From: an uncultured Nitrososphaerota archaeon
GTDB lineage: Archaea > Korarchaeota > Korarchaeia > Korarchaeales > Korarchaeaceae
Assembly: GCA_964594835.1 (NCBI GenBank)
Contig: CAZQNA010000001.1
Location: 96,001 to 160,000, forward strand
Length of the DNA: 64,000 nt
Reading direction: 5' to 3'
A program made the translations under genes and the position numbers. The notes under the pieces were generated by a model, which did not search any database, was not told the origin of the DNA, and saw nothing but the letters and a program-made list of their open reading frames with translations. Shown here piece by piece: positions 1-64,000 of the stretch (the first letter of the stretch is position 1; the number at the start of each line of letters is the position of its first letter).

Positions 1-1763
1 AACCCCCTGGCCACCAGCCTGCCGCCGACCAGGTGCGCGTACTTCTTCTTAGTCAGGTAGAGCCCCCGCTCGGCCACGTACTGGAGCTCGATCGTCAGCG
101 GGACCTGCTCGTTCAGCCAGTCTGGCAGGCTGGAGTACTCGTCCAACTCGCCGCCCGTGACCTGGACGCCGTCGGTGTCTACGTAGATCACCTCCAGCCC
201 CCTCCCCTGGAGCATGTCCACGACCCTCTTGATGTACTGCCTCCCCAGCGCTGCGGTCAGCGCCGCGGCGTGGACGTTCCTCAGGGAGGCTCCCTCCCAC
301 CCCATGTACCCGTACATGGCGTTCGTGACCACCTTGATGGCCTTCTGAATCGCGTCCAGCCTCCTCCTCTCGGCGGCCTCCGGGGGGAGCTTCTCCATCT
401 CCCTCCTAACCCGGGCCCTCCTCTCCATCAGGTCGGAGGCGATCTCTGCGAACAGCCCACGGCGGTCTGAGCAAACCCGCTTGACGACGCCCTCGGCCGA
501 GACCTCCTGGACCGCGCAGAATCCCTCCCTGGGCTCGACGGTCTCGGGGCTGATGTTGTGGAGTATCATGATGCTGGGGTACATGCTCTTGAAGTCGAGG
601 TAGGCTACGTTCTCGTATATCCCCGGGGACTTGAGCCAAACGTACCCGCCCAGGAACCTTCTCTCCTCCTTCCTCTGCGGGGGGATCACCCACCCCCGCC
701 TCTTCCCGTGGACCGTGACGAGAGACTCAACGAGACCACCCACCGGGGTCCTCGTGACCTCCTGGAGGGGCCTGTACGTGAGCTTCGCCAGCTCGACTTG
801 ATGGGGAAGGAGCTTTTCCGCCAGACTCTTCACGGTCACGACCTTCTCCCTCAGGTAGGAGAGGAGCCCGTCCCTGTCTGACTTCCACCTCTCGGCTATC
901 CTGAACTTGGGGACCGGCCTGGGCCTCGGGACCCCCAGCTCGTCCGCCAACTCGTACCAGGACTTGGTGGGCAGCCCGGGAAAGTCGCGCCACGCTATGG
1001 AGAACATGTCGACGTTGGCCCTGCCTGGAATCCTCTGCTCCACGAGTATCAAGCCGCGAAAGAACCTGCCGGTCTCCTCGATGCTCCCGTCCCCCCTGCC
1101 GAGATTGAGTTTGATCCCGTGCAGCTCCGCCCTGGCCTTCATGTGCTGAAGTTCGTCCGCGTCCTGCCCGAACCCCACTATCACGTCGGGATCCTCCCTC
1201 TGGACGACCTCGACGAACTCTCTCAGCACCGTGGAGTCGTCCTCGGAGGATATCACCTCAACCTGACCGTCGTCTATCGAGATCCCGAGGGCCAGGACCG
1301 GGCTCCTCCCCTGCACGGGAAAGCCGTCCTCGCTGTATATCAGCCCAGAGAAGTAGAGGGTCTTCAGGTCGTCCAGGTACCCCTCGCCCACGGGGCTCAG
1401 GGAGCCATCCTCAACGGCGACCCTGGAGAAGGGCCTCAGGTCCGAGTCGAACAGGAACCTCTGCCAGGTCGGGATGGAGTACTCCCACGTCTCGGGGGCG
1501 AGCCTGGCCAGCCGCCTGAGATCCTCCTCATCCCTCCCCACCACCTTCAGAAACTCTCTCTCAGACCACGGATCCAATCCGACGGTCTCTTCAACCCTCA
1601 GCGACTTCTCCCTCAGCTTTGCCTCCGCATCTCGATTCAGGAGGTCCCTGGGAACGTAGAAGTAAGGGTGAAACTCTAACTCGATGCTCCGGCCCCCTCC
1701 GAGCCACAGCGTCACTCCCCTCTGAGTCTCCTCTATATGGTAGAACACCCCCTCCCCCGGCAT
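1..1763 (-). CDS. polB: Family B DNA polymerase (PolB3-like), 3' end runs off the window; exonuclease motifs degenerate
   Basis: Missing from the ORF track; translated manually from ATG 1763: MPGEGVFYHIEE..FHPYFYV, motif A DFKSMYPSIM, motif B KAIKVVTNAMYGY, motif C YVDTDG, then TKKKYA. Confidence 0.93.
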   Translation of the reverse strand, partial: MPGEGVFYHIEETQRGVTLWLGGGRSIELEFHPYFYVPRDLLNRDAEAKLREKSLRVEETVGLDPWSEREFLKVVGRDEEDLRRLARLAPETWEYSIPTWQRFLFDSDLRPFSRVAVEDGSLSPVGEGYLDDLKTLYFSGLIYSEDGFPVQGRSPVLALGISIDDGQVEVISSEDDSTVLREFVEVVQREDPDVIVGFGQDADELQHMKARAELHGIKLNLGRGDGSIEETGRFFRGLILVEQRIPGRANVDMFSIAWRDFPGLPTKSWYELADELGVPRPRPVPKFRIAERWKSDRDGLLSYLREKVVTVKSLAEKLLPHQVELAKLTYRPLQEVTRTPVGGLVESLVTVHGKRRGWVIPPQRKEERRFLGGYVWLKSPGIYENVAYLDFKSMYPSIMILHNISPETVEPREGFCAVQEVSAEGVVKRVCSDRRGLFAEIASDLMERRARVRREMEKLPPEAAERRRLDAIQKAIKVVTNAMYGYMGWEGASLRNVHAAALTAALGRQYIKRVVDMLQGRGLEVIYVDTDGVQVTGGELDEYSSLPDWLNEQVPLTIELQYVAERGLYLTKKKYAHLVGGRLVARG

Positions 1764-1820
1764 GCCGAGGCTGAGGGGGATCCCTTTCTGTTAACCGTTC
1801 CGGGCCTCGTCGAGAGGGCC

Positions 1821-3059
1821 TCAGGACCTCGCGAGCCCCGCCACGTACTTCGAGATGCGCTCCACGCCCTCCCTTATCTTCTCGGGCTCCTCGACGGCCG
1901 GCGCGAAGGAGAGCCTCACCCACCCCTCCATGCCGAAGTCGACCCCTGGGGCCAGCGCCACCTGCCACTGGTTCAGGAGGCCCTGGACGAATCTCCTGGA
2001 GCTGGGTTCAACCCGCTCGACGTTGAAGAACACGTAGAACCCACCTTCCGGTGGTAGAACGCTGAGCCCCTCGATCTGGGACATCAGATCGGTCGTCATC
2101 CTCGCCACCTCGCCGTAGACCCGGGGGGTCTCCTCCAGCATGTACTTCCTCAGCCACTCCCTCACCCCGGGCCTCGACATCATCCTGACGAAGGCCCTCT
2201 GTGGGATCCTAGTGGGTGCGAGGGTCCGAGCCTGCTGAACGGTCTCGGCGGCCCTGATTAAGTCCGGATCGGCGTACAGGTATGCGAGCCTCCAACCGGG
2301 GGCCCTGAGCTCCTTCGACATGGAGGCCAGCCAGATCTCCCTCTCCCTCCTGGGTCTAGAGTAGTAGCCCGGCATCCCCGAGTAGTGGAACATGCGGTAG
2401 GCCACGTCCAGCAGGACCCAGAAGCCCCTCTCCTCGGCCAGGTCGGAGATGGCCGAGATCAACTCGTCTGAAAATACCTGTCCGTCGGGATTTCCGGGCG
2501 TCACGAGGATCAGCATCCTCGTGTCGGGCGTTATCAGCTCCTGTAGCTCGTCCACGCTCGGCTCGAACCTCCCGTCCCTTATGATGTCCCAGTACTTCAG
2601 CCTCACCCCGAGCATAGTCTCGACGAGCAGCTGTCGCTGGTAGTTGAGGTAGCACGGCCTCGTCATTATGACCTCGCTTCCCCTGTCCAGCGTAGCCAGG
2701 AACAGGCCACCCGCCAAGTCCGTGCTCCCGAGACCCGTGATCACCTCGTCCCTGGGGATCCGCCGCCCGAAGATCGCCTCCTCGTACTCGACCACCGAGT
2801 CGATGAAGTCGGGATCTCCCCTCGTCGGGGGGTACCTGGCGCTGAGTCTTATCTCCCTCTCATCCTCCCAGAGTTCTCTCATGGCCTCTACGAGCGGCCC
2901 CGGCGGAGGGTCCTGGGGCCACCCTCCCCCCAGGTAGACCAGCGGGCGGGGATACTTCTCTGGATTGCGTTCGTAGTCCGCAACGAGGCTCATTATCTCC
3001 CGTATCGAGCTGGGATTCTCAATCGCATATCTCGCGGTCTCAGAGACGCCCACCGGCAT
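1821..3059 (-). CDS. PLP-dependent aminotransferase, class I/II
   Basis: TPGNPDG, LLDVAY, SMSKELRAPGWRLAY (PLP lysine), LAPGVDFG, VRLSF. Confidence 0.9.
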   Translation of the reverse strand: MPVGVSETARYAIENPSSIREIMSLVADYERNPEKYPRPLVYLGGGWPQDPPPGPLVEAMRELWEDEREIRLSARYPPTRGDPDFIDSVVEYEEAIFGRRIPRDEVITGLGSTDLAGGLFLATLDRGSEVIMTRPCYLNYQRQLLVETMLGVRLKYWDIIRDGRFEPSVDELQELITPDTRMLILVTPGNPDGQVFSDELISAISDLAEERGFWVLLDVAYRMFHYSGMPGYYSRPRREREIWLASMSKELRAPGWRLAYLYADPDLIRAAETVQQARTLAPTRIPQRAFVRMMSRPGVREWLRKYMLEETPRVYGEVARMTTDLMSQIEGLSVLPPEGGFYVFFNVERVEPSSRRFVQGLLNQWQVALAPGVDFGMEGWVRLSFAPAVEEPEKIREGVERISKYVAGLARS

Positions 3060-3133
3060 GGAACAGACCCGTGGGACGGGGCCTCTGGATTCCGTAAAAA
3101 GTCAGCATGCTATGGAGGGCCACGCCATGAAGA

Positions 3134-3263
3134 GGGGGGCTTAGCAGCTCCTGCGTTTCCCGGGCCCTTACGGAGCCCAGTACTCCGCAGGACGTGGCCG
3201 GGCTTAACTTCCGGGTTCGGAACGAGTCCGGGTGTGTCCCCGGCCACTATGGCCGCTCGCCCC
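3134..3263 (-). rRNA. rrf: 5S rRNA (stand-alone)
   Basis: Reverse complement reads GGCCATAG..ACACCCGGACTCGTTCCGAACCCGGAAGTTAAGCCC..GGAGTACTGGG..GGGAAAC..GCTGC, the archaeal 5S consensus; ends approximate. Confidence 0.96.
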
Positions 3264-3282
3264 AACCGTCGGCCCCTTCCTG

Positions 3283-3292
3283 AATTTTAAAT
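3283..3292. promoter_or_regulatory. TATA-like box between divergent 5S rRNA and ileS
   Basis: AATTTTAAAT island about 25 nt upstream of the 5S 5' end in GC-rich DNA. Confidence 0.6.
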
Positions 3293-3331
3293 CTTCCGAG
3301 CGCCTCCGCCCGGCCCGGGACTCACCGAGAG

Positions 3332-6319
3332 GTGTCGAATTTGGCCAGGATGGGTAGGCTAAGCAAGAGCTACAACCCCAGAGACGTTGAAGAGAGGGTT
3401 CTCAGGCTGTGGGATGAGCTGGACGTCTACGGCGAACTCAGGCGCAGGCTGAGGGGAGGGCCGAAGTTCTACTTCCTCGACGGCCCGCCCTACCCCTCCT
3501 CCGGGGAGCCGCACCCCGGGACCGTCTGGAACAAGGTCCTCAAGGACGCCTTCATACGGTACGCCCGGTCCAAGGGACACGACGTCAACGACCGGGCGGG
3601 TTGGGACTGCCACGGCCTCCCCATCGAGGTGAAGACTGAGCAGGAACTCGGATTCAAGACGAAGAGGGACGTCGAGAGATTTGGGATCGGGAACTTCGTC
3701 CACAGATGCAGGTCTTTCGCCGAGAGAAACATTGAGGAGATGACCCGCCACTTCAAGAACTTCGGTGCCTCCCTGGACTGGGGCGGCGCCTACCGCACCA
3801 TGGAGGACTACTACATCGAGAGCGCGTGGTGGGGGATAAAGAGGATATGGGAGCAGGGGAGGCTGAAGAGGGGCGTCCAGGTAGTTCACTGGTGCCCCAG
3901 ATGTGAGACCGTCCTCGCGGACTACGAGGTGAGCGAGTACAGGGACCTCCGAGACCCCTCCATATTCGTGAAGTTCCCCCTCAAGGACAGGCCAGGCGAG
4001 AGCCTCCTGATCTGGACGACGACCCCCTGGACCCTCTCGGCCAACGTGGCAGTCATGGTGCACCCGGACGAGACCTACGTCAGGGTGAGGGTCGGCGGCG
4101 AGGTGCTCACGCTCATGGAGGCCAGGCTGGAGGCGGTGGCCTCGGAGCTGGGCTGGGAGGACTACGAGGTGATAGAGAGGTTCCCAGGCTCCGAGCTGGA
4201 GGGCCTGTCCTACGATCATCCCCTCAGGGAGATGGTCCCCGCCCTGAAGAACCTGGAGAGGGGGCACGTGGTCATCCTCAGCTCGAAGTACGTCTCGACG
4301 GAGGAGGGGACCGGGTGCGTCCACGCCGCCCCCGGCCACGGCCAGGAGGACTACGAGGAGGTCCACCTGAACAGGGGGCTCCCGATCCTGTCCCCGGTGA
4401 ATGACTCGGGCAGGTTCACCGAGGAGGCCGGCCCCTACGCGGGCATTCCCGTTCGGGATGCGAATCCGAAGATAATCGAGGATCTGAGGGAGCTCGGGGC
4501 CCTCGCAGGCGCGGGCTACATAGTCCACAGGTACCCTGTGTGCTGGAGGTGCAAGACGCCCCTTATAATCAGGGCCACGGAGCAGTGGTTCGTCCACCTC
4601 TCCGACCTGAAGGAGCGCCTCATCGAGGAGATGGAGGCGGTCAAGTGGTCCCCAGGCTGGGCCAGGGACAGGTTCAGGAACTGGCTCGAGGAGCTGAGGG
4701 ACTGGGTCATCAGCCGGCAGAGGTTCTGGGGAACCCCCCTACCCATCTGGCAGTGTGAGAGCTGCGGTCACACGGTAGTCGTCGGCTCGGCCGACGAGCT
4801 GGAGGAGCTGGCTGGAAGGAGGCCTGAGGAGCTGCACAGGCCCTGGGTGGACGAGATCACCTTCTCCTGCCCCAAGTGCGGCGGCACCATGCGCAGGGTC
4901 CCCGACATAGTTGACGTTTGGTACGACTCCGGCGTGTCCTTCTTCGCCAGCCTCGGGTATCCCAAGAGCGGGAAGGAGTTCGAGAGGCTATTCCCGGTGG
5001 ATTTCATCACCGAGGGCCACGACCAGACGAGGGGGTGGTTCTTCTCGCTTCTCAGGCTGGGGGTGCTCCTCTTCGGAAGGGCGCCCTACCGATCCGTCCT
5101 GATGCACGGCTTCATGCTGGACGAGAGAGGCCAGGAGATGCACAAGTCCCTGGGCAACTTCGAGCCGCCCGAAAAGATAGTGGCGGGGGCCGGGAGGGAC
5201 GCGTTCAGGCTCTTCGTCATGACTCGGACGCAGTGGAGCGACATCAAGTTCGTGTGGAAGGACCTGAAGAACATGGTCAGGACCCTGAACACGATATGGA
5301 ACATCCACACGTTCGCCTCCACCTACCTGGCCGACATGGAGCTTGACGAGGGCTACGCGCAGGCCCACCTTTCGGAGCTGCCGGCCGTCGACCGGTGGGT
5401 CCTCTCTCGGGCCGCCTCGGTTAGGGACACGGTTTCCCGGGCCATGGACAATCTGTCGCCGCACGAGGCGGCCTCGGCGGTGCTCGAGTTCTACGTGGAG
5501 GACCTCAGCCACCTGTACCTCCACGCGGTGAGGGCCGCGCTCAGGGGAGGGGGCGGGGACGGCCGCGTTAGGGCCAACGTGCTCTTCACGGTTCTCCGCT
5601 ACGTGCTCCCCATGCTTGGGCTGTTTGCGCCGTTCATCGCGGAAGAGATCTATCAGGAGTCCCTGAGGCAGGAGGGCGAGCCTGTGAGCGTCAACATGCT
5701 CCCGTTCCCACCGGAGAGGTCGGACTGGAAGGATCCCGAGCTTGAGAGCGAGATGGAGACCGCCAGGGCGATCATCAAGGCTGGCCTGCAGGCGAGGGCC
5801 AACGCGGGGCTGAAGAGGAGGGCGCCCCTGCGGGAGCTCGTGGTGGTCACCGCTGACGACGGGGTTCAGAGGGCGGCGAGGGATTTCTCTGACGTCCTTC
5901 GGCTGGAGCTCAACGTGAAGGGCGTGAGGGTCTCCGCAGAGCCTCCGTCGGAGGGGGAGTGGACCTCCGTGGAGTTCGAGGGCGGGGAGGTGTACCTCCC
6001 GGCAAAGCTCACGGAGGAGGACATGCTCGAGTGGATCTACCGCGAGGTCCTCAGGAGGGTTCAGCAGACGAGGAAGGAGATGGGGCTCACCGTCGGGAAG
6101 GAGGTGGTCAGGGTGTTCCTGTGGAGCGACAGCGACCTCGTCCTCAGAGCCACGGAGACCTACGCCGAGAGCCTGAAGAGGGAGAGCGGCGCCCTAGAGT
6201 TCGTCAAATTGACCGCCAAGGATGAGGCGCCGGCCGAGGCTCACGGGCGGGTATGGGACGTGGACGGAATGGAGGTCGGGATCTGGGTGATGAAGGTTGA
6301 AGGTCGGGGGATGGGTTAG
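3332..6319 (+). CDS. ileS: Isoleucine--tRNA ligase
   Basis: FLDGPPY, HPGT (HIGH), GWDCHGLPIE, WTTTPWTL editing motif, DWVISRQRFWGTP, EGHDQTRGWF, EMHKS (KMSKS). Confidence 0.97.
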   Translation: MSNLARMGRLSKSYNPRDVEERVLRLWDELDVYGELRRRLRGGPKFYFLDGPPYPSSGEPHPGTVWNKVLKDAFIRYARSKGHDVNDRAGWDCHGLPIEVKTEQELGFKTKRDVERFGIGNFVHRCRSFAERNIEEMTRHFKNFGASLDWGGAYRTMEDYYIESAWWGIKRIWEQGRLKRGVQVVHWCPRCETVLADYEVSEYRDLRDPSIFVKFPLKDRPGESLLIWTTTPWTLSANVAVMVHPDETYVRVRVGGEVLTLMEARLEAVASELGWEDYEVIERFPGSELEGLSYDHPLREMVPALKNLERGHVVILSSKYVSTEEGTGCVHAAPGHGQEDYEEVHLNRGLPILSPVNDSGRFTEEAGPYAGIPVRDANPKIIEDLRELGALAGAGYIVHRYPVCWRCKTPLIIRATEQWFVHLSDLKERLIEEMEAVKWSPGWARDRFRNWLEELRDWVISRQRFWGTPLPIWQCESCGHTVVVGSADELEELAGRRPEELHRPWVDEITFSCPKCGGTMRRVPDIVDVWYDSGVSFFASLGYPKSGKEFERLFPVDFITEGHDQTRGWFFSLLRLGVLLFGRAPYRSVLMHGFMLDERGQEMHKSLGNFEPPEKIVAGAGRDAFRLFVMTRTQWSDIKFVWKDLKNMVRTLNTIWNIHTFASTYLADMELDEGYAQAHLSELPAVDRWVLSRAASVRDTVSRAMDNLSPHEAASAVLEFYVEDLSHLYLHAVRAALRGGGGDGRVRANVLFTVLRYVLPMLGLFAPFIAEEIYQESLRQEGEPVSVNMLPFPPERSDWKDPELESEMETARAIIKAGLQARANAGLKRRAPLRELVVVTADDGVQRAARDFSDVLRLELNVKGVRVSAEPPSEGEWTSVEFEGGEVYLPAKLTEEDMLEWIYREVLRRVQQTRKEMGLTVGKEVVRVFLWSDSDLVLRATETYAESLKRESGALEFVKLTAKDEAPAEAHGRVWDVDGMEVGIWVMKVEGRGMG

Positions 6320-7559
6320 CGAGGTAAGGGACGTCGGCAGGCACCTCAGGTTCATAGTGCTCAGGACGTGGGACAGGAAGATCCAGCTGACCCTGAAGAG
6401 GGGGGTCACCCCGGACGACCTTTTTGACGTGACCGACGACCTGACCCAGGAGACCGTCCTGGTCGCGTACGGGGAGCCTGCGCCGGAGAAGAAGGCGAGG
6501 GCCGTGGACCTGGAGATAATCCCCGAGAGGATTGAGGTGTTGAGCAGGGCCGAGCCCAAGCTCCCGCTGGATCCCAACTGGAAGGTCCCCGCCCTGCTAC
6601 CAACGAGGCTCGATAACAGGCCTCTAGATCTTCGAAGACCTGAGGTCCAAGCCATATTCAAGATCACGGCATCCCTCATAAGGGGGATGATCGACTGGCT
6701 CGACGAGCACGGCTTCCTGATGGTCTTCACCCCCGCCATCATAGGGGGCGCGAGCGAGAGCGGAGCCGAGGTGTTCAGGGTAGACTACTTCGGGAGGGAG
6801 GCCTTTCTGAGGCAGGATCCACAGCTCCACAGGCAGCTGACCATACTGGGGGGATTTGAGAGGATATACGACCTTGGACCGAACTGGAGGGCCGAGCCGA
6901 GCCACACGACGCGTCACATAACGGAGTTCAGGTCTCTCGCCGTTGAGATGGCCTTCATCTCAGACGAGACCGATGTGATGAGGGTCGAGGAGCAGGTGGT
7001 CGTCTCGGGTATAAAGAGGGTCTTGGAGGAGAGGTCCAGGGAGCTCGAGCTGCTTGGAGTGGAGCTGGAGGCGCCGAAGACGCCCTTCCCCGAGCTCAGG
7101 TTCCCCGAGATCTACGACATACTGTCGCAGTACGGGAAGGAGATACCCTTTGGAAGCGATTATGACACAGAGTCGGAGGTCCTGCTGTGGAGATACGTCA
7201 GGGAGAAGCACGGCAGCGACTTCTTCTTCGTGAACAGGTTCCCCTTCGAGGCCAAGCCCTTCTACGTGATGAAGGCCGATCCCCCGTGGGCGAGGAGCGT
7301 GGACCTGCTGTACAGGGGGCTTGAGCTCAGCTCAGGCGGTCAGAGGGAGCACAGGTACGAGGTCCTCCTCGACCAGATCAGGGAGAAGGGGATGAGGGAG
7401 GACTCCATGGAGTGGTTCACCAAGTTCTTCCGCTACGGGGCCCCGCCCCACGGTGGGTTCGCCCTCGGCATCGAGCGCCTGGTGAAGCAGATGCTGAATC
7501 TGAGGAACGTGAGAGAGGCGTCACTGTTCCCGAGGGACCCTGACAGGGTCCTCCCGTGA
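6297..7559 (+). CDS. aspS: Aspartate--tRNA ligase, archaeal type, atypical active-site residues
   Basis: OB-fold GWV..VRD, RLDNRPLDLR, RAEPSHTTRH motif 2, ELSSGGQREH, PPHGGFALGIERL motif 3, LFPRDP. Confidence 0.88.
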   Translation: MKVGGWVSEVRDVGRHLRFIVLRTWDRKIQLTLKRGVTPDDLFDVTDDLTQETVLVAYGEPAPEKKARAVDLEIIPERIEVLSRAEPKLPLDPNWKVPALLPTRLDNRPLDLRRPEVQAIFKITASLIRGMIDWLDEHGFLMVFTPAIIGGASESGAEVFRVDYFGREAFLRQDPQLHRQLTILGGFERIYDLGPNWRAEPSHTTRHITEFRSLAVEMAFISDETDVMRVEEQVVVSGIKRVLEERSRELELLGVELEAPKTPFPELRFPEIYDILSQYGKEIPFGSDYDTESEVLLWRYVREKHGSDFFFVNRFPFEAKPFYVMKADPPWARSVDLLYRGLELSSGGQREHRYEVLLDQIREKGMREDSMEWFTKFFRYGAPPHGGFALGIERLVKQMLNLRNVREASLFPRDPDRVLP

Positions 7560-7580
7560 GTCGGGCCGGGCCCGACCGAC

Positions 7581-9158
7581 TCACTCCACTATCTCCCTCC
7601 CTATGGTCCTGTCCCTGAACACCTCCAGGACCATCCCCTCAACCCTTATGGGCTCGGTGCTCTTTGCGACCTCCACGGCGGCCTGGAGCTTGCTCTCGCT
7701 CTCCGCGAATATCTCTATCACGGCCTCCCCCGACTCGACCCTGTCCCCCCTCTTGGCGTAGATCCTCACCCCGGCGCCCTTGTCCCTCGGGGCCCCAGCG
7801 GCCCTCGCTATCCTCACGATGGCCCTGTTCGACACCGCCACAACGTAGCCGCTCATCTTCGCGGTCAGGACCGCCCTGTGATCGCCTACTGGCAGGTCCT
7901 CGGGCTTCACGTTGGGATCTCCGCCCTGCGCCTCGATTATCTCCCTCATCTTCTCGAAGGCCCTCCCGCTCTCCAGGACCTCCCTCGCCATCCTCTCCCC
8001 GTACCCAATGGGGGCGACTCCCCCCATCTCCAGGAGTATGCCGGCCAGGGAGAGAGACTTCTCGATTATGCTCCTGGACCCCTTCCCCCTGCTCATCAGT
8101 ATCTCGAGCGCCTCCTTAGCCTCGAGCGCCGGTCCGACGTACCTCCCGATGGGCTGTCCCCCGTAGGAGATCGCCACCTGCGTCAGTATGTTCAGCCTCT
8201 CTCCCAGCTCCACGAAGTTCCTCCCCATCCTCCTCGCATCCCTGAGGGACTCGACCTTGGCCTCGGGCCCGACCGGAATGTCCAGCACCATCCGCTTTAC
8301 TCCTGCCGCGAGCTTCTTTGACATTATTGATGCGTAGATCAGGCTCTCCGGATCCAGGGAGAGGGGGTACTCAACCTTCTCGATGAGTATCCCGTCTACC
8401 GGGGACAGGTTGGCGCTGGCCGCCCAGGCTATCACGCCCCCCACCCTCTTGGACAGCTCCACTATCTCCTCCGGCTTGAGGTCCACCGGGGCGAGGACCT
8501 CCATGGTGTCCACGGTTCCCGCAGGGCTCATTATGGCCCTGGTGCTGGTCTTGGGTATGACCAGCCCGGCCGCGGCAACTATTGGGACTATTAGGAGCGC
8601 GTCCTTGCTGTTCCCCGGGACCCCCCCAACGCTGTGCTTGTCCACGGTCAGGGTATCGCCGAAGTCCAGCATCGTGCCCACCTCCGCCATCGCCCTCGTC
8701 AGCGCCTCGACCTCGTCCATGTCGGCGCCGTGGAGCTGGAGGGCTGTCACGAAGGCGGCGAGCTCTACGTCGCTCAGGACCCCCTCGTAGACGTCTTTGA
8801 TGAGCAGCGAGACCTCCTGAGGGGACAGCCTGCCCTCTAAAACCTTCTTCCTCACCAGCCCGGCGGACTGGGGTGTCGGAACCACCTCGACGGAGACCTC
8901 CTCGCCATCCTCCAGGGGGAGCTTCTTCAGCACGTCCGCGAAGACCCCGACCTGGCCGGGTGGAGAGACGTCCTCGGAGGATGACACGCTCGCCAGGGCC
9001 ACGACTTGGCTGCCGTCGGAGCGAACGATCCTCACCCTGTCGTGCGGCGACATGCCAGCTCTCTCGGCGTCAGCCCTATTCAGAACGACTCTGAGCTCCC
9101 CGATCTCGACGGGAAGTCTCCTCACCTTGAGCGAGACCATGGAATCCAATCTCTCCAT
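7581..9158 (-). CDS. deoA: AMP phosphorylase (thymidine phosphorylase family)
   Basis: N-terminal extension typical of AMP phosphorylases, DKHSVGGVPGN, IPKTSTRAI, SIMSKK, GIG-like GRYVGPALEA; true start may be ATG 9140. Confidence 0.93.
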   Translation of the reverse strand: MERLDSMVSLKVRRLPVEIGELRVVLNRADAERAGMSPHDRVRIVRSDGSQVVALASVSSSEDVSPPGQVGVFADVLKKLPLEDGEEVSVEVVPTPQSAGLVRKKVLEGRLSPQEVSLLIKDVYEGVLSDVELAAFVTALQLHGADMDEVEALTRAMAEVGTMLDFGDTLTVDKHSVGGVPGNSKDALLIVPIVAAAGLVIPKTSTRAIMSPAGTVDTMEVLAPVDLKPEEIVELSKRVGGVIAWAASANLSPVDGILIEKVEYPLSLDPESLIYASIMSKKLAAGVKRMVLDIPVGPEAKVESLRDARRMGRNFVELGERLNILTQVAISYGGQPIGRYVGPALEAKEALEILMSRGKGSRSIIEKSLSLAGILLEMGGVAPIGYGERMAREVLESGRAFEKMREIIEAQGGDPNVKPEDLPVGDHRAVLTAKMSGYVVAVSNRAIVRIARAAGAPRDKGAGVRIYAKRGDRVESGEAVIEIFAESESKLQAAVEVAKSTEPIRVEGMVLEVFRDRTIGREIVE

Positions 9159-9167
9159 GTCCTCCGC

Positions 9168-9176
9168 TTTAAATTT
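9168..9176. promoter_or_regulatory. TATA-like box in divergent intergenic gap
   Basis: TTTAAATTT between AMP phosphorylase and the surface protein gene. Confidence 0.5.
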
Positions 9177-9178
9177 CT

Positions 9179-11671
9179 ATGAGGGGCATCTCCTCTGCCT
9201 TGGGATCTCGGAGAGATCCAATCGTTCTCCTGCTGGTGGCAGCCCTGGGAGTTCAGCTGATCGCGCCGACGTGTTCGGCCAGGGGAAGCCCCGAGGCCGC
9301 GACTCTGGAGGCCTTTCCAGGCTCACTCCTCCTGATACCCCTCCCCACCGGCGTCTCGACTGTTGAGACGACGATCCCGGGGGCAAGAATCCGGGTGGCC
9401 GAGTTCACCCACGTGAGCGTTAGGCAGAGGGCCGCAATCTCCACACCCTGGACTCCCACAGATATCGGCGATGGCCTGTGGGCTGTTCTAACCGGGTCCG
9501 ACCCACCCGCCGTCATGGTTGGGAGAAGGTACGAGTCGAGGGGGGTCCTCCGCCTGGACAACCTCCTCGTGGTGCCCCCAGGGGTCCTCGGGGAAGACCC
9601 CGCCGTCGGGGAGTTTGCATCCGGCGTCGAGGACTTCGAGTTCCACGAGCCAAACGGGACCCTGGTTCTGAGAATGGATGGGGGAGAGGTGCTGATCTCG
9701 GGGCTTTGCGACAACCTCACGGACTCTTGGCTGTTCCTCGACCGGGAGGGGGGACATCTGTATAGGCTCAAGGGGGGCGCGCTCGGACGCTACACCCTGG
9801 CTCGGACCACCCAAGTCAACGGGACATGGATCGCCTCCGTCTCCCGGGCGGTAGTCCTCATCTCCCCCCCTGAGGTGGGGAGTCCGGCGATCTACCTCCT
9901 CGACCGCAGGCTTGACGTCTCTAGCGAGATCCCCCTGCTCCCGGGACTCGACCTGGCTGCCGTGAGGCCCCCGTCAGAGAGTTCCGTAAGGGTGCTCTCC
10001 CTGAGCCTAGGTCGCAGGGCGGCGGCGCTGGTTTCGATCCCCGCGAACGTCAGCGTGAAGACGTACGATATCCTGGCGGACGGTCAGAGAAGGTGGAGGG
10101 TCAGGATAGTCCTACCGCCCGAGACCCCTGCGACTATCAGGCTTCCTGAGTCGCCAATGCTCTCCGGCTCAGAGGTCAGACTCTCCCTGCGACTCCCAGA
10201 GGGGGGCCCCCTGAACGCGACAGTCTGCCTGACGGGACCACCCATCTCGGCGTCCATCGTCGTGCCAGACGCCGAGTCCGGGGAGGTTCCCATGGTCATG
10301 GCGCTTCCTCACCTCTCAGAGGGCGGATCTGAGACGTTCGGGGCCCGTGTCACCGTGAACGGTGTATTAACGCTCTCTATGGGGAAGAGCCTGGGGGTCT
10401 TGCCCTCGATACAGCTCATCGGCCTCAACGGATCGGACGTGTACGCCAGGGCCGGCGCCCCGGTAAGGCTCGTCTTCGAGATCCTCAACAGGGGGACTAG
10501 GAACGCCACCCTGAGGGAGATCTCCCTGCACATTGGAGGGATGAACGCTACACTGCGCGGGCCGGCGAATCTTCCCCCCAACGGCGCCGGAGTCTTCCCG
10601 ATGGAGCTGAACCTGTCGCCCGGGGATTACACGGCCGAGGTGAGTTGTGAGGTCTTGGACGAGGGGTTCGGGATGTCCCTCGGCGCACGGCTCACGGGCC
10701 TGAGGATCCACGTCGTCGAAACGCCAATGAGCATTGGGGCCGAGGTCCCGACCAACCTCCTCCCCCTGGTCCCCTTCAAGGCGAGGGTCGATCTCACGTT
10801 CGGGGCCCCGGCACAGGACGTGAGGGTTAACCTAACGGCCCCAGAGGGCCTGCAGGTCAAGGGTAACCTCTCACTATCAGCGGCCCGCGTTTCCGCGAAC
10901 GGGACCCTGTCTCTCGACCTGAGGGCCGTCGCAGACAGATCAGGCTCATTCTCCCTCGCGGTGAGGGTGGAGGCAACCTTTCCCTGGGGGAGAGAGGAGG
11001 TGCAGAGGACCATAAACGTAACAGTCGGTAGCGTTCCCTACGCCTACGAGGCGGTGGGTCCGGGGAAGGTGGCCCCCGGGGATCTGCTCAACGTCTCCCT
11101 TCACCTCAGTGGTCCCCCGGGAGTCGCGACGGTGGGTCTCCCCGACGGGTTCCGGATAGTTGAGACGAGCGGGGTGGCCCTGGGGAATAGAACCGTTCAG
11201 TTCAGCCTTCCGGGCGTCGCCTGGATGGTCTTGAGGGCCGACGTGGAGCCGGGCTCCTACCTCATCCCTGTCGTTGTGACCGTGAACAACACGATAGTGG
11301 CGGGGGAGCCCCTCAGGGTCGTGGTCGCGGAGGAGCCCGGCCTCACCCGAGAGAGGCTGATAGGCCAGCTAACCGAACTCAGGAGGAGGGTAAGGACGCT
11401 TCGAGAGCGCTCCCTACTTCCATGGGCCTCCTCCCCCGCCGGGCTCGATCGGCTCGAGAGGGACCTGGAACTGGCGGAGCGGGAGATAGAGGCGGGGGAC
11501 TATGGCTCGGCCGCCGGCACCCTGTCGAGGATCGAGGAGGAGCTATCGGCGATCGAGTCTGCTCCGAGGCAGGAGCTGGACCCCCTCGTCCCCCTGACGA
11601 TAACGCTCCTGGCATCCTCGGCCCTCCTCCTGTGGGCTTCCGTGAGGTGGTGGGGGCAGGTTGAGGGCTGA
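9179..11671 (+). CDS. Secreted, membrane-anchored glycoprotein with Ig-like beta repeats (S-layer-associated type)
   Basis: N-terminal hydrophobic signal, many N-x-S/T sequons, beta-rich repeats, C-terminal coiled coil plus TM helix. Confidence 0.7.
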   Translation: MRGISSALGSRRDPIVLLLVAALGVQLIAPTCSARGSPEAATLEAFPGSLLLIPLPTGVSTVETTIPGARIRVAEFTHVSVRQRAAISTPWTPTDIGDGLWAVLTGSDPPAVMVGRRYESRGVLRLDNLLVVPPGVLGEDPAVGEFASGVEDFEFHEPNGTLVLRMDGGEVLISGLCDNLTDSWLFLDREGGHLYRLKGGALGRYTLARTTQVNGTWIASVSRAVVLISPPEVGSPAIYLLDRRLDVSSEIPLLPGLDLAAVRPPSESSVRVLSLSLGRRAAALVSIPANVSVKTYDILADGQRRWRVRIVLPPETPATIRLPESPMLSGSEVRLSLRLPEGGPLNATVCLTGPPISASIVVPDAESGEVPMVMALPHLSEGGSETFGARVTVNGVLTLSMGKSLGVLPSIQLIGLNGSDVYARAGAPVRLVFEILNRGTRNATLREISLHIGGMNATLRGPANLPPNGAGVFPMELNLSPGDYTAEVSCEVLDEGFGMSLGARLTGLRIHVVETPMSIGAEVPTNLLPLVPFKARVDLTFGAPAQDVRVNLTAPEGLQVKGNLSLSAARVSANGTLSLDLRAVADRSGSFSLAVRVEATFPWGREEVQRTINVTVGSVPYAYEAVGPGKVAPGDLLNVSLHLSGPPGVATVGLPDGFRIVETSGVALGNRTVQFSLPGVAWMVLRADVEPGSYLIPVVVTVNNTIVAGEPLRVVVAEEPGLTRERLIGQLTELRRRVRTLRERSLLPWASSPAGLDRLERDLELAEREIEAGDYGSAAGTLSRIEEELSAIESAPRQELDPLVPLTITLLASSALLLWASVRWWGQVEG

Positions 11672-12689
11672 GGACAGGGGTCAGATAGCCGCCTGGTCCA
11701 GGATGTTCGCAGAGGTCTTGGACGAGGTCGACAGCGCGTTCCTGGTCTTCGGGCCTTGGCCGGACTCCATGGCCGCGACCGCCCTGGTCAGGAGGGCCGC
11801 CACCGAACAGGGCGTCGGGGTGTCCCTGAGGCCGGCCGTCCCCGAGGAGCTGCTCTCCGTCATCGAGGAGGCATTCGCCGAGGACTCGGCCCTCATGCTG
11901 GTGGACATCATACCAACTGGACCCGGCCCCCTGGGGGTGGCGGAGCAGCTCTGGGGTCAGGTCCTGATCTTGGATCACTACAACCCCGAAACGCCCAAGA
12001 TGCCCTCCAGGGTGATCAGGCTGAACCCGCTGAGCGCTGGAATGGGCCCCGTGCAGACATCAGAGCTGGCCCTCTCCGTCCTGAGGTACCTGTGCCCAGA
12101 CGCCCCCTCGGACCTGTGGGTGGGGAGACTCGGGTGCCTTGAGCCGGGGTCCAGCTGTCCCGGCCAGGTGGTCGGCGACGACCCCGAGATCTCCGAGGCC
12201 TACGATATCCTCCTCAAGGCCGTGGCGGCGGATCCCGAGTCCGGAGTAGTTCTAGGGGTCGCCGCCCTCGAAGAGTGCTCAGAGGATCCCTCGTGCCTGC
12301 TGGAGGGTAGATACCCGCTTTCAAAGGCCCTCTTGGAGCTCTCTGCCGTGGGTGGGGAGGCCCTGTCCTCCCTCCACCTGGCCAGGCCGCTCATCTCCTC
12401 GCGGAGGCTGACGGTGGTGCAGGTGGAGGACCCGCGGATCCGTCACGTATCCGCCGAGTACCTCGCGAGGACCAGCGACGTGGCGGGGGCCGCGTACTCG
12501 GACGGGGTCATGGCGGTTCTCTCCATGAGGACTCTGATCGAGCCCCTGGACCTGCCTTCCCTGGTCCACCTCTCGTTGCTGGACTTGGAGGGGAGTTACT
12601 TCGGTGCTGGGGGACTCGTGGAGGTCGCCGTGAGGGCCGAGCACTTGGAGACCCTCCTCAGGCGCATCTCGGAGCTGCTGGGGTCCTGA
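11661..12689 (+). CDS. DHH/RecJ-family protein, probably catalytically inactive
   Basis: Motif order WPDSMAA (for DxDG), LVD, ILDHY (for DHH), LNP, C-terminal DHHA1-like LSMRT and G-rich segment. Confidence 0.65.
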   Translation: MRAEDRGQIAAWSRMFAEVLDEVDSAFLVFGPWPDSMAATALVRRAATEQGVGVSLRPAVPEELLSVIEEAFAEDSALMLVDIIPTGPGPLGVAEQLWGQVLILDHYNPETPKMPSRVIRLNPLSAGMGPVQTSELALSVLRYLCPDAPSDLWVGRLGCLEPGSSCPGQVVGDDPEISEAYDILLKAVAADPESGVVLGVAALEECSEDPSCLLEGRYPLSKALLELSAVGGEALSSLHLARPLISSRRLTVVQVEDPRIRHVSAEYLARTSDVAGAAYSDGVMAVLSMRTLIEPLDLPSLVHLSLLDLEGSYFGAGGLVEVAVRAEHLETLLRRISELLGS

Positions 12690-12764
12690 GCACGGGCCGC
12701 ATCAATTTATTTGGGTGACCACGCCCTCGCGGTCCCAGTAGACACCCGAGGGAGGTTCAGGGTT

Positions 12765-13091
12765 TTGCCCATCAGGGTCGCAGTGGCTACCGACGACGGG
12801 TCCGAGGTTAAGGAAGGGCCCTTCTACCAGGCCCGGTATTTCGCGATTTACGACCTAACCGGCAAGAGTCCAACTAGGGTGGAGCTCAGGGTGAACACTA
12901 GGAGGGGAAGGGGGGCCGTCTCTGCCCTGGAGGTCCTGAGGGACTGTGGGGCGATAATCTCGGGCGAGATGGACCCGGAGAGCAGGGACATAATCGAGTC
13001 CCGGGGGATAATAGCCCACGAGACGGCGAAGAGAACGGTGGAGTCTGCCGTCATGGAGATAGCCGAGGGTCTGTCCCGCCTCACTAGGTAG
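12765..13091 (+). CDS. NifB/NifX-family (FeMo cofactor-binding-like) protein
   Basis: RVAVATDDG..F.QARYFAIYD..DCGAIISG; TTG start chosen after GGAGG. Confidence 0.8.
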   Translation: MPIRVAVATDDGSEVKEGPFYQARYFAIYDLTGKSPTRVELRVNTRRGRGAVSALEVLRDCGAIISGEMDPESRDIIESRGIIAHETAKRTVESAVMEIAEGLSRLTR

Positions 13092-13132
13092 GGAGCCCCG
13101 GCGGCAGGCGACGCCTCTACCCCATCTGAGAG

Positions 13133-13648
13133 GTGGGAGAGATGTTGGTTGGGGTGATCTCCGACACGCACGACGATCTCGAGGCCATAGAAGTGGCCTA
13201 TCAGATGTTCGCGGCCAGGGCCGTGGACAAGGTCGTCCACCTTGGGGACCTGGTCTCCCCTTTCTCGCTGCGCCCCATCGTGAACAGCGGGATCCCCACG
13301 ATCCTGCTGAGGGGGAACAACGAGGGTGAGTTCAAGCTCGCCCTCGATGCCCTCGAGGGAGAGGTGACCTTCTACCCCTCCCCCGCCGAGACCTGGCTCG
13401 GCGACAGGAGGACCCTCCTGTTCCACGGCTTCGGATCTCTCGCCCTGACGAGGAAGGTGGCCCACCTCCTGGCCGAGACTGGGGACTACGAGGTGGTTCT
13501 GTACGGTCACACGCACGAGGTCGAGGTTGCGAGGGTGGGGTCCGCGCTGGTCTTGAATCCAGGCGAGGCCTGCGGGTGCCTGACGGGGAGGAGAACCGTC
13601 GCCATCTTGGACACGGAAGAACTCTCAGCGGAGATCCTGAGCGTGTAG
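13133..13648 (+). CDS. Metallophosphoesterase, YfcE/MJ0936 family
   Basis: SDTH, HLGD, GNNE, FHG, YGHTH, NPGE. Confidence 0.93.
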   Translation: MGEMLVGVISDTHDDLEAIEVAYQMFAARAVDKVVHLGDLVSPFSLRPIVNSGIPTILLRGNNEGEFKLALDALEGEVTFYPSPAETWLGDRRTLLFHGFGSLALTRKVAHLLAETGDYEVVLYGHTHEVEVARVGSALVLNPGEACGCLTGRRTVAILDTEELSAEILSV

Positions 13649-13744
13649 GGGCCGAAGATCAGGCCCAGCGGGGCGTCTGGCAGAGTAAAACCTGGAACCC
13701 AGCTCGCATGGTCTCCCGGCGGACGTAAAAATGGGAAGGGGGGA

Positions 13745-14938
13745 TCAGGAGACCCCCGGGAACTTCTCCTGGACGAACGCCCTGATCCTCTCCATGGCCT
13801 CCATGAGGTTCTCCTTTGAGGTGGCGAACGAGAGCCGGAGGTATCCCTCTCCTGGAGCCCCAAAGTCGGTGCCCGGGAGCAGCGCCACGCCCGCCTCCTC
13901 CAGCAGCATGGTCGCTAGTTCCTTCGACTTCACCCCCAGCTTCTTGACGTTCGGGAAGGCATAGAATGTGGCGGCGGGCTTGATCATGCTGAACCCGGGG
14001 ATCCTGTTGATCTCCCGGTAGAGGAGGTCTCTCCTCTCCTCATACTCCCTTACCATAATCTCTATCTCATCCCTAGGCCCCTTCAGCGCCGCAATTCCGG
14101 CCCTCTGGACGAACGACACGGGACAGGAGACCGTGTTGAGCTGGATCTTGGTTATCTTGTCGGCGACCTCCCTGGGAGCCACGACGTATCCCAGCCTCCA
14201 ACCCGTCATGGCATAAGTCTTGGAGAACCCGCTGAGCATGACGGCCCTCTCCTCGGCACCCGGGATCGACAGGATGCTCTCGTGCTTCTTTCCGTCGAAT
14301 ATTATGTCCTCGTAGATCTCGTCGGATATTATCCAAAGGTCGTGCTCCCTTGCAACCTCCACTATGGCCTCGAGGTCCTTCCTCTTGTAGACCCCGCCCG
14401 TGGGGTTTGATGGCGTGTTGATCACGATCACCTTGGTCTTGTCGGTGACGGCCTCGGCTATCTCCTCCCCGCTCGGAGAGAACTCCCTCTCCTCCTTGAG
14501 CACCACGGGCTTCACGACGCCTCCAACGAACTCGGTGACGCTCTCATATGAGGGATATGCCGGCATGGGTATTATGACCTCCTCCCCCGGGTTCACGAAG
14601 GCCATGAGCGCCGAGAAGATCCCAATCTTGGCACCAACGGTGACGACCACCTGGTCGGGAGACACGCTGACTCCCCTGCTCTGAGAGACGTACTCCGCTA
14701 TGGTCTCCCTCAGCTCCATTATCCCGGCCGAGGGAGTGTATCCCGTGAATCCCTCGTCCAGCGCCCTCTTGGCCGCCTCCTTTATGTGGGCTGGCGTGTC
14801 GAAGTCTGGCTGTCCGATCTCACAGTGGATTATCTTCTTCCCCTGCCTCTCAAGCTCCTTCGCCCTCGCGAGAACTATGAAGGCGCCCTCAACCCCCAAC
14901 TTGGACATCCGATCGGCGAAGCCGGGCAACGCGGACAC
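13745..14938 (-). CDS. Aspartate aminotransferase-like PLP enzyme
   Basis: GQPDF, PSNPTG, SDEIY, GFSKTYAMTGWRLGY, YLRLSFA. Confidence 0.93.
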   Translation of the reverse strand: MSALPGFADRMSKLGVEGAFIVLARAKELERQGKKIIHCEIGQPDFDTPAHIKEAAKRALDEGFTGYTPSAGIMELRETIAEYVSQSRGVSVSPDQVVVTVGAKIGIFSALMAFVNPGEEVIIPMPAYPSYESVTEFVGGVVKPVVLKEEREFSPSGEEIAEAVTDKTKVIVINTPSNPTGGVYKRKDLEAIVEVAREHDLWIISDEIYEDIIFDGKKHESILSIPGAEERAVMLSGFSKTYAMTGWRLGYVVAPREVADKITKIQLNTVSCPVSFVQRAGIAALKGPRDEIEIMVREYEERRDLLYREINRIPGFSMIKPAATFYAFPNVKKLGVKSKELATMLLEEAGVALLPGTDFGAPGEGYLRLSFATSKENLMEAMERIRAFVQEKFPGVS

Positions 14939-15003
14939 CCCGCGTGACCTCGCCGGATTTTTCTAAACCTTTTACACATCCACTCTGCCCGGTGGGAGCG
15001 GCT

Positions 15004-15915
15004 CTAAGTGGGCCTGCCGACGGCCGACAAGATCTCGTTCCACGTCGGAAGACCTCTCACAGCTCCAGGTACCTCCACGGTCTTTCCTGCCGCATAGTTT
15101 GCTGCCATCAGGGCCTCCCTAGTCCCCAGCCCCTTCAGCCTGGCCACCGTGTAGGCGCCGTCGAACACGTCCCCCGCGCCTGTGGTGTCCACCGCCCTCA
15201 CCCGTATCGCCGGAGCCCTCACCCACCCTCCAGACTCCAGGGCCGCGCTGCCGGCCTCGCCCATCTTGACGACGACCTCGTCCACGCCTAGCTCGTGGAC
15301 GAGCCTGGCTGCCAGCTCCAGATCGCCCGATCCGGTCAGGGAGGCCGCCTCTTTCTCGTTGAAGAAGGCCCGAAAGATCAGCCCGGTCTTGAGGAGTTCT
15401 ACGACGCTCTCCTTGCTCTTCGTGATCGCCGTCCACCCCGGATCCCAGGAGAGGCGGAGCCCGGCCTCGACGAGGGTTCCGACGACCTCTGGACTGACGC
15501 TGGATGCATGCACAACCTCGGCCGACCTGAGCGCCTCGACCCTCTCCTCCGTCAGGCCCTTGCCCAGCAGCAGGTTGGCCCCCCTGTACCTGATCATCCT
15601 CCTCTGAGAACCGGCCACATTGAGTATGACGACGAATCCGGTCTGAGCGCCCGGAACTACCTCGATCAGGTTGACGTCAACCCCCCGACTCGAAATCTCC
15701 CGCCTGTACACCGCCCCGAGGGGGTCGTCCCCCACGACGGCAAGGATCGCTGACTCCTCTCCGAGTAGGGCGCAGGTCGAGGCGAAGTTTGAGGCGCTGC
15801 CGCCGACGCTCAGGGACGCGCGTTCCGCGTCCGTGTCCTCGTCGGGTCCGGGAATCCCCGGGAGGAACACCGATATGTCCACGTTGGCGTTTCCAACCGC
15901 GGCTATCCTGGGCAA
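15004..15915 (-). CDS. PfkB/ribokinase-family kinase (possible ribose-1-phosphate kinase)
   Basis: GGSASN, NEKEA, VKMGEAG, DTTGAGDVF. Confidence 0.9.
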   Translation of the reverse strand: MPRIAAVGNANVDISVFLPGIPGPDEDTDAERASLSVGGSASNFASTCALLGEESAILAVVGDDPLGAVYRREISSRGVDVNLIEVVPGAQTGFVVILNVAGSQRRMIRYRGANLLLGKGLTEERVEALRSAEVVHASSVSPEVVGTLVEAGLRLSWDPGWTAITKSKESVVELLKTGLIFRAFFNEKEAASLTGSGDLELAARLVHELGVDEVVVKMGEAGSAALESGGWVRAPAIRVRAVDTTGAGDVFDGAYTVARLKGLGTREALMAANYAAGKTVEVPGAVRGLPTWNEILSAVGRPT

Positions 15916-15919
15916 GGCC

Positions 15920-16768
15920 TCACCTCCTGAGGAGCCCTGGGTAGAAGTGCCTCTTTCCGGCGGACTCCCTCAGGTCGTCCCACTCGGCGAGTATTCGGAC
16001 GGCCTCGTTGGCCGTCCTTATGGCCTCCCTCTCCCCAGCCACCGCGAACTCGTCCCTGACCCTCTGGGCATAGACCGCGCATACAGCCCCCGCCCTCCGC
16101 CCGAAGAGGGAGGCGAGGGTGAAGATGGTCGCGGCCTCCATCTCGATGTTGACGACGCCCGCCGCCTGCAGGTCCGGGATTATGCCCTCCATCCAGCTCT
16201 GCCAGTATCCGCCGCAGCCCCTCCTGCCCTGTCCCGTGTAGAAGCTGCCGGTTGAGGCGGTGATGCCCAGGTGGTACCTGTATCCGAGGGACTCGGCCGC
16301 CTCCACGAGGGCCAGCACAACCTCGTAGTGGGCGACAGCCGGGTACTCGGGCCTGACGTACTGCGAGCTTGCCCCATCGAGCCTCACGGCCCCGAGGGAT
16401 ATGACCAGATCTCCAAGCTCGACATCCGGCCTGATTGCCCCAGTGCTCCCAACCCGGATGAACGTGCCCACCCCGAGCCTGGAGAGCTCGTCCACGGCTA
16501 TCGCGGCTGCCGGGCCCCCTATCCCGGTTGAGGTGACCATGAGGTCCACCCCCCTGTACCTCCCGACGTACGTCACGTACTCCCTGTGTCTGGCGGCGAG
16601 CCTCCTCTCGTCCCACTCAGAGGCTATCTTCTCGGCCCTCTCAACATCTCCAGGCAGGAGCGCGTACTTCCTGACGTCTTCAGGTCTCAGGGCGACGTGA
16701 TACATCGCTCCACCCTTCGCGCGGGGTTCTTCGGCGCTGGAGAACTCGGTCCCCAAGGTCGGGCTCAC
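15920..16768 (-). CDS. udp: Nucleoside phosphorylase (uridine phosphorylase family)
   Basis: YH, LLPGD..R, HREY, STGIGGP, IRVGSTG, FYTGQ, NIEMEAA. Confidence 0.9.
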   Translation of the reverse strand: MSPTLGTEFSSAEEPRAKGGAMYHVALRPEDVRKYALLPGDVERAEKIASEWDERRLAARHREYVTYVGRYRGVDLMVTSTGIGGPAAAIAVDELSRLGVGTFIRVGSTGAIRPDVELGDLVISLGAVRLDGASSQYVRPEYPAVAHYEVVLALVEAAESLGYRYHLGITASTGSFYTGQGRRGCGGYWQSWMEGIIPDLQAAGVVNIEMEAATIFTLASLFGRRAGAVCAVYAQRVRDEFAVAGEREAIRTANEAVRILAEWDDLRESAGKRHFYPGLLRR

Positions 16769-16806
16769 CCTCTAGTCTCCCCCGTCTGGGAAACCATTAA
16801 TCCTGA

Positions 16807-17739
16807 GTGAGGACCACCCCACGATCCGTCATGATCGTGGTCGGACCCGAGGACGACTTCACCAAGTCTCTCGCATCCGGGCTCTCCGCCGATACGGTCT
16901 TCGTGGCCAGGAGGACCTTCCCCGACGGCGAGCTTCAGCCGAGAGTGCTCGCCGAGCCGGGAGACCTCAAGGGGGAGACCGTGGTCCTCTCCCTCAGGAT
17001 GGGCGCCTCCTCCTGCAGGCCCAACGACTACCTGGTTGAGCTCCTCCTCACCCTCAAGAACCTGAAGCGGGAGTTCGGCGTCGGCAGAGTAATAGCAGCC
17101 GTCCCCTACTTCCCCTACGCCAGGCAGGACGAGATCTTCAGGCCGGGCGAGCCGCTGAGCTCCAAGTACGTTGCCGACCTCATTCAGTCCGCTGGGGCCG
17201 ACGCCGTGGTCAGCGTGACCGTCCACCTCCACAGGCTCAAGAGGTTCGAGGACCTCTTCGACGGGATACCGGGGGTTAACGTGAGCGGAATCCCGGCCCT
17301 CGCCCGCGAGGTGGGACGGTTTGACCTCAGCGACCCCCTGATAGTGGGGCCAGACGAGGAGGCGGTAATCTGGGCGGAGGAGTTCGCCAGACACGTCGGG
17401 GCGAGAGACTACACGTCGTTCAAGAAGGAGAGGGACAGGGACACCGGCGAGATCAGGATGACCGTGAGGGAGTTCGACCTCACCGGGAGGGACGTGGTGG
17501 TGGTGGACGACATAGTGTCCACCGGCGGGACCATGGCCTCCGCCGTGGCGGCCGCGAGGAGAATGGGGGCCCGCAGAGTCTTCTCGGCGTTCGTCCACCC
17601 GGTATTGGCCCGCGGAGCTCTGGACAAGGTGCTGGGCGCCGGGGCGGACGTGGTGGTGGCCGCCGACACCCTGGAGTGGGCCGGGTCGAAGGCGACGGTC
17701 GTCCCCGAACTCGCGGAGGAGGTCAGCAAGCTGGCGTGA
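16807..17739 (+). CDS. prs: Ribose-phosphate pyrophosphokinase
   Basis: FPDGE, PYFPYARQD, GPDEEA, VVVDDIVSTGGT PRPP loop. Confidence 0.94.
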   Translation: MRTTPRSVMIVVGPEDDFTKSLASGLSADTVFVARRTFPDGELQPRVLAEPGDLKGETVVLSLRMGASSCRPNDYLVELLLTLKNLKREFGVGRVIAAVPYFPYARQDEIFRPGEPLSSKYVADLIQSAGADAVVSVTVHLHRLKRFEDLFDGIPGVNVSGIPALAREVGRFDLSDPLIVGPDEEAVIWAEEFARHVGARDYTSFKKERDRDTGEIRMTVREFDLTGRDVVVVDDIVSTGGTMASAVAAARRMGARRVFSAFVHPVLARGALDKVLGAGADVVVAADTLEWAGSKATVVPELAEEVSKLA

Positions 17740-17740
17740 G

Positions 17741-18244
17741 GTGCGAAGCGGGATGGCCGGAATCCCGAAGGGAGTGGCGCTTGCCGGGTTGGCCCTACTG
17801 GCGGCCTCCGGCGTCTCCCTGTTCATGGGGGTAGATCTGGCGCTGGGTCTGGGTGTGGCGGCCGAGGAGGTCATTCCAGGCTCCCCGAGGGTCTCGGTAA
17901 AGGGGGGCGCCCTCCTCGTATCGACCTCCCTCATACTCCTGATGGCGGCCTACGGGGTCCTCTCGGGATCCCGGTGGGGGCGTCCCTCGGGCGCCCTCTC
18001 CCTCCTGGCCCTCTCAACCTACCTGGTGTTGGTCAGGGAGATCTGGGGGTGGTCTCTGCCCGCCACCGGCGCCCTCTCCCTCCTGGCCCTCTACCTCCTC
18101 CTGTCGAGGGAATCGGCCCTCTACTTCAGGGGCGGAGAGTGGAGGGAGGAGACGGTCTTCCCCTCCCCCCTCCCCGCTGGGGCTGGCTCAGAGGGTGAAC
18201 CCGGCGAGGTCCTCGTCGAGGGGGTCGAGCTCGTCGAGGAATGA
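17741..18244 (+). CDS. Hypothetical membrane protein (about 4 TM)
   Basis: Four hydrophobic stretches; directly follows prs. Confidence 0.6.
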   Translation: MRSGMAGIPKGVALAGLALLAASGVSLFMGVDLALGLGVAAEEVIPGSPRVSVKGGALLVSTSLILLMAAYGVLSGSRWGRPSGALSLLALSTYLVLVREIWGWSLPATGALSLLALYLLLSRESALYFRGGEWREETVFPSPLPAGAGSEGEPGEVLVEGVELVEE

Positions 18245-18802
18245 GTTGAGCTTGTAGAGCGGAACCACCGGGACCCCGTCTACCAGCCTCTCCACTCCCG
18301 TGACCCACCCAACGAGCAGGGGAACCACCCTGCCCCTGAGTCCCAGCCTGCGGGCCTCGCCGGACTCGACGAGCGCCCTAACCCTCCTCAGGTGGACCCG
18401 TGCCTCGGACGCCAGCCTCGCCCCGACCCCCCTCCCCCTGGACCAGAGCTTGCACTCGACCGCGAGCGCGGCGATGCGGCCGGATCCTATGAGGTCCACC
18501 TCCCACCTACGTCCGCCGTGCGCGAACCTGAACCTCCTGGCGACGACTCGGTAGTCGAAGCCCTCGAGGTACTCCTCCACCAGGGACTCGAACCCCCTCC
18601 AGTCCAACAGGGCGGCCGCCCTCTCTGGCGAGACCCCAGCGTTCACGAGGGCGACCGCGGCCTTTACCGGCCTGATCTCCTCCCCCTCGAGCGCCCCGGA
18701 CTCGGTCAGGTACCCCCTGACCTCCGGGTCGATCAGACCCAGGTCACCTATCAGCAGGGCGACGACCGCCCGCTCGGCCGCGCGTCGGTCCACCGGAGTC
18801 AT
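18188..18802 (-). CDS. PD-(D/E)xK restriction endonuclease-like protein (Mrr/NERD-like)
   Basis: WRGFE..V, EVDLIG, AVECKLW. Confidence 0.78.
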   Translation of the reverse strand: MTPVDRRAAERAVVALLIGDLGLIDPEVRGYLTESGALEGEEIRPVKAAVALVNAGVSPERAAALLDWRGFESLVEEYLEGFDYRVVARRFRFAHGGRRWEVDLIGSGRIAALAVECKLWSRGRGVGARLASEARVHLRRVRALVESGEARRLGLRGRVVPLLVGWVTGVERLVDGVPVVPLYKLNSFLDELDPLDEDLAGFTL

Positions 18803-18813
18803 GCCACATCCCG

Positions 18814-20277
18814 TCAGGCTGGCCTGGTGAACCTGTCGACGAGTTCCCGAGTGGAGAGGAGGATCACGTCGAGCCTTCCAAGGGTCCTCAGGTACTTCGC
18901 CGCCTTTGCGGAGTTGGTTGCGATCACCCGGTAGCCCATCTCCCTCAGTGGGGCGACCACCATGCAGGTGTCGGCATAAACCCTGGCCCCGCTCTCCTCG
19001 AGCTCCCGGAGCACTCCCTCGGGGAGCTGGGCTAGGGTGGCCCTGGCGGTGAAGAGCCAGAACGGAACTTCGGTCCTCCTCCCCCTAAGCAGCGCGTGAA
19101 TCTCCCTAAGCTCCCCCAGGGAGAGGTGGGGGCACCCTAGCGTCACGAGGTCCGGGGCGGACCCCGTGGTGCTCAGCCTCTCGACGACACCGTTCAGATC
19201 CCCCCTGTCGATCCTCAGGACGTTCGACCCTCTCGGGGGGCTTTGGGAAGCCGCGGTCACTCCCTCAACGTGAAACAGCTCTATGCTGCCGGAGGCAGCC
19301 CCGCCAGCCCCCATGGCCTTGAGCTCGTCCACCGAGGCGTCTTTGATCCCCCGGTAGAGCGGAACTCCCCTGGGGGCCATCTCTCCGACCAGGTACCCGG
19401 CGACCGAGAAGTCGGTGGTCCCGGACAGCGAGCCGTCGGTCTCGACCAGCACCGTGGGGCGCCTCTCCTCGTCGAGGTGCATGCCGTAGGCGGGGGTCAG
19501 GCCGACCACGGCTGCCACGATTGCCTTCACCGAACCCTCCCGGTTGGTACGGGCTCCCAGCACGCTGTTCGCAAAGGCCACCGCGCTTGACTCACCCCAG
19601 CACACGTGCTCGCCTGGTCTGGGAAGGTTTCCCGCGAGGTATGGTGTGCAGGTCAGCGTGGGGACCGCCCCCATGTCCACCAGCAGCCTCACGATCCTGA
19701 TCTGCCTCTCTGCGAAGCCCTCCGGAACCCCCATCTCCCTCCAGCGGGCGAGGTCCATGCCGGCCGGGTTCGTCGTCACCAGAGTCCTGAACCGCGTTCC
19801 CCTCTCCGCCAGACCCTCCAGGAACTCCAGCCCCGCATCCCCTATCGTGGCGTATGAGATGCCAGAGAGGTGAACTGACCTGACGGGGAGGTACTTCTCC
19901 GCCCCCGCGAGGGAGGCCTCCCTCTGGAGGAACCTGACGAACTCCTCCGGCACCCCCTCGGGGACCGCCGGCCTGGGGGCGGGCGAGGATCCCAGAACCC
20001 TGACCGGTATGCCGACGAGCTCGGCGCTGATCGTGACGCTGTCCGGGTGCTCGAGCACGATCTCTCGGGGCGCTACGCCTCGCCTGGCCAGCTTGAACAG
20101 GCCGTAGGCGCCCACCGTGGAGCCCACCGAGTGGGGCATCACCACCCTCCTTCCTGCCACGCTCTGCCCGGCCTGAGGGTGCCCGGGCTGCGTTATGATC
20201 CCCGTCTCGGGGTCCACGCCGTCGAGCCAGCTCAGCGGCGCCGTGAGCCTGAGCTCATTCCCCCGAGACTCACTCAA
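18814..20277 (-). CDS. Aconitase X (phosphomevalonate dehydratase-like), small and large subunits fused
   Basis: N-terminal swivel domain LSWLDGVDPETG..GSTVG; large subunit TTNPAGMD, TCTPY, ESSA, GCPH, DTCMVV, TNSAKAAKY. Confidence 0.88.
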   Translation of the reverse strand: MSESRGNELRLTAPLSWLDGVDPETGIITQPGHPQAGQSVAGRRVVMPHSVGSTVGAYGLFKLARRGVAPREIVLEHPDSVTISAELVGIPVRVLGSSPAPRPAVPEGVPEEFVRFLQREASLAGAEKYLPVRSVHLSGISYATIGDAGLEFLEGLAERGTRFRTLVTTNPAGMDLARWREMGVPEGFAERQIRIVRLLVDMGAVPTLTCTPYLAGNLPRPGEHVCWGESSAVAFANSVLGARTNREGSVKAIVAAVVGLTPAYGMHLDEERRPTVLVETDGSLSGTTDFSVAGYLVGEMAPRGVPLYRGIKDASVDELKAMGAGGAASGSIELFHVEGVTAASQSPPRGSNVLRIDRGDLNGVVERLSTTGSAPDLVTLGCPHLSLGELREIHALLRGRRTEVPFWLFTARATLAQLPEGVLRELEESGARVYADTCMVVAPLREMGYRVIATNSAKAAKYLRTLGRLDVILLSTRELVDRFTRPA

Positions 20278-21457
20278 TCTCCTCTGCCCCCAGAACCTTG
20301 AGCGCGGCCTCGAGCCCGTCGGGCGGACCCAGGAGGATCACGACGTCTCCGCCCCTGATCCTGAACGTGTCCCTCGGCTCGAATACCCACCTCAGACCGC
20401 GCCTCACGGCCAGTATCTCCATCCCCGTCGACTCCTCCAGCTCGAGCTCCCCCACCTCCCTGCCCTCGGCGGGGGAACCCTCCCTCACGCGAACCCAGGC
20501 TATGGACTCTTCGCTCTCCTCGACCACGGCCGCGAGGACCTCGTGGATGGCAACCCCCCTCTCCACGACGCTGGCCATCCTGTGGGCCGCGTCCCCTATC
20601 CTCTCCGCCGCGGAGCCGGCCCTGAGGAGGCCGACAACGGCCCTCGGGTCTGCCCTGCCGGCCAGTCCCCTGAGGACCTTGAGCTCGAACTCCTCGTGAA
20701 GCTCGTCTATCTCGTCCTCGAGCCTGGAGACCTCGAGGGCTATCGCCTGGCTGCTCATTAGCATGGAAGCGTAGGCGAGGTAGACCATCAGCTCGGAGTG
20801 CGCCCTGAGGACTTGGAGGGCGTGGGCGAGCTCCCTCGACTCCGGACCGACCTCGACCCCCTCCGGCCGGGGCCTGATCGGCAGTCCGAGGAGAGACCTC
20901 ACGGCCTCCACTCCCTCCCTGGTGCCCTCCAGGAGCAGCATGTCCCCCTCCTGGAGGACCAGGTCGTCTGGGTAGTCGAAGAGCCACCTCCCGCCGCGCT
21001 TCACGGCCAGAATGTCGCATCCAGCGAGCTTCTCAGGCTCGTACAGTTCGGAAACCTTCATCCCGACGAGGGGGGCGGCCTCCCCCAGCCTCACTAGGCC
21101 GATAACCTCCTCCGACTCCATGAACGCCGCGGATATGGACTCGTGGAGGGGGTAGCCCTTCAGGATTATCTTCGCCAGGTCGCCCACGGCGTCGCTTATC
21201 TCGTCCGCGGCCGCCCCGACCTCCAGAATGGCCGCCAGCTCCTCGGCCTCCTCCAGTGACCTGCCCGCGACTATCGTCCTGACCGACAGCTCGTACCTCA
21301 GGTCGTCCAGCTCGTTCTCCAGCTCCAGCACCTCGTCCGCGATCTCGTCGTCGTTGTACATCAGGGCGGCGTAGGCGAGGCTGATCGCGAGCTCCGATCG
21401 ATCCTTCATCTCCAGCAGGATGTCCCTAACCGTCCTCTGCTTGACAGCCCTCACCAC
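20270..21457 (-). CDS. Tandem PhoU-like/TrkA-C (RCK-C) protein
   Basis: Two repeats of helical LAYA..E..LE.E.D..ISDA/IGDA followed by ILAVKRG/ILAVRRG..GD.L TrkA-C domains. Confidence 0.82.
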   Translation of the reverse strand: MVRAVKQRTVRDILLEMKDRSELAISLAYAALMYNDDEIADEVLELENELDDLRYELSVRTIVAGRSLEEAEELAAILEVGAAADEISDAVGDLAKIILKGYPLHESISAAFMESEEVIGLVRLGEAAPLVGMKVSELYEPEKLAGCDILAVKRGGRWLFDYPDDLVLQEGDMLLLEGTREGVEAVRSLLGLPIRPRPEGVEVGPESRELAHALQVLRAHSELMVYLAYASMLMSSQAIALEVSRLEDEIDELHEEFELKVLRGLAGRADPRAVVGLLRAGSAAERIGDAAHRMASVVERGVAIHEVLAAVVEESEESIAWVRVREGSPAEGREVGELELEESTGMEILAVRRGLRWVFEPRDTFRIRGGDVVILLGPPDGLEAALKVLGAEEIE

Positions 21458-21532
21458 GGGGGAGAGCCCTCCGGGTGGGCTCCGGCCCGGCCTAATAAAA
21501 TGGGGGGTGGGCTGGCCGGAGGTCGGGCGGGC

Positions 21533-22609
21533 TCAGATCCCCTTCAGGGACTCGACCGTCTTGCGGTCGAGCCTCCTGACGACCTCCGAAACCAGCCTCA
21601 CCGCCGCGTCAACGTCCCTGGGCATTAGCATGGAGCTGTGGGAGTGGATGTGCCTGGTCGGAACGGATATCACGATCGTGGGCACGCCCGTGTAGTGCAG
21701 GTGTATCCTGTGCCCGTCGGTCCCCCCGGAGACGGCCGACAGCTGATAGGGCACCCCGATCTCCTCTGCGACGGATATGACGAGCTCCTTTAGGGGCTGG
21801 TTGGGGATCATGGTCCTGTCCCACGTGATTATGGAGACCCCCTTCCCCATCTTCGCGGGCGCCTCGCGCTCCGTCACGCCGGGGACGTCTCCGGCTATGT
21901 CCACCTCGCACACAATGGCCACGTCTGGGTCCACGACGTCCGCGGTCGTCTCGGCCCCCCTCAGGCCAACCTCCTCCTGGACCGTGCCCGCCGCGTAGAG
22001 GACGTTCGGGTGATCCGACCCGACCTGCCTGAGCACCTCCATGGCCATGAAGACGCCTATCCTGTCGTCGAACGCCTTGCCCAGCCAGACCTCTCCTCCC
22101 CTGAGCTCCCTGAACTCGGCCAGCGGGGCCACTGGATCTCCGATCCTGATCCCCATCTCCCTGACCTCGTCCCTGCTTGTGGCCCCCACGTCGATGTACA
22201 GGTCCTTCAGCTCGGGCGCCTTCTTCCTCTCCTCAGGTGGGAGGAGGTGTGGGGGCTTCGACACGAGCACCCCCACGTGATCCCCTTTCTTGGACCTCAC
22301 CACGACTCTGTGGGCCGGGAGCGTCGTGGTCACCCAGCCCCCGAGGGTCTGAAACGACAGGTAGCCTCCCTCAGTTATCCCGTTGACGATGAATCCCACC
22401 TCGTCCATGTGCCCGGCGAGGAGCACCCGGGGCCTGTCCCTCTCGCTCCCCGCCCTCCTGAGGACTATCGAGCCCAGGGCGTCGTGGAGGACCTGATCCG
22501 CGTACCGCCCGTACTCCTCTCTCACGATCCGGGCGACCTCGCCCTCAAAGCCGGACGGTCCAAAGGCCTCGCTCAGCCTCCTGAAGACCTCGACCCGATC
22601 CGCGTCCAG
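21533..22609 (-). CDS. M42 family (TET) aminopeptidase
   Basis: GPSGFE, AGHMDEVG, KAFDDR, VQEEVGLRGA, GGTD, RHIHS; start extended to CTG 22609. Confidence 0.93.
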   Translation of the reverse strand: MDADRVEVFRRLSEAFGPSGFEGEVARIVREEYGRYADQVLHDALGSIVLRRAGSERDRPRVLLAGHMDEVGFIVNGITEGGYLSFQTLGGWVTTTLPAHRVVVRSKKGDHVGVLVSKPPHLLPPEERKKAPELKDLYIDVGATSRDEVREMGIRIGDPVAPLAEFRELRGGEVWLGKAFDDRIGVFMAMEVLRQVGSDHPNVLYAAGTVQEEVGLRGAETTADVVDPDVAIVCEVDIAGDVPGVTEREAPAKMGKGVSIITWDRTMIPNQPLKELVISVAEEIGVPYQLSAVSGGTDGHRIHLHYTGVPTIVISVPTRHIHSHSSMLMPRDVDAAVRLVSEVVRRLDRKTVESLKGI

Positions 22610-22713
22610 TCTGGGTCACCCGCCGCCGAGTCCACACGTCTCCCTTAACGGTTGTGGCCTGGCTCACTGGGAGGACTTAATTTGGAGGCCGCACCCCACG
22701 TCCGCGAGACGAT

Positions 22714-23712
22714 TTGCGGGGCGAGGAGACGAGGAGGGAGATACTGGGGCAGCCCGACCTCATGAGGAGGGCGCTCTCTCTGCTGTCGACCCCCGCCAGG
22801 TACGCGGCCGAGGCGCTCGCCACGAGGGAGTTCGTCTACTCCATAGGGGTGGGGCCGGCCCTCTACCCGGCCTCCCTCCTCGGCAGAGTCCTCAGCAAGG
22901 TCGGAGGCCCGGGGTCCATCGAGATGGAGGCTAGCGACTTCCTGGACTGGCTCGCGGAGAGACCGAAGAGGCCCGCCGCCGTGATATTCTCGGAGACCGG
23001 GGAGGAGAGGGAGGCTCTGCTCGCCATAAGGGAGCTCAGGAGGAGGGATCCCACGGCGCCCGTGGTCTCCGTCCTCGGCAGCCCGGGGAGCACCCTTCAC
23101 AGGGCCTCAGACTTCGGCCTCGTCTTCACGAGGGGGCCCGGGAGAATGGGGCTCTTCTCCCCGATGTCGGTCGCCGGCCTCCTCCTCGCTTCTGAGGTGG
23201 CCAGGCTGGCCGGGATGGCCGGCAAGGCCAAGTCTCTGAGGGCCCTCCTGGAGGCGGCCCCCAGCCAGGCCGACGAGGCCCTCAGAAGGGCGGGCCCAGC
23301 GCTCGGGGAGGCGGCGAACCTGGTGGCCAGGTCTCGCCTCATCTTCGTGGTGTCGACCAACGGGATGAAGCCGGCGGCCCTGGAGTTCTCGTACAGGCTC
23401 ACCCTGATGTCGGAGGTGATGTGCGACGTCTCGTCTCCAGGGGAGTTCCTCGCCACGAAGCACAGGCTGATCTCCGCAGGCACACCGGTGCTCGTGATAG
23501 AGCCCGAGAGGTTCCCCGACGTGAGGCTGGCCGCCGAGAGGTACGGCGCCACGGTGGTGGGGGTGGGGCCAGATGGGCCGCACGTCCCGCTTGGCGTGAG
23601 GCCGCAGGGCGAGGTAGCGCCCCTGGTCTACGCCCCGACCCTCCTTCTCCTCGCCCTGGAGATCACGCTCAGCAGGGGTGTGGACCCGGATGAGAAGCTG
23701 GGGGTGATGTGA
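22714..23712 (+). CDS. Double SIS-domain protein (GlmS isomerase-like, divergent)
   Basis: REILGQP, FSETGE (SQSGET), STLHRASD, ALEF, GEF. Confidence 0.75.
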   Translation: MRGEETRREILGQPDLMRRALSLLSTPARYAAEALATREFVYSIGVGPALYPASLLGRVLSKVGGPGSIEMEASDFLDWLAERPKRPAAVIFSETGEEREALLAIRELRRRDPTAPVVSVLGSPGSTLHRASDFGLVFTRGPGRMGLFSPMSVAGLLLASEVARLAGMAGKAKSLRALLEAAPSQADEALRRAGPALGEAANLVARSRLIFVVSTNGMKPAALEFSYRLTLMSEVMCDVSSPGEFLATKHRLISAGTPVLVIEPERFPDVRLAAERYGATVVGVGPDGPHVPLGVRPQGEVAPLVYAPTLLLLALEITLSRGVDPDEKLGVM

Positions 23713-24399
23713 TTGAGTTACGATCGAGTGGAGAGCCGTGTGTGGTGGCTGTTCGACGTGGATGACGTCCTATACGACGCAACGCTGCTGAAGAGGCTGG
23801 CCCGGGAGAACGCGGTCGTGGCCATGATAGAGGCCGGGCTGCCCGCCGACTTCGAACTCCTCCTCAGGAAGGTCAATGAGGTCGTGGAGGAGAGGGGGGA
23901 GGACTACACGAGGCACTTCGACGACGCGATAGCGGCCCTAGGGTTGAAGGTGGACCCGAGGGTCATCGCGGCCGGGGTGATAGCCTATCACGACACGAAG
24001 CGGGCGTTCCTGAGGCCCCTCCCGAGGGTCTTCAGGACTCTCCTCACGCTGAGGGACCGAGGGCACGGCCTGGCGCTATCCTCGCCTGGCAGCCCCGTCA
24101 AGGAGTGGGAGAAGGTCATCAGGCTCGGCCTCCATCACCTCTTCGAGGCGGCCTGGGTCGGAGAGCCCGATCGAGAGAGGCTCAGAGCCTCTCTCGATGA
24201 ACTCGGCGTCCGAGGGGACGGCTGCGTCTACGTGACCGCCAGGCCCGAGGGGGTCGACTCGGCCAAGGAACTCGGGATGAGGGCCGTGAGGGTCAGGAGG
24301 GGAAAGCGGGCGTCCGAGGACTCCTCTCAACAACCAGACCTCGAGGTGGTGTCGATTTGGGAGATCGCGGATCGTGCGGAAAGCCTTTTCAGAGAGTGA
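23713..24399 (+). CDS. HAD-superfamily hydrolase (archaeal TIGR02253-like)
   Basis: FDVDDVL, AAGVIAYH, WEKVIRLGL. Confidence 0.85.
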   Translation: MSYDRVESRVWWLFDVDDVLYDATLLKRLARENAVVAMIEAGLPADFELLLRKVNEVVEERGEDYTRHFDDAIAALGLKVDPRVIAAGVIAYHDTKRAFLRPLPRVFRTLLTLRDRGHGLALSSPGSPVKEWEKVIRLGLHHLFEAAWVGEPDRERLRASLDELGVRGDGCVYVTARPEGVDSAKELGMRAVRVRRGKRASEDSSQQPDLEVVSIWEIADRAESLFRE

Positions 24400-24845
24400 T
24401 CGTGGCCGGAACGTTCGACCGACTTCACGCGGGACACGAATCTCTCCTGGGCTTGGCGGCCTCTCTGGGGAGGGAGGTGCTCGTGGGCCTAGCGGACGGT
24501 CCCCTCCTCAGGTCAAAGAGGCACCAGGAGATCATCCAACCCTTTGAGGAGAGGAGGAGGGCGGTGGAATCCTTCCTCTCGGAGAGGGGAGTCAAGCCCA
24601 GGGTCGTCCGCATAACGGATCCCGTTGGGCCCGCTGGCGAGGACGCCGGGGCCGACGCCCTAGTGGTGTCCGAGGAGACAATACCGGGGGCGCTGCTGGT
24701 CAACCAGGTCAGGCGGGAGAGGGGACTGAGCCCGCTCTATATAGTGGTCTGTCCCCTGATCCCGGCGGAGGACAGGGGGAGGCTCAGCTCCACGAGGATC
24801 AGGGCCGGTGAGATCGACAGGAGGGGGAGGGTTCTCAAGCCCTAA
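24357..24845 (+). CDS. coaD: Phosphopantetheine adenylyltransferase
   Basis: AGTFDRLHAGH, LVVSEET, VNQVRRERGL, LSSTRIRAGEID. Confidence 0.92.
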   Translation: MGDRGSCGKPFQRVIVAGTFDRLHAGHESLLGLAASLGREVLVGLADGPLLRSKRHQEIIQPFEERRRAVESFLSERGVKPRVVRITDPVGPAGEDAGADALVVSEETIPGALLVNQVRRERGLSPLYIVVCPLIPAEDRGRLSSTRIRAGEIDRRGRVLKP

Positions 24846-24872
24846 ATATTGACCGCCGGAAGAGGACCCATA

Positions 24873-24931
24873 GGCGATGATGACTATTCGGCAAGAGGGG
24901 TCCAGTGCCCCGGAAGAGGGTCGGCTGAGCC
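24873..24931 (+). ncRNA. C/D-box sRNA candidate
   Basis: C box ATGATGA 24877-24883, D box CTGA 24925-24928, terminal GGC/GCC stem, TATA-like TAAATATT about 25 nt upstream. Confidence 0.65.
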
Positions 24932-24945
24932 CGAGGTGATGGAGC

Positions 24946-25635
24946 ATGTTCCCGATACGTGACGAGAATCCGAGCGGCATAAGGCCAACGGTCACCTACG
25001 CGCTGATAGCGGCCAACGTGATCGCCTTCCTCTGGGAGCTGGTCTACGGGCTGGATCGGGCCGTCTTAGAACTCGGCTTTGTGCCCGCCCTGTTCTTGGC
25101 GGACCCGCTGGGGAACGCCTACAGGATATTCACGTCGATGTTTCTTCACGGGGGCTGGTCCCACCTGATAGGCAACATGATCTACCTTTACATCTTTGGA
25201 GACAACGTCGAGGCGGCCTTCGGTAGGGGGAAGTACCTGACGTTCTACCTGGCCTCGGGCGTGGGCGCCACTGGGCTCCACGTCCTGACGGCGATGGCTC
25301 CTCCGGCGTCATACGTCCCGGCGGTTGGGGCTTCAGGGGCCATAAGCGGTGTCCTCGGGGCGTACTGGCTCTTCTATCCCCACGCGAGGATACAGACAGT
25401 CGTCACCTACGGGTTCTTCTGGCAGGTGGTCAGGATACCGGCGTACTACTACATAGGGTTTTGGTTCGTGTACCAGCTGATCATGGGAACGCTGGGGGTC
25501 TCCGGCGTGGCCTGGTGGGCTCACATCGGTGGGTTCATCACCGGAATCGTCCTGGGCGTCCCTCTTAGGAGGGAGGCAAGGAGGAGGGAGGCGCTCAGGA
25601 GGGGCTACCTGGACTACTACGTGACTTGGTACTGA
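24946..25635 (+). CDS. Rhomboid intramembrane serine protease
   Basis: SMFLHGG..HL.GN, VGASGAISG, AWWAHIGG. Confidence 0.95.
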   Translation: MFPIRDENPSGIRPTVTYALIAANVIAFLWELVYGLDRAVLELGFVPALFLADPLGNAYRIFTSMFLHGGWSHLIGNMIYLYIFGDNVEAAFGRGKYLTFYLASGVGATGLHVLTAMAPPASYVPAVGASGAISGVLGAYWLFYPHARIQTVVTYGFFWQVVRIPAYYYIGFWFVYQLIMGTLGVSGVAWWAHIGGFITGIVLGVPLRREARRREALRRGYLDYYVTWY

Positions 25636-25653
25636 GGGTGGGACTCTCTATCC

Positions 25654-26496
25654 TCAGAGTAGGGGGAGGGCCCTCCATCGGAGGCCCTCCTCCACGACGA
25701 CTGCCGCGGGCGTCCCGCCGTAGAACCTGCAGCTGAAAACGCTAAGCAGACCTCCGCCGAAGAACGCCCTGACCCCCTCCGGAAAGAACTCGTGGGCCCT
25801 CACGACGAGCTTCAGCCCCGAGTTGTCGACGAAGCGCCTGAAGGCCGCCTCTCCGAACCTGAATATTCCGGGTCCCCGGGGACTTGGGGCGAACTCCTCC
25901 ACGGCCTCATCTGGATCGTTCCAGAGGAGCTGGAGGGCCACTGGGTGGTCGGGGTTGAGGTCCCCCTTCGGGAGCTCCGCCACCGACTGGGCCCTCTCGA
26001 GCCCCTTGGGCACGCCCCCGTGGACGGCAAAGACCTCCTCACCTATCAGGGCGGCGTACGGAAGCTGAGCGAACAGCCGGGAGACCCGTCCATAGACGGA
26101 GGCCCCATAGAGGTCCGACAGGGCCCTGAGGAAGCCGTAGTAGGGGTTAGTGATCGGGCTCTCGTGGTTTCCGCGGAGTAGCACGACCCTCTCGGGCTCC
26201 GCCAGCCGCCACGCCAGCACGAAGGAGAGCGTCTCGACCTGCCTAGGCCCCCTGTCGACGTAGTCCCCCAGGAGGACGACGGTCCCCCCCAACCTCTCTG
26301 CCAACCCCCTCGCCCTGACCGCGGACTCTAGATCTCCATGCGTGTCGCCCACGAAGAGGACGGGCCACGGGGGCTCCACCTGGAGGAGTAGTGGGGCCCT
26401 TGAGAACTCCTCCTCGGCTAGGTCGACGAGGGAGAGGAATGCCTCCCTCTCCGGCGGCAGGTCGGGCCTCGCTAGGATGTCCCTAGGGTCAGCCAA
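25654..26496 (-). CDS. PPP-family Ser/Thr protein phosphatase
   Basis: GDTHG, GDYVDRG, LRGNHE, VHGG, LLWNDP, RAHE. Confidence 0.92.
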   Translation of the reverse strand: MADPRDILARPDLPPEREAFLSLVDLAEEEFSRAPLLLQVEPPWPVLFVGDTHGDLESAVRARGLAERLGGTVVLLGDYVDRGPRQVETLSFVLAWRLAEPERVVLLRGNHESPITNPYYGFLRALSDLYGASVYGRVSRLFAQLPYAALIGEEVFAVHGGVPKGLERAQSVAELPKGDLNPDHPVALQLLWNDPDEAVEEFAPSPRGPGIFRFGEAAFRRFVDNSGLKLVVRAHEFFPEGVRAFFGGGLLSVFSCRFYGGTPAAVVVEEGLRWRALPLL

Positions 26497-27883
26497 TCCT
26501 GGGGGGCCTCCCGACCGCTAGGTAGACCATTCCGCCGGGCACCTCTCGGGCGTCCAGACAGTCTCTGCCGTCGACGACAACTCTGAGAGAGCCGCCGGAG
26601 AGCTCCCTCAGCGCGCGCGGACTCATCCCCACGTACTCGGGGTGATCCGTCGAGAGCACGGCGACCTCGCACCCGCGCAGGGCTGCCTCGAGGTCTGAGA
26701 AGAGCTCAACCTCCTCGGGGAGCCCCTCTCTGCTCGCGACCCGTGGATCGTGGACCCTTACCTCTCCGAAGCCGAGGTCCAGGAGTCGATCGACTAGGTC
26801 GTAGGTCGGACTCAGCCTGGCGTCCGCGACTCCCCCCCTGAAGGCCAGCCCGAGCACGCACACCCTGACTCGCCGGGGATCCAGCCCCGATCGCCTCGCC
26901 CCCTCCAAGGCCAGCCTGGCCACGTGCCCCGGCATCTCCGAGTTCACCCTCCTCGCCAGCTCGACGAGGCCGAGGGGCACGCCGACGTCTCTCGCCGACT
27001 CCAGGAGGAAGTGGGGGTAGACAGGTATGCAGGCCCCGCCCACCCCCGTCCCGGGGCGATGCAGGTGGCAGAAGGGCTGACTGTTCGCCGCCCTCCTGAC
27101 CTCCTCGAACTCTATCCCCAGCCTGCTGGCGAGGATCGCGAGCTGGTTGGCCAGGGCTATGTTGACGTCCCTGTACACCCCCTCCGCGAGCTTCTCGAAC
27201 TCCGCCGCCACGTCGCTGGAGAGCACCATGACGCCCCGCTTGGCCACCGCCTGATACAGGGCGGCCGCGGCCCTGGCGCTCTCCGGCCCGACCCCTCCGA
27301 CGATCTTGGGATACCTCTCGACGATGTCCTCCAGCGCCCTGCCGACGTAGATCCTCTCTGGGCTGTACGCCAGGCCGAAATCCCTCTCCGCCACGAGTCC
27401 GCTCTCCTCCTCCAGGATGGGCTTCAGGACCTTCCTGGTGGTCCCCGGGGGGACGCTGCTCTCGAGGATGACCAGATCGCCCCTCTTCAGGCCCTTCCCA
27501 ATCGACCTGGTGGCGGCCCTGAGCGCGGAGAGGTCGGAACTGACCGAATCACCCTCGAACCTGAGACTCGTCGGTACGGCTATCAGCTTGACGTCCGACT
27601 CCCGGGAGGCCATGACGCCGTCGGTTGTCGCCCTGAGCCTGCCAGATGCCAGCGCCTCTCTCAGCGCCTCCTCCACCCCGGGCTCGTCGACGGGGCTGCG
27701 GCCCGCGGCGACGGCCGCGACCCTGCCCTCGTCGATATCGACCCCAATGGCCCTGGCGCCCGCGGACAGCCAGGCTGCCATGAGCGGGGTGCCGACGTAG
27801 CCCAGCCCGTAGACCGAGACTGTGATCTCGCCGCTGCCCAGGGCCTCGATCAGCCGATCCTCCGCCTCTCCAAGAACCCTCAT
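26489..27883 (-). CDS. Nucleotide-sugar dehydrogenase (UDP-ManNAc/GlcNAc type)
   Basis: GLGYVG, ESSVPPGTT, YSPER, KLAEG.YRDVNIA, GVGGACIP; ATG 27883 has a GGTGA SD. Confidence 0.92.
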   Translation of the reverse strand: MRVLGEAEDRLIEALGSGEITVSVYGLGYVGTPLMAAWLSAGARAIGVDIDEGRVAAVAAGRSPVDEPGVEEALREALASGRLRATTDGVMASRESDVKLIAVPTSLRFEGDSVSSDLSALRAATRSIGKGLKRGDLVILESSVPPGTTRKVLKPILEEESGLVAERDFGLAYSPERIYVGRALEDIVERYPKIVGGVGPESARAAAALYQAVAKRGVMVLSSDVAAEFEKLAEGVYRDVNIALANQLAILASRLGIEFEEVRRAANSQPFCHLHRPGTGVGGACIPVYPHFLLESARDVGVPLGLVELARRVNSEMPGHVARLALEGARRSGLDPRRVRVCVLGLAFRGGVADARLSPTYDLVDRLLDLGFGEVRVHDPRVASREGLPEEVELFSDLEAALRGCEVAVLSTDHPEYVGMSPRALRELSGGSLRVVVDGRDCLDAREVPGGMVYLAVGRPPRIG

Positions 27884-27887
27884 CCAA

Positions 27888-29462
27888 TCACCCCTCGGCT
27901 CTAATGGCTCCCTCCTCCCCCTCCCCTCCTCCCCTGCCACCCAAGAGGAGCCACGCGTAGACCGGGGCAGCCGTGATCACCCCGATCGCGAGGGCGATCA
28001 TCGGGCGCCCCTCTAGCCTGGGTGTGAGGAACGCCTCTATCACGGCGTAGGCGGGGAGCAGTATGGCGGAGAAAAGGGGGAGGATGACCGCCCTCCTTGC
28101 GCTCAGAATCGCGGAAGACCTGTCCCTCCCGGGGAAGAATAGCCTCCAGGCGATCTTCATCCCCCCTGCCGCGGCCACGAGGAACAGCGTGAGCTCGCCC
28201 AGCCCGTGAGCCACCACCAGGGACAGGAACGTGAGCCAGCTGCTGGAGGCCGCGGAGTGGGCGGCCAGCGCGCCAACGACGGCGCCGTTCGTCAGGAGCA
28301 TCAGCAGGACGGGATAGATGGCCGGACCTCCCCCCAGCAGGACCCCCAGATCCACCCTCACGTTGTTCATGGCTATTGCGACGGTCAGCAGCGCTGGATT
28401 CGCGGCTACGGCCCCGCCCGGTGGACCGAATATCCTCCTCAACTCCTCGGCGAACCCCGTGCCCACCCAGTATCCCAGTCCAAGGCCGGAGAGAAGTATG
28501 AGGACCGCCGCCAGGAAGAAGGGGGCGCTCGAGCGGAACTCCTCTGGCGCCGACCCAATGACCTGAGCCAGCCCCGGCAAGATCCTCGGCTCCCTCCTCC
28601 CTGACCTCATCTCCGCGAGCGACCTGAGGGCACGCGCCCTCGCCTCGAACTCCACTCGATCCTCGATCCTCGAGGCCAGCCGAGAGGCCCTTCGAAGTAC
28701 GGAGGCGGACCTCTCGGCCAGGCTCTCTCTCTTGAAGGTCACGATTCCACTCATTAACCCGTATGCCACGACGCCAACCCTCCAGTCGTCTTCGCTCAGC
28801 CCGAGGAGACTCGTGACTTGCCTGCGGGCCTCATCCTCCGATACTCCCCTCCTGGCCGCGATCCTCCGCAGGACCTCCCGGGCTACGTCCGATCCCTCCC
28901 TCTCAAGCCTCTCCCTCACCTCGCCTATGAGACCCTCGACGATTGCCCGATCCCTCTCCCAGGCCCTCCCTCCGGTCCTCTTGAGGACTTCGAATCGGCG
29001 TGTGGTTGGCAGGGCCAGAGCCACCTTCTTCTCATCGACCACGAACGTTCCGGCCAGGACGTCACCCAGCCTGCGGCGGTCCCTCCTGATGAGCATTGGG
29101 ATGCCGAGGAGAGCTAGGTCAGAGGCCCTTGCCAGTCCCCTGACGAGCGCCTGCCAGTAGGTAGGGGGCTCAAGGTCCTCCCCCAGCACCCTCACGCCGA
29201 GGAGCTCCTTTCCCAGAGTCGCGCCGCGCCTCCCCTCAAGGTAGGAGAAGTAGACCACGTAGCCGAAGAACTCCAGGCTCGCCACGGTCCACAGGTGAAG
29301 GAACCCTCTCCCGAGTCCCAGGAGCAGCAAGGGGGCGAATAGGAACCCGATCACGATCAGGTCCAGCACGAAGGCCGCCAGCCTCGCTAAGGCGCCTGCT
29401 GCGAGTTCTCCCGCAACCTCCATCTCGAAGCCCGCTCGCCAGTTGACTGGCCCCTCGGTCAT
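27888..29462 (-). CDS. RDD-domain / stage II sporulation M (SpoIIM)-domain fusion membrane protein
   Basis: N-terminal R..A..LD, GATLGK, RRLGD.LAGT (RDD); C-terminal NN, NG, HGLGEL, IEAF.TP (SpoIIM). Confidence 0.8.
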   Translation of the reverse strand: MTEGPVNWRAGFEMEVAGELAAGALARLAAFVLDLIVIGFLFAPLLLLGLGRGFLHLWTVASLEFFGYVVYFSYLEGRRGATLGKELLGVRVLGEDLEPPTYWQALVRGLARASDLALLGIPMLIRRDRRRLGDVLAGTFVVDEKKVALALPTTRRFEVLKRTGGRAWERDRAIVEGLIGEVRERLEREGSDVAREVLRRIAARRGVSEDEARRQVTSLLGLSEDDWRVGVVAYGLMSGIVTFKRESLAERSASVLRRASRLASRIEDRVEFEARARALRSLAEMRSGRREPRILPGLAQVIGSAPEEFRSSAPFFLAAVLILLSGLGLGYWVGTGFAEELRRIFGPPGGAVAANPALLTVAIAMNNVRVDLGVLLGGGPAIYPVLLMLLTNGAVVGALAAHSAASSSWLTFLSLVVAHGLGELTLFLVAAAGGMKIAWRLFFPGRDRSSAILSARRAVILPLFSAILLPAYAVIEAFLTPRLEGRPMIALAIGVITAAPVYAWLLLGGRGGGEGEEGAIRAEG

Positions 29463-29700
29463 CGGCCGATCGGAGATCCAGGTCGGTATAAAGTGATTCA
29501 GAGGGGTGGAAAAGTGCTGAATACCTCATTAATTGTTTGCTCCAACGCGTCAACTATCCGTGAACTAATTTAAAAGAGCCAGAGATGCCTCCGATTAGGA
29601 AGTATCATTAACTTGCAATTGTTGGGTCCGAGGGCCTCCAATCGGTTGAACTGGCCTTCACGACGGTCCCTCCAGCCGTGCCGTCTCCGTTGGAACCGGT

Positions 29701-29710
29701 AAACTTTTAT
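29701..29710 (+). promoter_or_regulatory. BRE/TATA of histone gene
   Basis: AAACTTTTAT about 35 nt before ATG 29743; SD AGGTGA. Confidence 0.6.
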
Positions 29711-29742
29711 CCTCTACGCGCCCCAATCCCGAAGGTGAAAGC

Positions 29743-29970
29743 ATGCCCAGGTATCTGCCAAAGGCCCCTGTTGCGCGGATAATCAAGGAGGCTGGTGCTG
29801 AGAGGGTCAGTGAATCCGCGACTGAGACGCTAGTCTATCATCTTGAGAAGTTTGGCGTTGAGGTCGCGAAGCAGGCTGCTGAGCTTGCCAGGCACGCCGG
29901 AAGAAAGACCGTAACCGCAGAAGACATAGATCTGGCTATCCAGGCCATCTGGAAGAAGCCTAGGAGGTAG
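29743..29970 (+). CDS. Archaeal histone (HMf family)
   Basis: [33 protein letters not shown]. Confidence 0.97.
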
Positions 29971-29989
29971 GCGAGCTCGCAGCCCTCCC

Positions 29990-30008
29990 CTCCCCTTTTT
30001 CCTTTTCC
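29990..30008 (+). terminator. Oligo-T/pyrimidine terminator after histone gene
   Basis: CCCCTTTTTCCTTTTCC between convergent genes. Confidence 0.55.
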
Positions 30009-30044
30009 GCGCCCTCGCCCGACCGCATCCGCCCCTGCTGATAT

Positions 30045-30869
30045 CTACTCTCTTTCTCCTTCTCCCATTATTGACAGGGCCTTCTGTACTGTCTCCATGT
30101 TTGCTCTGAGGCGGGACAGGTTCTCCTCAATCTTTTCTCTCCTCGTCTCGTACTCTATGTCTGATATTTGACCCAGCGCAGCCTTTGCTCGAAGTACCTC
30201 AAGCTCCCGCTCCATCTCCCTTATCGCCTTTTTAGACTCGACCAGCTCCTCCTCGAGCTCCGACCTCTTCTCCTCCAGGCTCCTTATCAGCTCCTCCCTC
30301 AGACCCCTGAGATCCTGGTAGAGGTCCACAAATGTGTCTTCCGAGATGTCCCCCTTCACCAGGAGGTCTCTGAGCTTCTTTCTCTTGAACTCGAGGTCCT
30401 CTAGCTGGCTGAGCATGTCCTGAACCACGTCGAGGAGGCCCTTTACCTCCACCGCCTCCCCGGCGGTCTCCGGAACCACCTCCTGAGGTCTGGGCTGCGG
30501 GACAGGGGGCGCTGGCTGCTCCTCCCCGACTACCGCGGCTGCCGGGGCGGGGGGCTGAGGCTGAGCCTCGACCGCCACCTCCTCCGGCCGAGGCTGGGGC
30601 TGGGGGGCTTCTTCCCTGAGCAGCTCGGCGACGACCTCCTCCACCCCCTCGGTCTTCCTCTCCAGCTCGGTCGCGACGGCCTCGTACTCATCCAGGCTCA
30701 TCTCTCCCCTCTGTAGGGTCTCCCTCAGCCTCATGAGGCTCAGGGCCGACTCCAGCTTCGCCTTGAGAGACTCGTACTCATCTTTCTCGATGTCTCCAAG
30801 CAGGTACTTTTCGCTCAGCTTTAGGAGGGCCTTTTTCACCTGCTGCTCGTTGAGGTCCCTACCCTCCAT
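30045..30869 (-). CDS. CdvA-like coiled-coil protein with SHOCT-like repeats
   Basis: Four L.G.I/M..D/E.Y/F motifs, Pro/Gln linker, long acidic coiled coil. Confidence 0.6.
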   Translation of the reverse strand: MEGRDLNEQQVKKALLKLSEKYLLGDIEKDEYESLKAKLESALSLMRLRETLQRGEMSLDEYEAVATELERKTEGVEEVVAELLREEAPQPQPRPEEVAVEAQPQPPAPAAAVVGEEQPAPPVPQPRPQEVVPETAGEAVEVKGLLDVVQDMLSQLEDLEFKRKKLRDLLVKGDISEDTFVDLYQDLRGLREELIRSLEEKRSELEEELVESKKAIREMERELEVLRAKAALGQISDIEYETRREKIEENLSRLRANMETVQKALSIMGEGERE

Positions 30870-30950
30870 TCTTCACCAGCCGCGGCGGCGGGCCATAGAA
30901 TAATTTTAACTTGCCCGATTTTAGGCGAGGAAGAGGGAGGTCTCGACTCG

Positions 30951-32237
30951 TTGAGAAAGCTCATCTATCTGGTCTTGGATGGAGCCGCCGGAACTCTTGG
31001 AAGGGAGACTGCCCTATCCAAGGCCGTGAAGCCGGGGTTGGATAGGCTCGCGGAGCTAGGCGCCTGCGGGCTCACCTACACGGTGTCGAGGGGCGTGGCC
31101 CCCGAGAGCGACGCGGCCGTCATGTCCATCCTGGGGTACGATCCCATCCGGTACTACACGGGCAGAGGCCCGATAGAGGCGGCGGGGGCCGGCATCCTCC
31201 TCAGCGAGGGGGAGGTCGCGTTCAGGGCGAACTTCGCCACGGTCGAGCCGCCCACCCTCAGGATAGTGGACAGGAGGGTCGGCAGGAGCCTCAGAACCGA
31301 CGAGGCGAGGGAGCTGGCCTCGTCGCTCGACGGCATGGGCCTCAGCCTCCCGGGGTCCTACGTGAAGGTCAGGGCCACAGTCGGGCACCGTGCCGTGGTC
31401 GTGATGGGGGTGGAGGGTCGAGAGCTCTCCGAAAGGGTTGAGAACACGGATCCAGCCTACAGGCGGGCTGGACTCATGAGCGTGGCCGTCCCGAGTCCAG
31501 ACATGAGGGTGCGGAGGTGCGAACCGCTGGACTCGTCGCCGGAGGCTAGGCTGACCGCCGAGCTCGTCAACGAGTTCACGAGGAGGGCCATCGAGATCCT
31601 GGACCGCCACCCGGTTAACGAGGAGCGAAGGAGGAGGGGCCTGCTTCCAGCCAACGCCATCCTCCTCAGGGATGCGGGGGCTAGGCTCCCTCCGGTGGAG
31701 CCCATATCCCAGAGATACGGCCTGTCCTTCGGGGCGGTCGCAGAGATGCCGGTGGAGATAGGGATCTCCCGTCTCCTCGGCATGTCCACGGTGGAGGTTC
31801 CACCCCCGTCGGGGGACCTTGTGCGGGACATGCCCACCAGGCTGGACGCGACCATTCGACTGCTCAGGAGCGTAGACGTGGCGTACGTTCACCTGAAGGG
31901 CCCGGACGAGCCGGGTCACGATGGGGACATGGGGGCCAAGGTAGAGGCCATAGAGACGATAGACGAGATGTTCGTCCGACCCCTCATCGAGGAACACGGG
32001 CTCGGGGAGGAGCTCCACGTCCTCGTGACGTCTGATCACGCCACCCCCTGCTGGGCCCGGGCGCACACCGACGACCCGGTCCCGACGTGCGTGGCAGGAC
32101 CCGACGTCCCGCCGGATCCCGTGAACAGGTTTGACGAGGAGTCCTGCTCTCGGGGGAGTCTGGGGATCACGGAGAGGGGTTGCGAGCTCCTCCCCAAGAT
32201 CCTGGGCATGCTTGGGCTCACTCGCCGATCCTCATGA
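30951..32237 (+). CDS. apgM: 2,3-bisphosphoglycerate-independent phosphoglycerate mutase, archaeal
   Basis: VLDG, APESD, GRGPIEA, AFRANF, HLKGPDEPGH, TSDHATP, HTDDPVP. Confidence 0.94.
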   Translation: MRKLIYLVLDGAAGTLGRETALSKAVKPGLDRLAELGACGLTYTVSRGVAPESDAAVMSILGYDPIRYYTGRGPIEAAGAGILLSEGEVAFRANFATVEPPTLRIVDRRVGRSLRTDEARELASSLDGMGLSLPGSYVKVRATVGHRAVVVMGVEGRELSERVENTDPAYRRAGLMSVAVPSPDMRVRRCEPLDSSPEARLTAELVNEFTRRAIEILDRHPVNEERRRRGLLPANAILLRDAGARLPPVEPISQRYGLSFGAVAEMPVEIGISRLLGMSTVEVPPPSGDLVRDMPTRLDATIRLLRSVDVAYVHLKGPDEPGHDGDMGAKVEAIETIDEMFVRPLIEEHGLGEELHVLVTSDHATPCWARAHTDDPVPTCVAGPDVPPDPVNRFDEESCSRGSLGITERGCELLPKILGMLGLTRRSS

Positions 32238-32817
32238 TCCTGCCGGCCACCGCCACGAAGACGTCCGGGACCAGAGCCCTGAATCGCGCCACCTCCCAGT
32301 GCTCGTGCGCCCACGGAAACACCACCAAGACGACCCGATTTCGCTCCTTCAGGGTCTCGAGCAGCGACCTCAGAGCCAGATAGGCCTCCTTGTGGCCGAC
32401 CATTCCGACCAGGGCCGTGACGCTGTCGTAGATCAGGAGGCTCCCTCCCCGCCTGTTGAGGTCCTCGGCCAGGCGGAGGTGATCGCCGACGGACGGGTTC
32501 AGCTCCCCCGGATCCCCCAGCCTCAAGACCTCCATCTCCGCCGAGCCGCCCCACCAGGGCTCCAGGAGGAGGCTGCTCTGGTCGCAGACGGCGATCACGT
32601 CGTATCCGTCTCTGGTCATCCTCTCCGCGAGCTGGAGGAGCGGTCCGGCGTAATTGGGGTCGAAGGCAAACTCTAGGAGGATTGATCTCCTCTTCCTGAG
32701 GGCCTTTCGGACCGGGGACACGTCCCAGGCAGACCTCCGGAGAACCATGCCGAGCCAGCCCAGAGTCGCGAGCGGGAGGAGCGCCAGCATCCCCTGGGGA
32801 GCGGCTGGGCTCGGCAA
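32218..32817 (-). CDS. Membrane-anchored DUF835-like degenerate RecA/KaiC-fold protein
   Basis: N-terminal TM, LLIYDSVTALV, AHE; no Walker A. Confidence 0.6.
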   Translation of the reverse strand: MPSPAAPQGMLALLPLATLGWLGMVLRRSAWDVSPVRKALRKRRSILLEFAFDPNYAGPLLQLAERMTRDGYDVIAVCDQSSLLLEPWWGGSAEMEVLRLGDPGELNPSVGDHLRLAEDLNRRGGSLLIYDSVTALVGMVGHKEAYLALRSLLETLKERNRVVLVVFPWAHEHWEVARFRALVPDVFVAVAGRIMRIGE

Positions 32818-32899
32818 GGGCTATCCCTCTCAACCAGGTCGGAGGCGCGCGTTCACCGGCTTCAACAATTTTAGGATTTGTCCGGAGGAGGGCGGGGCA

Positions 32900-33715
32900 A
32901 TGGCACTCCATCGCCGCCACAGCGCGGGTCTCATCTCCGTCGGGAACGAGCTCCTGATTGGGAGGACGGTCAACACCAACCAGACCTGGCTGGCGAGGCG
33001 CCTCACCGTCCTAGGGTACGAGGTGAGGGTCGGCCTCGTAGTCCGAGACAGGTGCGACGACATAGAGTGGGCCTTCCGGACGGCGGTCGACCTAGGCTGC
33101 GGGGTCGTGATATCGACGGGCGGGCTGGGGCCGACCTTCGACGACATGACGGTCTCTTGCATGGCAAGGGCCTTCGGCCTGCCCCTCGTTCGGAACGAGG
33201 AGGCGCTGAACATGGTCAGGGAGAGGTACTCCGCTCGGGGGCTTCCCCTCACGGAGCACAGGCTGAAGCTGGCGATGATGCCGGAGGGATCCAGGCCCCT
33301 GCCCAATAGGGTCGGCACGGCGCCCGGGGTCCTCCTCGAGCTGGGAGACGTCCTGGCGGTCGCCCTGCCGGGTGTCCCCGCCGAGATGAAGGCGATATTC
33401 GAGGACCACCTCGAGCCCCTCCTGAGGGAGCGGGGTCCACCCCTGACGCTGGCCGAGAAGTTCCTGGTCAGCGTGGGCGTCCCCGAGTCCTCCGCAGCCC
33501 CAGTGATAGAGAGGGCCATGAAGGTCTCCTCGAGGGTCTACGTGAAGAGCCACCCGTCGGGCGGGGAGCTGACAGAGCCTGTGCTCAAGATCCACATCCA
33601 GGCCTCAGCGGAGAGCCTCAGGGAGGCCGAGGAGGTCGTTGAGCGCGCCGCGGAGGTCTTAAGGGAGGGACTGACCTCCCTTGGCGCGAGGGTCCAGGAG
33701 GTGAACGGGCTGTAG
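32900..33715 (+). CDS. CinA-like molybdopterin-binding-domain protein
   Basis: ISVGNELLIG..NTN, TGGLGPT.DD.T, LPGVP.EM, YVKSHP; start ATG 32900. Confidence 0.88.
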   Translation: MALHRRHSAGLISVGNELLIGRTVNTNQTWLARRLTVLGYEVRVGLVVRDRCDDIEWAFRTAVDLGCGVVISTGGLGPTFDDMTVSCMARAFGLPLVRNEEALNMVRERYSARGLPLTEHRLKLAMMPEGSRPLPNRVGTAPGVLLELGDVLAVALPGVPAEMKAIFEDHLEPLLRERGPPLTLAEKFLVSVGVPESSAAPVIERAMKVSSRVYVKSHPSGGELTEPVLKIHIQASAESLREAEEVVERAAEVLREGLTSLGARVQEVNGL

Positions 33716-33783
33716 GTGAGGCCCAGGGGGGCGCGGGGGTCAGGGGATCCTTCCTACTCCTCCCGCCCGCGCTGAGGGAAGCC

Positions 33784-36606
33784 TTGGCAGAGCGCGGTAT
33801 GCTGACCCCCACCGAGCCCCAGGAGATGGCCATTCCTCTGATCCTGAGGGGGGAGAACGTCCTCCTGATAGCGCCCACGGGGACGGGAAAGACCGAGGCC
33901 GCCCTCCTGCCGATGCTCGCCAGGATGATGGCCGAGGGGAGGGCCGCGGGGGGAGTCAGGATGCTGTACGTCACACCCCTGAGGGCCCTGAATCGCGACC
34001 TCATGCTCAGGATATCCTGGTGGGCCTCTCGCCTCGATCTAAGCGTCGCTGTGAGGCACGGGGACACGCCCGCAATAGAGAGGAGGGCTCAGCTGGCCAG
34101 ACCTCCGGACATACTGGTCACGACGCCGGAGACGCTCCAGATACTCCTGGTGGCGAGGAGGTTCCGCCAGCACCTGGCCTCGGTTCGGTATCTCATCGTC
34201 GATGAGGTCCACGAGCTCGCGGAGAGCAAGAGGGGCGCCCAGCTCTCCCTCGCCCTCGAGAAGCTCAAGGTCATGACGGGTGAGCACCCACAGATCGCTG
34301 GCCTCTCGGCGACCGTCGGATCCCCGGAGGAGGTGGCCCGATTCCTTGGGGGCTCCTCCCCGACGCCCCGCGTGGTGTACGTGTCCGCCGCGAAGACCAT
34401 GGAGATAGGGGTCGAGTACCCACTCCCCTCGCCCGAGGACGGGGAACTCGCCGCCAGGCTCTACGTGACCCCGGACGTCGCGGCCAGGCTGAGGAGGATA
34501 AGGGAACTCATACGGGAGGCCAAGACCGCCCTCATCTTCACGAACACCAGGTCCATGACCGAGATCCTGGGCAGCAGGCTGAGGATGTGGGACGCGAGCC
34601 TCGCCATGGCGGTTCACCACGGCTCTCTCGCGGCAAGGGCGAGGGTGACGGCCGAGAGATCCCTCAGGGAGGGGAGGGTTAGGTCCCTCGTCTCCACCAG
34701 CTCCCTGGAGCTGGGCATAGACGTCGGCCACGTGGACCTGGTGGTCCAGTACATGAGCCCCAGGCAGGCCACCAGGCTCGTCCAGAGGGTGGGGAGGAGC
34801 GGCCACAGGGTAGGGGAGGTGAGCAGGGGCGTCGTGATAGTCATGACCCCCGACGACGCCCTTGAGTCCATGGTGGTCAGGCGGAGGGCCCTGGAAGACA
34901 GACTAGAGGCCGTGAAAATACCCGAAAAGCCATATGACGCCCTCCTTCACGAGATAGTGGCCCTCCTCATGTGGAAGCCCGAGTGGACCGTTCCCGAGGC
35001 CCTTGGAATTATCAGGAGGGCGTACAACTACCGGCGGCTCGGGCCCGAGGAGCTGCTGGACCTGGTCAAGTTTCTGGCCAGCCTGCCCAGGAGCCCGGTG
35101 CTCGTCTCGGAGCCCACCCGCTTCAGGAGGGGGCCGGGGTTCTCCGGCCTCTACCCATACTACTTCGAGAATCTGTCCATGATCCCCGAAATCCGAGCCT
35201 ACCTCGTCGTGGATCAGGACACTGAGGAGCCCGTGGGCACGCTGGACGAGCCCTTCGTGGCGGAGAGGGGAGAGCCTGGGTCCAAGTTCATCATGGCCGG
35301 GGAGGTCTGGAGGATCGTCCAGATCTTCAGGGACAGGGTGTACGTGGTGAGGGACCCAGATCCGGAGGGGGCGGTCCCCCACTGGCTGGGGGAGGAGATA
35401 CCGGTGCCCTGGTCGGTCTCGCAGGAGGTGGGCCTCATAAGGGGAAGGGTGGCTGAGGCGATCTCCTCTGGGCTCTCTCGGCGAGAGGTGGCCAGGTCCC
35501 TATCCAGGGACTACGGGGTGGCGGAGGACACGGTCCTGAGGGCCATCTCTCCGACCGTGGAGACCGCAGAGAGGGGGCTGTCGGTTCCCACGCACCGGAG
35601 GGTGGTCGTTGAGGCCGTGGGGAACACGGTGATCGTTCACGTTCACGCTGGGACGCTTGCCAACAGGGCCCTCGCCAGGTACCTGGCAGAGATAGCGGCC
35701 CGAGAGACTGGAGGGGCCGTCGGCGTGGCCGAGGATCCGTACCGCCTGTACCTGACCGGTCGCCTGGTGACCCCGGGATTGGTCGCGGACGGCCTGGCGT
35801 CCCCTCCCACGGACGTGGGGGAGGTCCTGAGGGCGGCGGTCGAGAGGAGCGGATACTTCAGGTTCAGGCTCCTCCAGGCCGCCAGGAAGATGGGGGTATT
35901 GTCGAGGGACGCCGAGGTCACCCCCTCGGTCCTGGACAGGCTGAAGGTCAGCTTGGAGGGCACCCCGGTGTACAGGCAGGCGGTCAGGGACGTATTGGAG
36001 AGGGACATGTCCATACCCGGGGCAGAGGAGGTGATGGGCCGCCTGGCATCCGGGGATTGGGAGCTCGTCAACCTCGGCAGGACCGCCGAGCCCACCCCCA
36101 TCTCCAGGGACGCCCTGAGGTGGATAAGGGTCAGGGTGGAGTCGATCCCCCCGGACAAGAGGCGGCTCCTCAGGAGGGAGAGGCTGAGGGTGAAGATCCT
36201 CACGGAGACCGTGACCCTTGCGTGCCTCAGCTGCCGCGGATACGTCGAGGAGGTCGAGCCCTACGAACTCCCGCAGCGTCCGGAGTGCCCCCTGTGCGGC
36301 TCCAGACTCCTGGGAGTCTCCCGAGAGCCGGATATAGCGGTTGAGCAGGCCCTCTCCCTCTCTGAGCGGGCCCTGAGGTCGAAGTCCCGCCGGAGGATGA
36401 GGAGGATCGTCTCGGAGATCAAGATGACCGCCCGCCTGGTGGAGGCCCACGGGAGGCTGGCCGTCATGGCTCTTGCGGCGGGCATCCCGCCCAGGGCCGC
36501 CGAGGATATCTTGGAGCGGTCCGGGGGGAGTGAGGCCGCCCTGATCGACGCCATACTGGAATTCACGTCTCGCCGGAGGATCCGCGGGCGCCGAGGAGCA
36601 GGCTGA
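33784..36606 (+). CDS. lhr: Lhr-family SF2 helicase with C-terminal Cys cluster (aLhr1-like)
   Basis: APTGTGKT, TTPETL, DEVH, LSAT, HHGSL, LELGID, QRVGRSGH, CLSC..CPLC; homologous sequence begins upstream of the called start. Confidence 0.93.
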   Translation: MAERGMLTPTEPQEMAIPLILRGENVLLIAPTGTGKTEAALLPMLARMMAEGRAAGGVRMLYVTPLRALNRDLMLRISWWASRLDLSVAVRHGDTPAIERRAQLARPPDILVTTPETLQILLVARRFRQHLASVRYLIVDEVHELAESKRGAQLSLALEKLKVMTGEHPQIAGLSATVGSPEEVARFLGGSSPTPRVVYVSAAKTMEIGVEYPLPSPEDGELAARLYVTPDVAARLRRIRELIREAKTALIFTNTRSMTEILGSRLRMWDASLAMAVHHGSLAARARVTAERSLREGRVRSLVSTSSLELGIDVGHVDLVVQYMSPRQATRLVQRVGRSGHRVGEVSRGVVIVMTPDDALESMVVRRRALEDRLEAVKIPEKPYDALLHEIVALLMWKPEWTVPEALGIIRRAYNYRRLGPEELLDLVKFLASLPRSPVLVSEPTRFRRGPGFSGLYPYYFENLSMIPEIRAYLVVDQDTEEPVGTLDEPFVAERGEPGSKFIMAGEVWRIVQIFRDRVYVVRDPDPEGAVPHWLGEEIPVPWSVSQEVGLIRGRVAEAISSGLSRREVARSLSRDYGVAEDTVLRAISPTVETAERGLSVPTHRRVVVEAVGNTVIVHVHAGTLANRALARYLAEIAARETGGAVGVAEDPYRLYLTGRLVTPGLVADGLASPPTDVGEVLRAAVERSGYFRFRLLQAARKMGVLSRDAEVTPSVLDRLKVSLEGTPVYRQAVRDVLERDMSIPGAEEVMGRLASGDWELVNLGRTAEPTPISRDALRWIRVRVESIPPDKRRLLRRERLRVKILTETVTLACLSCRGYVEEVEPYELPQRPECPLCGSRLLGVSREPDIAVEQALSLSERALRSKSRRRMRRIVSEIKMTARLVEAHGRLAVMALAAGIPPRAAEDILERSGGSEAALIDAILEFTSRRRIRGRRGAG

Positions 36607-37144
36607 GCAGGCGCTCCACGTCGATCTCCACCCGAGTCCTCCACCCCATCTCGACCCCCTCCTCCGTCTCGGAGAGGTAGCCGTGCCTGATCAGCCTTGT
36701 GAGAATGCCGGGGACCTTCCAGTCCGGTAGCTTCGACTTCAGGAGGTCCTCCAACTCCTCCCTGCTCGCTCGCCCGCCCTTTGCGGATATCAGGGCCACG
36801 CAGGCCGCCAGCGCGGCGAGCTCGTCTATCCTCCAGCCAGACCCCCTCACCTCCGGCCAGTCGGGGGCCTCCCGGAAGGTGACGTAGAAGGTGGCCTCAG
36901 CGAACTCCTCCTCGCCCGCGTCCCGCCCGTCCGGAGCTTTGGCGACCACCCTGAAGCCTATGTCGGAGAGTTCCTCGTCTAGGAGGCGGAGAACGGTCTT
37001 GTAGTCCCTCCCGAGGGCCCTCCTCAGCTCCCACCCCTTGACCCCCGGCTTCGCGTGGCTCCTGAGGAGCAGCATGTGGGCCGCGCGCCTGACCTTCCTG
37101 CGCAGGTCCTCGGGCCCGCCCCTCGAGTCAGCCATCCCCACCAC
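36563..37144 (-). CDS. Kite-family tandem winged-helix protein (ScpB/Nse1/Nse3-like)
   Basis: Last gene of smc-scpA operon; two wHTH-like halves; C-terminal LIRHGYL..EMGWRTRVE resembles Nse1/MAGE. Confidence 0.68.
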   Translation of the reverse strand: MVGMADSRGGPEDLRRKVRRAAHMLLLRSHAKPGVKGWELRRALGRDYKTVLRLLDEELSDIGFRVVAKAPDGRDAGEEEFAEATFYVTFREAPDWPEVRGSGWRIDELAALAACVALISAKGGRASREELEDLLKSKLPDWKVPGILTRLIRHGYLSETEEGVEMGWRTRVEIDVERLLSLLLGARGSSGET

Positions 37145-37880
37145 CGCCCACGTCGAGCCAGGTGACCACGGACCCCCTCAGGCCGCCGGAGCCCCCCGGC
37201 CTTACTATGAGGACCCTCCCGGTGGCCGGGTCTCGCCTGATCGAGGCGAATCCCTCCGAGATCAGGAAGCTCAGGACGTAGGCCCGCTCCGCCGCCTCCC
37301 ACGGGTCCCCAGCCCGGACGTACTCCAGGTAGTCGACCTCCCCGCGCTCCTCGAGCGCCTCGGCCAGCCGCCTCGCCTCCAGCTTCAGCCTGCGCTCAAA
37401 CTCCTCCCCAGCTGGGGGAGGCCCGGGGGCCCCCAGCTCGGTGGGCTTGGGCAGCCCCCGACGCCTGTCCGAGGCGGGCGGGAGCTCCATCCAGTACCTC
37501 ACGGCTGCCTCGAGGAAGGCGGGCGTGACCCCCCTGGCCTCTACTATCGGCCTCCACGCCCTTAGGAGGAGCCCGGCCAGGGCCTTAGGCTCCATGGCCT
37601 CGACCTTCAGGGCCACCAAGAGGGGGTCGACGAAGAGCCTCGATGCCCTGTGCTCGATCCACTCCTCCTGCCTCTCGACGACTCGGGACAGCCCGACCAG
37701 GGCCTCCAGGTCGAGGTTGATCTCGTCCCAGCTCCTGAGACGGGGGAACTCCTCCCTCAGCCTCGAGGCCAGCCTCACCACGTTCACGTCGAAGGGGTCC
37801 ACCCTGCCGGAGAGGGCCTCCCTGACAAGCTCCAGGATCCTCTCGAAGAGCTCCCTCCTGGCCCTGCCCGATCGGCTCAC
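37128..37880 (-). CDS. scpA: Kleisin (ScpA-like)
   Basis: N-terminal VDPFDVNV motif; C-terminal wHTH AERAYVLSFLISEG..I; overlaps smc stop. Confidence 0.78.
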   Translation of the reverse strand: MSRSGRARRELFERILELVREALSGRVDPFDVNVVRLASRLREEFPRLRSWDEINLDLEALVGLSRVVERQEEWIEHRASRLFVDPLLVALKVEAMEPKALAGLLLRAWRPIVEARGVTPAFLEAAVRYWMELPPASDRRRGLPKPTELGAPGPPPAGEEFERRLKLEARRLAEALEERGEVDYLEYVRAGDPWEAAERAYVLSFLISEGFASIRRDPATGRVLIVRPGGSGGLRGSVVTWLDVGGGGDG

Positions 37881-39601
37881 GCGCTCACCACCCTCGAGAT
37901 CTCCCCGACCCTCTGGACGAACACCAGGTGGACGGGGCCCTCCACCCTGGGGGGCGGGCCCGGCGTCACCAGGATGCTCTGCCCTCCGGACCTCGCCAGG
38001 ACCCTGGCGAACTCCCTGAGCGCAACCTCCCTCCTCTCCGGGTCCATGTGGACGTCGAACTCGTCTATGACCCTTATTGGGGACCTGACGTGCCTCTGGA
38101 GGCTGAGCATGAAGGCCACAACGGTGGTCGCCCTCTCCCCCCCGCTCAGGGCCCTCGACTCCAGGGGGACCGGGTCCATGCCTCGGAAGCCGGCGGCCAC
38201 CTCGAGCCCCGCCGTCTCAACGTCGTCTCCGTCCACGAGCTTGACGTAGCCGACCCCGCCCAGCCTACCCAGTATCTCCGCGAACTCCCGGTCGACTTCG
38301 GAGATGAGCCCCCTCACCTCGCGCCTCCAGAACTCGGCCCTCTCGCTCAGGGCCTCCAGTAGCCCCCTCCTGTTCTCCTCCAGCCTATTCAGCCTCTCGC
38401 GTATCTCCCTATAGGTCTCCAGGTAGCGGTGGTACATCCTCTCAACGTCCTCCGAGACGTCCCCAAGGGACGCCAGCCGGGCCCCCACAAGCTTGAGCTC
38501 GTCGGCCACCTGCTCCGGATCCCTGAGCCTGCCTGCCGGCCGCTCGAGGTGCTTGGCCTCCCCCTCAAGGGCCGCGAGCTCCGACTCGGCCTTCCTGAGC
38601 CTGGCCCTCAGGCGGGATGCCCTCGCCCTGAGGTCCCTGAGGCGGTATTCCAGGACAGCCCTCTGGACGGCCGATTCGACTATCCGCCCGTGGAGATCGA
38701 GGACCCTCCGCCAGAGTTCTCCCCAACCCCCTTCGACATCCCGGGAGCCCAGCTGGAGGAACTCCCGCTCGAGCCCCTCGAGGGTCTCGCTCAGCTCGGC
38801 GATCTCAGCCTCCACGCCCTCTGACTCCCTCTGGACGGAGTCCAGCTCATCCTCAAGCTGGGAGACCAGCTCCCTCTGACGCTCGTATCGAGCCCACGCG
38901 AGCTCCGCCCTGAGCCTCCTCGCCCTGTCCTCCAGACGCCTCTTCTCCAGGAGCCTATCGTACTTCTCCTTCCACACGCTCAGGGTCTCTTCCGCCCTCC
39001 TCAATAGGTCCTGCGTCTTGGAGACCTCTTCCTCGACGCCGCTGAGCTCTCTCATTGCCTGGAGAACTCTCTTCCTGTACTCGTGCAGCCCGGCCGCCTC
39101 CTCGACCATGACGAGCCTCTCTTCCGGCCCCATGGCGATGAACTCGGACATGGTGCCCTGGTGCATGATCACAAGCATGTTGTCGGGGTCCACGCCCATC
39201 CTCGCCAGCCGGCTGGTCAGCTCGTACTTGTCAACGGTCCTGTAGTTCAGCTCGAACCAGTAGGTGCCGTCGGCCCTGATGTACCTGGACACCCGCACCT
39301 CGTCCTCCCTGAATCCCGGCACGGGGCGCCTCCCGTCGACCGGCCTGTTGTCGAACACCACGGTGACCCTGGCGAGGTTGCTGCCCCTCCTGATCAGGTC
39401 CCTCAGCCTCCTGGACCTCTCGGTCCTCGTCTGGCCGAGGGCGATCGCTATCGCGAGCACGATCGAGGACTTGCCGGCGCCGTTGGGCCCGGCGATCAGG
39501 TTCAGTCCCGGGGCAAACGGTATCCTCGAGTACTCGTGCGACATGAAGTTCTCAAGCACGACCTCCCTGATGTAGGTCCCCCTCGGTCCCCCCTGATCCA
39601 C
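37877..39601 (-). CDS. smc: Short SMC-family ATPase, SMC5/6-related, 574 aa
   Basis: LENFMSH, GPNGAGKS, Q-loop MHQG, long coiled coil, LSGGER, IDEFDVHMD, QSILVTP; GTG start 39601. Confidence 0.9.
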   Translation of the reverse strand: MDQGGPRGTYIREVVLENFMSHEYSRIPFAPGLNLIAGPNGAGKSSIVLAIAIALGQTRTERSRRLRDLIRRGSNLARVTVVFDNRPVDGRRPVPGFREDEVRVSRYIRADGTYWFELNYRTVDKYELTSRLARMGVDPDNMLVIMHQGTMSEFIAMGPEERLVMVEEAAGLHEYRKRVLQAMRELSGVEEEVSKTQDLLRRAEETLSVWKEKYDRLLEKRRLEDRARRLRAELAWARYERQRELVSQLEDELDSVQRESEGVEAEIAELSETLEGLEREFLQLGSRDVEGGWGELWRRVLDLHGRIVESAVQRAVLEYRLRDLRARASRLRARLRKAESELAALEGEAKHLERPAGRLRDPEQVADELKLVGARLASLGDVSEDVERMYHRYLETYREIRERLNRLEENRRGLLEALSERAEFWRREVRGLISEVDREFAEILGRLGGVGYVKLVDGDDVETAGLEVAAGFRGMDPVPLESRALSGGERATTVVAFMLSLQRHVRSPIRVIDEFDVHMDPERREVALREFARVLARSGGQSILVTPGPPPRVEGPVHLVFVQRVGEISRVVSA

Positions 39602-39665
39602 CGGGCCTTCCCACCTCCGGGCCCGGGCAGCCTTTTCAATTTGCCCCGTAACTCGACGCAGAGTC

Positions 39666-40361
39666 ATGGCGCTGGTGGGTAAGGTCTTCAGGGTGGACGC
39701 GGACGTCACCCCCGAGCTGGCCGCAGAGAAGCTCAGGGGGTGGAAGGCAGAGAGGACCATAGCGCGGGGAGACGCAGAGCTCACGCTGAGGATCCAGTCC
39801 GAAGTCACCTCCGTCAGGGAGGGGGAGGTCTGGGGAGAGCTGTACGAGGAGTACCCGGTGCCTCTGTTCGGGAGGGAGGGCGTGAGATACGAGATATCTG
39901 CCCGCGTAATCCCCTTCGTGTTCTTCTGGACCGAGAAGGGGGTTCTCCTGCTGATCCTGGCCAAGAGGCCCAAGGCGAACGCGGCGGCGTCTCTCCTCTC
40001 CAACGCCCTGCTGCTAGGGAGCGGCGGGATGGTCGAGGCCAGGATATCGCACGAGACCCTGAGGAGACTGCACGAGTCGAACCCGGAGGCCACGAAGGTG
40101 GTCTACTTCGACCAGGTGGACCTGCCCAACATAAGGAAGCTCTCCCTGTTCGGGGAGGCGCTCGCGGACACCAACCTCTACCAGGAGTACCTGAGGCACG
40201 GGAAGATATGGTACGTGGTGTTCGAGGACAGGGAGTGGGGCCTCACGGTGGGCGTGACCAGGAACTGCGTGGTGACCGTCTTCACGGCAACCGAGGTTGA
40301 GAATTTCGTGAGGTACGTCCTGGAGAGGATAGTCCCCCTTATGGAGACCCCTCATGAGTGA
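39666..40361 (+). CDS. Conserved hypothetical alpha/beta protein divergent from smc
   Basis: Native-looking codon usage and globular composition; no motif recognised. Confidence 0.75.
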   Translation: MALVGKVFRVDADVTPELAAEKLRGWKAERTIARGDAELTLRIQSEVTSVREGEVWGELYEEYPVPLFGREGVRYEISARVIPFVFFWTEKGVLLLILAKRPKANAAASLLSNALLLGSGGMVEARISHETLRRLHESNPEATKVVYFDQVDLPNIRKLSLFGEALADTNLYQEYLRHGKIWYVVFEDREWGLTVGVTRNCVVTVFTATEVENFVRYVLERIVPLMETPHE

Positions 40362-41638
40362 AACTTAATCCATTGGCGGGGTGGCGGGAGGAGATGCCTG
40401 CGGTGAAGATTGCGGACATCCTGGAGGGGAGGGTCGAGAGGGGGACAGAGGCTCAGATCGAGGGCAAGATAGTTGAGGTCCTACCGACGGCCAAGCTCGG
40501 AGAGGAGACCTACGAGAGGCTCATACTGGACGACGGGACGGGGAGGCTCACCATAGTCGTGAGGGTGACACCGTACTACTTCTTCCCCGGAGACGTGCTC
40601 CGGGTCAGGGGAACCGTCAAGCCCTGCTTCTACATGACGAAGATGACCTGCCTGGAGACCACCGCCGAAGACCTGGAGTTCGTGAGCGAGTACAGGGTTC
40701 CGCTGGCCAGGCGCGAGTCCATGAGCACCATGGGGCCCTTCAAGCTCATGGCCCTGCTCGCGTTCACCAGGCTGGACGATTACCTGATAGACGTCATCCT
40801 GGACACGGAGCTGGATCCCCTTAAGATAGCCGAGGAGGCCGAGAGGTCAGAGAGGCTGGACTGCCTCATCGAGCTCCTTGGCGGGATGACCCTCTACAGC
40901 GTCTTCATCAAGAGCGTCGAGGCCGCAAAAATTACGGAGACGGCCATTCTGCTGGTCAAGCCGAAGGTGGGGGACCCCAGGCTCCTAGGGAAGCTCGAAC
41001 TCATGGAGTCCTTTCTCAGGGCCATGCTGGAGGACCAGGGGTTCAGGCACGTCATAGAGCCCGTCCCAGTCCCGCCCGTCGAGGAGGTCGAGCCCAGGCT
41101 GAGCCCAGAGGAGATGGAGGCGATCAGGCCGCTGGCCGAGGGGGCCAGCGAGGTGGTCAAGGACCTCATCCACGCAGAGGGTCCCCACATAGTGGTCGTG
41201 GACCTCCCCGACGAGGATCCCATGGAGGGCAGGCGCCTCGCCAAGCTGATAGCCTCCATGGCTAAGGCCAGGCTCCTCCTCGTGAGCGTTCACGCGATGA
41301 GGAACAACATGGACGGGGTGATATCTGAGCTGAGGGCCTTGGCAGGCTCTCTCAAGGGTCCAGCCGTGGTTTACCTGGAGGGGATCGAGTTCATGCTCCC
41401 GACCTACCTGTTGAAGTCCGCCATGAGTTCTGAGATGGCCTCTTCGTTCGACGCCTTCACGTCCGAGGTGATCCAGATGCTCGAGAGGCTATCCTCCAGG
41501 CCCGAGGTCCTAGTCTTGGCCGGGACGATATCTCCGGCCATGGTCTCCTCGAGGCTCCTGTCCGTCGCTAGGAAGAAGCTCGCCATGAAGGCGGAGGAGT
41601 CAGAGGAGGAGTCGGAGATGCCCCCCTACATGGGTTGA
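40358..41638 (+). CDS. OB-fold protein fused to an inactivated AAA+-like domain
   Basis: N-terminal GKIVEV..LILDDGTG..GDVLRVRG OB-fold; C-terminal LAKLIAS..PAVVYLEGIE..VLVLAGT AAA scaffold with no GKT. Confidence 0.68.
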   Translation: MKLNPLAGWREEMPAVKIADILEGRVERGTEAQIEGKIVEVLPTAKLGEETYERLILDDGTGRLTIVVRVTPYYFFPGDVLRVRGTVKPCFYMTKMTCLETTAEDLEFVSEYRVPLARRESMSTMGPFKLMALLAFTRLDDYLIDVILDTELDPLKIAEEAERSERLDCLIELLGGMTLYSVFIKSVEAAKITETAILLVKPKVGDPRLLGKLELMESFLRAMLEDQGFRHVIEPVPVPPVEEVEPRLSPEEMEAIRPLAEGASEVVKDLIHAEGPHIVVVDLPDEDPMEGRRLAKLIASMAKARLLLVSVHAMRNNMDGVISELRALAGSLKGPAVVYLEGIEFMLPTYLLKSAMSSEMASSFDAFTSEVIQMLERLSSRPEVLVLAGTISPAMVSSRLLSVARKKLAMKAEESEEESEMPPYMG

Positions 41639-41687
41639 CCGACGGGTTGGGGGCGACACCCGTTATAGCTCTCAACGTTCCCACATC

Positions 41688-41765
41688 CGGGGGGCGGGAT
41701 GACCAGTGCTCCCGGCTGCGAGTCATCGCGGATGAGCTGCCTGGGCTTCGGGGGACCGCCCCCCG
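41688..41765 (+). ncRNA. Structured sRNA candidate (C/D-like)
   Basis: Perfect 10-bp terminal stem CGGGGGGCGG/CCGCCCCCCG, two GGATGA C-like boxes, GCGA and GGGA D-like boxes, upstream TTATA. Confidence 0.55.
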
Positions 41766-41802
41766 AGAACCTTGATTAGGTTCCGAGGGTGGGACTCAAG
41801 GG

Positions 41803-42456
41803 GTGGTGGCCGTGTACGAGATCGGCCCCGTGAAGGTGTCCTGGCTGGGTCACGCGGCCTTCAGGGTCTCGGACTCCGCCGTCGTTTACGTCGATCCCTA
41901 CGAGATTGCCGGGGGGAGGAGGGCCGACGTAGTGCTGATCACGCACGATCACTTCGATCACTGCTCTCCCGAAGACGTCGCCAAGATCGCGAGCCCCGAA
42001 ACCGTCATAGTGGCGCCCGCCCCGTGCCTCAAGAAGCTCGGCGGCCTCCCGGGCAGGAGAGCCGAGGTGTCTCCGGGGACAGAGGTGGACGTGGGCGGCG
42101 TCAAGATAAGGGCGATCCCGGCCTACAACGTGCGCCCCGAGAGGAGGAAGTTTCACCCCAGGGAGAAGGGATACGTCGGATACGTCTTCGAGCTGGACGG
42201 GGTGAAGGTGTACCACGCCGGCGACACCGACCTGATCCCGGAGATGGAGGGGCTCGAGGTCGACGTGGCCCTGCTCCCTGTGAGCGGCACCTACGTGATG
42301 GATCCGGAGGAGGCGGCGAGGGCGGCGGAGGCGATAGGACCGAGGGTCGCTATCCCGATGCACTACGGCTCCATCGTCGGATCCGAGAGGGACGCCCAGA
42401 GGTTCTCCGAGCTCGTGAGCTGCTGCGAGGTCGTCGTACTAAGGCCAGAGGACTGA
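41803..42456 (+). CDS. MBL-fold metallo-hydrolase
   Basis: WLGHA, THDHFDH, YHAGDT, IPMHY. Confidence 0.92.
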   Translation: MVAVYEIGPVKVSWLGHAAFRVSDSAVVYVDPYEIAGGRRADVVLITHDHFDHCSPEDVAKIASPETVIVAPAPCLKKLGGLPGRRAEVSPGTEVDVGGVKIRAIPAYNVRPERRKFHPREKGYVGYVFELDGVKVYHAGDTDLIPEMEGLEVDVALLPVSGTYVMDPEEAARAAEAIGPRVAIPMHYGSIVGSERDAQRFSELVSCCEVVVLRPED

Positions 42457-43044
42457 CCTCCAACCAGCCCTGGGGCTGGTCAAGGCGCCGAGGTAGAGCG
42501 CGGCGGCCTCCTCGAGAGCCTCCGCCCTGGCCGCGGCGATCTCCAGGGTCGGACCGAGCGTCACAGCCCCGTGTCGCTCTATTATGACTGCATTCGAGTC
42601 CCTCAGGGCGTTCGCCACGGCCTCTGCGAGCTCCCAGGTTCCGGCGCGCCTCCAGCGAATGCACCTGACGGCGCCCCCCAGGTAGATGACCCCCTCCTCC
42701 GACATCGGCCTCACCACCCCCGACGTCGTGCCGAGGGTGGTTGAAAGCGGCCCGTGAGTGTGGACCACTGCCCTCGCGTCTGTACGAGCCCTGTAGACGG
42801 CCGCGTGCATTCTCCACTCGGAAGAGGGCTTCCTGCCGGAGGTCTCCACCACCTCGCCGGAGGTGCTCATCAGGACGACGTCCGAGGGGGATAGCGTACC
42901 CTTGTGGGGGCCGGAGGGCGTGATCCAGAACATCTCATCGGAGACCCTGAAGCTCACGTTTCCCCCTGCCGCGGTGACCAGCCCCCGAAGGTACAGGAGT
43001 CTGGACACCCTCACCAGCTCCTCTCTGGGGTCCGCCAGGCTCAC
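42439..43044 (-). CDS. Class II aldolase/adducin family (FucA-like)
   Basis: GNVS, ITPSG, PSSEWRMH, VHTH, RHG; GTG start 43044. Confidence 0.92.
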   Translation of the reverse strand: MSLADPREELVRVSRLLYLRGLVTAAGGNVSFRVSDEMFWITPSGPHKGTLSPSDVVLMSTSGEVVETSGRKPSSEWRMHAAVYRARTDARAVVHTHGPLSTTLGTTSGVVRPMSEEGVIYLGGAVRCIRWRRAGTWELAEAVANALRDSNAVIIERHGAVTLGPTLEIAAARAEALEEAAALYLGALTSPRAGWRSVLWP

Positions 43045-43148
43045 CGAGGGTTTCCGAAGGCAGTCGAAAAAAGGGTTATTCGCGGCTGCCCCCCTCGAAA
43101 CCGCCCGGGGGCCGGAGTCAGAGTGAAAGGGGAAAGATGGGGGGAGGC

Positions 43149-44471
43149 TCACGGCCAGATGCCGCGGAGCCTCATGGCGGCGACTATCCTGTCGATGGCC
43201 AGCCAGTAGGCGGCGGTCCTCATGTCGATGTTCTTCTCCTTGTGGAGGTTGTAGATGTCCCTGAAGGACTTGGTCATCCTGGCCCTGAGCTTCTGCCTGA
43301 CGGTCTCGACGTCCCACCACTCCCTGGTCCTGGCCTGCACCCACTCGAAGTAGCTCACGGTCACGCCGCCCGCGTTGGCCAGCACGTCGGGTATGACGAG
43401 TATGCCCTTCTCGTGGAGCACGAGGTCGGCCTCGGGCGTGGTGGGGCCGTTGGCAGCCTCGGCCACGATCTTGGCCTTGATCCTGTCCGCGTTATCCTTG
43501 GTTATCACGTTCTCGATGGCGGCGGGGATGAGCACGTCGACGTCGAGCTCCAGGAGCTTGGCGTTGCCGACCCTCGGGTCGGGGTCGAGGTTGGTGGCGC
43601 CCGGGAAGTCCTTCACGCTGCCGGTCTCCCTCTTGTGCTTGAGCACCGCGTCGGGGTCGAGGCCGTCGGGGTTGTAGATCGCTCCCCTGCTGTCGCTGAC
43701 GGCCACCACCTTCATGCCGAGCTCGTGCATGAACTTGGCCGAGAAGTAGCCCGCGTTGCCGTAGCCCTGCACGGCGGCGGTCGCCTTCTTCGGGTCGATG
43801 TTCAGGACCTTGATGGCCTCCTCCACGGTGTACTGCAGGCCCCTGGCGGTCGCCTCCGTCCTGCCCTCGCTGCCGCCCAGCTCCAGCGGCTTGCCCGTGA
43901 TAACGCCGGGCTCGGGGTAGCCGACGATCTGGCTGTAGGTGTCGTAGATCCAGGCCATCTCCCTAGGGCTGGTGTAGACGTCGGGTGCGGGGATGTCCCT
44001 GTCGACGCCTATGATAGGGGCAATCGCCCAGGTGAACCTCCTGGTGAGCCTCTCGAGCTCGTTGAGGCTGAGCTTGTGCGGGTCAACCCTGATTCCGCCC
44101 TTGGATCCGCCGTAGGGGATGTCGACCACGGCGGTCTTGATGCTCATCCAGGCGGCGAGGGCCTTAACCTCGTCCTCGTTCACCGCGGGGTGGTACCTGA
44201 TGCCTCCCTTGCAGGGACCCCTAGCGTCGTTGTGCTGGACCCTCCATCCCACGAAGAGTTCAATGCTTCCGTCGTCCATCTTGACGGGCAGCTGGACCTC
44301 GAGGATCCTCTTGGGGGTGGCAAGTATCTTGTAATAGCCCGGGTCGAGGCCCATGATCTTGGCGGACCTCTCCAGCAGCTTCAGGAAGTTGAACCAGGGG
44401 TTCATTTCCGAGGGGGCGGCCCCTCCCGTAATCCGGAACATCTCCTCAGCAGATGGAATCACGGTCCCCAT
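43149..44471 (-). CDS. gdhA: Glutamate dehydrogenase
   Basis: RGPCKGGIRY, GGSKGG, PAPD, TGKP, QGYGNAG, EAANGP, NAGGVTVSYFEW; ATG 44471 has a GGTGA SD. Confidence 0.96.
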   Translation of the reverse strand: MGTVIPSAEEMFRITGGAAPSEMNPWFNFLKLLERSAKIMGLDPGYYKILATPKRILEVQLPVKMDDGSIELFVGWRVQHNDARGPCKGGIRYHPAVNEDEVKALAAWMSIKTAVVDIPYGGSKGGIRVDPHKLSLNELERLTRRFTWAIAPIIGVDRDIPAPDVYTSPREMAWIYDTYSQIVGYPEPGVITGKPLELGGSEGRTEATARGLQYTVEEAIKVLNIDPKKATAAVQGYGNAGYFSAKFMHELGMKVVAVSDSRGAIYNPDGLDPDAVLKHKRETGSVKDFPGATNLDPDPRVGNAKLLELDVDVLIPAAIENVITKDNADRIKAKIVAEAANGPTTPEADLVLHEKGILVIPDVLANAGGVTVSYFEWVQARTREWWDVETVRQKLRARMTKSFRDIYNLHKEKNIDMRTAAYWLAIDRIVAAMRLRGIWP

Positions 44472-44703
44472 GCCGGTCACCCTGCGGGCCGCGCCCGCGC
44501 TGTGTGTGTGGCGAGTTTTCATTAAAAAGATTGACACATTCCCTCGATCTCAGAGCTCTCATCCCCTCGTGCTGAGATGGTGGATTTAATCGGCTCAAGC
44601 AGTCGGATACTCGCCTGGACTGCTTAAAATTTGGATCTGAGGTTTTTGGGGGGACTCCCTGGAGGAATGATACGTTAATTTCCAACGGCTCGCCTAACAC
44701 CGA

Positions 44704-45930
44704 GTGTCCGCGCGCTCGAGGGTTCCACTTGTTGTGGCCAAGGGTCGGAGGACGGGGCCCGAGCACGAGGCGGCCGCACTAACCCTGTTCGCTTGGAAGA
44801 ATTCCAAGAGAGGTAGGTTTCCCTGGTCCAAGTTGGAGAAGCCGTGGGGGATAGGGATAGTCGAGCTGAGGCTTGATGTCCTCGAGGTCGGGGGGCGTTG
44901 GAGGGTCCTCTGGGATCCCTCTGGCCTCCTCTCCCTGAGGCTCTCGATGGCCGACAGGGAGTCGCTGGCCTCGGCGCTCAGCTTCCTGGAGGAGGCCATC
45001 GTGGCGAGCCCCGAGTCGCTCACGAAATCCGTTGAGTTCTCCTACTCCAGGATAAGGGCCTCCAGGAGGGAGCTAGAACTCACCGGAATCCCAGACCCCA
45101 GGATCATTAGCTGGGTTGCCTCTGAGGTCGGCGAACACGAGGGCCTCCCGGGCGGGGCGCTGCCGCCGTCCCTCAGTGAGAGGAGGGCTAGAGACACCTT
45201 CAGGGCCCTTAGGGAGATGGCCGGTGATCTGAGGAGGGATGTTGAGCTGATCAAGAGATATCGGGCCAAGCTGGAGGCGCTGATCAGCTCCGTGAGGAGT
45301 CTGGAGGAGTCGGAGAAGTCGGCGGTCTCCAGGGCGTACGCGGCCAGGCTCGCCGAGGCGGAGGTCCACCTCTCGGGCGATGAGCTCGCCCTTAGGAGGA
45401 GCCAGCTCAACTCAGAGCGGCAGGAGAGGATCTCGGAGATAGAATCCAAGTACGGCAGGCTCCTCGATGCCCTTGAAAATCTATCTCAGGAGCTGGAGGA
45501 GGAGCTGAAGTCGAGGGAGCTTATGATCTCCCTCAGCGAGCGCGCGGGGGAGGTTCAGCCAGCCTCGGTCCCTATGGGAATCGTCCTCTTCGGTCGCGGG
45601 AAGAGGCAGAGGCTTGAGATGCTCGCGCCCTGTGAGCTGACGGAGCCGGGCCTAGGAACCAAGCTGAGGAGGGTCTTCGGCGGTCGCCCGATCCCGCTGG
45701 AGCCGAGAGGCTGGGGAGAGGCCGTGGTCGCCAGGGTGAGGGAGGCCGCCGACGAGAGGAGCATGATACACTCCGGGCTCGTTACGATCGTGGAGAGGAA
45801 GAACCTCCTCCGGAGCCCCAACTTCGTTGAGCTCTCCGGCGCGGGCCTCCTGAAGTTCGCCGAGTGGGGCTACTTGCCGGATGAGTGGGTTGGAGAGGCC
45901 TTGGCCGTCGTCGTGGGTGAGGGCGAGTGA
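44704..45930 (+). CDS. Hypothetical protein with central coiled coil
   Basis: Fills the gap; heptad-rich middle; no motif recognised. Confidence 0.65.
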   Translation: MSARSRVPLVVAKGRRTGPEHEAAALTLFAWKNSKRGRFPWSKLEKPWGIGIVELRLDVLEVGGRWRVLWDPSGLLSLRLSMADRESLASALSFLEEAIVASPESLTKSVEFSYSRIRASRRELELTGIPDPRIISWVASEVGEHEGLPGGALPPSLSERRARDTFRALREMAGDLRRDVELIKRYRAKLEALISSVRSLEESEKSAVSRAYAARLAEAEVHLSGDELALRRSQLNSERQERISEIESKYGRLLDALENLSQELEEELKSRELMISLSERAGEVQPASVPMGIVLFGRGKRQRLEMLAPCELTEPGLGTKLRRVFGGRPIPLEPRGWGEAVVARVREAADERSMIHSGLVTIVERKNLLRSPNFVELSGAGLLKFAEWGYLPDEWVGEALAVVVGEGE

Positions 45931-45981
45931 TCCCCGAGATCCCTGGGGCGAGGCTTTTATCTCCAGACTCCGATGGGGTGA

Positions 45982-46048
45982 GGGGCCGATGAGGGTAGCT
46001 CGCTAGGTCCGCCGACCCGTGACGACCCTGGATCCCTCCCGAGGCCCC
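45982..46048 (+). ncRNA. C/D-like (K-turn) sRNA candidate convergent with the tmcA-ASCH operon
   Basis: GGGGCC/GGCCCC stem; C CGATGA 45987-45992, D' CCGA 46012-46015, C' GTGACGA 46019-46025, D CCGA 46039-46042; upstream CTTTTAT. Confidence 0.65.
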
Positions 46049-46060
46049 GCCCAGGACGTC

Positions 46061-46405
46061 TCACTCCCCAGATCCGTCCCCTTCCCCTTCGAGGACGCGA
46101 AACTCGATCATCCAGAGCTGGTCCTCCTCCAGGACCCTCTTACCGTAGTGTCTCTTGAGCGCCTTCACCAGCTCCTCCTTGGACTCGAACCCGTCCCTCC
46201 TGGCCTCCTCGTCGGTCAGCCCCGAGAGCCTCACCCTGGTGACCCCCTCGACAACGGCCTCCCCGAAGACCTCACCCCCGGCTACCAGGTCGACGACGTC
46301 CCCCGGCCTGAGCCTGGTGGTTCGCCTCAGGGTGGTCACCTTCTCCCCCCTGAGGATGCGGTCCACGTACCTCTTGTCAAACCTCAGCGACTTCCTCCTC
46401 CCCAT
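46061..46405 (-). CDS. ASCH-domain protein (YqfB-like)
   Basis: F...Y...I..GEKVTTLR (GxKxxTxR), LTDEEARRDGF. Confidence 0.9.
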   Translation of the reverse strand: MGRRKSLRFDKRYVDRILRGEKVTTLRRTTRLRPGDVVDLVAGGEVFGEAVVEGVTRVRLSGLTDEEARRDGFESKEELVKALKRHYGKRVLEEDQLWMIEFRVLEGEGDGSGE

Positions 46406-48656
46406 AGTGGACCACCAGCTTCCTGACCGCCCCCCGTACGACGTCCATGACCTCGACCACCTTCTTAACCTTCAGGAGCCCCGCCACCATGCCCCACCCC
46501 CTACCCTGAAGGACCCTGGCCAGCAGAGCAGCCTCCTCCTCAGCCGAGAGGGGCCTGACCTTCGGAGGGGAGAGGAAGTAGGACCTGACGATCTCCCAGA
46601 CCGCGTCGGACGCCATCTCGTAGGTGTTGTACCCCGCCAGGTAGTCCCTTAGCCTGAGCTTCTGACTGAACCTGAGCCTCGGCCTCGCGCCTCCCCAGCT
46701 CGGAGACAGGAGCATCCTGGCGACCCAGGGGGACAGATCGAAGTACACGTCGTGCAGGGAGTTCAGGAGTCTCCTCTTGAACTCCCCCAGTATCTCACGC
46801 ACCATGTCCCGAGCCTGCCTGCTGATCGGGAGCACGACGAACACGCTGTACTCTCCCGAGACAGGGTTCCTCTGCGGGCTGATGTGCACGGGCACGAAGC
46901 CCGCCCTCACCCAGAACCTGAGGAGTTCCTCGCTGACTCCGAACCCCGCCCCGACCCAGTCTACCCCGGCCTCCTCAGCCTCGGAGATCAGGGACCTGAG
47001 CGCCCTCGTCCCCAGGCCCCTGCCCTGAAGGGCCGGATGGGTGGCTATGCGGACCACCCTCCAGCCCCAGAGCTTCGGGAATCCCTTGTGGCCGTAGTGT
47101 GCCAGGAGCCTCGAGGGTATCATGTGACCGGGGGGATTCTCTGTCCTCCTGAGGATGCCCTCCACGTACCTCCTGCTGAGCCTCCCCTCCTCGCATATCT
47201 GAATTGAGACTACGGGCTCGCCGTCGATCAACAGGGCCCTCGCGGAGTGGTGGGGCGCGTCCAGGAGTGTCGCCAGGTCGTTGGGCCTGTTCCTGTAGTG
47301 AGCCAGGACGTATATCCCGTAGAACTTCCTGAGGAAGTCCTCGTCCGCCGATGGGAGGTCCACCCTGACGTACCTCCCCGACTCCGGGGACGCGTCCTCG
47401 GGGGGATCCCCAGGCTCCGCGTCGAGCAGCAGGAAGTCGTAAAGCCACCTCTCAACCGGGTCCCCCTCGGGGTACCTTATCGGGGTCCTCATCTCCACCC
47501 TCTCGACGGCCACACCCTGAAGCGACTCGAGCCTCGACATGAACCTCTGAGAGAAACCCCTGCCGGCCCCCTCGTACCCGTGGATTGTGCTGGAGAAGAT
47601 CGCGAGCCTGCTGGACCCGAGCACCCTGAAGAGCAGGTGCGTCGGGATGCCGGCCGCCTCGTCAACCACCTTCACCCGGACGTTAGAGTCCACTAGGCTC
47701 AGGGGAGTCAGGTAGAAGGCCGACCTCCCCCTGGCGGTCACCGCCACGACCTCTCCATCCCTCACCACCTCCCGGCCCCGTATCCCCAGGGCCTCCAGGC
47801 CCCTTGAGACGAACTTGAACAGGGTCTGAACCGCGGGGAGTGTGGGGGCCGTGACCGCCACCCCCCTGACCCCCCTCCTCGCCATTAGGTGGGCTATCCC
47901 GAGCCCGAGAGCGGCGGACTTTCCCCTCCCCCTGTTCGCCACCACGAGGAGGGCCGCCCTCCCGGAGACCCTCGAGAGCCTGTCGATGGCCTCCACCACC
48001 TCGACCTGCTCGGGGGTCAGTGCGAGCGCCAGTACGGGGTCCTCCGATTCGGGCCGCTCGAGCTCCCTCCTGGCGGCCTCTCTTGGGCGCCCCTCAACGC
48101 TTCCCGAGGACAGGTCGACGAACCTCGCCCCCTCAGCCCTCCTGACGGTCTCTAGGAACCTCCTCTTGAACTCGCTCCTGACGTCGGACTCTCTGTAGGG
48201 GGGCGACGCCAGCCTCCTCTGGAAGTCGGTCAGGGTTCTGAGCCACTCCTCGACTGGGGGTATCGCCATCACGACGAGCCCGCCCCCCCTGACGGTCTCC
48301 ACAAGTCTCCCCACGTCATTCGCCCTCATCTGGACGGAGAAGTCCGTCAGGAGGAGATCCCAGGTTCCCCCCATGGCCTCCTCGCTCCTGTCAAAGTCTA
48401 TTGGGTGGACGCGGACGTCTCCGGGCACCTGGCTGGCGAGCCTTCGACCGCCCAGCACCTCGTCCCCAACCCAGACGTTGGAGTAGAGGGCGTCGACCCC
48501 CTGGCCAGTGACCCGCCGGTAGACCCTGGCCACCCTTGCCAGGGCGTCCACCCGATCCTCGCAGGAGACGAGGAGCAACCTCCGCTCTCCACTGGCCACG
48601 GCCTCCGCGCTGAGTTCTGCTGCCACCTCCTCGACGAGGTCGCCCAAGATGATCAC
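46377..48656 (-). CDS. tmcA: RNA cytidine acetyltransferase TmcA/Nat10
   Basis: ETVRGGG, RGRGKSAALG, DEAA, TIHGYEGAGRGF, AHYRNRPNDL, GNAT RIATHPALQGRGLG. Confidence 0.95.
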   Translation of the reverse strand: MIILGDLVEEVAAELSAEAVASGERRLLLVSCEDRVDALARVARVYRRVTGQGVDALYSNVWVGDEVLGGRRLASQVPGDVRVHPIDFDRSEEAMGGTWDLLLTDFSVQMRANDVGRLVETVRGGGLVVMAIPPVEEWLRTLTDFQRRLASPPYRESDVRSEFKRRFLETVRRAEGARFVDLSSGSVEGRPREAARRELERPESEDPVLALALTPEQVEVVEAIDRLSRVSGRAALLVVANRGRGKSAALGLGIAHLMARRGVRGVAVTAPTLPAVQTLFKFVSRGLEALGIRGREVVRDGEVVAVTARGRSAFYLTPLSLVDSNVRVKVVDEAAGIPTHLLFRVLGSSRLAIFSSTIHGYEGAGRGFSQRFMSRLESLQGVAVERVEMRTPIRYPEGDPVERWLYDFLLLDAEPGDPPEDASPESGRYVRVDLPSADEDFLRKFYGIYVLAHYRNRPNDLATLLDAPHHSARALLIDGEPVVSIQICEEGRLSRRYVEGILRRTENPPGHMIPSRLLAHYGHKGFPKLWGWRVVRIATHPALQGRGLGTRALRSLISEAEEAGVDWVGAGFGVSEELLRFWVRAGFVPVHISPQRNPVSGEYSVFVVLPISRQARDMVREILGEFKRRLLNSLHDVYFDLSPWVARMLLSPSWGGARPRLRFSQKLRLRDYLAGYNTYEMASDAVWEIVRSYFLSPPKVRPLSAEEEAALLARVLQGRGWGMVAGLLKVKKVVEVMDVVRGAVRKLVVHYGEEEVAEV

Positions 48657-48666
48657 CCAACCGCGG

Positions 48667-49398
48667 TCACAGCGCCAGACCGAGGGCCGTCGGGGCGAAC
48701 TTGAGCAGGACCAGCGCCGCGGCCAGGGAGGCCGACCTACCCCTACTCAGGCCAAACATCGTCCTGAGGAGTTCCGTGAGGAGGAACCACTGCCAGGCCG
48801 CCACCAGGCCGGAGAGGGAGAGCATGACGGGAGAGCGCTCCACCAGGCTGGTCACCTCCCCGACCTGCGAGGAGTACGGGTTGGATAGGTCTATCGTGAT
48901 CACGACCCTCTGCGGGATCGTCAAGGCCGTAGCGATCACGCTCAGGAGAGACCTAACGCCCTCGGTCAGGTAGACCACGCCAAACCCGGTTAGGGTGGAG
49001 GATGGGCTCACCGGGTCGCCTCCAGCGAGCCTCGCCGCGACGTGAACGAGCCCCCCGGCGATGAAAGCGACGACGACCCCGGAGACCACCGTGGTGACCC
49101 CGACGAACGCCGGGCCGCTGAAAACCCTCAGGGCGGACTGGATCTGCTCGGCGCTCACGCCCTCCGGCGGGTTGACGAACCGGTACTCCACCCTCGACGC
49201 GATCAGCGCGCCTCCGGCGCCCCCAAGCGCCGAGACCGCCAGAGCGGCCATCAGGAACAGCCTCAGCCTGGGCCGACTGAGGCCCCCCCTGAAGACGGAC
49301 CACGGATCTCGGACCGGGGAGAGGAGGTACTTGATCGGCCCGACGCTCTCCCCTGCACGGGCCTCGCCGACCTCGAACTCCCCGCCCCCCTGGGACAT
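48667..49398 (-). CDS. Yip1-family membrane protein
   Basis: About 5 TM helices with an N-terminal P..vF motif; start ATG 49398. Confidence 0.65.
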   Translation of the reverse strand: MSQGGGEFEVGEARAGESVGPIKYLLSPVRDPWSVFRGGLSRPRLRLFLMAALAVSALGGAGGALIASRVEYRFVNPPEGVSAEQIQSALRVFSGPAFVGVTTVVSGVVVAFIAGGLVHVAARLAGGDPVSPSSTLTGFGVVYLTEGVRSLLSVIATALTIPQRVVITIDLSNPYSSQVGEVTSLVERSPVMLSLSGLVAAWQWFLLTELLRTMFGLSRGRSASLAAALVLLKFAPTALGLAL

Positions 49399-49449
49399 CG
49401 TGCCGCCCCCCTGAGTCGACTTAAAAAGGCCGGGGGGGCGACGCACACC

Positions 49450-49524
49450 GGGGGCGGGCGATGATTAGAGCGAACATCATTCGAAGGGAGGATGTGAATC
49501 CCAGCTCACGCTGAGTCCGCCCCC
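49450..49524 (+). ncRNA. Double-guide C/D-box sRNA predicted to target 23S rRNA U2552 and A2577 (E. coli numbering)
   Basis: 10-bp terminal stem; C CGATGA, D' TCGA 49481-49484, D CTGA 49511-49514; guides GCGAACA and CCCAGCTCACG complement conserved 23S UGUUCGC and CGUGAGCUGGG; TATA CTTAAAAA at 49420. Confidence 0.88.
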
Positions 49525-49553
49525 CACGGTTTAACCTGATCCGACGCGATAAG

Positions 49554-50150
49554 TTGAATAGCCTCCCAGCCCAGGCTCCAACCGTGAGGTCGGTAGATCT
49601 CCACAGGGAGTCCGCCAGGTCCAGGCTGACCTTCGCGGTGTTCGTCGTCAGCTCCTCGAGGTACGAGTTGAAGTCCCGGGGGGAGGCCTTCGTCGACGAG
49701 AGCGGAGACGTGGCGGTCAGCCTCATAGAGTCGGCTGGCCACGTCGTCGTGAGGAGGGACATCCTCCCCGACTCGGTCCCGGAGATAGGGGAGGCGCTGA
49801 GGGCCGCCGCCGGCAGCGCGGACGTGGTCCTCTTCATCGGCGGTACGGGTCCCCACCCGAGGGACGTCACGGTCGAGGCCGTCCGACCCGCGTTCTCCAA
49901 GGAACTACCCGGCTTCGGGGAGCTCTTCAGGATGCTCAGCTACGAGCAGGTGGGGCCCGCTGCCTTCCTGTCGAGGGCCACGGCGGGCGTGGTCGAGGGG
50001 TCCGTGGTCTTCTGCCTCCCAGGCTCCCCTGACGGGATAAGGCTCGCCCTCGAGAGGCTCATCCTGCCCGAGGCGGAGCACGCCGTCTGGGTGGCGAGGG
50101 GCTACAGGCACGCTCACGGCTCGGGTCGCCAAGACGACCCGGGGGGCTGA
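49554..50150 (+). CDS. moaB: Molybdopterin adenylyltransferase, MoaB/MogA family
   Basis: VSSSR..DESG, GGTG..RDVT.EA, PGFGE.FR, SRATAG, LPGSP. Confidence 0.92.
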   Translation: MNSLPAQAPTVRSVDLHRESARSRLTFAVFVVSSSRYELKSRGEAFVDESGDVAVSLIESAGHVVVRRDILPDSVPEIGEALRAAAGSADVVLFIGGTGPHPRDVTVEAVRPAFSKELPGFGELFRMLSYEQVGPAAFLSRATAGVVEGSVVFCLPGSPDGIRLALERLILPEAEHAVWVARGYRHAHGSGRQDDPGG

Positions 50151-50152
50151 GC

Positions 50153-52156
50153 TCAGCCGACCCGGGGGTCGTGGATTATCTCCCCGGTCCTTTCGTCCGC
50201 CTCTATGCCGGGTAGCCTGCTTAGGGCCTCGCGGAACTCGTCGGACCTTAGGGTCTCGAGGACGACCTGGACCCCGCGCTTCGAAAGGCGGTCGATCCTC
50301 ACCAAGAAGTCGTACCGCTCCCTCCAGAGGGGTATGAAGTCCAGCCCCCTCAGCCTCGCGGCCGCCTCTATCCCGGGGCCGATGTCCACGATCCCTTCCC
50401 TGACCGCCGAGGCCACCGCCGCGTGGGACTTCGCGGCGCTCATGTACCCCCGGATCGACGACCTCAGCTCCTCCGCGCTCACCCCCCTCTCCCCTGCCAA
50501 CCTCTCGGTCAGCCAGTCCATCAGGATCCTGGTTCCCGAGCCCGGGTTTCTGTTCAGCATCCTGACGTCGGGCCTCAGGAGGTCCTCCACTCCCCCTATT
50601 CCCTTGGGGTTCCCGGGGGCGACCATCAGGCCCTGGATCCTCGAGTACCCCCTGACGAGCAGGGCGATCTTGGACACGCCCATGGGCTCGAGGAACGGGA
50701 GGTTGTACTCGCCCGTGGTCGGATCCAGGGCGTGGACCCCGGCCAGGTCGGCCTCCCCCTTCCTCACGGCCAGGAACCCGCCCGTCGAGCCCACGGAGAC
50801 CACCTTCACCCTGCCCCCCCTGAGCCTCGGCCTCGCGATCCTGAGGAGCTCCTCCAGCCCGAGGCAGTGGCTCCCCACGATGGACAGGTCCGCAGGCCCC
50901 CTGTCCGGGTCTAGGAGGGTGACCACCACTGGCTCGCCCTCCTCCAGGTACTCCACCTCCTCCGGCACTTCTAGGATCCCGTCGGCCCGGGCAAACGTGG
51001 TTATGGCCTCAGAGCCACCGGGAACCTTGAACGCCAGCACCTCGCCCTCGGCCGTCCTCACGAGGTGCACCGGGAGGAAGTCCCGCCTCCCCCTGGCGAC
51101 CCTGGTCCTCTCGGCCAGCTTGGCCCTGACCCTCAGGGACTCAGGCTCGGGCTCCAGTCCGGCCAGGTACCTGATCACGGGCGCGACGAACACCCTGTAG
51201 GCGGTCATCGCGCTGGTCGGGTTGCCTGGCAGTCCGAAGGCGAGCTTTCTGCCGACCTGAGCCATGACGGTGGGCTTCCCCGGGTGCATGGCCACGCCGT
51301 GGACGAACACCCCGGGCGCCCCGATCCCGTCCAGCACCCTGTAGATGACATCCCCCGCCCCCGCGCTGGTGCTTCCCGAGACGACGAGGAGGTCTGCCAC
51401 CGACAGCCCCCTCTCGATCGCCCCCGCTATCTCAGACTCCACGTCGCCGACTATACCAAGGTAGATGGGTTCCCCCCCGTCCCCCCTTATGGAGGCGCAG
51501 AGGGCCGGGCCGTTTATGTCGTAGATCCTCCCGTACTCGAGGTCCTCCCCCTGAGCGGCCAGCTCGTCTCCAGTGCTGATCACGGCGACCCTCGGCCGGG
51601 AGTAGACCCTCACGGTCCGGATGCCGGCGGCGGCCAGCACGCCGACCTCCCTCGGCCCGACGACGTCTCCCCTCCAGGCCAGGGTCTCTCCGAGGTTGAC
51701 GTCCCTGCCGGCGGACTGGACGTTCTCGCCGGGCGCGACGGCCCTGTACACGAGGACCTCTCCACCAGACCGGCGGGTGTACTCGACCATCACGACCGCG
51801 TCGGCCCCCGGGGGCAGGGGCGCCCCAGTCGCTATCTCGACGGCCTCACCCTCCCCCACCGACCCGCTGAAGGGGTGGCCGGCCGAGGCCACTCCCACGA
51901 CCCTGAGCGCCGCGGGCCTCTCCTCGTCTGCCCCGAAGGTGTCCTCCGCGCGCACCGCGAACCCGTCCTTGGTGGCCCTGTCGAAGCTGGGGATGTCCAC
52001 CGGGGACACCACGTCCTCCGCCAGCACCCTGCCCAGCGCCTCGGAGAGCGTGACCTCCTCCACCCTCCTTTTCATCTCCCGAACGCGGGACCAGATCTCA
52101 TCCCTGGCCCCGTCTACAGAGCTGAGCCTCCTGAAGATCCTCCTATCTTCCCTCAT
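50153..52156 (-). CDS. moeA: MoeA with C-terminal periplasmic-binding-protein-like domain
   Basis: DGFAV, TGA.LP.GADAVV, STGDEL, PGKP, GLPGNP, then GSHC, GSTGG, NRNPGSGTR; start ATG 52156. Confidence 0.93.
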   Translation of the reverse strand: MREDRRIFRRLSSVDGARDEIWSRVREMKRRVEEVTLSEALGRVLAEDVVSPVDIPSFDRATKDGFAVRAEDTFGADEERPAALRVVGVASAGHPFSGSVGEGEAVEIATGAPLPPGADAVVMVEYTRRSGGEVLVYRAVAPGENVQSAGRDVNLGETLAWRGDVVGPREVGVLAAAGIRTVRVYSRPRVAVISTGDELAAQGEDLEYGRIYDINGPALCASIRGDGGEPIYLGIVGDVESEIAGAIERGLSVADLLVVSGSTSAGAGDVIYRVLDGIGAPGVFVHGVAMHPGKPTVMAQVGRKLAFGLPGNPTSAMTAYRVFVAPVIRYLAGLEPEPESLRVRAKLAERTRVARGRRDFLPVHLVRTAEGEVLAFKVPGGSEAITTFARADGILEVPEEVEYLEEGEPVVVTLLDPDRGPADLSIVGSHCLGLEELLRIARPRLRGGRVKVVSVGSTGGFLAVRKGEADLAGVHALDPTTGEYNLPFLEPMGVSKIALLVRGYSRIQGLMVAPGNPKGIGGVEDLLRPDVRMLNRNPGSGTRILMDWLTERLAGERGVSAEELRSSIRGYMSAAKSHAAVASAVREGIVDIGPGIEAAARLRGLDFIPLWRERYDFLVRIDRLSKRGVQVVLETLRSDEFREALSRLPGIEADERTGEIIHDPRVG
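51989..52061. repeat. 73-bp perfect direct repeat, copy 1
   Basis: Identical to 54009-54081. Confidence 0.95.
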
Positions 52157-52917
52157 ACGATCCCCCACGCCTGCAGCGCCATCCTGATCGCCACCAGCAT
52201 GAGGAAGGCGGCGAATATGCGTCTGACCGTCGTCCCCCTCAGCCCCATGGTCTTCTTGGCGCCCGCCCTGGCTCCCAGGACGAGGCCCGCCGCCGTTATC
52301 AGGGCGATGAGGGGGTGCCCCCGGCCCTCCATGTAGTGGGTCGTCGCCCCCACGGAGGACGTTATGGCGATCATGAACATGGAGGTGGCGACCGCCGTCT
52401 TGGCCCCCAGGCCGCAGACCAGGACCAGTATGGGGACCTTGATGGTCCCTCCCCCTATGCCCAGGAGTCCGCTGAACGCCCCCGCGAGGAAGGACACGCC
52501 CATCGCGACCGCTAGCCTCGAACACCCCCTCCCAACGCCGTCGTCCGAGCCCCCGCGCCTCCGGAGCATGTTCACCGAGACCACCCCGAGGACGACGGCG
52601 AAGGCCATCCTCAGCGCCCTCTCCGGGACCGCCGTCACCGCCCTGGCCCCCGCGTAGGCTCCGATTGTCGTGGTGAGTTCAAGCGTGATGCCCAGCCTGT
52701 AGTCGATGAGGTCCCTGTACACGAGGATGGAGCTCAGGGCCGTGAGCGGCATGGTCATGAGGCTGGTGGCGACGGCAGACTTCATGTCCATCCCGAGCAC
52801 CAGGCTGTAGAGGGGGACCAGCAGAGTACCGCCGCCCGTCCCCGTCATGGCGCTCACGGCCCCTATCCCCAGTCCGCCGACCGCCGCGAGCAGAACCCTC
52901 AGGTCCACTCTCTCCAC
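52153..52917 (-). CDS. TauE/SafE family sulfite exporter
   Basis: Duplicated G.GGG..VP motifs, AVATS, about 8 TM. Confidence 0.92.
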   Translation of the reverse strand: MERVDLRVLLAAVGGLGIGAVSAMTGTGGGTLLVPLYSLVLGMDMKSAVATSLMTMPLTALSSILVYRDLIDYRLGITLELTTTIGAYAGARAVTAVPERALRMAFAVVLGVVSVNMLRRRGGSDDGVGRGCSRLAVAMGVSFLAGAFSGLLGIGGGTIKVPILVLVCGLGAKTAVATSMFMIAITSSVGATTHYMEGRGHPLIALITAAGLVLGARAGAKKTMGLRGTTVRRIFAAFLMLVAIRMALQAWGIV

Positions 52918-54176
52918 CTCTCGTAGGGGGTCAGGAGCTCGACTGGGACCTCAGACCCCTCTGGAAAACCCTCCACGTCTTCCGGAACCTCAACCAGGCC
53001 GTCAGCCCTCACGAGAGAGCTCAGTATCCCAGAGCCGCTGACCCCGACCGGGTCCGCCAGCAGGACGCCCCCCGCGCCCTCGCTTAGCCTGACCCTGGCG
53101 AAGTGCCTCACCCCGGGGGAGGAGGGTATCGGCCTGACGAGCCTGCCCCTGACCACAGGGCTGAGGGGCGTCCACCTGAGCCCCAGCATCCTCCATATCA
53201 CTGGGGCGACGAAGAGCCTGAAGTCCATGGCGGCCGCCACGGGGTAACCCGGCAGGCCTATCCACGGCCTCCCGTCAGGGAGCCTGGCCAGCAGGGCCGG
53301 TCGTCCCGGCATGGCGGCGACGCCGTGGATCAGGATCTCGCCTCCAGACTCCAGGACTCCCCTGTAGACCACGTCCGCCCTCCCGACGCTGGTCCCCCCG
53401 GTGGTCACCACGAGGTCGGCGTCCCGGGCTCGGCCGACGACCTCCGCCAGCTCTCGAGGGTCGTCCTCGACGATCCCCAGGTAGACGGGCTCTCCCCCCT
53501 CCTGCCTGATCATGGCCTCTACCATGAACCTGAGCGAGTTCGGCACCTTCCCGAGGGGGACCTCGCCGCCCACCTCCACGATCTCGTCCCCGGTGCACGC
53601 AACCGCCACCCTGGGCCTCCTCCTGACGGCCACCCGGGGGACGTTCAGCTCAGCTAGGAGGCCGATCTCGTATGGTCCGAGGGGCGTCCCGGCCTTGAGG
53701 ACCACCTCTCCACGCTTCACGTCCTCTCCCGGCCTTGCCACGTTCTTCCAGGCTGGAACCTGGGTGTAGACCTCAACCGAGGACTCGAGCTCCTCGGAGT
53801 ACTCCACCGGAACCACGGCGTCGGCGCCCTCGGGCAGGTACGCCCCTGTGTAGATCCTCACCGCCTCCCCGGGAGAGAGGGCCCGGTCCGGCGGCCTCCC
53901 GGCTCGCACCTCCCCCACGAGCCTCAGGGAGACTGGAGACTCTGTGGAGGCCCCGAGGACATCCCTCGACCTCACGGCGTATCCGTCGAGGGCCGCCCTG
54001 GGTCTCGGGGGGATGTCCACCGGGGACACCACGTCCTCCGCCAGCACCCTGCCCAGCGCCTCGGAGAGCGTGACCTCCTCCGGATCCGTCGGGTCGAGCC
54101 TCACCGACCTCAGGTACACGGCCCTGGCGTCCTCAATCCTGGTGAGCCTGCGGAACCCCCTCCAGACGTGGCTCAT
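52899..54176 (-). CDS. moeA: Molybdopterin molybdo/tungstotransferase MoeA
   Basis: DGYAV, TGAYLPEGADAVV, TGDE, TGGTSVG, GLPGYP, GSGILSSL. Confidence 0.93.
   Translation of the reverse strand: MSHVWRGFRRLTRIEDARAVYLRSVRLDPTDPEEVTLSEALGRVLAEDVVSPVDIPPRPRAALDGYAVRSRDVLGASTESPVSLRLVGEVRAGRPPDRALSPGEAVRIYTGAYLPEGADAVVPVEYSEELESSVEVYTQVPAWKNVARPGEDVKRGEVVLKAGTPLGPYEIGLLAELNVPRVAVRRRPRVAVACTGDEIVEVGGEVPLGKVPNSLRFMVEAMIRQEGGEPVYLGIVEDDPRELAEVVGRARDADLVVTTGGTSVGRADVVYRGVLESGGEILIHGVAAMPGRPALLARLPDGRPWIGLPGYPVAAAMDFRLFVAPVIWRMLGLRWTPLSPVVRGRLVRPIPSSPGVRHFARVRLSEGAGGVLLADPVGVSGSGILSSLVRADGLVEVPEDVEGFPEGSEVPVELLTPYERWREWT
54009..54081. repeat. 73-bp perfect direct repeat, copy 2
   Basis: Identical to 51989-52061. 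Confidence 0.95.
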
Positions 54177-54262
54177 TGGACTCGGGCCCGCCCCCTGGAT
54201 GGGTCGTAAAAAGTGTGGCCTGGCCGCCCGGGTTTATTGGCCCCCGGGGGGGAGGTGAAACC

Positions 54263-55006
54263 GTGGGCCTCCTGAGGGAGATCCTCGACCTGCTCCGCGG
54301 AGATCTGGAGGAGTCGACGGTCGTCGACCTGGCGGTCAGCTTCCCCTACACGGGGGTCCTCCTTGACCGGCGGAGGCTGGGGGTGTGCTACACCGTCCTG
54401 GAGGGGAGGAGTCACGAGAGGGACCCGCCCCCGGGGAGGGCCAGGGGGGTCAGGGCGATCACCCTGGCCAGGCTGGCCTCGTCCCCGACGGGGGTCGAGT
54501 CCTCCATAGGCGTGGCGACGCTCTCCGCCGCGGCCAGACCCGGCGAGTACCTGAGGGCCGACCCCCTCGACGTGCTCGACCTGAGGCCGGACGACAGGGT
54601 CTGCGTCCTCGGAAACTTCCCGAGGACATACCTAGACCGCCTGAGGAGATCGGTCTCCAAGCTCTGGGTGCTGGAGAGGCCTCCGAGGATCTCCCGGGGG
54701 ACGCTTCCGGACTGGGCCGTGGAGGAGCTCGCCCCCAGCTGCACCGTGCTCCTGGCCACCGGGTCGACCATCCCAAACAAGACCCTGGAGAGGGCGCTCG
54801 AGCTGGCCTCGGACGCGCGCGAGAGGATCGTGGTCGGACCGAGCGTTCCCCTGGTCCCCGAGCCCTTTGAGTCCAGGGGGGTGACGGCCCTGGCGGGCGT
54901 GAGGTTCACCGACCCTGAGTCGGCAATGCGGGTCGTGGCCGAGGGAGGCGGGACCAGAGACCTGAGGCCGCACTCGGAGAAGGTCCTGATGCGCCTGCGC
55001 GGCTGA
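54263..55006 (+). CDS. DUF364 Rossmann-like protein
   Basis: YTGV..G, SIGVAT, TGSTIPNKT, VGPS; GTG start after GGAGGTGA. Confidence 0.8.
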   Translation: MGLLREILDLLRGDLEESTVVDLAVSFPYTGVLLDRRRLGVCYTVLEGRSHERDPPPGRARGVRAITLARLASSPTGVESSIGVATLSAAARPGEYLRADPLDVLDLRPDDRVCVLGNFPRTYLDRLRRSVSKLWVLERPPRISRGTLPDWAVEELAPSCTVLLATGSTIPNKTLERALELASDARERIVVGPSVPLVPEPFESRGVTALAGVRFTDPESAMRVVAEGGGTRDLRPHSEKVLMRLRG

Positions 55007-55096
55007 GCGCCCCCCACGAGTCGGCCCCGGCCGCGCGAGGGCTGGCCAGGGATCGGACAACCTCAATATACCCTCCGCGGGGGGTCGAGCGGGGGG

Positions 55097-57748
55097 ATGA
55101 TCTCCCGGGCCGAGAGGAGGTACAGCTACGAGGAGGTGCTGTCGAGGCTCGACCCGACGGTGGCCGAGTGGTTCTCGACGAGTTTCAGCTCGCTCTCTCC
55201 CCCGCAGGAGTACGCGGTGGTGCCGATACTTGAGGGGAGGAACGTCCTGGTCTCGAGCCCGACCGGCACGGGGAAGACCCTGGCCGCCTTCCTGGGGATC
55301 GTCAGCAGGCTCTTCTCCCTGGCCAGGAGGGAGGAGCTGGAGGACAGGATCTACGCCGTCTACGTCTCGCCCCTGCGGGCCCTCAACAACGACATCTACA
55401 GGAACCTGGAGGTCCCCTTGGAGGAGATCTACCGTCTGGCCCGGGAGGAGGGAGTGGAGGCTCAGGAGATCAGGCACGCCGTCAGGACCGGTGATACCCC
55501 TCCCAGCGAGAGGCAGAGGCAGCTGAGGAGACCGCCTCACATCCTGATAACGACCCCGGAGACCCTCGCAATAGTCCTGGTCGCCCCGAAGTTTCGCCGA
55601 CACCTGGAGGGGGTGGAGTGGGTCATAGTCGACGAGATCCACAGCCTGGTGGAGAACAAGAGGGGGGTGCACCTGAGCCTCTCCCTGGAGAGGCTCGAGG
55701 AGCTGGCCGGGCGCCCCCCGGTCAGGATAGGCCTCTCGGCCACGATAAATCCGCTGGAGACGGTGGCCGAGTTCCTGGTCGGCTACAGGGACGGGAGGCC
55801 CAGGGACTGCCTGATAGTGGACGCCAGGTACGCCAAGCCCCTGGACCTGAGGGTTCTCTGCCCCGTGGACGACCTCATCCACACACCGTCGCCCCAGGTG
55901 AGCCAGAGGATGTACGAGCTGCTGGCGGACCTCGTCAGGGGGCACAGGACCACGCTGATATTCACCAACACCAGGAGCGGCACCGAGAGGGTGGTCTTCC
56001 ACCTCAAGAGGCTCCTCAACGAGGGGGTCGAGGACCTCGACGCGGGGGAGTCGATAGCCGCGCACCACAGCTCCCTCTCGAGGCACGTGAGGCACGACGT
56101 CGAGGAGCGCCTCAAGAGGGGTGAGCTGAGGGCGATAGTCTCCAGCACCAGCCTCGAGCTGGGCATAGACATAGGGTACATCGACCTGGTGGCTCAGATA
56201 GGGTCCCCGAAGTCCGTGACCAGGGCCCTCCAGAGGGTGGGGAGGGCGGGCCACAGGCTCCACGAGGTGAGCAAGGGGAGGTTCGTCGTCGTCGACAGGG
56301 ACGACGCCGTCGAGGTCGCGGTCATGGTGAGGGAGGCCCTCAACGGCCACCTCGACAGGGCCCGGATACCAGAGAAGGCGCTGGACGTCCTGGCCCAGCA
56401 CCTGGCCGGCATGGCCGTGGAGAGGAAGTGGGACGCGAGGGAGGCCTTTGAGCTCGTCAGGAGGGCCTATCCCTACAGGGACCTGACCTGGGAGGAGTTC
56501 GAGTCGGTCCTCAGGTACCTGTCGGGAGGGTACTCCGAGCTGGAGACCTACAAGGTGTACGGGAAGATATGGTACGACCCCGAGGAGGGGACGTTCGGCA
56601 GGAGGGGGAGGTACGCGAGGGTCATATACGCCACCAACATCGGCACAATACCTGACGAGGTCGCTGCGAGGGTCTACAGCGTCGAGGACAGCAGGTACAT
56701 CGGAAATCTGGAGGAGGAGTTCGTCGAGCGCCTCTCCCCGGGGGACAGGTTCGTCCTGGCAGGCAGGGTCTACGAGTTCGTGAGGTCCAAGGGCCTGAAG
56801 GTGTACGTGAGGCCGGCCTTTGACCAGAAGCCGACGGTCCCATCCTGGTTTAGTGAGATGCTCCCGCTCAGCTACGACCTGGCGATTCAGGTGGCGAGGT
56901 TCAGGGCCCGCGTCGCGCAGCAGATAGTCGCCGGTCGAGACGAGGGGGAGATCATCGAGGAGATTGCGAGGGAGTGCTCCACGGGCGAGAGGGCCGCCAG
57001 GGCGATATTCGAGTACATCAGGGAGCAGGTCAACTTCCTCAGATCCCTGGGCGTGGAGGACTTCCCCTCGGACGACGTCATCCTGGTGGAGACGTACCTG
57101 TCCGAAGAGGGGAGCGCCTACAGGGTGTTTCACACCCTCGTCGGCAGGAGGGCCAACGACGCCCTGTCCAGAGCCCTGGCCTACCGGGTCGGGGGGAGGG
57201 TCGGCAGGAACCTGGGCGTCGTCGTCGCGGACAACGGTTTCGCCCTCGTGTTCCCGAGAGGCGTGAGACCTCAGGGGCTCCTGAGCGAGCTCGACCCAGA
57301 TGACCTCAGGGGCGTCCTCCGGTCGGCGCTCGCGAACACGGAGCTGCTGAAGAGGAGGTTCCGACACGTTGCTGCCAGGGGCCTGATGATCCTCAGGAAC
57401 TACAAGGGCCACGAGATAAGGGTCAGCAGGCAGCAGGCCAGCGCCGAGACGATTCTCAGGGCCGTATGGGACATAGAAGGCTTTCCCCTGCTCAGGGAGA
57501 CCTTCAGGGAGATCATGGAGGACTTCATGGACGTGGAGACGGCCGAGCTTGTCCTGAGGTCCCTCAAGGACGGCGTCGCCAGGGAGGTGGAGCTCCCGCC
57601 CATGAGGGTCCCATCGCCGTTCTCCCATGGAATAGTGCTGCAGGGGCTCAGCGACGTGGTCCTCATGGAGGACAGGAGGGCAATGCTGGAGAGGTTCCAC
57701 CGCATGGTTCTGGAGTTCGTCGAGGCTCAGCGCGCCGGCGGGGGGTGA
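55097..57748 (+). CDS. lhr: Lhr-family helicase (aLhr2-like)
   Basis: SPTGTGKT, DEIH, LSAT, HHSSL, LELGID, QRVGRAGH, NIGTIPDE, PSWFSE, RRFRHVA.R, PSPF. Confidence 0.95.
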   Translation: MISRAERRYSYEEVLSRLDPTVAEWFSTSFSSLSPPQEYAVVPILEGRNVLVSSPTGTGKTLAAFLGIVSRLFSLARREELEDRIYAVYVSPLRALNNDIYRNLEVPLEEIYRLAREEGVEAQEIRHAVRTGDTPPSERQRQLRRPPHILITTPETLAIVLVAPKFRRHLEGVEWVIVDEIHSLVENKRGVHLSLSLERLEELAGRPPVRIGLSATINPLETVAEFLVGYRDGRPRDCLIVDARYAKPLDLRVLCPVDDLIHTPSPQVSQRMYELLADLVRGHRTTLIFTNTRSGTERVVFHLKRLLNEGVEDLDAGESIAAHHSSLSRHVRHDVEERLKRGELRAIVSSTSLELGIDIGYIDLVAQIGSPKSVTRALQRVGRAGHRLHEVSKGRFVVVDRDDAVEVAVMVREALNGHLDRARIPEKALDVLAQHLAGMAVERKWDAREAFELVRRAYPYRDLTWEEFESVLRYLSGGYSELETYKVYGKIWYDPEEGTFGRRGRYARVIYATNIGTIPDEVAARVYSVEDSRYIGNLEEEFVERLSPGDRFVLAGRVYEFVRSKGLKVYVRPAFDQKPTVPSWFSEMLPLSYDLAIQVARFRARVAQQIVAGRDEGEIIEEIARECSTGERAARAIFEYIREQVNFLRSLGVEDFPSDDVILVETYLSEEGSAYRVFHTLVGRRANDALSRALAYRVGGRVGRNLGVVVADNGFALVFPRGVRPQGLLSELDPDDLRGVLRSALANTELLKRRFRHVAARGLMILRNYKGHEIRVSRQQASAETILRAVWDIEGFPLLRETFREIMEDFMDVETAELVLRSLKDGVAREVELPPMRVPSPFSHGIVLQGLSDVVLMEDRRAMLERFHRMVLEFVEAQRAGGG

Positions 57749-58512
57749 CGCGCCTGTTCCTCAGGATTGGCGACATCACGCTCTTCCCCCACGGCGCCAT
57801 GCTCGCCGACGTCGGGGCCCTCGTCGTGGTGGACCTCCACATAGGGTACGAGGAGGTCCTCTTAGAGAGCGGGATACACCTCCCCCGCAGTCAGTACGGC
57901 AGGATCAAGCTGTCCATCGTCGAGGCGCTCGAGAGGTTCGACCCCGACTCGCTGGTCCTGCTGGGGGACGTCAAGCACGAGTTCGGCGGGGCGACCCGGC
58001 AGGAGTGGGTCGAGGTCCTGGACCTCATCCGGAGCCTGAAGAGCACCGTCGACATCCAGGTCGTCCGCGGGAATCACGACAACTACCTGATCCCCATCCT
58101 CAGGAGAGAGGGTATCCCGCTGCTCGACCCGGGCCTCTCCGTGGGCAGGTACTACTTGGTCCACGGCCACAAGCCCCTTGAGGGACTCCCCGAGGGGGCG
58201 GAGTTCCTTGTGATGGGCCACGAGCACCCGGCTGTGGGGCTGAGGGACGAGCTTGGAGTCAAGAGGAAGTTCAAGTGCGCCCTCCTGGGGAGCCTTGACG
58301 ACCTGTCGGTGCTTGTTCTCCCCGCGATGTCCCCGCTGGCCCCCGGCACGGACGTGCTTGCGACTCCGAGGCGGGACCTCCTAAGCCCCATCCTCTCGCG
58401 GCTCGACGTGGGTCAGTTCGAGGTGGTGGTCACCGACGAGGAGGCTGGCACGATGAGGATGGGGACCGTGGCTCAGCTGAGGAGGGTTCAGGGGATACCC
58501 GTCGACCTCTGA
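57745..58512 (+). CDS. Lhr-associated metallophosphoesterase (MPE)
   Basis: DLHIG, LGDVKH, GNHD, HGH, GHEHP, LPAMS; GTGA overlap with the lhr stop. Confidence 0.9.
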   Translation: MTRLFLRIGDITLFPHGAMLADVGALVVVDLHIGYEEVLLESGIHLPRSQYGRIKLSIVEALERFDPDSLVLLGDVKHEFGGATRQEWVEVLDLIRSLKSTVDIQVVRGNHDNYLIPILRREGIPLLDPGLSVGRYYLVHGHKPLEGLPEGAEFLVMGHEHPAVGLRDELGVKRKFKCALLGSLDDLSVLVLPAMSPLAPGTDVLATPRRDLLSPILSRLDVGQFEVVVTDEEAGTMRMGTVAQLRRVQGIPVDL

Positions 58513-58523
58513 GCCCGCCTCGG

Positions 58524-60095
58524 TCAGATGAACATCATGACGGCCAGCGTCACAAAGGACATGAACCCGAGCTCCCTCAGGCCGGACGTGAAGTGCCCAG
58601 TCCTCACGGTGCCGAGGCTGAGGGCTATGACGGTGGTTTGGGCGAAGGCCTGGAATAGGATGGCGCTCCTCACCGTCTTCGATGCCACCTTTGAGATCGC
58701 CTCCACGTTCAGTATCCTGAACATCAGCACGTAGGACCCGACGACCAGGAAGAACGCGAGGAGCGCCGTCAGGTAGTTGGCCATCTTCTGCCCCTCCGTG
58801 TCCATCCAGAGCTCCCTTATTCGGCCGGTGAACTCGGATATGGTCTCAAAGGTCTCCTCCAGGTCGGCCCCGGCGTTGAGCGCGTTGATTATGAGCAGGC
58901 TGATGAGCCTGGAGACGCTGTACCTGACCTCCCTGGCGACGCTCTGCAGTATGACCATGTAGGGCAGCCTGAGCTTCGCCCAGGCCTTCATCTTGGAGAC
59001 GAGCTCCCTCAGCGGCTTGTAGGGCGCCTTAGCTGAGAGTATGGCGTCTGAGAAGGGCCTTCCCCCCCTGAGCTCGGCGAATATGTCCTGCAGGAGCATC
59101 GGAAAGTCGAAGGCCTGCCCCTTCAGCACCCACTCCTCCCTCCTTATGGTGAGCCACCCGACGATCCCGCCGACCCCCACGGCCAGCATGGCAATCCGGG
59201 TCGTCCCGAGTTCGACGGGCAGGGGGCTCATCCCCCTGGTCTCCAGGTATGAGAAGGCTGAGAAGGCGATGGCCATCACGCTCAGCGACCTGGCCCAGGC
59301 GTGGATGACTGTGTCCTGCTTGAAGTAGAAGAGCCTGGTGCTGAACACCTTGAAGAGGAAGACGAATATTGGTGAGGGCACGACCGTGGTGGCTATGGTG
59401 GCGACGAGGGGGCCCGAGCTAACCGCGCCCTCCTGGGCGAGGGCCTGGAAGGAGAATATCATGATCATGACGAACGGGAAGATCGTGGCCGTGAGGGTGT
59501 AGATGATGAGGACCATCATCAGCCTCTCGGTCCTCTCGCGCAGCGCTATGATCGTCCTGTTGATGGAGTCCTCCAGCTCCACCTTGAGCATCTCGCTGAC
59601 GGCCTCCCCCCTGGTCGCCAGGTAGTCGTGGAGCCTGGCGTACACCCTGGACCATGCCTGGCTCGGTGACAGCCGCCTGTTTATCTCCAGTCCCGCGAGC
59701 GAGCCGGCCGCGGCTATCCTGCTGGCCACCCTCCTGAAGTACTCCGCCGCCTCCTTCTTCGGAGCTATGTTGGCGGCCACCCTGAAGCAGTCGCTGAGGG
59801 CTCTCCCCACCCTCTGGAGGATCCACAGGGATGCTAGGTAGGCCCAGAGGTCCTCCTCGACGCTGCTGGCCAGGGCCAGCATTCCCAGGAAGGGGGTCAC
59901 CAGGTAGATCAGTGGGGGTATCGCGGCCAGGGGCACGGCGTAGTAGGGCTTCTTCAGCAGCCCGAAGTAGGCCGCGGCCGCGGAGAGCCCCGACGACACC
60001 ACCGCGATTAGGATCAGCCTCCTCTTGAAGCCCTCAGGTCTGACGTCGTACATCCCGGCCTTTATCAGCAGCTCGTTGGAGATCAACTGGATCAC
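58524..60095 (-). CDS. Type IV pilus/Tad inner membrane platform protein (TadC/ArlJ-like)
   Basis: Two cytoplasmic T2SSF-like domains flanked by TM helices; follows the ATPase. Confidence 0.85.
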   Translation of the reverse strand: MIQLISNELLIKAGMYDVRPEGFKRRLILIAVVSSGLSAAAAYFGLLKKPYYAVPLAAIPPLIYLVTPFLGMLALASSVEEDLWAYLASLWILQRVGRALSDCFRVAANIAPKKEAAEYFRRVASRIAAAGSLAGLEINRRLSPSQAWSRVYARLHDYLATRGEAVSEMLKVELEDSINRTIIALRERTERLMMVLIIYTLTATIFPFVMIMIFSFQALAQEGAVSSGPLVATIATTVVPSPIFVFLFKVFSTRLFYFKQDTVIHAWARSLSVMAIAFSAFSYLETRGMSPLPVELGTTRIAMLAVGVGGIVGWLTIRREEWVLKGQAFDFPMLLQDIFAELRGGRPFSDAILSAKAPYKPLRELVSKMKAWAKLRLPYMVILQSVAREVRYSVSRLISLLIINALNAGADLEETFETISEFTGRIRELWMDTEGQKMANYLTALLAFFLVVGSYVLMFRILNVEAISKVASKTVRSAILFQAFAQTTVIALSLGTVRTGHFTSGLRELGFMSFVTLAVMMFI

Positions 60096-61528
60096 CTTGC
60101 CAGGGCCATCTTCGCCCTGAACTTGGCGACCCTGGCGGCGAGCTCGTCGACCCTCCTCAGGTACTCGTCCACCACGTCATTGAGCGGGCGCCCCTCCTTC
60201 TTGGCAATCTCCCTGAAGAGGACGCTGCTCCTGAGCGGGTCTCCCACCAGCTCGTCGTACTTCAGGGTGAACACGTCGTTAAGCCTAAGCTCCTCATCCT
60301 CGTAGAGGATCTCCGAGATTCTGACGACCCTCCTCTTCTTCCCCTCCCTCCTGAGGAGGACCGCCACCTTGAAGTCGGCCACCCTCTCCTCGGGCAGGTT
60401 GATGGGGTCGCTGGTCAGCCTTGCGAGCACGCCCTCCAGCGTGTCCGAGTGGAAGGTCGTGAGCGCGGTGTGGCCCAGGTGGATGAACTGGACCAGGAGC
60501 CTGGTCTCGGCTCCCCTGCTCTCGCCCACGACCACATAGTCAGGCCTCATCCTCAGCACGTCCCTCATGAGGTCGGCTATGGTGAGTCCCGCCGCAGATA
60601 CCCCGGGGGGCTGACCGATCAGGGAGGTCCAGTTCCCGTGCTCCGGCAGGTGTATCTCCGGCGTGTCCTCAACCGTGACTATGTGCCTGTCCTTGGGCAG
60701 GAGGGAGAGGAGGGCGTTCAGGAAGGTGGTCTTCCCGCTCCCCGTCTCCCCGACTATGAAGCCTGACATCCCGTGCTCCGCGACCAGCCAGAGGTACGCG
60801 GCCGCCTCGACGGTGATCGTGCCGTACATTATAAGCTCCTCTATCCCGGGCCTCCTGACGAACTTCCTTATGGTGAAGGTGGTCCCGCCCTCGCTGGCGG
60901 CGGGGCCGAAGAGGGCGTGGACCCTGCTGCCGTCGGGGAGCCTGCCCTCCAGCCTCGGCCGGGCCAGCGAGACCTGCCTGCCCACCATCTCGGCGAGCTT
61001 CAGGACGATGAACCTGGCCTCCTCCTCAGAGATCTCCACGTTGCTCTCGAACCAGCTCGGCCTGCCGGAGAGGAAGACGTAGATCTTCCTGGAGCCCCTG
61101 GCCGGCAGGGTGAGGTCCTCGACCTCCCCGTCCCTGAGGATGGGGTCTAGCTTCCCGAGGCCCTGGATGTCCCTCCTCAGATAGTAGGTGAAGGCCCTGA
61201 TCGCCCTGTCGACCCTCTCGTTCGGCGGCCTGCCCTTCTTCAGCTTCACCTTCAGCGCCCTGGTGGCCGCCTCCAGGTAGAGGTCGTTCAGCTTCTCCAT
61301 CTCGTCCATGGTTATCCTGGAAAGGACGAACTCCTTGGCCTCCTCCAGCAGGTCCGCCGGGGGCTCGGGGGGCTCCAGGATGACGTACTTGTCCCCGAGG
61401 AGGCCGCGCCACGCCAGCCCCCCCTCTATCTCCAGGACGTCCTCTAGGCCCTCCAAGAGGGAGTAATGCTCCTCCCAAACGTCAACGAAGGCCAAGGGAT
61501 CCTCCTTCTTCTTCCCGCGGCCGAACAA
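60092..61528 (-). CDS. Type II/IV secretion ATPase (TadA/ArlI-like)
   Basis: FTIRKF, GETGSGKTT, VEDTPE, LRMRPD..VVGESRG, GH..TTFH. Confidence 0.95.
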   Translation of the reverse strand: MFGRGKKKEDPLAFVDVWEEHYSLLEGLEDVLEIEGGLAWRGLLGDKYVILEPPEPPADLLEEAKEFVLSRITMDEMEKLNDLYLEAATRALKVKLKKGRPPNERVDRAIRAFTYYLRRDIQGLGKLDPILRDGEVEDLTLPARGSRKIYVFLSGRPSWFESNVEISEEEARFIVLKLAEMVGRQVSLARPRLEGRLPDGSRVHALFGPAASEGGTTFTIRKFVRRPGIEELIMYGTITVEAAAYLWLVAEHGMSGFIVGETGSGKTTFLNALLSLLPKDRHIVTVEDTPEIHLPEHGNWTSLIGQPPGVSAAGLTIADLMRDVLRMRPDYVVVGESRGAETRLLVQFIHLGHTALTTFHSDTLEGVLARLTSDPINLPEERVADFKVAVLLRREGKKRRVVRISEILYEDEELRLNDVFTLKYDELVGDPLRSSVLFREIAKKEGRPLNDVVDEYLRRVDELAARVAKFRAKMALAR

Positions 61529-61592
61529 TGGCAGCCCCTCACCTCGGCCGGGGTGCCCTACCTTTTTTCGATTCCGCTCCGGAGGCCGCCCC

Positions 61593-62057
61593 TCAGCCTC
61601 CCACGCCGGGCAGCTGCGCTATTATGTTGGCCACCTTGATCAGGTAGGAGTCCGTTCCTTGGTCGTAGGCCAGTACTATGAAGATCTTTCCGCTGTAGAG
61701 CTTCGGGGGGGACGTGACGTTGATGGACGAGTAGTAGGGCGCCTCGGCCTTGACCCTTATCTCCCCGGTCAGGGTCCTCGCCACCACCCAGACCTCCACG
61801 ACCGACCTGTTCTCGTCCACGTGCATCTCGTAGTACTTGTTGGGCGACTCAGGCGCCTCCACGACGGCCACCTGGGACATCACGCCAGACTCGTACGCTC
61901 GAGCGACGAACGTTATCTCGGTCGCCAGGGTGGTGGCCAGGTCCCTCGCCTCCCTCTCCAGCTTGTAGGACACCACCGCTGGCCTGATAGCGATTATGTA
62001 CGCCGATATGATGAGCGCGACGAGGATTATGGCCCCCCAGGTCACGGCCTGCTCCAA
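61593..62057 (-). CDS. Pilin-like protein
   Basis: N-terminal hydrophobic helix plus amphipathic helix and beta globular domain; in pilus operon. Confidence 0.7.
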   Translation of the reverse strand: MEQAVTWGAIILVALIISAYIIAIRPAVVSYKLEREARDLATTLATEITFVARAYESGVMSQVAVVEAPESPNKYYEMHVDENRSVVEVWVVARTLTGEIRVKAEAPYYSSINVTSPPKLYSGKIFIVLAYDQGTDSYLIKVANIIAQLPGVGG

Positions 62058-63173
62058 CTACACACCCCCTGCGGCGTATACCCTCACGAACAGGACGTAT
62101 GGTGCTATTAACACTAAGTTCGACGAGTTGTACTCGTCGTCCGCGCGGGTCATGTGGATGACCCAGGGTCCCGGGGAGACCCTCAGCGGATCGTTCAGCC
62201 TCCAGTTGTATGACGAGACCCCAGAGACGTTGAAGAGGAGCTTCCCCGTCACGGGAGACCGAACCTCCATGTTCCCCGCAACCCCGTAGGATATGGAGAT
62301 GGTCTCGCCGACGAAGGCCATGTGCTTGTCGACGTCCACCCAGGGCCTGTTCGGGACGGTCACCTTCTCCCTCACCGGCGCCTGCGCGTCGGCGACTATG
62401 TTGAGGTGCCCGGCGCCCGGGTCGTAGACGAACCTGATGGACATGCTCCCGGCGGACTCGCACGGGGCCAGGGGACAGCAGAAGGTGCCGTCTGAGTGAT
62501 AGCAGTACTCTATCGGCTCGAGCCTGCCCTCGTAGAAGTAGGTTCCGTTCTGGTAGTCTCCGTTTCCTGAGAGCGAGTGGTCCGGTGGGCAGCTCGTGCA
62601 GTTGTGGCAGCCCGTGCAGCTTCCGCACGACTGATACGGCAGGTCGATGTCGACGCTCACGTTCTTCTCCTCGGCCGGCACGCCGGAAGGCAGGTGGACG
62701 AACGTAGAGTAGACGCGGACGTAGTCCATGTCGAGGCTCTGCGTCCCGTACCTGTACACGTCCCTCGCTGGGACGATGAACCCCTTGACGGTCCCGTTGG
62801 AGGGCAGGTAAACGGGGGCGGGCTTCTCCACGACCGTCACGTCTCCACGCAGAGTCTGGTTGATCACGTAGAACGATCCCGCCTCGCCCGTCCCGTTGCT
62901 CACCACGAGCTGGACGACTAGGCTGAGGCCGGTGTCCGTCGCGACGGCCAGGGACCAGTTGTAGAGGGTCGCGCTGAGCTCCGTCCCGTTGAGGGGGCCG
63001 TAGGCGAACTCGTGGACGTAGTAGTAGGCCGCCACGGAGGCGAGGCTCCTGGCCACCTGCCTCCTGTAAAGCTCCGAGCTGATCTCCACCCTCGGTCTGA
63101 GGGCAAGGACGGTCGTCAGGGCTATCCCTATCAGGACGATCCCGAGAACCGCCTCGAGTGGCTCCACGTCCAT
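62058..63173 (-). CDS. Large pilin-like protein with Cys-rich insert
   Basis: N-terminal E-containing hydrophobic helix, sequons, CGSCTGCHNCTSCP. Confidence 0.7.
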   Translation of the reverse strand: MDVEPLEAVLGIVLIGIALTTVLALRPRVEISSELYRRQVARSLASVAAYYYVHEFAYGPLNGTELSATLYNWSLAVATDTGLSLVVQLVVSNGTGEAGSFYVINQTLRGDVTVVEKPAPVYLPSNGTVKGFIVPARDVYRYGTQSLDMDYVRVYSTFVHLPSGVPAEEKNVSVDIDLPYQSCGSCTGCHNCTSCPPDHSLSGNGDYQNGTYFYEGRLEPIEYCYHSDGTFCCPLAPCESAGSMSIRFVYDPGAGHLNIVADAQAPVREKVTVPNRPWVDVDKHMAFVGETISISYGVAGNMEVRSPVTGKLLFNVSGVSSYNWRLNDPLRVSPGPWVIHMTRADDEYNSSNLVLIAPYVLFVRVYAAGGV

Positions 63174-63177
63174 GCCA

Positions 63178-63693
63178 TCACCCCGACACCGTTATCGTGA
63201 CCTTGTAGAGCCCCCTCGGCAGCGTCGTGGTTCCTATAGAGGCGTCCCCAGCCAAGTAGACAACCAGGGTCGACGACAGGACGCTCTCCCTGAGCACCGG
63301 AGTACCGAGGGTCAGAGCCGGCGAATCCTCAAATGTCGCGGTGGAGGCGTTGTACTGGAAGAAGACGAGCCTGAAATCTATCCCCGAGGCCACCACAGAC
63401 CTCCTCAAATCCTCGTAGTCCATGCGCGAGAGGTTCTCCAGCTTCTCGGGGTCGACCACGTAGGGCCAGACGGTCGTGAAGTTGACCCCCCTCTCCTCCA
63501 GTGCGAGGCCCACCGAGGGTGGTGTTGCGTTCCAGTCCCCGGGGTTCTCGAACAGCTGGACTGTGGCCAGCTCCAGCGCGGTCTCGAGCGCCTGAGGGCT
63601 GGAGGCGGAGTGGCTCCTCAGGATGTTTATGGCGTACCCCCCAAAGATCAGGACGGGGATCATCGACGCGAGGAACACCAGGGCCTTCCTCAT
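63178..63693 (-). CDS. Pilin-like protein
   Basis: N-terminal hydrophobic segment, PG.W..GL motif seen in archaeal minor pilin-like proteins. Confidence 0.65.
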   Translation of the reverse strand: MRKALVFLASMIPVLIFGGYAINILRSHSASSPQALETALELATVQLFENPGDWNATPPSVGLALEERGVNFTTVWPYVVDPEKLENLSRMDYEDLRRSVVASGIDFRLVFFQYNASTATFEDSPALTLGTPVLRESVLSSTLVVYLAGDASIGTTTLPRGLYKVTITVSG

Positions 63694-63697
63694 GCGC

Positions 63698-64000
63698 TCA
63701 TCCCCCCGAGGCCACTACGCGGATCGTCTTGTTCCCAACATTCTCCACCACCAGCGGGACGTCGGAGCCGGATGGGATCGCGCCTGACAGCGTGAGGTTC
63801 CACCCCCCGATGGCCATAACCTTGAAGACGAGCTGAGATTCTTCCACGGTCTGATTGACGATCGAAACCGCCCCGGTGGCGAGTACAACCGATCCTGAAA
63901 ATCTCGGGGGGTTCTTTAGCATGATCCAGATGCTCTTGTTCACTTCTGTCCCCTTTCCGGCTAGGACTACAACTTCAGAGGGAACCTCAAATCTCAGAGT
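63698..64000 (-). CDS. C-terminal part of a pilus-operon protein (5' end beyond the window)
   Basis: Frame is open from 64000 (TLRFEVPSEVVV...) through the stop at 63698. Confidence 0.6.
   Translation of the reverse strand, partial: TLRFEVPSEVVVLAGKGTEVNKSIWIMLKNPPRFSGSVVLATGAVSIVNQTVEESQLVFKVMAIGGWNLTLSGAIPSGSDVPLVVENVGNKTIRVVASGG

What the first reader, a model, noticed from the sequence alone, without database searches (positions are those of the whole stretch)
36563..39601. Hinge-less mini SMC5/6-like complex: smc-kleisin-kite operon
Seen: three overlapping genes. The ATPase has LENFMSH..GPNGAGKS, LSGGER, DEFDVHMD and QSILVTP, with the usual H-loop His replaced by Pro. Known: DEFDVFMD and ITP motifs mark eukaryotic SMC5/6 rather than condensin-type Smc; archaeal SMC5/6-related proteins such as coalescin exist. 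Seen: the protein is only 574 aa, its coiled coil turns near LGSRDVEGGWG, and there is no GX6GX3GG hinge or CxxC hook. The partners are an ScpA-like kleisin and a wHTH protein with an Nse1/Nse3-like C-terminus. Inference: a minimal SMC5/6-type machine that dimerises without a hinge, acting in chromosome organisation, repair, or restriction of circular foreign DNA (as SMC5/6 and Wadjet do). It is convergent and overlapping with an Lhr helicase.
Basis: partly seen in the sequence, partly recalled or inferred. Interest (0 to 1): 0.85.

Follow-up and report, generated by a model that had tools for sequence, protein, structure and literature searches.

The report
Hinge-less archaeal SMC5/6-type operon
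Three adjacent archaeal genes encode a shrunken relative of the eukaryotic SMC5/6 DNA-maintenance complex whose ATPase has short arms and no hinge; the gene family is already known, but its missing hinge appears not to have been described.

Summary
Window 36563-39601 (minus strand) holds three overlapping genes. The first is a 574-aa SMC-head ATPase with intact Walker A, signature and Walker B motifs, an SMC6-like D-loop and "TP" in place of the H-loop His. The second is a 250-aa kleisin, which is Nse4-like rather than ScpA-like. The third is a 193-aa tandem winged-helix kite, closest in fold to Nse1/Nse3/MAGE.

The AlphaFold2 model shows a roughly 114-residue arm ending in a six-residue hairpin. 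There is no hinge and no cysteine.

In a head-domain tree the family is sister to eukaryotic SMC5+SMC6 with good support. Hinge-bearing archaeal relatives branch below it, so the hinge was lost secondarily. The operon is conserved: kleisin follows in 76 of 80 loci and kite in 72 of 80. It is often convergent with Lhr.

A dimer prediction supports parallel arm pairing through a conserved hydrophobic seam (0.60 against a best control of 0.35).

Archaeal "SMC5/6-related" SMC-kleisin-kite operons are already published (Yoshinaga & Inagaki 2021; van Hooff et al. preprint). Neither main text mentions the short, hinge-less architecture, and their supplements could not be read. Function (repair, clamping or defence) remains inferred.

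The parts
37877..39601 (-). SMC5/6-related ATPase, 574 aa. N-head is residues 1-172, ascending helix 173-286, hairpin 287-292, descending helix 293-446 with breaks at 351-361 and 380-384 (joint), and C-head 447-574.
   Evidence: Pfam SMC_N 1.9e-29. AF2 model pLDDT 88.9. Family profile scores best against Smc5 (207 bits) and Smc6 (200 bits) in PDB. Tree.
39467..39490 (-). Walker A motif, GPNGAGKS (residues 38-45).
   Evidence: Invariant in the 40-sequence family alignment.
38726..38743 (-). Arm tip: the non-helical hairpin (residues 287-292) where a hinge would sit.
   Evidence: AF2 secondary structure. This region varies in length and is unconserved across the family. The protein has no Cys.
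38633..38725 (-). Distal descending helix (residues 293-323), the predicted arm-arm dimer seam (W293, W297, V300, H304, I307, V308, A311, V312, A315, V316, Y319, R320, D323).
   Evidence: complex prediction interface. Positions 307, 308, 312, 315, 316 and 319 are hydrophobic in 32-40 of 40 family rows.
38132..38149 (-). ABC signature motif, LSGGER (residues 485-490).
38042..38065 (-). Walker B plus D-loop, DEFDVHMD (residues 513-520), SMC6-like.
37961..37981 (-). H-loop equivalent, QSILVTP (residues 541-547), with Pro where canonical SMC has His.
   Evidence: Alignment. T546 and P547 are invariant in the family.
37128..37880 (-). Nse4-like kleisin, 250 aa.
   Evidence: Family profile against PDB: human EID3/NSMCE4B 9.8e-7, yeast Nse4 2.3e-5, ScpA 0.92. 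Pfam Nse4_C hits 34 of 43 family members, though not this protein itself. Found downstream of the ATPase in 76 of 80 loci.
36563..37144 (-). Nse1/Nse3(MAGE)-like kite, 193 aa, two winged-helix domains.
   Evidence: AF2 model pLDDT 89.4. Foldseek top hits are chains of the Nse1-Nse3-Nse4 complex, MAGE-G1/NSE1 and MAGEA4 (E 4e-5 to 9e-4), followed by ScpB, JetB and MukE. Weak Pfam MAGE hit, E 0.043. Present in 72 of 80 loci.
33784..36606 (+). Lhr-type helicase, convergent, with a 44-nt 3' overlap with the kite gene. It is a conserved neighbour, not shown to be a subunit.
   Evidence: Pfam DEAD, Helicase_C, WH_Lhr and DEAD_assoc. An Lhr homologue occurs in 40 of 65 evaluable loci; 37 are convergent and 23 are adjacent or overlapping.
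39666..40361 (+). Divergently transcribed 231-aa protein of unknown family, 64 bp upstream of the ATPase gene. It is a conserved neighbour.
   Evidence: A homologue occurs in 43 of 71 evaluable loci, and 21 are adjacent and divergent. No Pfam, PDB or PADLOC match.

Best explanation
The three genes encode a homodimeric archaeal SMC5/6-related complex: two copies of a short-armed, hinge-less SMC ATPase, one Nse4-like kleisin and a dimer of one Nse1/Nse3-like kite. The following is shown. The head is a complete ABC/SMC ATPase carrying the SMC5/6 signature residues. The family is the sister group of eukaryotic SMC5+SMC6. The arm is a roughly 17-nm helical hairpin that keeps the neck and joint but ends without a hinge or zinc hook. 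The partners are kleisin and kite, and the operon is conserved across many archaeal lineages. The following is inferred. ATP sandwiches the two heads. The kleisin N-terminus binds one neck and its Nse4_C-like winged helix binds the other cap. The kites sit on the kleisin and help to hold DNA. The two arms lie parallel and are zipped at their distal ends by a four-helix bundle built from a conserved second hydrophobic seam on the descending helix, which takes over the hinge's job of keeping the dimer closed. With so small a lumen the complex most likely acts as an ATP-gated DNA clamp or topological binder at damaged or stalled DNA, possibly together with the neighbouring Lhr helicase, rather than as a long-range chromosome folder. 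The same genome keeps a separate hinge-bearing Smc-kleisin-ScpB operon.
For: Head identity: SMC_N 1.9e-29. TIGR02169 scores 231 bits, against ASRP 90, Rad50 98 and arcadin-4 50. The family profile against PDB gives Smc5 207, Smc6 200/193, Pyrococcus Smc 169, Smc2 152, Smc3 135 and Rad50 60 bits. In the 1.84-billion-protein representative library, most of the best non-family hits have the SMC5 or SMC6 motif (34 of the 52 long proteins printed carry the TP-type H-loop). Careful ML tree of 52 heads x 326 columns: the clade [short family + SMC5 + SMC6 + Thorarchaeota-type] has support 99/95. Inside it, [SMC5+SMC6] is sister to [short family] within a 99/95 clade. Canonical bacterial and archaeal SMCs, including this genome's own, fall outside. 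No hinge. The best fold match is the engineered P. yayanosii Smc head + coiled coil + joint construct 5xei (E 9e-25, TM 0.61/0.67). Whole-family shortness: the 120 best relatives are 552-679 aa and none has PF06470. Of the 57 representatives scoring at least 500 bits, 53 are 477-685 aa. Kleisin. Kite. Operon conservation: 76 of 80 and 72 of 80 loci. Arm pairing: ipSAE 0.60 in three runs against a best control of 0.35, at least 93% contact agreement and partner pLDDT 83. The tool's mark was reached by 20 of 30 proteins solved as pairs of one chain and by 1 of 23 solved as single chains, and these counts hold only roughly because my own alignment was used. The seam residues are conserved and hydrophobic. 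Second, hinge-bearing operon in the same genome. Lhr linkage.
Against: No experiment exists for any member. The dimer model is a prediction on isolated arms only. Coiled coils are easily laid side by side by such models, and one control reached 0.35. The tip region varies in length and sequence across the family, which argues against a specific tip interface; only the part from about residue 307 onward is conserved. P0002 itself gives no Pfam hit, so its kleisin assignment rests on the family profile. The kite family profile found no kite in PDB by sequence, so that assignment rests on fold. The family is patchy: 16 of 32 genomes of the phylum have it, and only 3 of 17 in one genus. It is therefore dispensable, which fits an accessory or defence role as well as a repair role. 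Lhr adjacency is absent in Nitrososphaeria-type loci and may be inherited synteny. My tree has only one condensin/cohesin-type eukaryotic SMC, and the composition of the window's own sequence deviates from the alignment's.
Confidence: 0.75

Rival explanations
1. It is an anti-plasmid or anti-virus SMC system comparable to Wadjet (JetABCD), Lamassu, or the episome-silencing role of human SMC5/6. The small ring would sense small circular or foreign DNA, and an unlinked or neighbouring effector would act on it.
For: The distribution is patchy even among close relatives: 16 of 32 genomes, and 3 of 17 in one genus. SMC5/6 and Wadjet do restrict extrachromosomal DNA (review PMC10586767, passages read). 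Two conserved neighbours of unknown or helicase function flank the operon.
Against: The operon contains no nuclease or other effector gene. PADLOC gives only generic head matches (mad3 119, LmuB 78, JetC 60 bits), all below the SMC scores, and gives nothing for the kleisin, the kite or the two upstream proteins. The flanks are housekeeping genes (MoCF-type protein, glutamate dehydrogenase, MBL hydrolase). Synteny with Lhr is kept across classes, unlike a mobile defence island. GC content is not anomalous.
Confidence: 0.1
2. It is a head-only ATP-dependent DNA clamp in which the arms do not pair. The dimer would be held only by ATP-engaged heads, the kleisin and the kite dimer (a Rad50-without-hook or RecF-like logic), and the short arms would serve only as a neck and joint platform for the kleisin.
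For: The tip is unconserved and of variable length. Conservation is concentrated in the head, neck and joint. One dimer control scored 0.35.
Against: The prediction passes the tool's mark (0.60 against 0.35). The contacting positions form a second, family-conserved hydrophobic seam on the descending helix. That seam is unexpected for a two-helix coiled coil that has no partner.
Confidence: 0.15
3. It is the cell's main chromosome-folding, loop-extruding condensin, simply shortened.
For: It is a complete SMC-kleisin-kite set with an intact ATPase.
Against: The same genome has a separate canonical operon with a hinge-bearing SMC, a kleisin-like ORF and ScpB. This family groups with SMC5/6, not with condensin-type SMC. 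It is absent from half of the related genomes.
Confidence: 0.05

Closest known systems
Archaeal 'SMC5/6-related aSMC' and its SMC-kleisin-kite operons (Yoshinaga & Inagaki 2021, PMC8665677; van Hooff et al., bioRxiv 10.1101/2024.01.07.573240)
   Same: It has the same phylogenetic position, grouping with SMC5+SMC6. It has the same taxon range: TACK/Thermoproteota plus some Hadarchaeota. It has the same operon logic, with an Nse4-related kleisin and an Nse1/3-like kite, alongside a second condensin-type operon in the same genome. This locus is almost certainly a member.
   Different: The main texts I read (sections; word searches) treat these proteins as ordinary hinge-dimerising SMCs. They say nothing about length, hinge loss or short arms.
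Eukaryotic SMC5/6 core (Smc5-Smc6-Nse4-Nse1-Nse3)
   Same: The head signature residues match (xNFM, DEFDVxMD, TP instead of the H-loop His). The kleisin has an Nse4_C-like winged helix and the kite has the MAGE/Nse1-like fold.
   Different: There is one SMC gene and one kite gene, implying homodimers. The kite's 193 aa hold only two WH domains, so there is no RING. No Nse2 or Nse5/6 is encoded in the operon. The arm is about 114 residues, against roughly 1050-1130-aa proteins. There is no hinge.
Smc-ScpAB, and the engineered P. yayanosii Smc head + coiled-coil + joint construct (PDB 5xei)
   Same: The best structural match is 5xei (E 9e-25, TM 0.61/0.67). The head, neck and joint layout is the same, and the kleisin plus kite architecture is the same.
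   Different: This protein is natural rather than engineered. ScpA matches only at E 0.92, and ScpB ranks below Nse1/3/MAGE. Canonical SMCs form the other clade.
Rad50 / ASRP (ClsN, Sph) / arcadin-4
   Same: All have an SMC-superfamily head with a coiled-coil hairpin and no SMC hinge. ASRPs are of similar length.
   Different: The scores lie far below the family cut-offs: ASRP 90 against 300, Rad50 98 against 1000, arcadin-4 50 against 860. There is no zinc hook, since the protein has no Cys. It has kleisin and kite partners rather than Mre11. The genome has its own Rad50 with a CPLCG motif.
Wadjet JetABC(D) / MukBEF
   Same: Both are SMC + kleisin + kite complexes. JetB and MukE appear among the weaker fold matches of the kite.
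   Different: There is no JetD-type nuclease. No JetA or JetB HMM matched. The heads are phylogenetically SMC5/6-type, and those systems have long arms and hinges.

Membership tests
SMC proteins in the strict sense | ABC-type head split into N and C halves, with Walker A, signature and Walker B motifs | tested here: met
   The fold matches SMC heads.
SMC proteins in the strict sense | Long antiparallel intramolecular coiled-coil arm | tested here: met
   Present but short: helices 173-286 and 293-446, about 114 residues up.
SMC proteins in the strict sense | Globular hinge domain that dimerises the two SMCs | tested here: not met
   No PF06470 hit. The own-genome PF06470 search hits only the contig-5 SMC. 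The custom hinge HMM gives nothing (E 0.72), whereas it finds hinges in SMC5, SMC6 and P0413. The AF2 model shows a 6-residue hairpin.
SMC proteins in the strict sense | Kleisin and kite (or hawk) partners | tested here: met
   Binding itself was not tested.
Archaeal SMC5/6-related SMC complex (Yoshinaga & Inagaki; van Hooff et al.) | The head groups with eukaryotic SMC5+SMC6, apart from canonical SMC | tested here: met
   Careful tree with 99/95 support. Profile ranking.
Archaeal SMC5/6-related SMC complex (Yoshinaga & Inagaki; van Hooff et al.) | Encoded in one operon with an Nse4-related kleisin and an Nse1/3-like kite | tested here: met
Eukaryotic SMC5/6 holo-complex | Smc5/Smc6 heterodimer and Nse1/Nse3 heterodimer | tested here: not met
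   The operon holds a single ATPase gene and a single kite gene. The genome's other SMC_N genes are the canonical SMC, Rad50 and small ABC-like ORFs.
Eukaryotic SMC5/6 holo-complex | Nse2 SUMO ligase, Nse5/6, and an Nse1 RING domain | tested here: inconclusive
   The 193-aa kite model holds only two WH domains, so there is no RING. Nse2 and Nse5/6 were not searched genome-wide. The conserved 231-aa neighbour has no recognisable family.
Rad50 | CxxC zinc hook at the apex and an Mre11 partner | tested here: not met
   Zero Cys. Rad50 HMMs score 98 bits or less against cut-offs of 700-1000. A separate Rad50 lies on contig 4.
ASRP / ClsN | Match to NF045487 above its cut-off, plus a zinc hook | tested here: not met
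   90.2 bits against a cut-off of 300. No Cys.
Wadjet (JetABCD) | JetA, JetB and JetC families plus a JetD Toprim nuclease | tested here: not met
   PADLOC: JetC reaches only 60 bits, from the coiled coil. There is no hit for the kleisin, the kite or the neighbours.

The most novel reading that the evidence does not exclude
A whole archaeal clade (Thermoproteota/TACK plus Hadarchaeota, over 2000 database proteins), which is the sister group of eukaryotic SMC5+SMC6, has discarded the SMC hinge and two-thirds of the arm. It still keeps kleisin and kite, and closes its dimer with a four-helix-bundle 'pseudo-hinge'. One sub-clade later regrew 1000-aa arms capped by a Rad50-like CxxC hook. The complex works with the Lhr helicase and an uncharacterised 231-aa protein as a minimal DNA-repair clamp. 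It would be a natural 'mini-SMC' showing which SMC functions survive without a hinge.
Probability: 0.4. Interest if true: 0.75.

Novelty: new variant of a known kind. Interest (0 to 1): 0.6.

Why it matters
The hinge is treated as a defining and mechanistically important part of SMC motors, with roles in dimerisation, DNA entry or gating, and arm folding. A large, conserved natural family that keeps head, neck, joint, kleisin and kite but has no hinge is a ready-made minimal system for structural and single-molecule work on what a hinge-less SMC can still do. Because the family is the closest prokaryotic relative of SMC5/6, it also bears on what the pre-eukaryotic SMC5/6 ancestor looked like. 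Hinge-bearing relatives branch below it, so the ancestor had a hinge and this clade lost it. The conserved pairing with Lhr gives a testable lead to a repair function.

Tried and rejected
Rad50, ASRP/ClsN and arcadin-4 membership were rejected on HMM scores, the absence of Cys and the tree.

An ScpA-type kleisin was rejected in favour of Nse4-type.

The kite family profile against PDB by sequence gave only a spurious LytH hit and no kite. The fold search was needed instead.

A truncated or decayed SMC was rejected. The same length class holds for the 120 best relatives, for 53 of 57 representatives and for the 80 loci (ORFs of 534-678 aa).

A search for long, hinge-bearing close relatives found only P0124 at high score, and it carries a CxxC rather than a hinge.

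Defence-system membership: PADLOC gave nothing specific.

The 231-aa neighbour gave no match in Pfam, the PDB profile search or PADLOC. The protein atlas gave only unnamed clusters, with an RdgC cluster at 0.79 that is only a lead.

The ScpA Pfam model found nothing in the genome. The contig-5 middle ORF has only weak kleisin-C hits.

Literature: I found no paper on hinge-less archaeal SMC5/6-type proteins or on an Lhr link. For PMC8665677, 10.1101/2024.01.07.573240 and PMC9389158 I read outlines, named sections and word-search passages. For PMC10586767 I read passages only. Supplements were closed and may list protein lengths.

The quick tree gave the same topology with weaker support and a long-branch warning for a single SMC6. 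I added more SMC5 and SMC6 rows and ran the careful search. Rows dropped: P0130 and P0478, because my motif regex failed on them.
Full report
OBSERVATION. Window 36563-39601 holds three minus-strand ORFs that overlap at their junctions. The first is a 574-aa ATPase (37877-39601), the second a 250-aa protein (37128-37880) and the third a 193-aa protein (36563-37144). The 3' end of the third gene overlaps, by 44 nt and convergently, a 940-aa helicase with the Pfam domains DEAD, Helicase_C, WH_Lhr and DEAD_assoc, which identify it as Lhr.

THE ATPase. Pfam gives SMC_N (1.9e-29). The NCBIfam ranking is SMC_prok_A 231 bits (far below its full-length cut-off of 729), Rad50 98, ASRP 90 (cut-off 300) and arcadin-4 50.

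The single sequence scores best in PDB against the Pyrococcus Smc head (125 bits), then yeast Smc5 (102) and Smc6 (94). A profile of 40 family members (A3) reverses this order: Smc5 207, Smc6 200/193, Pyrococcus Smc 169, Smc2 152, Smc3 135 and Rad50 60 bits.

An alignment with tool-supplied SMC5 sequences (P0128, P0131), SMC6 (P0127, identified as SMC6) and canonical SMCs shows three shared signatures. The N-terminal xNFM replaces xGFKSF. DEFDVHMD matches SMC6 DEFDVFMD. (I/L/V)TP stands where canonical SMCs have (V/I)(T/S)H or SL. T546 and P547 are invariant in the family.

NO HINGE. The AlphaFold2 model (40-row alignment, mean pLDDT 88.9) is a head plus one long helix (173-286), a six-residue turn (287-292) and a returning helix (293-446). 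The returning helix breaks at 351-361 and 380-384.

Its best structural match is the engineered P. yayanosii "Smc head with coiled coil and joint" construct 5xei (E 9e-25, TM 0.61/0.67). There is no PF06470 hit.

A hinge HMM that I built from four SMC5/6-related archaeal hinges finds hinges in SMC5, SMC6, a canonical SMC and P0413, but nothing in this protein. The protein has no cysteine, so a zinc hook is excluded.

The central region of the family alignment varies in length and is unconserved. Longer members simply have more coiled coil.

THE FAMILY IS SHORT AS A WHOLE. There were 2197 hits in the near-length search. The best 120 are 552-679 aa and none lists a hinge domain. Among longer proteins only one close relative appeared (P0124, 1040 aa); below it, scores drop from 421 to 134 bits or less.

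In the exhaustive representative search, 53 of the 57 clusters scoring at least 500 bits are 477-685 aa. The other four are 982-1047 aa. The next-best proteins in that library are mostly of the SMC5 or SMC6 motif type.

PHYLOGENY. I ran a careful IQ-TREE search on 52 head sequences x 326 columns, rooted on this genome's Rad50.
- A 99/95 clade unites the short family, its long members, SMC5, SMC6 and a Thorarchaeota/Promethearchaeota-named family of about 1120 aa (source names).
- Canonical bacterial and archaeal SMCs, this genome's own included, and one condensin/cohesin-type eukaryotic SMC fall outside that clade.
- Inside the clade, the Thor-type family branches first. It bears a hinge (Pfam).
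- P0439 (835 aa) branches next, with a Pfam hinge at 4.6e-11.
- A 99/95 clade then splits into [SMC5+SMC6, 97/91, plus P0425] and [short family, 98/96].
- The short family's basal member P0413 (982 aa) still has a hinge-like domain (3e-14).

The hinge is therefore ancestral and was lost within this clade.

Caveats: only one SMC1-4-type row was available. SMC5 and SMC6 rows other than P0127, P0131 and P0132 are labelled by motif only, because the listing of cluster members was off. The window's own row has deviant composition.

PARTNERS. The second gene has no Pfam hit of its own. A profile of 43 orthologues matches human EID3/NSMCE4B (9.8e-7) and yeast Nse4 (2.3e-5) over the C-terminal winged helix, while ScpA scores only 0.92. 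Pfam Nse4_C hits 34 of the 43 members.

The third gene's model (pLDDT 89.4) consists of two winged-helix domains. Its Foldseek hits are led by chains of the Nse1-Nse3-Nse4 complex, MAGE-G1/NSE1 and MAGEA4 (4e-5 to 9e-4), followed by ScpB, JetB and MukE. Its sequence-level support is weak: MAGE at E 0.043 for this protein, and in 12 of 45 members.

CONSERVATION AND CONTEXT. Of 307 relatives found in one-genome-per-species contigs, 80 loci were examined. A kleisin orthologue follows on the same strand in 76 of 80 and a kite orthologue in 72 of 80. Most misses lie at contig ends.

An Lhr orthologue lies downstream in 40 of 65 evaluable loci. It is convergent in 37 and adjacent or overlapping in 23. 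A homologue of the divergent 231-aa upstream gene is present in 43 of 71 evaluable loci, and adjacent in 21.

Record titles name Korarchaeia-type Thermoproteota, Thermofilales, Methanomethylicia, Bathyarchaeia, Nitrososphaeria and Hadarchaeota.

Within the window's own phylum, 16 of 32 genomes have the family, and only 3 of 17 in one genus. It is therefore dispensable.

The same genome has a second operon on contig 5. It holds a hinge-bearing SMC of about 780 aa, a 192-aa ORF with weak kleisin C-terminal hits, and ScpB. It also has a Rad50 with a CPLCG motif.

HOW IT MAY DIMERISE. Two copies of the arm (residues 173-446, with the family alignment) gave ipSAE 0.60, 0.60 and 0.61, against a best control of 0.35. 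The tool's verdict was "supports binding; does not show it". That mark was reached by 20 of 30 proteins solved as pairs of one chain and by 1 of 23 solved as single chains. The runs agree in at least 93% of contacts, and the partner's pLDDT is 83.

The contacts are symmetric (308-308, 304-304, 312-312, 316-316 and so on), meaning parallel arms joined by their distal descending helices. Positions 307, 308, 312, 315, 316 and 319 are hydrophobic in 32-40 of 40 family rows. That makes a second seam on the helix, as expected for a four-helix bundle.

This is a prediction on fragments, and coiled coils are easy false positives.

WHAT IS KNOWN. Yoshinaga & Inagaki (PMC8665677; sections 10 and 14 read) defined "SMC5/6-related aSMC": 80 homologues, 66 of them from TACK. 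Van Hooff et al. (bioRxiv 10.1101/2024.01.07.573240; sections 8 and 14 read) showed Nse4-related kleisins, Nse1/3-like kites and separate three-gene operons for two complexes in TACK and Asgard archaea. This locus fits that description exactly.

Word searches of those two main texts and of PMC9389158 for hinge, short, truncated, length and similar terms found no statement on hinge loss or shortness. Six library searches found no other paper. Supplements were closed.

VERDICT. This is a real, conserved operon. It is a member of the published archaeal SMC5/6-related complex family, but with an architecture that I could not find described: short arms, no hinge and a putative bundle closure. Its function is inferred.

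Noticed in passing
window 39666-40361 (+): A 231-aa protein of no known family is transcribed divergently, 64 bp from the ATPase gene. Homologues lie upstream of the operon in 43 of 71 evaluable loci across several archaeal classes, and 21 are adjacent. It is a possible extra subunit or regulator. The nearest named atlas cluster is RdgC at 0.79, which is only a lead.
   Followed up: partly
window 33784-36606 (+): The Lhr helicase is convergent with, and overlaps, the kite gene. The same arrangement recurs in 23 loci (Lhr is present in 40 of 65 evaluable loci), spanning Korarchaeia-type, Thermofilales, Methanomethylicia and Hadarchaeota records. I found no paper on this link.
   Followed up: partly
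proteins P0124, P0374, P0377, P0386, P0419: A sub-clade nested deep inside the short family (support 100/100) has arms of about 1000 aa in total length. It carries a conserved C-x-x-C-G-S...Q-W motif exactly at the midpoint, which is a Rad50/ClsN-like zinc-hook candidate in an SMC5/6-type protein.
   Followed up: partly
G000 contig C5:47706-51157 (L089, L091): This is the genome's second SMC operon. The canonical-type SMC is itself short (about 780 aa) but keeps a Pfam hinge (70.9 bits). It is followed by a 192-aa ORF with weak Rad21/ScpA C-terminal hits and by a 154-aa ScpB. Both SMC complexes of this organism therefore have shortened arms.
   Followed up: partly
G000 contig C4:89886-93778 (-): A 901-aa Rad50 with a CPLCG hook motif lies next to a 399-aa ORF that is presumably Mre11. 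That ORF was not checked.
   Followed up: no
window 40358-41638 (+): A 426-aa ORF with no Pfam or PADLOC match lies just after the 231-aa gene. It is conserved only in the 4 closest loci of the 80 examined.
   Followed up: partly
proteins P0413, P0425, P0439: Three intermediate-length proteins (835-982 aa) are relatives branching near the base of the SMC5/6 + short-family clade. P0439 and P0413 retain hinge-like domains, which brackets where the hinge was lost.
   Followed up: partly
genomes G009-G028: The family is missing from many near-complete genomes of the same taxonomic family, including single-contig ones. This indicates frequent loss.
   Followed up: no

What the first reader, a model, noticed from the sequence alone, without database searches (positions are those of the whole stretch)
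46061..48656. ac4C writer (TmcA/Nat10) coupled to a YqfB-like ASCH candidate eraser or reader
Seen: the ASCH ORF overlaps the 3' end of tmcA by 29 nt on the same strand. Known: TmcA/Nat10 makes N4-acetylcytidine, abundant and temperature-responsive in hyperthermophilic archaeal RNA, and E. coli ASCH protein YqfB is an ac4C amidohydrolase using Lys/Thr/Arg of the GxKxxTxR motif plus a downstream Glu. Seen: GEKVTTLR keeps K, T and R, with Asp (ARRDGF) at the apparent Glu position. Inference: a writer plus eraser/recycler/reader module for reversible RNA acetylation in archaea.
Basis: partly seen in the sequence, partly recalled or inferred. Interest (0 to 1): 0.75.

Follow-up and report, generated by a model that had tools for sequence, protein, structure and literature searches.

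The report
RNA acetylase gene coupled to deacetylase gene
An archaeal gene for the enzyme that acetylates cytidine in RNA overlaps a small downstream gene whose product most likely removes that acetyl group, a real and widely conserved pairing that two 2026 preprints have already described in outline.

Summary
A 759-aa TmcA/Nat10 gene (46377..48656, minus) and a 114-aa ASCH gene (46061..46405, minus) overlap by 29 nt. GEKVTTLR and the Asp of ARRDGF align with YqfB K21/T24/R26 and E74.

The linkage is not limited to this genome. ASCH lies directly 3' of tmcA in 16 of 26 related genomes that have both genes. It also does so in 21 of 80 tmcA loci from across Archaea. The start nearly always overlaps the tmcA stop.

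The ASCH protein belongs to a basic, archaeal, YqfB-like subfamily. K, T and R are invariant in 45 of 45 sequences, and its best structural and profile match in the PDB is E. coli YqfB.

The most likely function is an ac4C amidohydrolase co-produced with the writer. Sequence alone cannot settle whether it acts on RNA-borne or free ac4C.

The idea is already in print. One preprint states that YqfB-clade ASCH genes form operons with TmcA/Nat10. Another shows archaeal ASCH proteins deacetylating ac4C in vitro. This is a new member of a known kind, of moderate interest.

The parts
46377..48656 (-). tmcA/Nat10-type RNA cytidine N4-acetyltransferase gene (759 aa; GTG start as listed, TGA stop)
   Evidence: ORF. 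Pfam TmcA_N, NAT10_TcmA_helicase and GNAT_acetyltr_2. NCBIfam TmcA (haloarchaeal equivalog) scores 471.7 bits, below its cut-off of 700. It is 34-57% identical to the seven other TmcA sequences aligned.
47916..47930 (-). Walker A / P-loop GRGKS of the TmcA helicase-like ATPase domain (residues 243-247)
   Evidence: R242, G243, R244, G245, K246 and S247 are invariant in the 8-sequence TmcA alignment A2. The sequence is visible.
47010..47027 (-). GNAT acetyl-CoA-binding loop QGRGLG of TmcA (residues 544-549)
   Evidence: H540, P541, G547, G549 and L553 are invariant in A2. The loop lies in the stretch matched by the general GNAT models PF00583 (residues 531-566) and PF13508 (532-588), just inside the best GNAT_acetyltr_2 stretch (446-557). 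Naming this loop the acetyl-CoA site is from general knowledge of GNAT enzymes.
46377..46405 (-). 29-nt overlap of the tmcA 3' end with the ASCH 5' end (ASCH ATG inside the last codons of tmcA)
   Evidence: The same 29-nt overlap occurs in the 3 fetched same-genus loci and in 4 loci of genus g2. The overlap is 4 nt (ATGA) in g6 and g7, and 8 nt in g8 and g10.
46061..46405 (-). ASCH-domain gene (114 aa), YqfB-like GK[T/S]R subfamily; predicted N4-acetylcytidine amidohydrolase
   Evidence: Pfam ASCH E 4.1e-16. AlphaFold2 model with pLDDT 86.5. Foldseek top hit is YqfB 9kyf. The profile search against the PDB gives YqfB at E 2.6e-10. It is the only ASCH match in the genome.
46325..46348 (-). ASCH octapeptide GEKVTTLR (residues 20-27): K22 (predicted base), T25 (predicted nucleophile), R27 (predicted oxyanion hole)
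   Evidence: These residues align with YqfB K21, T24 and R26. They are invariant in 41/41 and 45/45 subfamily sequences. The roles are those proposed for YqfB in PMC6972931.
46187..46195 (-). DGF motif (D71-G72-F73); D71 sits at the position of YqfB Glu74 (predicted acid)
   Evidence: Alignment. D/E in 41/41 sequences of A1. In locus-derived sequences: D in 40, A in 2, E in 1, and 2 truncated.

Best explanation
tmcA and the ASCH gene form a two-gene, translationally coupled unit. It makes the ac4C writer and, in a fixed proportion, a small YqfB-like amidohydrolase that hydrolyses the N4-acetyl group of ac4C to cytidine plus acetate.

The predicted chemistry follows YqfB. K22 acts as base, T25 as nucleophile, D71 as acid (in place of Glu74) and R27 as oxyanion hole.

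For this basic archaeal subfamily I favour action on ac4C that is still in RNA. That means exposed or off-target sites in tRNA, rRNA and other RNAs, so the pair would set a dynamic steady state or edit the acetylation pattern. Free ac4C released by RNA breakdown would be hydrolysed as well.

Shown here: gene identities, the overlap, conservation of the linkage, conservation of the residues, and the fold.

Inferred: the enzymatic activity (by homology to YqfB and to archaeal GKTR-type ASCH proteins assayed in a preprint), co-transcription, translational coupling, and RNA rather than free nucleoside as the physiological substrate.
For: Linkage:
- ASCH lies directly 3' of tmcA on the same strand in 16 of 26 related genomes that have both genes.
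- The start overlaps the tmcA stop in 13 of 13 junctions I could resolve.
- 21 of 80 tmcA loci from named archaeal records have the same arrangement, mostly overlapping by 4 to 50 nt.
- In the ASCH tree, the unlinked genes of genus g3 form one clade nested among linked korarchaeal genes. This points to one loss of an older linkage.

Enzyme:
- Foldseek's top hit is YqfB 9kyf/9kyh (TM 0.76/0.84, rmsd 1.6 A).
- The subfamily profile hits YqfB at E 2.6e-10, against 0.0046 for the next solved ASCH.
- K, T and R are conserved in 45/45, Asp in 40/43 and Tyr87 in 43/43.
- In YqfB, K21A, T24A and R26A are inactive and E74A lowers kcat 100- to 1000-fold (PMC6972931, passages).
- Archaeal GKTR ASCH proteins from A. 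fulgidus and P. kukulkanii were reported active on ac4C both as nucleoside and in tRNA (bioRxiv 10.64898/2026.02.27.708502, sections 22 and 25 and passages).

RNA-level action:
- 37 of 41 subfamily members have pI of 9 or more.
- The ASCH core net charge has a median of +7 and is positive in 39 of 41.
- In korarchaeal family f4, the tmcA-linked gene is a roughly 200-aa form. Its C-terminal extension weakly matches that of the roughly 190-aa archaeal forms (E 7e-6 to 7e-4 in a 10-sequence database). The preprint reports that a C-terminal HTH of such archaeal forms binds tRNA.

Phyletic pattern: 26 of 27 genomes with an ASCH match also have tmcA. The exception is a weak hit, E 6.6e-4.
Against: - No activity was measured for this protein, and no expression data could be found.
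- It fails the NCBIfam YqfB equivalog cut-off (24.9 bits against 93). His70 of YqfB is Glu67 here, and Glu74 is Asp. Two linked genus-g7 proteins have Ala at that position.
- A writer and an RNA eraser made together would waste ATP and acetyl-CoA in a futile cycle.
- E. coli yqfB deletion does not change RNA ac4C (as reported).
- The EOLA1 preprint finds action on free ac4C and not on cellular RNA. It reads the YqfB-TmcA operons only as showing that YqfB-clade proteins operate on ac4C generated by this acetyltransferase.
- The window protein itself has no HTH, and its whole-protein pI is only 8.0 (core 9.7).
- tmcA occurs without any ASCH match in genus g5 (4 genomes) and in G039, and no ASCH hit lies beside tmcA in the Thermococcus, Desulfurococcales, Thermofilaceae and Thermoproteaceae loci examined. 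The partner is therefore dispensable to the writer.
- A high pI is common in small proteins of thermophiles.
Confidence: 0.42

Rival explanations
1. Salvage only. The ASCH protein is an ac4C nucleoside or nucleotide amidohydrolase. It clears free ac4C released when TmcA-modified RNA is degraded, so that cytidine can re-enter pyrimidine metabolism. It does not touch intact RNA in the cell. Coupling to tmcA simply scales recycling capacity to writing capacity.
For: - YqfB kinetics favour free N4-acyl cytidines (kcat/Km up to 2.8e6 M-1 s-1, abstract of PMC6972931).
- YqfB lacks RNA binding, and its deletion leaves RNA ac4C unchanged.
- EOLA1 acts on free ac4C and not on cellular RNA, and N4-acetylation blocks cytidine deaminase (bioRxiv 10.64898/2026.08.01.741249, passages).
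- Co-production with the writer causes no futile cycle under this reading.
- The genome has nucleoside-salvage enzymes: five PNP_UDP_1 matches and one CDA-family deaminase.
- The fold and residue evidence cited for the best explanation applies equally here.
Against: - The strongly basic character of the archaeal subfamily is unexplained for a nucleoside enzyme (37/41 with pI of 9 or more; core charge median +7).
- So are the longer forms with a C-terminal extension in the same operon position.
- Archaeal GKTR ASCH proteins removed ac4C from tRNA in vitro and in E. coli.
- No uridine/cytidine kinase (PF00485) match was found in this 97%-complete genome.
Confidence: 0.36
2. Non-catalytic reader or adaptor. 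The ASCH domain has a PUA-like RNA-binding fold. It would bind RNA or ac4C and serve TmcA as a specificity or product-release factor, as Tan1/THUMPD1 helps eukaryotic Nat10 on tRNA (that comparison is recalled, not tested).
For: - Conserved stop/start overlap suggests proportionate synthesis, as is often seen for subunits of a complex.
- The subfamily has basic surface composition.
- The ASCH superfamily includes nucleic-acid binders such as TRIP4 and ZmASCH (as reviewed).
Against: - The exact residues needed for YqfB catalysis are invariant (K, T and R in 45/45). A mere binder would not need this.
- Every ASCH protein assayed in the preprint was catalytically active on ac4C.
- tmcA occurs without ASCH in several lineages.
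Confidence: 0.08
3. Another substrate or activity. The protein would hydrolyse a different N4-acyl cytosine compound, or act as a ribonuclease like ZmASCH. The tmcA linkage would reflect only a shared theme of RNA metabolism.
For: - YqfB accepts structurally different N4-acylated cytosines and cytidines (abstract of PMC6972931).
- ZmASCH is an ssRNA ribonuclease (as described).
- The protein fails the YqfB equivalog cut-off.
Against: - The structural match to ZmASCH is much weaker (E 8e-4, TM 0.64/0.52) than to YqfB (E 2e-7, TM 0.76/0.84).
- The only acyl-cytidine known to be made by the adjacent enzyme is ac4C.
- The linkage recurs in at least five class-level lineages.
Confidence: 0.06
4. 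The adjacency has no functional meaning and arose by chance, or the small ORF is not a gene.
For: The genome is compact and GC-rich, and such genomes contain many overlapping spurious ORFs (one search lists 44 ORFs of at least 60 aa overlapping the 9-kb span 43000..52000).
Against: - The ORF has a full-length Pfam ASCH match.
- It has 339 homologues at E<=1e-3 among 1.84 billion representative proteins.
- It gives a confident fold.
- The same gene order occurs in 16 related genomes and in 21 of 80 further loci.
Confidence: 0.01

Closest known systems
E. coli YqfB, N4-acetylcytidine amidohydrolase (PDB 9kyf/9kyg/9kyh, 1te7; PMC6972931)
   Same: Both are stand-alone ASCH domains of about 100 aa. 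YqfB is the best structural hit (TM 0.76/0.84, rmsd 1.6 A, 27% identity) and the best profile hit (E 2.6e-10). The GxKxxTxR octapeptide has K, T and R in register, and Tyr87 aligns with Tyr89.
   Different: - It scores only 24.9 bits against the NCBIfam YqfB equivalog (cut-off 93).
- It has Asp for Glu74 and Glu for His70.
- The subfamily is basic, whereas YqfB is reported not to bind nucleic acid.
- Here the gene overlaps the writer gene. I did not examine the E. coli yqfB locus.
YqfB-clade ASCH / TmcA-Nat10 operons noted in bioRxiv 10.64898/2026.08.01.741249 (EOLA1 preprint)
   Same: This is the same association. [quoted passage not shown] S1a)' (passage).
   Different: The figure and supplements were not visible to me. 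I cannot say which taxa it shows, or whether it notes korarchaeal examples, the conserved stop/start overlap, the derived loss of linkage in genus g3, or the long forms with a C-terminal extension in the same position.
Archaeal GKTR-type ASCH proteins (Afu2ASCH, Afu3ASCH, Pku2ASCH, Pku4ASCH) of bioRxiv 10.64898/2026.02.27.708502
   Same: They share the octapeptide class (GK[T/S]R) and the archaeal origin. They are reported active on ac4C as nucleoside and in tRNA. Some carry a C-terminal HTH that binds tRNA. Archaeoglobi loci in my set carry a 110-115-aa ASCH directly after tmcA (L106, L108, L113, L118).
   Different: Accession numbers are in supplements that I could not open. It is therefore not shown that any assayed protein is the tmcA-linked orthologue. 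That preprint does not contain the words 'neighbo', 'genomic context', 'adjacent' or 'co-locali', so it does not report the linkage.
Human EOLA1 and TRIP4-like ASCH clade (GKER octapeptide)
   Same: They share the ASCH fold and the Lys/Arg of the octapeptide, and have ac4C deacetylase activity.
   Different: They have Glu instead of Thr at the third motif position and belong to a different clade. The structural match is much weaker (5y7d, E 9e-3).
Writer and eraser genes kept in one operon, such as CheR methyltransferase / CheB methylesterase of bacterial chemotaxis
   Same: Opposing modifying activities are co-expressed to give a dynamic steady state. This is an analogy from general knowledge, recalled and not tested.
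   Different: The substrate there is a protein rather than RNA, and the families are unrelated.

Membership tests
ASCH domain superfamily (Pfam PF04266) | Match to the family profile above the curated cut-off | tested here: met
   E 4.1e-16, 60 bits against a cut-off of 21.2, covering profile positions 1-103 of 103.
ASCH domain superfamily (Pfam PF04266) | PUA-like beta-barrel fold | tested here: met
   The AlphaFold2 model has pLDDT 86.5. The Foldseek hits at E<=1e-3 are all ASCH or DUF984-type chains: YqfB, PH0355, TTHA0113, L. crispatus ASCH, EF3133, PF0455 and ZmASCH.
YqfB-type ac4C amidohydrolase (NCBIfam NF003443 equivalog) | Score above the equivalog cut-off | tested here: not met
   24.9 bits against a cut-off of 93. 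The protein is not filed as a YqfB equivalog.
YqfB clade / GK[T/S]R octapeptide group of ASCH | Octapeptide GxKxx[T/S]xR with Lys, Thr/Ser and Arg | tested here: met
   GEKVTTLR, with K22, T25 and R27 in register with YqfB K21, T24 and R26. These are invariant in 45/45 subfamily sequences.
YqfB clade / GK[T/S]R octapeptide group of ASCH | Acidic residue at the Glu74 position (proposed general acid) | tested here: inconclusive
   Asp71 replaces Glu. D/E in 41/41 sequences of A1. However, Ala occurs in two linked genus-g7 proteins.
YqfB clade / GK[T/S]R octapeptide group of ASCH | His70 and Tyr89 of YqfB | tested here: inconclusive
   Tyr87 aligns with Tyr89 and is present in 43/43. His70 is Glu67 here. 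In YqfB, H70A costs only about tenfold.
YqfB clade / GK[T/S]R octapeptide group of ASCH | Closer to YqfB than to other solved ASCH proteins | tested here: met
   The profile gives E 2.6e-10 for YqfB against 0.0046 for the next chain. Foldseek gives E 2.3e-7 against 1.4e-5.
YqfB clade / GK[T/S]R octapeptide group of ASCH | Hydrolysis of N4-acetylcytidine | not testable with these tools
   This needs an enzyme assay. It is inferred from homologues only.
TmcA / Nat10 RNA cytidine acetyltransferase | Three-part architecture: TmcA_N, helicase-like ATPase and GNAT | tested here: met
   PF08351 (residues 14-181), PF05127 (238-412) and PF13718 (446-557 and a second stretch).
TmcA / Nat10 RNA cytidine acetyltransferase | Walker A P-loop and GNAT acetyl-CoA loop intact | tested here: met
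   GRGKS at 243-247 and QGRGLG at 544-549 include residues invariant in the 8-sequence alignment A2.
TmcA / Nat10 RNA cytidine acetyltransferase | NCBIfam equivalog cut-off (haloarchaeal model NF041296) | tested here: not met
   471.7 bits against a cut-off of 700, with full-length coverage 2-740 of 746. The model is lineage-specific. I read this as an orthologue outside that lineage, which is inference.
Conserved tmcA-ASCH operon | ASCH directly 3' of tmcA on the same strand in several lineages | tested here: met
   16 of 26 related genomes. 21 of 80 tmcA loci, of which 2 lack enough downstream sequence to judge.
Conserved tmcA-ASCH operon | Co-transcription | not testable with these tools
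   No RNA run was listed for this stretch. The overlap of 4-50 nt leaves no room for a separate promoter outside tmcA, which is inference.

The most novel reading that the evidence does not exclude
The writer and the deacetylase are made in a fixed ratio by translational coupling and act together on RNA as an editing pair. TmcA acetylates cytidines broadly. The basic ASCH enzyme strips the acetyl group from exposed or wrongly placed ac4C, so only structurally protected sites stay modified. Temperature-dependent RNA folding would then set the temperature-dependent acetylation pattern seen in hyperthermophiles. The forms with a C-terminal extension in the same operon position would be tRNA-directed versions of the same editor.
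Probability: 0.18. Interest if true: 0.75.

Novelty: new member of a known kind. Interest (0 to 1): 0.36.

Why it matters
Whether RNA acetylation is reversible, and by what enzyme, is an open question. It matters especially in hyperthermophilic archaea, where ac4C is abundant and changes with temperature.

This locus shows that the ASCH partner is not a one-off. It is an old companion of the archaeal writer, translationally coupled to it, and kept in at least five class-level lineages. That is independent genomic support for the ac4C-deacetylase assignment of the archaeal YqfB-like ASCH subfamily.

It also gives a defined pair of genes to test together, both for RNA eraser against nucleoside salvage and for a possible editing role.

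It does not open a new category. The activity and the operon association were both stated in 2026 preprints.

Tried and rejected
- **Complex prediction.** Complex prediction on TmcA (alignment A2) with ASCH (alignment A1) gave no verdict: score 0.18 against a mark of 0.32, and controls were not run. It says nothing either way about binding.
- **Expression.** The look-up of sequencing runs for RNA holders of window 45900-48800 listed none.
- **Locus search with the ASCH alignment.** I used the TmcA alignment A2 instead. That samples tmcA loci, not ASCH loci.
- **Earlier findings.** The search of earlier findings returned nothing for this place.
- **Context of the unlinked ASCH genes.** In genus g3 the gene sits between an ACT/DUF711 pair and a thioredoxin-reductase-like flavoprotein. 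In G037 it sits beside another ASCH paralogue or a HAD hydrolase. Neither gives a functional lead.
- **Upstream and downstream genes.** The upstream Yip1-domain gene ends 10 nt before tmcA, and a 408-aa ORF converges on the pair. Both are conserved only within the genus, so they are not part of the conserved module.
- **Salvage enzymes in the genome.** These do not discriminate between the eraser and salvage readings.
- **Identity of the assayed Archaeoglobus proteins.** I could not establish whether any is the tmcA-linked orthologue. The accessions are in closed supplements.
- **Sensitivity limit.** The ASCH HMM used on the 80 loci was built from this subfamily. Divergent GKER-type ASCH genes next to tmcA could be missed at E<=1e-3.
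Full report
**1. The observation**

The window has two minus-strand ORFs at the stated coordinates. One is a 759-aa ORF at 46377..48656. The other is a 114-aa ORF at 46061..46405.

The ATG of the small ORF is at 46405-46403. It lies 29 nt inside the end of the large ORF, whose TGA ends at 46377.

Pfam assigns TmcA_N, NAT10_TcmA_helicase and GNAT_acetyltr_2 to the large ORF. It gives a full-length ASCH match (E 4.1e-16) to the small one. NCBIfam gives TmcA at 471.7 bits, below the 700-bit cut-off of a haloarchaeal equivalog model. For the small ORF it gives the YqfB equivalog NF003443 at only 24.9 bits, against a cut-off of 93.

The octapeptide GEKVTTLR is residues 20-27. In the phmmer alignment with E. 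coli YqfB (9kyf, E 0.029), K22, T25 and R27 align with K21, T24 and R26, and D71 of ARRDGF aligns with E74. A profile of the subfamily gives the same register at E 2.6e-10.

This is also the only ASCH-domain match in the 1.82-Mb, 97%-complete genome.

**2. The organism**

The window's phylum holds only 43 species genomes in the collection searched. The closest named TmcA relatives carry the titles 'Thermoproteota archaeon' and 'Candidatus Methanodesulfokora washburnensis'. I take the lineage to be korarchaeal. That is inference, and the lineage name is recalled rather than given by a tool. G+C is 63-68% across the window.

**3. Linkage within the phylum**

I searched 41 genomes (G000 and 40 relatives) with each protein.
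- 27 have an ASCH match and 32 have a TmcA match.
- 26 have both.
- In 16 of those 26, the ASCH match lies directly 3' of tmcA on the same strand.

The 16 are:

| Genus (family) | Linked genomes |
|---|---|
| g1 | 5 of 5 |
| g2 | 5 of 5 |
| g6 (f2) | G025 |
| g7 (f3) | G027, G028 |
| g8 (f4) | G029 |
| g9 (f4) | G030 |
| g10 (f5) | G031 |

The 10 unlinked cases are nine genomes of genus g3 and G037, which belongs to another phylum. In genus g5, four genomes have tmcA but no ASCH match. G007 and several distant genomes have neither.

I fetched 13 of the linked loci (G002 and G015 were not fetched). I resolved the junction in the window and in 12 of these loci.
- The overlap is 29 nt in the window, in the three other g1 loci and in four g2 loci.
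- It is 4 nt (ATGA) in g6 and g7.
- It is 8 nt in g8 and g10. L029 also has an alternative ATG that would give 29 nt.
- In L031 the end of tmcA is cut by the contig end.

The stop/start overlap is thus a conserved feature. It points to co-transcription and translational coupling, which is inference.

**4. Linkage outside the phylum**

A scan of one genome per species with a TmcA alignment kept 80 tmcA loci with about 3 kb of flank. An HMM built from the ASCH alignment A1 hit 23 of the 80 at E<=1e-3.
- 21 hits are directly downstream on the same strand.
- One is 2 kb downstream (L057, a 220-aa open frame, about 198 aa from its ATG).
- One is upstream and divergent (L104).

In most of the 21, the start overlaps the tmcA stop by 4 to 50 nt. 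L084 abuts it, L048 is 43-70 nt away, and L047 is ambiguous. Two loci, L087 and L097, have too little downstream sequence to judge.

By record title, the linked loci are distributed as follows:

| Group (by record title) | Linked / examined |
|---|---|
| Bathyarchaeia | 6 of 10 |
| Archaeoglobi (Ferroglobus, Archaeoglobus, Geoglobus, one Archaeoglobales) | 4 of 5 |
| Nezhaarchaeales/-ota | 2 of 2 |
| Methanomethylicota | 1 of 1 |
| Ca. Alkanophaga | 1 of 1 |
| Loci of genomes already counted in section 3 (L041 and L043 titled 'Thermoproteota archaeon', L042 'uncultured archaeon') | 3 |
| Titled 'uncultured' archaeon, bacterium or Nitrososphaerales (L047, L084, L088, L099) | 4 |
| Thermococcus/Thermococci | 0 of 6 |
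| Desulfurococcales-type | 0 of 14 |
| Thermofilaceae | 0 of 6 |
| Thermoproteaceae/Thermoproteales/Vulcanisaeta | 0 of 5 |
| Nanoarchaeota-type | 0 of 4 (one not judgeable) |

The HMM is subfamily-specific, so a divergent ASCH type next to tmcA could be missed.

In a maximum-likelihood tree of 43 ASCH sequences, the unlinked g3 genes form one well-supported clade nested beside linked g2 and g6 genes (96/85). The label 'linked' needs only 4 changes, against a mean of 11.4 under shuffling. The simplest reading is an old linkage that was lost once in g3. The tree is of a 100-aa protein, has weak deep branches and only a midpoint root, so no more is claimed.

**5. The ASCH protein**

A search of 1.84 billion representative proteins found 339 relatives at E<=1e-3 and 68 at E<=1e-10. 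They are either about 105-125 aa or about 180-200 aa long.

Conservation:
- In an alignment of the best 40 plus the window protein, K22, T25, R27, L79 and L83 are invariant. F9, G20, G35, A50, D71, G72, F73, Y87 and F102 are at 90% or more.
- Among 45 distinct ASCH sequences taken from the loci, K, T and R are present in 45 of 45.
- The Asp is present in 40. It is Ala in the two g7 proteins and Glu in Alkanophaga, and two sequences are truncated.
- Tyr87 is present in 43 of 43.

Structure: the AlphaFold2 model is confident (pLDDT 86.5). Its best PDB match is YqfB, both apo and with ac4C bound (TM 0.76/0.84, rmsd 1.6 A over 102 columns, 27% identity). Other ASCH structures follow at lower scores.

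Published mutagenesis of YqfB: K21A, T24A and R26A are inactive. E74A lowers kcat 100- to 1000-fold, H70A tenfold and Y89A threefold. The proposed mechanism is Lys as base, Thr as nucleophile, Glu as acid and Arg as oxyanion hole (PMC6972931, abstract and passages of the mutagenesis and structure sections). Here His70 is replaced by Glu67.

Charge: unlike YqfB, the archaeal subfamily is basic. 37 of 41 members have pI of 9 or more. The core net charge has a median of +7 and is positive in 39 of 41. The window protein has pI 8.0 overall and 9.7 without its acidic tail.

Long forms: in family f4, the tmcA-linked gene is a roughly 200-aa form. Its C-terminal extension weakly resembles that of the 190-aa forms (E 7e-6 to 7e-4 in a 10-sequence database).

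**6. What is in print**

I made six literature searches. Two 2026 preprints bear directly on this finding.

*bioRxiv 10.64898/2026.02.27.708502.* I read the abstract, sections 22 and 25, and passages.
- It assayed 19 ASCH proteins, including ones from Archaeoglobus fulgidus and Pyrococcus kukulkanii.
- It reports that all remove ac4C from tRNA in vitro.
- It defines GKER and GK[T/S]R octapeptide groups.
- It describes an archaeal C-terminal HTH that binds tRNA.
- It does not contain the words 'neighbo', 'genomic context', 'adjacent' or 'co-locali'. Its one 'operon' refers to another enzyme. It therefore does not report the tmcA linkage.

*bioRxiv 10.64898/2026.08.01.741249.* I read passages only.
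[quoted passage not shown] S1a)'.
- It argues that EOLA1 and YqfB act on free ac4C, for salvage, and not on cellular RNA.

I could not see Fig. S1a or any supplement. I therefore cannot say which taxa were shown, or which assayed Archaeoglobus protein (if any) is the tmcA-linked one. A search for ac4C + Thermococcus + ASCH found nothing.

**7. Mechanism**

The enzyme-level reading is that the ASCH protein is an ac4C amidohydrolase acting on the product of the adjacent writer. I put this at about 0.8 overall. It rests on fold, invariant catalytic residues, homologues with measured activity, and linkage conserved across distant lineages.

The physiological substrate is open.
- *For RNA-borne ac4C:* the basic character of the subfamily, the long forms with a C-terminal extension in the same operon slot, and the reported tRNA deacetylation by archaeal GKTR proteins.
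- *For free ac4C only:* the futile-cycle argument, the YqfB kinetics and knockout data, and the EOLA1 results.

I give RNA-level action 0.42 and salvage only 0.36. A non-catalytic reader or adaptor gets 0.08, another substrate or activity 0.06, and chance 0.01. The genome has nucleoside phosphorylases and a CDA-family deaminase but no PRK-type kinase match. This does not discriminate between the readings.

**8. Verdict**

Its stated refutation, linkage limited to this genome, fails.

The kind is already known from the 2026 preprints, so this is a new member of a known kind. Four details may or may not be in the figure I could not see:
- the breadth of the linkage across archaeal classes;
- the near-universal stop/start overlap;
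- the single derived loss of linkage in genus g3;
- the long forms with a C-terminal extension in the operon position.

Interest is moderate (0.36). It would be higher only if the pair turns out to act as an RNA-editing couple.

Noticed in passing
window 48667..49446 (-): A 259-aa Yip1-domain membrane protein gene (PF04893, E 1.7e-6, 28.5 bits, just under the 28.6 cut-off) ends 10 nt upstream of the tmcA start. It is conserved at that position only in same-genus genomes (63% identity in L021, L022 and L041, where L022 and L041 are the same G004 contig) and not in other linked loci. It may be co-transcribed with tmcA-ASCH in this genus.
   Followed up: partly
window 44704..45930 (+): A 408-aa ORF with no Pfam match converges on the ASCH gene. 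It is coiled-coil-like and rich in Glu, Arg and Leu by eye. It is conserved at 54-55% identity at the same position in same-genus genomes only. Its function is unknown.
   Followed up: partly
G022:C21:9900-10342 (relative genome, genus g3): The only TmcA matches in this 92%-complete genome are two short fragments with in-frame TAG stops. The genome also has no ASCH match. This could be co-loss of writer and partner, or an assembly artefact.
   Followed up: no
L016, L017 (G027, G028; genus g7): The tmcA-linked ASCH proteins of this genus have Ala instead of the otherwise conserved Asp at the position of YqfB Glu74, and Tyr instead of Phe two residues later. They sit on a long branch (1.36) in the tree. 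The catalysis may be altered or lost, or the alignment register may shift there.
   Followed up: no
L035 632-3311 and L037 955-3692 (genus g3): Where ASCH is not next to tmcA, it is packed between an ACT-domain gene plus a DUF711 gene and a thioredoxin-reductase-like flavoprotein gene. The gene ends abut or overlap. A second DUF711-like gene lies nearby on the other strand.
   Followed up: partly
L039 1743-2656 (G037): Two ASCH genes lie in tandem on one strand, overlapping by 4 nt. One is a 189-aa long form and the other a 115-aa short form. A third long-form ASCH elsewhere in the genome sits next to a HAD hydrolase and a PAP2 phosphatase (L040). tmcA is about 160 kb away from either.
   Followed up: no
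window 50153..52525 (-) and 49554..50150 (+): There is a 790-aa ORF as listed from its first start codon. Its MoeA-type domains (MoeA_N, MoCF_biosynth, MoeA_C) are fused to a C-terminal PBP-like domain. The first 130 or so residues have no match and may lie upstream of the true start. It is next to a divergently oriented 198-aa MoCF_biosynth (MogA/MoaB-like) gene.
   Followed up: no
window 43149..44537 (-) and 42439..43344 (-): A glutamate/leucine/phenylalanine/valine dehydrogenase gene (462 aa) and a class II aldolase gene are present. The aldolase domain begins only at residue 108 of the listed 301-aa ORF, and the two listed ORFs overlap by about 200 nt. The aldolase start is therefore probably further downstream.
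   Followed up: no
window 3139..3260 (-) and 24145..24229 (+): A 5S rRNA gene (83.7 bits) and a tRNA-Leu(CAG) gene are the only structured RNA genes detected in the window.
   Followed up: no
L047 5237-5578: In this 'uncultured archaeon' locus, the tmcA reading frame stays open about 200 nt past the end of the TmcA match. It therefore overlaps most of the first two thirds of the ASCH ORF in another frame. This could be a true long overlap, a sequencing frameshift, or a C-terminal extension.
   Followed up: no
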